A DNA stretch of 64,000 bases from Macrostomum lignano (Eukaryota). Position 1 is the first letter of the stretch. Each line of letters begins with the position of its first letter. The stretch covers positions 62,001 to 126,000 of the forward strand of contig NIVC01000852.1 in assembly GCA_002269645.1 (NCBI GenBank). The letters run 5' to 3'. Positions 1-64,000 of this stretch are shown here, one piece after another. The position numbers and the translations under genes were made by a program. The notes beneath the pieces were generated by a model. It was not told the origin of the DNA, searched no databases, and saw only the letters and a program-made list of their open reading frames with translations.

Positions 1-44000: not shown

Positions 44001-47000
44001 GCGACGTCTTTCTTACGAGCCGTAATTTTTTACTCTCCATAAAATCCCAACTTCTCCAATTCAGCTGGCAGAAGTTCATGAAGTTCCTGCAGCAGGCGCA
44101 GCAGGCCTACTTCGAAGCGCACCCGGAGGCGCCCAGGCAGGAATCGGCCAAGACCGTCAGTGCGGCGATCAACGCGAGTCTTCAATCGCTCAGCGGGACC
44201 AGCTCGGTAAATACCGCGGGTTCAACATGCGACCTTGTGTGATATTGCTTGTCGTACCAGAACATAATTGACTGCATTAGTTTACTTTGCACCGTCTTGC
44301 AGGCAGCCAGCAGTGCCACCTGGTCCACGGTGACCCTCGCATCAACGGAGAGCGGCGACGAAGTCGTTGAGAATGGCAAAGACAATCGCAAAGACGGTTT
44401 GCGAGGCCAATCGCCAGCTAAGAAGTCGATCGGAATCAACGGGTCCAGGAGTTCGTTTGCTGCTGCTTCTGGAATCGAAGCCGTTCCAACCCCTGCAGTG
44501 GCGCACCTGGGAGGTGGCAGTAAAAATCAACTGGCGATACCGCATCAGCAGCACCCAGCAGCACAGCTGACGCCGTCTCCTATTCAGCATCCGACAGCGA
44601 TGGCAATCAGGCAGCTGGAAATCAAATGCAGATTTGGCGAGCGGCTGATCACGTGTCCAGATGACATACAATGGACCGACGGGGCGACCACGGAGGTGCA
44701 GCCGGAGCCCGTTGACCGGCTCGAACTGGACTGGGTGTAAGGTGGAAGCATAGATGTAGATTAGGGATCGGCAAACTCCTGCCCGAAGGGCCGCATGTGG
44801 TGCACAAAAACTTCAAAACAGCAATCCGGCCCCGCTAAAGGTTTTTGTCTCTTCTCAGCTCCCTTCTCTACAATCTTCTCTCCTTCTCTCTCGTCTCCTC
44901 TCCTCTCCTCTCCTCTCCTCTCCTCTCCTCTCCTCTCCTCTCCTCTCCTCTCCTCTCCTCTCCTCTCCTCTCCTCTCCTCTCGTCTCCTCTCGTCTCCTC
45001 TCCTCTCCTCTCCTTCACTTCTCTCTTCTTTCCTCTCCTCTCCTCTCCTCTCCTCTCCTCTCCTCTCCTCTCCTCTCCTCTCCTCTCCTCTCCTCTCCTC
45101 TCCTCTCCTCTCCTCTCCTCTCGTCTCCTCTCGTCTCCTCTCCTCTCCTCTCCTTCACTTCTCTCTTCTTTCCTCTCCCTTCTCTCCCTTCTCTACAAGC
45201 TCTTCTCTCCCCTCCTATTTCATCTCTTTTCTCCTCTCGTCCTTTTTCCCCTATTTTCGTTTTTCCCTCGTCTCTAAGTTCTCCTATCTCTCTTCTCTAC
45301 TCCCCTCTTCTTTATCCCCTCCTCTGGCTCGCAGCCATGCGCTGGGTTCTCTATCTGTGCCTTAAGGTAAAAAACTTTGCTGACCCCCAGGTGTAGACGC
45401 TGATGGAAAGCCATTGGAAATGTTTGACAAAATTCTCACGTGCCGCACTGGCGATGGCATGACCGAAAAACTCTGTTTCCTCCTCTTAAGCTACGGTTAC
45501 CGGGGCAACGACTGTCGAAAGAACCTGGCATCGCTGCCGAGCACGGGCGAGCTGGTCTACCCCACCGGCCGGCTGGTCGTACTGCTCAGCTACTCACCTG
45601 ACGGAAGCGGCTCAAAGCAGAGGCACTATCGAGAGCATGCTGGCGATGTAAAAAGGTAATTTGATAGCTTGATTTGATAGCTTAGCTTGAGAGAAGAGGG
45701 GAGAGAAGAGGGGAGAGAAGAGGGAAGAGAAGAGGGGAGAGAAGAGGGGAGAGAAGAGAGGAGAGAAGAGAGGAGAGAAGAGGGGAGAGAAGAGAGGAGA
45801 GAAGAGGGGAGAGAAGAGGGAAGAGAAGAGGGGAGAGAAGAGGGGAGAGAAGAGGGGAGAGCAGAGGGGAGAGAAGAGGGGAGAGAAGAGGGGAGAGAAG
45901 AGGGGAGAGAAGAGGGGAGAGAAGAGGGGAGAGAAGAGGAGAGAGAAGAGGGGAGAGAAGAGGGGAGAGAAGAGGGGAGAGAAGAGGGGAGAGCAGAGGG
46001 AAGAGAAGAGGGGAGAGAAGAGGGGAGAGCAGAGGGGAGAGCAGAGGGGAGAGCAGAGGGGAGAGCAGAGGGGAGAGAAGAGGGGAGAGAAGAGGGGAGA
46101 GCAGAGGGAGAGAAGAGGGGAGAGAAGAGGGGAGAGAAGAGGGGAGAGAAGAGGGGAGAGCAGAGGGGAGAGAAGAGGGGAGAGAAGAGGGGAGAGAAGA
46201 GGGGAGAGAAGAGGGGAGAGAAGAGGGGAGAGCAGAGGGGAGAGAAGAGGGAGAGCAGAGGGAAGAGAAGAGGGGAGAGCAGAGGGGAGAGAAGAGGGGA
46301 GAGAAGAGGGGAGAGAAGAGGGGAGAGCAGAGGGGAGAGAAGAGGGGAGAGAAGAGATAAAAAGAGAGTGCTGAAAAGAGACATGAACCTTGAGCGGGCC
46401 GGATTGCCATTGTGAAGTTTCACAAGACCCGAGGGCCAGATGAAGAGGCTTCGCGGGCCGCATGTGACCAGCAGGCCGGAGTTTGCCGACTTCTGTTGTC
46501 GAATGAAACGGGGATGTTATGCGTCACAGTGGATTGAGGACAATGAAATTCATGCCTTTTTTATTCGTAAACTCCATATTTAGACCTCTACTATTGAAGT
46601 GACCTCTACTAGTCCGCTCAGAGAGTGTACATGCCTAAAGATTAGAAAGTCTGGGCCTGCGTACAGTATTAAATCTGCTCAGGAGTCAGCGAAATTGGCA
46701 GAATTGACTCAGGCCTGGTTGCGCGACCATGTCGCCGAAAGCGTTGCGTCATGGTGCAACTTTTATTGAGGTCAAATTTACTATTTTCTCATCGTGTGTT
46801 TCTTTCTTTTCTGCAGCCTCTGTCTGCACCCGGACGGCAACACCATTGCCAGTGGCGGCTGTGGCGGCGGCGTACGCGTTTGGAGCACCGCCACCCTGGA
46901 GACGGACGCCGAACTATGTGACAGCGAAGCCTCTTCTGCAGCTTCGTCAATCGTGTGTCTGGTCTTTCTGGACCCCGATGTAAGCTTTACCTCCTAGAAG

Positions 47001-50000
47001 GCGTAAATTATGGTAAAAATTCCTTTCAGGACAAGATTGACTTGCGGCTCGTAAACTCTAGGCGAGAGATGTTTAATTAGCAATGTCTCTTGCTACTTTG
47101 TGAGCTGTTGTACTCTGAGCACACAAGCTGGGCAAACACAAACAATCATAATGGCTTGCCAATGGAAAGCTACTGACATGATTTCTCTTGAAGTCCTGAG
47201 TAATTGAGTGGGAGCATGAGAAACTTTGTTCAAGTTATTGTTACATTGCAGGCTGCCGAAAAATGAATCATAAGTAAACCATCTACTCACAGAAAAGGAT
47301 TGTTTGCCCTTTGGTCGAACTTGCATAAGAGAAGAAGTACTGTAGCAGTACTTCATGGACTCACTTGAGTCCCCAGCTCAAACTCTGACGCGTGCCGCTC
47401 CTTGTACCGGAAAAACGTGCCGCTGTTTTGTGCATAGATGCCGATCTCCCGACCGCTCCATGAGACAACCGAGCCAGCTCAATCGCATACTCTCAGCTTC
47501 ATCAGCTCACATAGCAACAGACTCAGAGTCAAGCATGAAGTGGCAGCTCGCTCTCGGACTTCTGCTCTGCGCGGCTCTGGCCGCCGCCGTGCCCAGCCAG
47601 CAGGAGGAGGCCGAGACCACCTCGGCTCTGGAGGCCGTGGCCAACCTGGAAGAGTCCGGCCTGACGGAGGAGGGCTTCCAGCAGCTGGCCAAGAAGGGCA
47701 TCCGCATCAGGAAGGTGGTCCGCGTCATCAGGAACATCAAGAAGGTCGCCCACGCCATCGCCAACTGAAGATCTACAAGACAATGAATGACACAACGGAC
47801 CAGACTTTACTAGCTTTCCAACGATTTTCAAAAGGCCTAAAAAGCGCTATGTAATATGATAATATAAAGTTCTAATACCATCTGGAATTTGTCAACTAAG
47901 TACTCTAAAATACACGCGTAACAGGATCCTTCATTTATTAACATTTTTACTATCAATGTGTTGACTAATTTAACAAAAACCAGCGTACAGTCCTGTATAT
48001 GAGCAAAAACCGAGTGTGTTCGTATATAGTCTATAGCGGATCGTCTGTCTTAGCTTAGCATGCCATTTTGATCTCGACTTTAGCAGGAGTGACTTCAATT
48101 TCGGCAAGTCCACGGATGAAAAATTCTTAACCTATCGGCAGCAGTTTGTCTTTGGCCATCAGTTGAAACATTATTAACCTATCGGCAATTTGTCTATGGG
48201 CATCAGTTGAAACATTATTAACCTATCGGCAATTTGTCTATGGGCATCAGTTGAAACATTATTAACCTATCGGCAATTTGTCTATGGGCATCAGTTGAAA
48301 CATTATTAACCTATCGGCAATTTGTCTATGGGCATCAGTTGAAACATTATTAACCTATCGGCAATTTGTCTATGGGCATCAGTTGAAACATTATTAACCT
48401 ATCGGCAGTTTGTCTATGGGCATCAGTTGAAACATTATTAACCTATCGGCAATTTGTCTATGGGCATCAGTTGAAACATTATTAACCTATCGGCAATTTG
48501 TCTATGGGCATCAGTTGAAACATTATTAACCTATCGGCAATTTGTCTATGGGCATCAGTTGAAACATTATTAACCTATCGGCAGTTTGTCTATGGGCATC
48601 AGTTGAAACATTATTAACCTATCGGCAATTTGTCTATGGCCATCAGTTGAAACATTATTAACCTATCGGCAGTTTGTCTATGGGCATCAGTTGAAACATT
48701 ATTAACCTATCGGCAGTTTGTCTATGGCCATCAGCTGAAGCGTGTGCATTAAACTTTGGCGACACAAGTGAACACTGATGCCGAACAGCGTATGTCTGAG
48801 CAGCGAGCGATAACATTCAAATCTATTACTTCTCATGCTGCGTTTCATTTATGTGTGTACAGAAGTTCAGCCTAATATTTTAACTTTAAACTTTGAAATT
48901 TATTTACAGTTAGCTAAGTTTAACAGTCATTTTTTCAACTTTTTTAATCCGTACTTTGTTAAAGTGCAATGAATTCAAACGTCAGTTTAACTTGAAAGGG
49001 ATCTTAACTCTCATTCCTAGATAAACCTTGAATATTCACAGTTTAACTTGGAATTTAACCAGGAATCGGCTTGAATTTTTTAAGCGGGATATCGCTGCAG
49101 GATCGAGAACGCAGTGACAGGGAGACTGTTTTATGTTTTATCTTCAATTCAAACCAGAGCGGTGTGAATATGCAATGAATTATATACCAAGGACGACTTA
49201 AGTAGAAGGACGGGAAACCTCGTTTCTTAGAATTTTTTTGAAGGCACTTTTTTCCGAAAAAATACACTGCGGAGATAGGAAATTTTCATTTTTTCAGCAC
49301 AAAAATTGCTATAACTTTTGATAGGAGGCAGATCCAGTGTTGATCTTTTGATATGTTGTGCCTTTTTTATTGCTCTATCGATATTTATAAAGCTTTCCGT
49401 TCAGAAAATTAGGATTCTATGTTAATTTTTTATTCTACGTATATTTTCATGTGTCTTGTGCTTGAAATACATTAGAATGCCACGGCTTGGCTCTTTGATT
49501 TTATGAGTCTATTTTATCCTTCTTACCTGACTGTATAGCAAATAGTCGTAACATAGATGATAAAATAGATTCATAAAACCAAATATTGGAGCTGTGTCAT
49601 GCCTTTTTGTGATTTTTAGATGCAGGAAATATACGTAGAATAAAAAATTAACATAGAATCCTAATTTTCTGAACGGAAAGCTTTATAAATATCGATAGAG
49701 CAATAAAAAAGGCACAACATATCAAAAGATCAACACTGGATCTGCCTCCTATCAAAAGTTATAGCAATTTTTGTGCTGAAAAAATGAAAATTTCCTATCT
49801 CCGCAGTGTATTTTTTCGGGAAAAAGTGCCTTCAAAAATTTTCTAAGAAACGAGGTTTCCCGTCCTTCTACTTAAGTCGTCCTTGTTATATACATGCAGG
49901 ATTCTTCTGGTTGAGAGTCAGACCAAAATTTCACGCAGTTAGATCTACTTTATTCTTTAGTTTATTTGGTCGGCCTCGAACCATCCACCATCAACATTAT

Positions 50001-53000
50001 GTAATTCCGCATTCATTCCACCATCGCAACAGCGCCTGATATCCGTGGACGACAGCTCGCCTCAACCGCAGCTGAAGCTCTGGAGCCTCGAGTCCCGATC
50101 GATTCTCGCCATGGTTCGACCGTCTGCAGCTGTTGTCTGCGACGTCACTGTGAGCCCCGGCGTCGACGGCGCGTTCGTGACGGTCGGGCGCGGCCACATC
50201 GCCTGGTGGCGTCATTGGGATCGCGATGGCGATGGTAAGAAACAGCTGCAGCTGGTCCGAGAGGGTGACGTGACTGCCCTGTCGGCGAGGTACGTGGTTA
50301 GCGCGGTCTACTGCACCGATGGCCTGCTGGTCACTGGCGACTCAAGCGGAGGAGTTGCCGTGTGGGATGACGCCGATCCGGAGAACGAGAGTAGCGGCTG
50401 TCGAATAATACGACTGGGAAGCCAGCTGCATCAGGTGTGAAGCATTTAATTTTCGGTTTTGTATTTATATTTTAGGAGTTTATATGCTTCTATATTAGAC
50501 AGAAGACATGAGCCTTTTTACAATAAAAGCAATGTTCACAATTGTTGAGCAGCCGAAGAAACTTCTACTGAGTGACCGGTGGTCCGAGGAGTAAGGAACT
50601 CATAAGAAGCTCGAAGTAGGGAATTCGAGCAGTGCTCAATCCTGATGTGTTCCTTATTACCAGTCCTCAACTGTAATCAAGGAACAATCACTTCTAGCTA
50701 CTTGCTAGGCAACCCAGTTATCAGATAAAGGTATCACTTACCTTTAGTTGTATCCTCCGTTGAGTACTCTTTTTAGATCTCGCTGTAGGTCTAGTCACCA
50801 GTAGTTCTGGTCTCAGATGATCCGTAGATCAGGCGCCTTGTCTCTTCTTTGGTTCTGGTCCTGGTTCTTCTTGGACTTTCGATGAAGTTCCTTCCGGCCG
50901 GTATCTGCAGTCAGGACCAATCAGAGGCCTCGTATCAACAATGGGTACCCTGCGCCGAACAGCGGTTCGAGTTAAGCCTCCTTCTTCTAGCAGTGCCTCT
51001 ATGCACTCTAGGTATAGCTCCGGAAACCACTGATAGTCTTCTAAGATCTATCAGTGGCAGTCCTTCTGGAGACTGCAACCAGTAGAGTCTAAACAGACTC
51101 AAGAGTCTCAACAGACTCAACTAAACTCAAGTAACACTAGACTTGAGCGAGACGTCTCTAACACAACGGGCGCAAATAAGGAAGGCTTACCGCAACAACT
51201 CGACCGAGTCTCGATTGACTTGGTGATCAGGAAGTCCTCCTAAGGCTTCCTCTTCGGAGCTTCTCCTCTCGTCGGGAGTTGGCTCCTGGTCCGCTTCGGA
51301 CCGCTTGTATTTATAGGCGAATTTGCAGTCCAAAATAGCATTACAACTCATGTGTTGCGCTAAAAGGGTAACATAACTTATTGCGTATTATACAGTAACA
51401 TGGTTAATTGTTAAGTTTCAGTTGCGCATGCGTGCACTTACCTACTTACAGTAGCATCCTATGATTAACTTCTTTTACCTTTTTTACGGGAGGTAGAACA
51501 CTCTACAATCCGTTGACCCGGATACGAACGAAGGCACACGCTCCCACAGGATGTACATCGGCCCAGACTATCTCATAATCGGGCAGTGTACTCGTCATAC
51601 GCACTCGGCCTTTGTGTTTGGCCCTCAATACTGTGGACTATAAGGGAATTTTCCTAGGACTTGGACAGGCTCAAAGACGGAAAATACAATCTACAGCTAC
51701 TATTACCTGCCTATCTGAACAGGGTCCCGTGTTCACCTTACTGGAGCTCCTATTCAATGACCAGAACTGGATTCTCAGCGGCGGTCGCGATGGGCGCCTG
51801 TTAGTCTGGCGCGCATCCGACATGCCACCAACAATGAGTCCTGATGAAAATCGCCAAGAAACTGGCTCGTCAACTTCGTTAAAAAAACAAAATGAATCGT
51901 CAGCCGTGAGCAGTCTGGCCCTGCCAGAGGAAGCTGCAGGCAACGCCGGAATTCGTTGCGTCTGCGCCTGCAAGACTGCTGGTGGCGCAGAAAAAGACGC
52001 TGCCGATAACGCAAGTCAGCAGGACCAGGACATTGGCGGCATTCTGCTGGCGCTTGGCACCACAACCAATGCCATCTTTCTGTGCCGTCTCCCAGCGCCA
52101 GGAGCACGTGAAACCGAAGTAACTTCTGGAGACGACTCAGAGCATACTCCGGAGAACCCTCTGGCGGAGGCGCAGCTGCTTCCAGATCCACTGACTGCCG
52201 GGCACTACGATCGGCTGCGCAGCCTCGGCGGCCTGACCAGCCACCCGTCTGTCTTCGTCACGGCCGGCTACGACAGCCAGGTGCGAATGTACAATGCCGA
52301 GTCCCACCGGTGTCTGCACACTGCCGTTCTACCGGTAAGTGCTGAGCAGCTTTAACTTCTTTATTATTGATTGTAATCAGTGTCCAAGACTTACTGGGAC
52401 TTCCTTCCTTCCTTCCTTCCTTCCTTCCTTCCTTCCTTCCTTCCTTCCTTCCTTCCTTCCTTCCTTCCTTCCTTCCTCCTTCCTTCCTTCCTCCCTTCCT
52501 TCCTTCCTACCTTCCTTCCTTCCTTCCTCCCTTCCTTTCTTCCTTCCTTCCTTCCTTCCTTCCTTCCTTCCTTCCTTCCTTCCTTCCTTCCTTCCTTCCT
52601 TCCTTCCTTCCTTCCTTCCTTCCTTCCTTCCTTCCTTCCTTCCTTCCTTCCTTCCTTCCTTCCTTCCTTCCTTCCTTCCTTCCTTCCTTCCTTCCTTCCT
52701 TCCTTCCTTCCTTCCTTCCTTCCTTCCTTCCTTCCTTCCTTCCTTCCTTCCTTCCTTCCTTCCTTCCTTCCTTCCTTCCTTCCTTCCTCCCTACCTTCCT
52801 TCCTTCCTTCCTTCCTTCCTTCCTTCCTTCCTTCCTTCCTTCCTTCCTTCCTTCCTTCCTTCCTTCCTTCCTTCCTCCCTTCCTTCCTTCCTACCTTCCT
52901 TCCTCCCTTCCTTCCTTCCTTCCTTCCTTCCTCCCTTCCTTCCTTCCTACCTTCCTTCCTCCCTTCCTTCCTTCCTTCCTTCCTTCCTTCCTTCCTTCCT

Positions 53001-56000
53001 TCCTTCCTTCCTTCCTCCCTTCCTTCCTTCCTTCCTTCCTTCCTTCCTTCCTTCCTTCCTTCCTTCCTTCCTTCCTTCCTTCCTTCCTTCCTTCCTTCCT
53101 TCCTTCCTTCCTTCCTTCCTTCCTTCCTTCCTTCCTTCCTTCCTTCCTTCCTTCCTTCCTTCCTTCCTTCCTTCAATTCATCCTAAAATGGAACCCACCA
53201 AAACCTACTGTATTTTCTGTTTGTGTGGCCGGCCTCAGCACTATTACACGATCTTATCTTCAGAAAAAGTGCATCTCTAGCGTTCTGTGGCACAGCAGCG
53301 GAACGCTGATCCTGGGAACTAGAACTGGTCAGCTGATCATTCTGCAGCGGTCCGGCTCCGTTCTGTGCCAGGTTTTCAAACGGAGGACGGCCAGACACAA
53401 AATCACTGCAATCGCAACCGCTCCCTGTGAGTTTCAACTTGGCGTTGATGTTTCCTTTGTTTGAAGCTTTGTAAGCAGCTTATCGGCTGAAGAGGAGGCA
53501 GACCCAATGTTCATATTTGTAAAGCTTTCTGCTTATAAAATTAGGATTGTACGGGTAGGTTTAACTTTTTTGTCCAACGTACATATTTTGTGACTAAAAA
53601 TAATAAAAATGACACAATTTAATTCATTCGTATTATGAATCTTTTTATTCATTATTAGCTTATTGATTATGTTACTAAATTAATTTTTAACTGCAATAGT
53701 TCAAGCATTCAGCCAAATGAGACAACACTGACTAGGCTAAGTTTTTTGTCATAAATATGGTCTATAATAGCCCGATTAAAACATTATATTCTACGTTACC
53801 CTCGTATGAAGGCTCACTACTGATGAGTGTGAAGACTATAAAATTATCATTTATTATTAGTTTTAAAATTTGAACATTGGATCTGCCTCCTATCAAAAGT
53901 AATTAAAAATTTTTGCTGAAAAATGAAAATCTCCATTCTCCAAAAACGTATTTCGAGCGTATTTGGTAAAAACTGCCTCCTAAAATTTTATATAAACAAT
54001 CCGCCCCTTCAAATTTTGACATTGACAACTGCAAAATTCTATAATAATGTTATACTAACCAACAGGGGTCGTAGCCTAGCGATTAGAGCGATGGACTCAC
54101 GACTTGAAGGTCGGGTGTTCGATTCCCGATCCCACTGAGAACAATCTGTGTCCTTGAGCAAGACACTTAACTCTGCATTGCTTCAGTTCACCCAGCTGTA
54201 AAATGGGTGCCAGCATTAGCTGGGGCAATTGAGGCTGTGTGGCGACCCCCCAGTCCTTGGACTGAACAGCCGTACGCAGCCTTCAGATGCGCCGCGCAAT
54301 TGCTGCGGCAGAGCTGTCGGTTGCACATCTACCTATTAGGGCAGGTTTAATCAATTATTATTATTTAATAACCCACAGAAGTGAATCCTGACTACCCTAC
54401 AGCTTTTGACAATTTCTTAAGTCACATTAATTGACCAGACGAAGTAGATCAATCGAAAAACGCACTTGCTTGTTGAAGAGTGCATAAACTGAGTGGATGA
54501 AAAGTTTGCTTTTCCCACTCCAGCCGGCGAGATGGTTGCCGTTGGAGACGCCCGCGGCAGGATCTACTTTATCGAGCAGCGCAGGCATCAGCCTCAGCTG
54601 TCAGCTTCTCTGACGCGGCCAACTTCTACGGAGCAGGACAGGTCCGATGCTCCACAGTCATCGGCTGCCGAGCTTCGCAGCAGCTCCTGGCTCGTCGTTG
54701 GTGAGATTTGCGTCCTCCGTCGGCCGTCGAGGCCATCGACTTTGCCAGCGACCGATTCGAGGGCTCCCTGCTGCTGCGTGCCAGCAACCGTATCGCCGAG
54801 CTGGCTTTCTGTGAGCTTTAAAAGCTTTGTAAACTGTTGAAGAGTGACGAATGCTGTTGGCTTGCAGCCTAGTAGTCAGAGCGGGGATCGAACCCCAAGG
54901 TCGGGGGTTCGATTCCCGATCCCACTAAGAACAATTTGTGTCCTTGAGCAAGACACTGAACGCTGCATTGCTTCAGTTCACCCAGCTGTAAAATGGGCGT
55001 GCCAACATTAGCTGGGGTAATTGAGGCTGTGTGGCGACCCCCTTCCCAGTCCTTGGACTGAACAGCCGTACGCAACCTTCAGATGCGCCGCGCAATAGCT
55101 GCGGCTGAGCTGTCGGTTGCACATCTGGCCATGAGGGCAGGTGTAATCAATAATAATTATTATTACGAGCCATTTTTTTGTAAACTACGAAAATTCGATG
55201 TACATTCGACGCTGGGTCGGAGCGCTAACCCAACGGTTCTGTACAACTTCTTACAAACAATGACCCCTAAATACATTCGGAAGCGAGGGATGTTTAACAA
55301 ATAAAATCTTTACTTTATCAACATTCTTGAGGCCAAGTTTCTAAACGAAAACTGTTCTCCTTTCCAAAGTTCTGTTGGGACTAAGACTAAGACTATTGAG
55401 ATGGGTTGCAGCTAATGGAAGTTGAGTCAAATTGTCTGCCCCGACTTAAGTAATATGAAAATTATTGACTTTGACAGGCGACGCAACAAACTTTCACCTG
55501 ACCACTGGGGAGGAGCGATTTCGCAATGTGACCTGGAGTACCCATAGCTGCCTATGTTGCTACTATTCTGTTGGTAAGAGATCGAGCACTTTATAATCTG
55601 TGCGATAATTGGTGCTTGATCGGACTCGTTCAAATGGATTTATTACAGTAATATTCAATTCTCCGTATAGGTGTGTGGAACTCAGAGGTGGCCGCCAAGA
55701 GAAACATCACAGCAATGGACGCCTGTCCGTCACGGAACCTGCTGGCGGTGGGATTGGACACGGGCCAAGTGCTGCTGTACAGGATGCCCTGCATCAGTTC
55801 GAAAGTAAGCGGCATCTACGGCCATTAATGTTGGATGCTGTTGGGTAGAGTTGGTTGGTGTCCGGTTGATGTTGGATGCTGTTGGGTAGAATTGGTTGGT
55901 GTGCAGTTGATGTTGGATGCTGTTGGGTAGAATTGGTTGGTGTGCAGTTGATGTTGGATGGTGTTGGGTAGAATTGGTTGGTGTGCAGTTGATGTTGGAT

Positions 56001-57922
56001 GCTGTTGGGTAGAATTGGTTGGTGTGCAGTTGATGTTGGATGCTGTTGGGTAGAGATGGTTGGTGTGCAGTTGATGTTGGATGCTGTTGGGTAGAATTGG
56101 TTGGTGTGCAGTTGATGTTGGATGCTGTTGGGTAGAGATGGTTGGTGTGCAGTTGATGTTGGATGCTGTTGGGTAGAATTGGTTGGTGTGCAGTTGATGT
56201 TGGATGCTGTTGGGTAGAATTGGTTGGTGTGCAGTTGATGTTGGATGCTGTTGGGTAGAGATGGTTGGTGTGCAGTTGATGTTGGATGCTGTTGGGTAGA
56301 GTTGGTTGGTGTGCAGTTGATGTTGGATGCTGTTGGGTAGAATTGGTTGGTGTCCGGTTGATGTTGGATGGTGTTGGGTAGAGTTGGTTGGTGTCCAGTT
56401 GATGTTGGATGATGTTGGATAGATTTGATTGGTGTCCAGTTGATGTTGGATGCTGTTGGATAGATTTGATTGGTGTCCGGTTGATGTTGGATGCTGTTGG
56501 GTAGAGTTGGTTGGTGTCCGGTTGATGTTGGATGCTGTTGGGTAGAGTTGGTTGGTGTCCGGTTGATGTTGGATGCTGTTGGGTAGAGTTAGTTGGTGTG
56601 CAGTTGATGTTGGATGCTGTTGGGTAGAATTGGTTGGTGTGCAGTTGATGTTGGATGCTGTTGGGTAGAGTTGGTTGGTGTCCAGTTGATGTTGGATGCT
56701 GTTGGATAGATTTGATTGGTGTCCGGTTGATGTTGGATGCTGTTAGGTAGAGTTGGTTGGTGTCCGGTTGATGTTGGATGCTGTTGGGTAGAGTTGGTTG
56801 GTGTCCGGTTGATGTTGGATGCTGTTGGGTAGAGTTGGTTGGTGTGCAGTTGATGTTGGATGCTGTTGGGTAGAATTGGTTGGTGTCCGGTTGATGTTGG
56901 ATGGTGTTGGGTAGAGTTGGTTGGTGTCCAGTTGATGTTGGATGCTGTTGGATAGATTTGATTGGTGTCCAGTTGATGTTGGATGCTGTTGGATAGATTT
57001 GATTGGTGTCCGGTTGATGTTGGATGGTGTTGGGTAGAGTTGGTTGGTGTCCGGTTGATGTTGGATGCTGTTGGGTAGAGTTGGTTGGTGTCCGGTTGAT
57101 GTTGGATGGTGTTGGGTAGAGTTGGTTGGTGTCCGGTTGATGTTGGATGCTGTTGGGTAGAGTTGGTTGGTGTCCGGTTGATGTTGGATGCTGTTGGGTA
57201 GAGTTGGTTGGTGTCCGGTTGATGTTGGATGGTGTTGGGTAGAGTTGGTTGGTGTCCGGTTGATGTTGGATGCTGTTGGGTAGAGTTAGTTGGTGTGCAG
57301 TTGATGTTGGATGCTGTTGGGTAGAATTGGTTGGTGTCCGGTTGATGTTGGATGGTGTTGGGTAGAGTTGGTTGGTGTCCAGTTGATGTTGGATGCTGTT
57401 GGATAGATTTGATTGGTGTCCGGTTGATGTTGGATGCTGTTGGGTAGAGTTGGTTGGTGTCCGGTTGATGTTGGATGCTGTTGGGTAGAGTTGGTTGGTG
57501 TCCGGTTGATGGTTGATGCTTTTGGATTGAGTTGGTTGGTGTCCGGTTGATGGTTGATGCTGTTGGGAAGAGTTGGTTGGTGTCCGGTTGATGGTTGATG
57601 CTTTTGGATAGAGTTGGTTGGTGTCCGGTTGATGGTTGATGCTTTTGGGTAGAGTTGGTTGGTGTCCGGTTGATGGTTGATGCTTTTGGATAGAGTTGGT
57701 TGGTGTCCGGTTGATGTTGGATGCTGCTTGGCAGATCATAGCTGCAATGATTGATGCAAGCATGCGTGTCATCGCTACAAACGTTTTCGCTTTCCGCAGG
57801 CTCAATTTCGAGTGTTCCACGGTCCGTGCAAAATTTCCAGCTTGAAATTCCTATCAGAAGGCACTCGTCTCGTGGCTGTGGGCGGCTCAGAAGCCTGCAT
57901 AATGCAGTGGAATGTGCTGTGA
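41037..57922 (+). CDS. Echinoderm microtubule-associated protein-like (EML) HELP/WD40 protein with N-terminal EF-hand-like region, about 1170 aa
   Basis: Exons 41037-41163, 42969-43525, 43873-43970, 44065-44206, 44303-44736, 45491-45655, 46817-46979, 50033-50434, 51723-52334, 53264-53426, 54524-54810 (needs +1 nt), 55478-55573, 55671-55804 and 57800-57922. The HELP motif LELDWVYGYRGNDCRKNL...QRHYREHAGDVKSLCLHPDG and the C-terminus GVW...LLYRMPC...LVAVGGSEACIMQWNVL* are diagnostic of EML proteins. Confidence 0.88.
41378..41660 (+). mobile_element. tRNA-derived CORE-like SINE, copy 3
   Basis: Same family sequence. Confidence 0.85.
41850..42020. repeat. (GGTA)n microsatellite
   Basis: Direct reading. 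Confidence 0.9.
42805..42912. repeat. Degenerate telomere-like (CCCTAA/CCCTA) tract
   Basis: CCCTAACCCTACCCTAAAA...CCCTAACC. Confidence 0.6.
43530..43800. repeat. 27/28-bp minisatellite (TTCAGACTGCATGTCACTTACAGTCCG)
   Basis: About 10 copies filling an EML intron. Confidence 0.9.
44880..45300. repeat. (CTCCT)n / CT-rich repeat
   Basis: Direct reading; intronic. Confidence 0.95.
45690..46360. repeat. 12-bp GA-rich repeat (GAGAAGAGGGGA)
   Basis: Direct reading; intronic. Confidence 0.95.
47409..47445 (+). promoter_or_regulatory. Putative promoter block of peptide gene 1 (GGAAAAACGTGCCG plus TATA-like CATAGAT)
   Basis: Conserved upstream of the paralogue at 59883-59915 (GGAAAAACGTGCCG...CATAAAT). 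Confidence 0.5.
47535..47768 (+). CDS. 77-aa secreted prepropeptide, candidate antimicrobial/host-defence peptide precursor (nested in an EML intron)
   Basis: MKWQLALGLLLCAALAAA signal peptide, Glu-rich pro-region, KK site, then GIRIRKVVRVIRNIKKVAHAIAN*. High GC3 codon usage like the neighbouring exons; two paralogues in the window. Confidence 0.8.
   Translation: MKWQLALGLLLCAALAAAVPSQQEEAETTSALEAVANLEESGLTEEGFQQLAKKGIRIRKVVRVIRNIKKVAHAIAN
48130..48735. repeat. 44-bp minisatellite (TTAACCTATCGGCAATTTGTCTATGGGCATCAGTTGAAACATTA)
   Basis: About 13 contiguous copies with no spacers. Confidence 0.95.
49181..49892. mobile_element. About 710-bp foldback/MITE-like palindrome with about 265-bp near-perfect arms
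   Basis: 49181-49445 is the reverse complement of 49628-49892; TATATA at both ends; the arms are homologous to the interior of the 18104-18622 element. Confidence 0.85.
50543..51507 (-). mobile_element. Probable solo LTR / retroelement remnant (about 965 bp)
   Basis: TGT...ACA termini, a minus-strand CCTATAAATAC TATA-like box near 51310, and composition unlike the flanking intron. No clean TSD and no recognisable protein. Confidence 0.35.
52400..53175. repeat. (CCTT)n microsatellite
   Basis: Direct reading; intronic. Confidence 0.95.
53490..53990. mobile_element. Degenerate third member of the foldback/MITE family
   Basis: AGGAGGCAGACCCAATGTTC at about 53493 and its inverse GAACATTGGATCTGCCTCCT at about 53871-53890; both match the 18 kb and 49 kb elements. 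Confidence 0.6.
54065..54370 (+). mobile_element. tRNA-derived CORE-like SINE, copy 4
   Basis: Same family sequence. Confidence 0.85.
54859..55165 (+). mobile_element. tRNA-derived CORE-like SINE, copy 5
   Basis: Same family sequence with a diverged tRNA head. Confidence 0.85.
55830..57725. repeat. 41-bp minisatellite (GTTGATGTTGGATGCTGTTGGGTAGAGTTGGTTGGTGTCCG)
   Basis: About 45 copies in the last EML intron (55805-57799). Confidence 0.95.
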
Positions 57923-58488
57923 AACTGCAATCTGTGCCTTTTCTAATAAAATTTACGTTAAAACGCTTCCTTCCGTTAAATTTCTGAATTTTGACGCAAA
58001 CTGTGCACAAATCTATGCAAGCACCTGAGTTGCTAGCAAAGCTTCACGTAAAAAAGTAGCTCGTATACCTACGAGATGAAAAGCAAAAAGGTGCATGGTC
58101 ATGTTGGGTCGTATAGATGAACTTCTTGGATCATTTCTGGTTAGACATGGGTTGAATATCAATCAAGATACAAATTAGTGTTGCTACAAAGAAATTGGTA
58201 GGTAGTCTTAGAAGTCACACCGTCGAAAAACTGCTTTGAGAGATTAACGTAATAACACAATTGTACTCCATCTTATAGTGACTTTATACATTGACTTCCA
58301 GATTCAAAATTTTGACATAAACTTACGTTTGCTCTGATAGTTTTTACGCAGAACCGTCAGGTAACACAAAAACTGAGGCAAGGCAATCGCAATGAAGGTG
58401 AGGTAAACAATGAATTGTGTGAGAAAGTATCAATCACTCTTTGCCCAACACAAAAGTACAAACAAGTTCGTTGCCAAAGTCCAAGAAA

Positions 58489-58618
58489 GTCAATCGCAGA
58501 CTCTCAGGTTCATCAGCTCGCCCAGCAACAGACTCTGGCCAAGAAGGGCATCCGCATCAGGAAGATGGTCCGCGTCAACAGGAACATCAAGAAAGTCGCC
58601 CATGCCATGGCCAACTGA
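58489..58618 (+). pseudogene. Truncated paralogue of the 47535 peptide gene (signal and pro-region deleted)
   Basis: The 5'UTR-like TCAATCGCAGACTCTCAG..TTCATCAGC..CAACAGACTC joins directly to LAKKGIRIRKMVRVNRNIKKVAHAMAN*; no signal-peptide ATG. Confidence 0.75.
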
Positions 58619-59980
58619 AGACCCTCGGAAGTCTGACAGTTCGCTAAAACCTGAATGTGTCACAATACTTTCGAACCACGAGCTCCTTGGCTAAAATACA
58701 AGAGCGTAAATAAATAATATAACAAGTTGATTTCATTTCAGAGTTTATTTCGTGCGGCAATATCAGCTAATAGCTACTATATAGTAATATTATGCGATTA
58801 TAGTACTCGTAGTTTTCTCGTGGAAGTCAAAGTCTTTTTAAACTGTCGACATAATCATGACGTCATCATAATTACAAGAGGGCTGCGGGCGACATCGGTT
58901 CCACAACCAGCGCTGAGACTTTCTAATCGTCAGGGATGTACACTTGGCCTTGGGGGCTGGCGAAGTTTAATTCAGAAGTTCAGACATTTGGTTTGAATTT
59001 TGGGGCGCTTTCATTAGTTTCACTTTGCCGAAAAGCACTCTCTTTCACTAGGCCGAAAGTTCACATTTGCCGAAAAATCATTTTAGCAGCGTCCTTACTA
59101 TGGTCGAAAGGGGGTGTGAACTTAAGCCTCCAAAATGGAACCGCAAGCAGTGACGATTTCTCTGCACCAGTTTCTTTATTTTGACCTCAGTGTTACTCTG
59201 CTACCAAAGTGGCAGCACGATATGGTCACTCAGTTTTTTTGTATTGAATATTTTCGACATTTCTGACTTCATTTGGGGGTGAACTCTGATTGCTTATTAT
59301 TTTCATTGCATTTTCTGTCTCAGTCGGATGGACTTTTAAGTTATAGAGTGCTCGTATGTTTTTATGGCTCCTTTGAAAGCATGCAGATTTGCCTGGATTC
59401 CGATTCGTAGAATATGCATGGCTCTAAGATTCACTTTAATGTTATCATGTTAGTTTCGGCCTAGTGAAGGAAGATGCTTTCGGCGAAGTGAAATTTCGGC
59501 CTCGGCGCTACAGTGCCCATAAAAGCTGACAACATCCTATTGCGATAATAAATTTTCCAATGAATTGCGTGTATAACGTCCTTCTAATTTAGTTGTTAAT
59601 GTTACAATCCTATTGTAGAAAAAATTCTTTGTTTAACTTCTGCCTCAAACGTATTCGTTAATAAAGTAGTGCATACAACAACGCTTGGGCTGGAACTAAC
59701 TTTAGATAGGGCAAATAGTGAGACAGTGGCAGCTTCATCAAACAGTCTATTGAGTAGATTTTGAGCAAAGTTTACCTAGCTAAGATTGACACTGCTTGGC
59801 CATTAAATTGCTGTAAAGTGCAATAAAAGTCAAGCCCTTAACACGTGAAAGTGTCGAGGTCAAACAGAGCATTCCAAGCTCAGGAAAAACGTGCCGAATT
59901 TTGAGCATAAATGCAGACAATTTAGCCAGCTCAATCGCAGACTCTCAGCTTCATCAGCAGGCAGCCCAACAGACTCAATC

Positions 59981-60215
59981 ATGAAGTGGCAGCTCGCTCT
60001 CGGATTTCTGCTCTGCGCAGCCCTGGCCGCGGCCGCTCCCAACCAATAGCGACTCAAACCAGGAGGAGACTGAGAACTTGGCCGCTATGCGGGCCATGTC
60101 CGACGTGGACGCGTCCGCCCTGACAGGGGAGAGAGGCCTCTTCGGCATGGTGATCGGAACTGCCAAGGTTGTTGGCAAAATTGCCAAGGCTGTCAAGGCG
60201 GCGCGCAATTCTTGA
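59981..60215 (+). pseudogene. Third peptide precursor paralogue with a 1-bp frameshift (pseudogene or sequencing error)
   Basis: 235 nt versus 234 nt for copy 1. Removing one C at 60038-60040 gives MKWQLALGFLLCAALAAAAPTNSDSNQEETENLAAMRAMSDVDASALTGER-GLFGMVIGTAKVVGKIAKAVKAARNS*. Confidence 0.75.
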
Positions 60216-60711
60216 GAGAACTTTTGAGGGATGAGTTTTCCCGGACTGTGTTTTTTCGAATGCGGTTCTTTTCGGGCAAAGTACAAAATAAACAACAGTT
60301 CTGCCTACTTATTGGTCAATAGTAGTAGTAGAGTATTACGCACAGGTATGGAAATTTCTGGGAATAGTTAGAGCTTCAAATGATTGCTAGTTGTTCAAAA
60401 GTTGAATTAGAAGAAAAAATCAAACGGTCTCTATATAGAAAATCTGTTTAACAATCTTCATTCAGAAATATATTTACATTTTTACAAAAAAATTGAAAAG
60501 CCTGCAGTGGAAAATGCAGATTGTCTTGGCTTGCTTTTATTGCCTTTCTAAGCTGGATGTAAAGAACGGGCCAAAAAGTTTCAATTAGGAAAATTTCTCC
60601 AATTAAGAAATCTGTGGTTAAATTTGTAGATGCATGCGAAATTGAGCAAATCAGTGACATCACAGGTGTCAGCAGTAGGTACTTTGTACAGTTTTGGTTA
60701 ACCTTCCTGGT

Positions 60712-61610
60712 TGGAATCTTTCCGGTTGGAATCCTTCCAGTTGGAATCCTTCCGGTTGGAATCCTTATGGTTGGAATCCCTCCGGTTGAAATCCTTCCAG
60801 TTGGAATCCTTCCGGTTGGAATCCTTCCAGTTGGAATCCTTCCGGTTGGAATCCTTCCAGTTGGAATCCTTCCGGTTGGAATCCTTCCAGTTGGAATCCT
60901 TCCAGTTGGAATCCTTCCGGTTGGAATCCTTCCGGTTGGAATCCTTCCGGTTGGAATCCTTCCAGTTGGAATCCTTCCAGTTGGAATCCTTCCGGTTGAA
61001 ATCCTTCCGGTTGGAATCCTTCCGGTTGGAATCCTTCCGGTTGGAATCTTTCCGGTTGGAATCCTTCCAGTTGGAATCCTTCCAGTTGGAATCCTTCCGG
61101 TTGGAATCCTTCCGGTTGGAATCCTTCCGGTTGGAATCCTTCCAGTTGGAATCCTTCCAGTTGGAATCCTTCCGGTTGGAATCCTTCCGGTTGGAATCCT
61201 TCCGGTTGGAATCTTTCCGGTTGGAATCCTTCCAGTTGGAATCCTTCCAGTTGGAATCCTTCCAGTTGGAATCCTTCCGGTTGGAATCCTTCCGGTTGGA
61301 ATCCTTCCAGTTGGAATCCTTCCAGTTGGAATCCTTCCGGTTGAAATCCTTCCAGTTGGAATCCTTCCGGTTGGAATCCTTCTAGTTGGAATCCTTCCGG
61401 TTGGAATCCTTCCGGTTGGAATCCTTCCAGTTGGAATCCTTCCAGTTGGAATCCTTCCGGTTGAAATCCTTCCAGTTGGAATCCTTCCGGTTGGAATCCT
61501 TCTAGTTGGAATCCTTCCGGTTGGAATCCTTCCGGTTGGAATCCTTCCGGTTGAAATCCTTCCGGTTGGAATCCTTCCGGTTGGAATCCTTCCGGTTGGA
61601 ATCCTTCCGG
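60712..61610. repeat. 15-bp minisatellite (TTCCGGTTGGAATCC)
   Basis: About 60 copies, ending about 30 bp from the kinase stop codon. Confidence 0.95.
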
Positions 61611-61642
61611 GTGGCAACATTCCCGGTTTGAGAATGATAGAA

Positions 61643-63408
<1,766 letters not shown>

Positions 63409-63704
63409 AGATAGGGTTTTGTCACGCAGTCAAAGGAGGGTTGAATTTGCTATAAACTGCTCCAGACAGTTTTGTCAGCTTTATACGTAGAGCCCCACAC
63501 CAATCCAGGTAGATGTGGGCCTCAAGATGCAATCTAAATTCAGAATTTCGTCATAAACGCCAGCCTTTTTTAGACCAGACTCTCGCGTCATCAAAAAGCA
63601 CCGTTGTTTTTTTTGCAATGATATCACAGGTGTACTTTATTGCCTCGCGGGCTATGATGGCGAAGAAGCTGCGGGTTCTTACTCGGACTCTGGCCTCAAG
63701 TGCC

Positions 63705-63752
63705 CTCTCGCCCTCTCGCCCTCTCGCCCTCTCGCCCTCTCGCCCTCTCGCC
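63705..63752. repeat. 8-bp repeat (CCCTCTCG)n
   Basis: Direct reading. Confidence 0.85.
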
Positions 63753-64000
63753 GCTGCTTCCAGCTGGACAATAGAAAGAATAAATAGATAGCAGTTTAGT
63801 CACCTGACCATGCAGGTTGCTCATGCAGAGAGCGGGTGTTTGCCCTGCCACTGAAAATGGCTCTCTCCCCTCGATCTTGTAAATCAAGTCCTGTGACAAG
63901 CAGAGCAAAAATCTTTTGTGCAACGGGAGGAACGTTTTTTTATCACATCTCCACCATGCTACTTTAAGTGGCAGTACGTAAAAATAACTTTATTCTATGA

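Follow-up and report, generated by a model that had tools for sequence, protein, structure and literature searches.

We found that three gene copies in the analysed stretch of Macrostomum lignano DNA (64,000 nucleotides, hereafter the window) are, judged by their sequence, members of an unnamed multigene family confined to Macrostomum, here called MKWQLALG. We consider it moderately probable that this intronless prepropeptide family gives rise to charge-neutralised, membrane-active host-defence peptides. The initial annotation had described a cluster of three genes for candidate antimicrobial peptide (AMP) precursors. Three relatives do lie where it had placed them, of which only copy 1 is intact: copy 2 has been truncated to a relic and copy 3 carries a frameshift. 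The features of the three copies and of the neighbouring gene are as follows.

47409-47441, plus strand: promoter module of copy 1, aligning with the element upstream of every family gene; its parts are GGAAAAACGTGCC (47409-47421) and the TATA-like GCATAGATGC (47432-47441)
47463-47534, plus strand: conserved 5'UTR of copy 1, AGCCAGCTCAATCGCATACTCTCAGCTTCATCAGC...CAACAGACTC, from alignment to the other copies and to paralogues
47535-47588, plus strand: signal peptide of copy 1, MKWQLALGLLLCAALAAA, residues 1-18, from the ORF and alignment
47589-47696, plus strand: acidic propiece of copy 1, VPSQQEEAETTSALEAVANLEESGLTEEGFQQLA, net charge -8, followed by KK (47691-47696)
47697-47768, plus strand: predicted mature peptide of copy 1, GIRIRKVVRVIRNIKKVAHAIAN, 23 aa, charge +7, with the stop at 47766-47768
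58490-58535, plus strand: 5'UTR remnant of copy 2, 89% identical to 47479-47524 of copy 1
58535-58618, plus strand: last 27 codons of copy 2, LAKK-GIRIRKMVRVNRNIKKVAHAMAN, and the stop, 94% identical to 47685-47771 of copy 1
59883-59914, plus strand: promoter module of copy 3, with GGAAAAACGTGCC (59883-59895) and an intact TATA box GCATAAATGC (59905-59914)
59915-59980, plus strand: 5'UTR of copy 3, from BLASTN and alignment
59981-60049, plus strand: signal of copy 3, MKWQLALGFLLCAALAAA, and the start of its propiece, ending at an in-frame TAG (60047-60049)
60050-60215, plus strand: remainder of copy 3 in the +1 frame, ...NQEETENLAAMRAMSDVDASALTGER-GLFGMVIGTAKVVGKIAKAVKAARNS, and the stop
46794-57919, plus strand: coding exons of an EML-like (echinoderm microtubule-associated protein-like) WD-repeat gene, from colinear Pfam matches to Beta-prop_EML and Beta-prop_EML_2; approximate exons at 46794-46997, 50045-50440, 51612-52355, 53186-53464, 55673-55828 and 57797-57919 (the last propeller blade)

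When copy 1 was compared with the window by BLASTN, it matched 59915-60131 (74% identity over 223 nt, E = 4e-38), 58490-58535 (89% over 46 nt, E = 1.6e-11) and 58535-58621 (94% over 87 nt, E = 9e-34), and no further copy was found in the window. An nhmmer search of the window with a profile of the family promoter and signal matched only 47398-47594 and 59879-60040. Copy 1 lies inside an intron of the EML-like gene and on the same strand, and copies 2 and 3 lie 0.6-2 kb beyond the 3' end of that gene.

Copy 1 has an intact ORF (47535-47768) of 77 codons before the stop. Its 5'UTR and signal together are 82% identical to those of copy 3 over 137 nt, and the UTR core has 89% identity to copy 2 and 83-86% to the two L003 paralogues. 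The common 5'UTR reported previously is present, and the shared sequence also extends upstream of it into the promoter module beginning at 47409 and 59883. The signals of copies 1 and 3, which had been called near-identical, do differ at only one of 18 residues; they match the family at 17-18 of 18 residues, and residues 1-12 are invariant in a 10-protein alignment. By the -3/-1 rule, the copy 1 signal would be cleaved after A-A-A. The propiece that follows has 34 residues and no Cys, and the alignment column of its KK is occupied by KK or KKK in most paralogues. The predicted mature peptide is modelled as helical: its tail reaches a hydrophobic moment of 0.54 at 100 degrees (z = 1.8 against shuffles), rising to 0.72 at 110 degrees, and AlphaFold2 places helices at residues 3-17 and, with pLDDT of about 66-75, at residues 45-76, in a model whose mean pLDDT of 62 denotes low confidence. 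PDB sequence searches with the tails of copies 1 and 3 returned nothing meaningful.

Copy 2 keeps only the KK and the tail among the coding features of the family. The 46-nt UTR remnant abuts the last 27 codons; the roughly 160 nt that hold the ATG, the signal and the spacer are missing, and copy 2 is a relic because these parts have been deleted. In alignment, its upstream sequence is unrelated and lacks the family promoter. The frame, open from 58316 onward, contains no Met before the peptide, whose tail differs from that of copy 1 by three amino acids. A retrocopy or splice variant was considered and rejected, since the deletion junction is not GT-AG, the 3'UTR is unrelated to the copy 1 3'UTR and no in-frame ATG is present.

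Copy 3 has a promoter with an intact TATA box, and its promoter-to-5'UTR spacer is 21 nt shorter than in other genes. The frame opened by its ATG runs for 22 codons to the TAG at 60047-60049. There is an excess of one base: removal of any single base in 60037-60047 gives a 77-aa ORF. The equal length of 77 aa that the initial annotation had assigned to both full-length copies therefore holds for copy 1 as assembled but for copy 3 only after this repair. The extra base falls in the short-homopolymer run CCCAACCAA and could be an assembly error; a small intron was rejected as the cause of the interruption, because no GT...AG is present and removing a single base restores the frame. The signal frame of the public family model P0017 is likewise shifted. 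The basic cleavage site had been claimed for both copies; copy 1 has KK, but in copy 3 the family site is lost (AKK to AKV). The initial annotation took 60135-60212 as the copy 3 peptide, with the stop at 60213-60215, and proposed cleavage after a lone R (GER|GLFG), which is a guess. A protein search with the frame-repaired copy 3 gave zero matches, so that no intact gene of the copy 3 type is known.

The family to which these copies belong is narrowly distributed. Using phmmer and profile searches, the sole matches were Macrostomum lignano proteins and one Logan contig, with 11 real family matches among 1.84 billion representatives in the profile search, and Pfam scans of the precursors, copy 1 included, yielded no real domain. 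A PF22991 match on paralogue P0001 was discounted, as it falls on a duplicated stretch in a chimeric gene model. Named members include BOX15_Mlig024774, Mlig026085 and Mlig010792. The family comprises dozens of genes in tandem or divergent clusters with broken copies interspersed, an organisation that fits birth-and-death evolution. Introns interrupt neither the window coding sequences nor those of the 14 paralogues examined, and the family's ORFs span about 60-105 codons, with the signal peptide MKWQLALGLLLCAALA (consensus MKWQ(L/F)ALGLLLC(A/V)ALA...), an acidic propiece, a basic site (KK or KKK in most) and a cationic C-terminal tail. About 110 nt 5' of the ATG lies a promoter module made of GGAAAMACGTGCC, a gap of 8-16 nt and a (C)ATAAAT TATA box. 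This module gave 14 matches across 9 family loci, one per gene, and in the window, where 0 are expected, the motif is found twice, in both of the promoter-bearing copies. A poly(A)-signal scan found the canonical hexamer to be missing within 250 nt in most paralogues. When the window was compared with 7 family loci by megablast, a single 92-nt match was obtained.

Conservation falls steeply along the precursor. Among 17 distinct members, pairwise identity averages 0.80 in the signal, 0.42 in the propiece and 0.24 in the tail. Analysis of dN/dS by region, which the initial annotation had suggested as a check, covered 18-38 codons per region: the signal gives 0.04-0.15 and the propiece about 1-2.7; the tail is saturated. 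This gradient, together with the clusters containing broken copies, fits the birth-and-death pattern that had been proposed, more strongly across the family than within the window. The C-terminal peptides of copies 1 and 3 had been called unrelated; their charges of +7 and +5 were correctly given, but shuffle tests identify the tails as strongly diverged homologues. Copy 3 and the closest paralogue have the motif KVVGKIAKAV/RVAGKVAKAV (L003) in common (P = 2e-4 against shuffles), and the copy 1 tail is marginally similar to both (P = 0.03-0.04).

Two further features concern the tails. First, the negative charge of the propiece tracks the positive charge of the tail (Spearman -0.81, n = 16, calculated without phylogenetic correction). 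Family-wide, propieces have about 32-37 residues with net charges of -4 to -16, and tails have 8-47 aa with charges of 0 to +14; the propiece/tail pairs are, for example, -8/+7 in copy 1 and -11/+11 in L003, and barely cationic tails also exist (GFHVHFHG at 0 and AVYKPNYYKD at +1). Second, the tails are of several types, namely helical, VRVRVR-Gly, Pro/Arg-rich (P0012), Tyr/Arg-rich, His-rich and Cys-pair (P0013), and the helical, Pro/Arg-rich, Cys-pair, Tyr/Arg-rich and His-rich classes have counterparts among the structural classes already known for AMPs. Amphipathicity is seen in the long tails when they are treated as helices, and in the short VRVRVR tails when these are treated as beta-strands (z = 2.2-2.7 at 170 degrees). 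In the window, helical amphipathicity is moderate: copy 1 reaches a z of 1.8 against shuffles and copy 3 one of 0.9, compared with 2.4-3.1 when magainin, dermaseptin and temporin are calculated in the same way. Many short tails end in Gly, and the window peptides have 23-26 residues and no C-terminal Gly. In sum, the AMP-precursor-like architecture proposed by the initial annotation holds across the family in the order of its parts and in its evolution, but in the window copy 3 is without the basic site and a single copy is intact.

On the host-defence reading, each functional family gene would be driven by its own short promoter, the GGAAAMACGTGCC element followed by CATAAAT, and the near-invariant 18-residue signal would direct the product into the secretory pathway. 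The acidic propiece would neutralise the cationic tail during synthesis and storage, until a protease of the prohormone-convertase type cleaves at the basic site, which is usually KK or KKK; in many short tails, the C-terminal Gly may serve as amide donor. The freed amphipathic cationic peptide would then be a secreted effector of host defence that acts on the anionic membranes of microbes. If copy 1 is expressed, the peptide released from it would be GIRIRKVVRVIRNIKKVAHAIAN, predicted to be helical and charged +7. Duplication, divergence of the tails and loss of copies would generate the peptide repertoire, and the promoter, 5'UTR and signal may be kept constant by purifying selection, gene conversion or both. 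A broader proposal, which we put forward tentatively and with slightly less confidence, is that the family constitutes an undescribed flatworm host-defence superfamily in which one cassette of promoter, 5'UTR, signal and acidic propiece carries at least six classes of cationic peptide, possibly switched on via an ACGTG (bHLH/bHLH-PAS-type) element that the genes share. The six classes of this proposal are helical, beta-strand VR-repeat amides, Pro/Arg-rich, Tyr/Arg-rich, His-rich and disulfide-loop.

Other explanations were weighed against the host-defence reading. The peptides might be secreted effectors that are membrane-active or bind polyanions but have a different target, acting as seminal-fluid or prostate peptides under sexual selection, as toxins (predator-deterrent, or lysing prey or diatoms), in digestion, or as mucus or adhesive components. 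The secretion signal, fast divergence of the tails, restriction to one lineage and tandem expansion fit this explanation equally well, as none of them specifies a target, and Macrostomum reproductive glands typically produce secreted proteins that evolve fast and are specific to their lineage. However, we found no link of the family to reproductive or adhesive tissue, the tail spectrum (Pro/Arg-rich, amphipathic helix, Arg/aromatic-rich) is the classic range of AMPs, and the paralogues score high with independent AMP predictors; we regard a different target as unlikely.

It is also rather improbable, in our judgement, that nothing at the window locus is functional and that all three copies are decaying and represent only the death side of birth-and-death evolution. 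Besides the missing promoter, ATG and signal of copy 2 and the premature TAG, frameshift and absent KK of copy 3, such general decay would account for a change in the TATA box of copy 1, where CATAAAT has become CATAGAT (A to G). This change is seen in none of the 15 other promoter-bearing family genes examined, which makes the copy 1 box the only mutated one among 16. In addition, by exact look-up in public assemblies and by protein search, the copy 1 product is absent from public protein and gene sets, and no recorded protein resembles copy 3. On the other hand, copy 1 retains a complete ORF with a perfect signal, the KK site and a -8/+7 charge balance, and its signal differs from those of paralogues by 1 non-synonymous against 3-6 synonymous changes, which indicates recent constraint. 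The defect of copy 3 is a single base that could be an assembly error, and the P0017 model is similarly shifted. The absence of copy 1 from annotation is uninformative, because the EML-like neighbour is missing from the protein database as well (no match of its exon at E <= 1e-10).

A signalling role is the least probable explanation: that the precursors release neuropeptides or hormones, cut at KK by a convertase, amidated at Gly and directed at a receptor, is suggested by the short paralogues, which carry KK or KKK, 8-10 residues and a C-terminal Gly (for example KK-FVRVRVRL-Gly) and whose predicted ends -VRLamide, -VRIamide and -VRFamide recall GFVRIamide (PMC13026224) and the RFamides, but it is very unlikely given that conservation is reversed (the signal and propiece are conserved, and the putative ligand is hypervariable in length, charge and class), that each precursor has a single C-terminal peptide and no repeated copies, that dozens of recent tandem paralogues exist, that acidic charge follows basic charge and that the window peptides have no C-terminal Gly. 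In the same way, flatworm neuropeptide precursors (npp-1/GFVRIamide) resemble the short paralogues ending in -VR[LIF]-Gly in their dibasic cleavage and Gly amidation, the latter being confined to these short members of the family, and precursors of the npp/FLP type differ from MKWQLALG precursors in that the latter have one peptide each, a tail that is the least conserved part and a strong cationic charge.

Among known host-defence systems, the MKWQLALG family resembles the frog preprodermaseptin/temporin-type AMP precursor superfamily, which is reportedly associated with the work of Vanhoye, Nicolas, Amiche and co-workers. Both have a signal, an acidic propiece, a basic site and a hypervariable cationic C-terminal peptide, and both are multigene systems under birth-and-death evolution in which the secretory cassette is the most conserved part. 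This is resemblance and not membership. Frog preprodermaseptin genes have two exons, with an intron just after the signal-coding exon, whereas the flatworm genes are intronless, and the flatworm site is KK or KKK instead of the frog KR. Frog AMPs are often amidated via a terminal Gly. The profile search of 1.84 billion representatives and the PDB searches revealed no sequence similarity to the frog superfamily, and the flatworm family is of independent origin.

Myticalins of mussels are likewise a lophotrochozoan, taxonomically restricted multigene family. They are linear and cationic, their signal is conserved and their mature region hypervariable, and Pro/Arg-rich members occur as in the flatworm family (Leoni et al. 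2017, PMC5577615). Their mature peptide is central and their conserved anionic propeptide C-terminal (PMC5577615), whereas in the flatworm precursors the propiece is N-terminal and the peptide comes last; flatworms have no myticalin homologues (Irvine et al., PMC10414684). Cathelicidins are similar in that one conserved pro-region is joined to structurally unrelated cationic "warheads". In mammalian defensin precursors, an anionic propiece balances the charge of the cationic peptide, and this has a counterpart in the charge coupling of the flatworm family (rho = -0.81). Unlike these systems, the flatworm family lacks both the cathelin domain, which has about 100 aa and four cysteines, and the cysteine framework of defensins, and it matches no Pfam family; its propiece of about 35 residues is predicted to be helical or disordered.

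If the host-defence reading is true, the family would be a case of convergent evolution of a frog-like design, in which a conserved secretory cassette is combined with a hypervariable cationic peptide, and if the broader proposal of a single cassette also holds, it would be the first system of endogenous linear AMPs to be characterised in a free-living flatworm. Macrostomum lignano is amenable to RNAi and transgenesis and has a transparent body. It would be a tractable model for the regulation of peptide repertoires, through the common promoter element, and for their diversification and loss. For antimicrobial testing, the family also provides a set of short and unusual peptides, among them the 8-10-residue VRVRVR-amides and the Tyr/Arg-rich peptides. 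The window adds two tail types that are absent from public protein sets, and it exemplifies gene decay in the family.

The family is not wholly new, as relatives were already predicted to be AMP-like in a 2023 screen. The AMP repertoire of flatworms had been undescribed, and the classic lophotrochozoan AMP families are absent from them (Irvine et al. 2023, PMC10414684). Supplementary file S5 of that study (PLoS Pathog) lists the paralogues fAMP-LP-71, -116, -142 and 544 as predicted AMP-like peptides, with scores of 73-100% in AMP-prediction tools; the first three dropped out at the filtering step "Same genome" and 544 at "Ungrouped", and no peptide of the family was among those synthesised (PMC10414684). 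The file spreads these paralogues over unrelated group numbers and does not describe them as one family (PMC10414684). Our literature searches found no paper text describing the MKWQLALG family, and for this reason the initial annotation, which did not recognise the family as one described in flatworms, is mostly right, with the S5 entries as the qualification. The window peptides are absent from the S5 list and from all protein databases searched, and the S5 peptides belong to the same family, with the MKWQ(L/F)A... signal, the acidic propiece and the cationic tail. Particularly, fAMP-LP-142 (BOX15_Mlig024774g1/g2) is of the L003 paralogue type closest to the window genes, with 83-89% nucleotide identity over the 5'UTR and signal, and its tail has the motif GK[VI]AKAV in common with the window.

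We consider it somewhat probable that the products of the 'MKWQLALG' genes of Macrostomum are defence peptides that act on membranes and are made as secreted, charge-neutralised precursors. A conserved cassette, a charge-matched acidic propiece, a basic site, varied cationic tails and lineage-restricted tandem expansion form the signature of a host-defence peptide family. This reading is favoured here because a conserved secretory cassette is combined with an acidic propiece whose charge follows the tail, and with a basic processing site. The host-defence interpretation in the initial annotation is reasonable and the feature is real, but the interpretation is unproven, and only one of the three copies in the window (copies 1, 2 and 3, near 47535, 58500 and 59981) is intact.

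All members share one layout, in which an 18-residue signal is followed by a propiece of 31-37 residues (net charge between -4 and -16), a basic processing site, mostly KK or KKK and in a few members K or LK, and a C-terminal tail of one of these types:

Alternating, Gly-terminated, 9-11 residues (FVRVRVRLG, IFRVRVRIG)
WLRVRARVRVGSRRRSRSG
Pro/Arg repeat, 33-mer (database protein P0012)
Cys-pair peptide (database protein P0013)
GFHVHFHG
Tyr/Arg-rich, predicted peptides of 29-38 residues
Long, probably helical (window copies and locus L003, the closest paralogue type)

Among 17 distinct members, mean pairwise identity was 0.80 in the signal, 0.42 in the propiece and 0.24 in the tail. In Nei-Gojobori comparisons involving the window genes, the signal gave dN/dS values of 0.04-0.15 and the propiece values of about 1-2.7, which are indicative only with so few codons; tail substitutions were saturated. 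Propiece acidity rose with the cationic charge of the tail (Spearman -0.81, n = 16, uncorrected for relatedness). The tails, previously called unrelated, are instead diverged homologues, as judged from a stretch common to copy 3 (KVVGKIAKAV) and L003 (RVAGKVAKAV; P = 2e-4 against shuffles) and from a marginal similarity of the copy 1 tail to both in the shuffle test. In addition, IRIRKVVRVIR of copy 1 lines up in the alignment with VRVRVR, the core of the short forms.

The helical hydrophobic moment of the copy 1 tail (charge +7) is 0.54, with z = 1.8 relative to shuffles, and that of the copy 3 tail (charge +5) is weaker at 0.27 (z = 0.9); the short forms show strong beta-strand amphipathicity (z = 2.2-2.7 at 170 degrees). 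For copy 1, AlphaFold2 with the family alignment predicted helices at residues 3-17, 28-38 and 45-76, at low to moderate confidence (mean pLDDT 62; tail about 66-75). With lower probability, the members may be signalling peptides instead of antimicrobials, as the short -VR[LIF]amide forms are reminiscent of GFVRIamide, a flatworm neuropeptide (PMC13026224). The frequent terminal Gly and the cationic tail types that span known AMP classes are further parts of the host-defence signature. Other secreted roles (reproductive, toxin or digestive) may also be considered. Lineage restriction and tandem expansion with broken copies likewise belong to the host-defence signature.

BLASTN with the copy 1 locus and nhmmer confirmed the three copies where the initial annotation had placed them and revealed no further copies in the window. 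By BLASTN, the copy 1 locus matched 59915-60131 (74% over 223 nt, E 4e-38), 58490-58535 (89% over 46 nt, E 1.6e-11) and 58535-58621 (94% over 87 nt, E 9e-34), and the nhmmer profile of the family promoter, UTR and signal matched only 47398-47594 and 59879-60040. The main elements are as follows:

47535-47768, + strand: copy 1, uninterrupted ORF, 77 aa, product MKWQLALGLLLCAALAAAVPSQQEEAETTSALEAVANLEESGLTEEGFQQLAKKGIRIRKVVRVIRNIKKVAHAIAN
59981, + strand: copy 3 start, N-terminus MKWQLALGFLLCAALAAA, ATG frame ending at TAG 60047-60049
47409-47441 and 59883-59914, and in L001-L009 (nine paralogue loci): promoter module (GGAAAMACGTGCC, 8-16 nt, CATAAAT), in every promoter-bearing gene

Copy 3 is frameshifted by one base and has lost its cleavage site. 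Its remainder (...LTGERGLFGMVIGTAKVVGKIAKAVKAARNS, stop 60213-60215) is read in the +1 frame, and removal of one base anywhere in 60037-60047, a run of short homopolymers (CCCAACCAA), yields a 77-aa ORF. The 'corrected length' reported earlier therefore presupposes a one-base error, and the shared length of 77 aa holds for copy 1 as assembled and for copy 3 only after correction. The N-terminus of another family protein, P0017 (BOX15_Mlig001660g1; HEMAVRSRTPAVRALAAA), resembles a +1-frame reading of the family signal-coding DNA, which in the window copies reads EVAARSRTSALR; therefore, family frameshifts, real or assembly-born, are not limited to copy 3. Copy 2 is a relic, in which a 46-nt 5'UTR piece runs straight into the final 27 codons (LAKK-GIRIRKMVRVNRNIKKVAHAMAN*). 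About 160 nt with the ATG, signal and spacer are absent, no Met precedes the peptide in the open frame, and the upstream DNA is unlike the family promoter.

Each family gene of the nine loci carries CGGAAA(A/C)ACGTGCC and, after 8-16 nt, GCATAAAT, about 110 nt upstream of the ATG; the composite pattern gave 14 matches across these loci. The window contains GGAAAMACGTGCY at two places only, both of them promoter-bearing copies, against 0 expected. The ACGTG/CACGTG core of the module resembles a binding site of the bHLH or bHLH-PAS type, and this putative site could be a common regulatory switch of the family. Among 16 promoter-bearing genes, copy 1 is alone in having CATAGAT in place of CATAAAT; the TATA box of copy 3 is intact, but the copy 3 spacer is 21 nt shorter. 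The window supplies one intact gene, copy 1, with a possibly weakened promoter, and a less probable rival reading, a locus with all copies decaying, has to be set beside the uninterrupted ORF of copy 1.

A search with the copy 1 protein returned ten Macrostomum lignano proteins and no others, and a profile run against 1.84 billion representative proteins gave 11 real matches, of which one was a 929-nt sequencing-run contig and all others were gene models of M. lignano; no matching Pfam family was found for the precursors. The nine loci hold 14 intact genes, none with introns (14/14), and most genes form pairs with a spacing of 3-4 kb and a tandem or divergent orientation. For example, L003 carries identical 80-aa precursors (WRRRRRFRWRKAIRVAGKVAKAVL tail) at 9964-10206 (-) and 14312-14554 (+), divergent and about 4 kb apart; in this paralogue type, the nearest to the window genes, an inverted duplication has thus occurred recently. 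The sole member found beyond the M. lignano reference assembly is on L008 (Logan contig SRR31628392_42504), a piece of genomic DNA that carries the promoter module and encodes a tail of 33 residues with a Pro/Arg repeat (FLRVRLPRVRMPRVRLPRVRLPRLRVRFRWSKK). At L002 10001-12935, public models join two adjacent copies into a single 'spliced' protein in which the propiece is duplicated (P0001; BOX15_Mlig001477g4 in file S5 of Irvine et al. 2023). This model is either an artefact of annotation or the result of read-through transcription with splicing from one tandem paralogue to the next.

Frog preprodermaseptins are like these precursors in design but unlike them in sequence, and the flatworm genes, which lack an intron, fall outside that family. 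Cathelicidins differ in that the flatworm precursors have no cathelin domain, and myticalins (PMC5577615) have a different order of parts. The family adds a new case, of independent evolutionary origin, to a well-known kind of gene family. It is not entirely new, since part of it was already catalogued in silico: S5 of Irvine et al. 2023 (PMC10414684) lists paralogues as predicted AMP-like peptides, namely fAMP-LP-142 (BOX15_Mlig024774g1/g2, prediction score 100%), fAMP-LP-71 (Mlig026130g1-3, 91%), fAMP-LP-116 (73-91%) and 'Ungrouped' 544 (82%), the first three with 'Same genome' as their pipeline-step entry. Four flatworm peptides were synthesised in that study, the family paralogues not among them, and its main text does not mention Macrostomum (PMC10414684). 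Our literature search found no peptide sequences or gene IDs of the family in paper texts.

Colinear Pfam matches to both EML beta-propellers define an EML-like gene around the copies, and unusually dense mini- and microsatellite arrays crowd the region, producing long spurious ORFs on both strands:

About 46794-46997, 50045-50440, 51612-52355, 53186-53464, 55673-55828 and 57797-57919, + strand: exons of the EML-like WD-repeat gene (Pfam), spread over >11 kb
45689-46356, 48117-48739, 52400-53174, 55828-57731, 60702-61614 and 62944-63269: tandem arrays, with units of 12 nt x56, 44 nt x14 (just 3' of copy 1), CTTC x194, 41 nt x46 (in the last EML intron), 15 nt x61 and ACAG x82

From these positions, copy 1 is nested in an intron of the EML-like gene and shares its strand, and the last coding exon ends 0.6-2 kb before copies 2 and 3. 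Among 5.8 billion sequences, no protein matched one 131-aa EML exon at E <= 1e-10; this stretch therefore seems unannotated in public data, and the EML-like gene appears unannotated or very divergent. The copy 1 product was likewise not found in protein databases, an absence that therefore says little on expression. A protein-kinase exon (C-terminal half of the domain; Pfam Pkinase, E 4e-33) lies at 61643-62089 on the - strand, whereas the peptide genes are on the + strand. At 33578-34624 and 35171-36244 (+), a long DUF4485 ORF (E 1.5e-18) is followed by an Ala/Glu/Arg-rich coiled-coil-like ORF in a 64% GC stretch; the two are probably one gene, unrelated to the peptide family.

Follow-up and report, generated by a model that had tools for sequence, protein, structure and literature searches.

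A frame-disrupted pseudogene at 59981-60215 belonging to a Macrostomum lignano-restricted family of putative secreted peptides

Here, we describe positions 59981-60215 of a 64 000-nt stretch of Macrostomum lignano DNA (the window), which we read with good confidence as a genuine frame-disrupted pseudogene, copy 3, of an M. lignano-restricted family of secreted peptides, with a lost 73-aa precursor and a family role in defence or as toxins. A 13-nt insertion directly after codon 22 introduces a TAG and throws the rest of the gene into the +1 frame, and ribosomes starting at the ATG of copy 3 would get no further than two or three residues past the signal peptide. Before its inactivation, copy 3 would have encoded a 73-aa precursor, cut after Glu-Arg to release a peptide of 26 residues that is hydrophobic at its N-terminus and both cationic and helical in its C-terminal half. 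The single-exon genes of the family appear to be driven by a common CACGTG / GGAAA(A/C)ACGTGCC / GCATAAAT promoter.

Copy 3 and its sister copies in the window

The start codon of copy 3 is the ATG at 59981, from which frame 0, read directly from the sequence, gives MKWQLALGFLLCAALAAAAPNQ and meets a TAG at 60047-60049, after 22 codons. This first part (59981-60046, + strand) holds the start codon, the signal peptide and the first propiece residues in the ancestral frame, and it keeps the paralog register through CCC-AAC-CAA, the CCC lying at 60038-60040. The +1 frame stays open over 58 codons between 60039 and 60212 (PTNSDSNQEETENLAAMRAMSDVDASALTGERGLFGMVIGTAKVVGKIAKAVKAARNS) and closes with TGA at 60213-60215. 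It carries the rest of the acidic propiece (60060-60134, + strand, QEETENLAAMRAMSDVDASALTGER), as placed by the family propiece alignment, and its C-terminus reads ...LTGER GLFGMVIGTAKVVGKIAKAVKAARNS, with G1 of the 26-mer at 60135; the putative mature peptide plus TGA spans 60135-60215 (+ strand). A candidate polyadenylation signal, AATAAA, lies at 60287-60292 (+ strand), 72 nt past the stop.

Copy 3 matches copy 1, the intact paralog in the window, by blastn (E = 5e-38), by its signal peptide (19/22 identical residues, 86%, E = 8e-9; frame 0 = MKWQLALGFLLCAALAAAAP) and by its +1 frame (48.7% identity, E = 5e-14; propiece = QEETENLAAMRAMSDVDASALTGE). These matches show copy 3 to be a real paralog and no chance match. 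Its signal peptide departs from the family pattern MKWQLALGLLLCAALA(V/A)A.P at a single point, L9F, and an acidic propiece like that of the family (...QEE.AEAM..LEALSN(V/L)(D/E)ES..SEE...) is present, but only in the +1 frame. The first-pass annotation had claimed a third precursor paralog here that was invisible to the ORF track, and the blastn and frame matches to copy 1 confirm it; the TAG at 60047, the open downstream frame and the ending in Glu-Arg followed by a 26-mer (60135-60212), which it also reported, are all seen in the sequence.

The window holds exactly three family elements by tblastn, all on the + strand. Copy 1 (47535-47768, + strand) is an intact 77-aa paralog with the tail GIRIRKVVRVIRNIKKVAHAIAN after KK. 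Copy 2 (58491-58618, + strand) is a truncated paralog whose 5'UTR is fused directly to the tail, without ATG, signal peptide or propiece; the same architecture is found in a second genomic copy of the region, L002, which is described below.

In a promoter alignment of 11 family genes, the order of elements is CACGTG, GGAAA(A/C)ACGTGCC and GCATAAAT, and the first of these, as CACGTG or CACATG, occupies an equivalent position in most members. All three motifs survive in copy 3, which by its promoter and 5'UTR belongs with the family. The E-box-like CACGTG stands at 59842-59847 (+ strand), and the family motif GGAAAAACGTGCCG at 59883-59896 (+ strand), with exact copies at 47409 (copy 1) and 59883 (copy 3); the region of this motif in copy 3 is identical in L002. 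The core CGGAAA[A/C]ACGTGCC aligns in all M. lignano family loci, and a Logan contig, L008, has AGGAAAAACGTGGCC and a close variant of the last two promoter motifs. A TATA-like box, GCATAAATGC, follows at 59905-59914 (+ strand), 76 nt upstream of the ATG of copy 3. The distance from TATA to ATG is 97-103 nt in copy 1, the two P0005-type genes and L004b, and ~21 nt are missing in copy 3 between the TATA box and the 5'UTR. The conserved 5'UTR block (CAATCGCAGACTCTCAGCTTCATCAGC..., 59932-59980, + strand) is common to copy 1 (47480), copy 2 (58491) and the P0005-type genes in locus L001, and the UTR of the subgroup of copy 3 reads CAATCGCAGACTCTCAG.

Nature, reality and age of the lesion

To define the lesion, copy 3 was aligned with copy 1 and seven other intact family genes from M. 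lignano contigs (10-gene CDS alignment). The intact paralogs have CCC (CCT in one) at the same Pro codon, with unchanged run length, followed by AGC/ACC/TCA and then CAG (GCG in the P0005 type), and the CCC-AAC-CAA (PNQ) of copy 3 is in register with paralog PSQ/PTQ. Every alignment of copy 3 to intact paralogs contains a 13-nt gap, corresponding to 13 extra nt in copy 3 (TAGCGACTCAAAC, 60047-60059, + strand, with a placement that is ambiguous by a few nt) ahead of the conserved CAGGAGGAG. The inactivating insertion itself supplies the TAG and moves the frame by +1. Without the 13 nt, copy 3 reads ...AAAAPNQQEETEN..., matching ...AAAVPSQQEEAET... of copy 1, and the precursor has 73 aa; an insertion-free joining at the site would run ...CCCAACCAA straight onto CAGGAGGAG. 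Working genes tolerate an in-frame length change at the same site, the P0005 type having +6 nt.

The earlier proposal of one extra C in the CCC run thus has to be replaced, since the CCC is no longer than in intact paralogs and 13 nt have been inserted. Its statement that the corrected ORF is as long as copy 1 also needs amending: deleting one base does give 77 aa, but the correct removal of 13 nt gives 73 aa, so the agreement of 77 aa with 77 aa is accidental.

Where a working member has an uninterrupted ORF from signal peptide to tail, copy 3 has a TAG and a shift. Because the TAG at 60047-60049 and the +1 shift arise from the 13-nt insertion, which is also present in L002, copy 3 is to be classed as a pseudogene member of the family and no working member. 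Two ways around the lesion were considered and rejected. The only GT between ATG and TAG is at 59986, so a canonical intron rescue that keeps the signal peptide is not available; use of this GT would delete the signal peptide. Stop-codon readthrough would meet a second stop, TGA, in frame 0 after 8 codons. As it stands, copy 3 cannot yield the 26-mer from its ATG.

The second genomic copy bears on whether the lesion is real. Just downstream of copy 3 lies a kinase gene (61646-63408, minus strand) with 98% identity to BOX15_Mlig026669g1 of M. lignano, and the contig of the latter, L002 (GCA_002269645.1, NIVC01001632.1), is collinear with 51975-64000 of the window. Over 2661 aligned bp around copies 2 and 3, there are 38 substitutions (1.4%) between L002 and the window, and 7 indels, each 2-28 nt long. 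Because of these differences the two are not one sequence reported twice, and they are read here as different genomic copies, either haplotypes or homeologs of a neopolyploid genome. Copy 3 in L002 is 515/521 identical and gap-free, with identical CCCAACCAATAG / CCCAACCAATAGCGACTC, insertion and TAG included. A UniProt-only gene model of 713 aa (P0012) has as its last exon an antisense translation of copy 3, covering 60121-59978 of the window (47/48 identical, no gap), which runs through the insertion site and carries the L002-type variant; this model probably derives from the older ML2 assembly. All available sequences probably come from one inbred laboratory line.

The possibility that copy 3 is intact and its stop a sequencing or assembly error, a homopolymer slip in CCC, would fit the 58 open codons downstream and the intact promoter and 5'UTR, and homopolymer errors do occur in long-read assemblies. 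We give it almost no credence, however: the CCC is as long as in intact paralogs and what has been added is a complex 13-nt sequence rather than a single base; the identical sequence stands in the diverged L002, on another contig or assembly; the third gene model implies the lesion; and the tail of copy 3 occurs in no protein among 5.8 billion predicted (word-indexed search). An assembly or homopolymer error is judged very unlikely because the same lesion is found in the diverged L002 and in the base count implied by P0012, and the unexpanded CCC, the 13-nt lesion, the gap-free L002 copy and the P0012 exon together contradict the first-pass option of a homopolymer error in an intact gene. This word-indexed protein search, seeded with the 'corrected' copy 3, gave no match at E <= 10, with a sensitivity that looked poor, as it missed the shared signal peptide too, and a 106-aa antisense ORF spanning copy 3 had no exact match on record. 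Recoding seems just as improbable. Here a programmed +1 shift at CAA-TAG-C, with the T skipped, would give ...AAAAPNQ-SDSNQEETEN... and a full 77-aa secreted precursor, with antizyme-type and Euplotes-type sites as models; such a shift at the stop restores the family frame exactly, and the stop-plus-shift configuration is kept in both genomic copies. Against this, the other family members lack such a site, no stimulatory element was found, conservation across 1.4% divergence is predicted by neutrality anyway, and we know of no report of frequent +1 recoding in flatworms. More room is left for a partial or polymorphic loss, in which an intact GLF-type gene persists in a third homeologous copy, in wild populations or in a sister species, and a GLF-type peptide would still be in the repertoire of the species. 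The adjacent kinase is represented by three versions in M. lignano data (the third being P0013-type) and two loci were inspected, copy 3 has hardly any decay beyond the insertion, and intact copy 1 and its counterpart are likewise absent from the protein database, because of which the small genes of the family are considered under-annotated. We still hold this unlikely, as the GLF-type tail was found neither by the word search nor among the 11 family clusters of an exhaustive profile search, and the lesion is common to both inspected copies.

The preferred reading remains a dead gene, and the age of its lesion can be bounded. Between copy 3 (235 nt) and its L002 counterpart there are 3 substitutions, of which two alter the protein (T->A in the propiece, from A>G at 60069, and G8R in the putative peptide) and one is synonymous; this equals the rate of the flanks, 1.4%. 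This divergence looks neutral-like, with counts too small for proof. The clean downstream frame is weak evidence for function because only 14/522 possible single substitutions in the 174-nt downstream segment create a stop; the computed chance of no stop in this segment is ~0.8 even at 5% divergence, and indels are expected to strike the frame first, at roughly 5% divergence or more. Besides the insertion, copy 3 is without visible decay. At conserved family columns it has 4/15 departures, compared with 0-7 in intact members and 3-7 in the divergent P0005, P0019 and P0021; an argument for decay from violated family-invariant residues was therefore dropped, copy 3 being no worse than divergent intact members.

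As the promoter, 5'UTR, downstream frame and AATAAA are still intact, the loss is evolutionarily young, yet it preceded the 1.4% divergence between the two genomic copies. Since the insertion is found in at least two diverged genomic copies, the lesion is neither an assembly artefact nor private to one of them. Of the 'very recent loss' suggested at first, the loss is supported, while 'very recent' is only bounded, as it predates the 1.4% split.

The 26-residue peptide and its family

The 26-mer has a net charge of +5, with uncharged, hydrophobic residues 1-10 (GLFGMVIGTA) and the charge in the C-terminal half, a polarity that is melittin-like rather than magainin-like. A single-sequence AF2 model predicts a helix across the whole 26-mer (10-residue block mean pLDDT 84-95); together with the charge, this prediction agrees with the earlier claim that the downstream frame encodes a cationic, helix-prone peptide. 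On a 100-degree helical wheel, Lys 11, 15, 18 and 21 fall at 280, 320, 260 and 200 degrees, an arc of 120 degrees. The description of lysines on one helix face thus stands for these four residues, but over its full length the 26-mer is no more amphipathic than expected by chance, with muH = 0.27, a value reached by 19% of shuffles. The best 18-residue window of the 26-mer has muH 0.42; the values for whole magainin 2 and the whole copy 1 tail are 0.46 and 0.54.

The C-terminal VGKIAKAV is homologous at the DNA level to the P0005-type tail AGKVAKAV, and the Glu-Lys of those genes stands at the position of Glu-Arg in copy 3; in an alternative MAFFT register, copy 3 AKV stands against family AKK. 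Cleavage at ER|G seems reasonable from the sequence. A basic residue upstream of the proposed Glu-Arg cleavage is absent in copy 3. We discarded the argument of a lost dibasic site, as the closest intact paralog is also monobasic (E-K) there. A PDB sequence search with the 26-mer and copy 1 gave nothing significant, and Pfam on copy 1, corrected copy 3, P0001 and P0005 gave only noise (E <= 10). The borderline 'Lock_Gag1-like' Pfam match of P0001 was set aside because it arises from an internal duplication of P0001.

A protein search with copy 1 returned 10 matches, all M. lignano hypothetical proteins, and an 11-member profile searched against 1.84 billion representative proteins recovered 11 clusters only, all M. 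lignano save one 929-nt Logan contig. To judge from these searches, this is a multigene family restricted to M. lignano. Its genes lie on several contigs, often paired, and every inspected one is an uninterrupted single ORF. Each precursor begins with the near-invariant signal MKWQLALGLLLCAALA, continues with an acidic propiece (...ALEALSNVDESSMSEE...) and, beyond a basic site, ends in a cationic tail that is hypervariable. The basic site is mostly KK, but EK in P0005-type genes and ER in copy 3. Besides the copy 1 tail, GIRIRKVVRVIRNIKKVAHAIAN, examples of tails include FVRVRVRLG, IFRVRVHIG, GFHVHFHG, WRIKSACKIFRRLLHLARKCYAKKG, WRRRRRFRWRKAIRVAGKVAKAVL and a 33-residue (L/M)PRVR repeat, and lengths span 7 to about 33 residues. 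Beta-amphipathicity is strong in the short tails (FVRVRARIRLG, muH at 170 degrees = 1.17), and the best 18-residue window of the copy 1 tail is strongly alpha-amphipathic (muH at 100 degrees = 0.82).

Helminth defence molecules are cathelicidin-like trematode proteins (FhHDM-1 family) of about 8 kDa that end in an amphipathic helix; searches seeded with family members returned no trematode proteins among their matches. Literal peptide strings and Mlig gene identifiers were not found in full-text papers, the papers searched included no experimental one naming or testing the family, and six family gene identifiers were absent from the supplements of two M. lignano expression papers.

Known systems, function and meaning

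Amphibian skin peptide precursors (the dermaseptin superfamily; aurein, maculatin, caerin) combine a conserved signal, an acidic propiece, a basic site and a hypervariable cationic helix; their genes form multigene families with frequent pseudogenes, and the GLFG N-terminus of the 26-mer resembles maculatin and the aureins. The architecture is that of the Macrostomum family, with the differences that the frog site is Lys-Arg where KK, EK or ER is used here, and that frog precursor genes have an intron while the Macrostomum genes appear to be single-exon. No Pfam or PDB match indicated homology to preprodermaseptins, and profile searches return Macrostomum proteins, with one Logan contig besides; the resemblance is convergent.

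Hydra arminins, also taxon-restricted, have a signal peptide, an anionic N-terminal propiece and a cationic C-terminal peptide; their tails, longer at about 31 aa, are experimentally bactericidal, and the anionic propiece neutralises the cationic tail. Domain order, taxon restriction and propiece logic are shared with the Macrostomum family; the searches run found no sequence similarity between the two. In myticalins, unlike the Macrostomum precursors, the mature peptide directly follows the signal peptide and the anionic extension is C-terminal. Myticalins (Mytilus) are multigenic linear cationic AMPs (PMC5577615). They are likewise lophotrochozoan, and their many genes encode linear cationic peptides that are hypervariable behind a conserved signal peptide. 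In prepromelittin, a signal and an acidic propiece precede 26 residues whose N-terminal part is uncharged and hydrophobic and whose C-terminal part is basic; melittin has the same polarity as the copy 3 26-mer and an unrelated sequence, and its propiece is trimmed off step by step by dipeptidyl peptidase rather than cut at a basic site.

The family has been touched on in one published screen. Irvine et al. (2023, PLoS Pathog 19:e1011508; PMC10414684) list BOX15_Mlig024774g1/g2 in their S5 File as AMP-like group 142, with 100% of predictors scoring it positive; the row carries the label 'Same genome', and groups of this single-genome kind were dropped from the prioritised list. The same paper describes the flatworm AMP repertoire as undescribed, with big defensins, CS-alpha-beta peptides and myticalins lacking in flatworms. 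The two genes are P0005-type genes of the same family as copy 3, sharing the MKWQLALG start (19/21 first residues identical), the acidic propiece and a cationic tail, and their tail ...AGKVAKAVL is the closest relative of ...VGKIAKAVKAA in copy 3. They differ in being intact and in their tail, WRRRRRFRWRKAIR(I/V)AGKVAKAVL, where copy 3 is interrupted and has the uncharged GLFGMVIGTA N-terminus. The family as such is neither described nor tested in that paper, two members being only listed as AMP-like.

Conservation of signal and propiece combined with a hypervariable cationic tail is a hallmark of defence or toxin peptide families, and on this basis the family most likely comprises membrane-active host-defence or toxin peptides. 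The reading of the 26-mer as an AMP, made in the first-pass annotation, is plausible from the family architecture and the published in-silico prediction for two paralogs. We propose more tentatively, and at somewhat less than even odds, that the MKWQLALG genes are a native, lineage-specific defence or toxin arsenal of a free-living flatworm, a birth-and-death family in which one conserved promoter-signal-propiece cassette bears beta-amphipathic FVRVRVRL-amide, His-rich GFHVHFH-amide, Cys-containing 25-mers and helical 23-26-mers. Copy 3 would be its freshly dead, melittin-like fossil, and an intact allele may survive in a third genome copy or in wild worms. A different function, with tails acting as amidated signals (e.g. 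FVRVRVRL-NH2, GFHVHFH-NH2) or as fast-evolving reproductive or secretory-gland peptides, is a less likely but serious competitor, in which case the family would be neuropeptide-like or seminal-fluid-like and copy 3 one of its dead members. A terminal Gly following a dibasic site, the classical sign of amidation, is present in many members, and fast evolution of reproduction-related genes in Macrostomum is described in the literature. Neuropeptide families, however, keep the mature peptide and vary the propiece or spacer, and the reverse is seen here, with conserved signal and propiece and hypervariable tails; moreover, the tails (7 to ~33 residues) have high positive charge and are alpha- or beta-amphipathic, and two members were scored as AMPs by 100% of predictors. 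Defence or toxin activity accordingly stays our favoured function.

As a finding in itself, copy 3 has little weight: it is a pseudogene, and the hidden intact gene that was hoped for is absent there. The window presents three family members, one intact, one truncated and one frameshifted, and its value is as a pointer to a defence-like family that is restricted to Macrostomum. M. lignano is described as transparent and tractable for transgenesis (EvoDevo 2020), and for this reason the family is directly testable. Dead copies like copy 3 supply tails that could be used as natural sequence variants for synthesis, and the family shows the classic hallmarks of diversifying defence peptides together with a common promoter.

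Repeat content and neighbouring genes

Some 30 tandem-repeat arrays cover roughly one third of the 64-kb window. They include a 41-nt unit repeated 46 times (55828-57731), a 15-nt unit repeated 61 times (60702-61614), a 9-nt unit repeated 155 times (27072-28468), a 40-nt unit repeated 35 times (20810-22209) and an (ACAG)n tract (62944-63269). Because of these arrays, every reading frame contains numerous long ORFs that are spurious, such as one of 696 aa at 55730-57820. The 41-nt and 15-nt units are repeated a different number of times in L002, the second, diverged genomic copy of the locus, than in the window. Two ORFs on the plus strand, one with a DUF4485 domain (33578-34621, E = 1.5e-18) and one with weak WD40/beta-propeller matches (51612-52352), are probably exons of adjoining genes.

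A protein kinase gene (Pkinase/PK_Tyr_Ser-Thr), equivalent to BOX15_Mlig026669g1, lies on the minus strand at 61646-63408. The M. lignano data hold three versions of its protein, namely that of the window, that shared by P0011 and P0012, and P0013, as would fit a genome that is triplicated in part. The last exon of P0012, a 713-aa model, is the antisense strand of copy 3, the pseudogenized family member, and has been appended in error.

The truncated and disrupted paralogs

In copy 2, the truncated paralog at window 58491-58618, the family 5'UTR is fused straight to the tail-coding part; neither this stretch nor its L002 counterpart (from around plus coordinate 14711 downward) contains an ATG, signal peptide or propiece. 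The layout of the stump is the same in both genomic copies, with 6 substitutions between the two versions over 45 nt, against a background difference of 1.4%. The L002 version encodes the exact tail of the intact copy 1 (LAKKGIRIRKVVRVIRNIKKVAHAIAN), from which the window version departs by the replacements M, N and M. This difference suggests that one lineage underwent gene conversion with copy 1 as donor, or that decay was quicker in the other.

The 13-nt insertion that disrupts copy 3 reads, with its context (window 60038-60060), CCCAAC CAAT AGCGACTCAA AC. By eye, it resembles the 5'UTR of copy 3 itself, 70 nt upstream (59965-59980; CCCAAC AGACTCAA TC), and may have been copied from it imperfectly by a templated (template-switch) event.

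Promoter architecture and extent of the family

Two identical P0005-type genes, members of a family subgroup, lie inverted and head-to-head on L001 (9967-10206, minus; 14312-14551, plus), separated by 4.1 kb. The NCBI gene model fuses them into a single 4.5-kb 'gene', with a 127-aa product that includes translated 5'UTR.

The family genes have a common upstream architecture (window 59842-59914 and 47370-47440; L001, L003-L005 and L008), consisting of CACGTG/CACATG in most members, ~40 nt, CGGAAA(A/C)ACGTGCC, ~9 nt and GCATAAAT. The presence of two ACGTG-bearing motifs upstream of a TATA box suggests control by a putative bHLH/bZIP-type factor.

L008, a 929-nt Logan contig (SRR31628392), carries near variants of the CGGAAA(A/C)ACGTGCC and GCATAAAT motifs upstream of a family gene (MRWQLALG..., 541-813) whose tail is a 33-residue (L/M)PRVR repeat. 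This is the sole member from outside the M. lignano assemblies; the family may reach beyond M. lignano.
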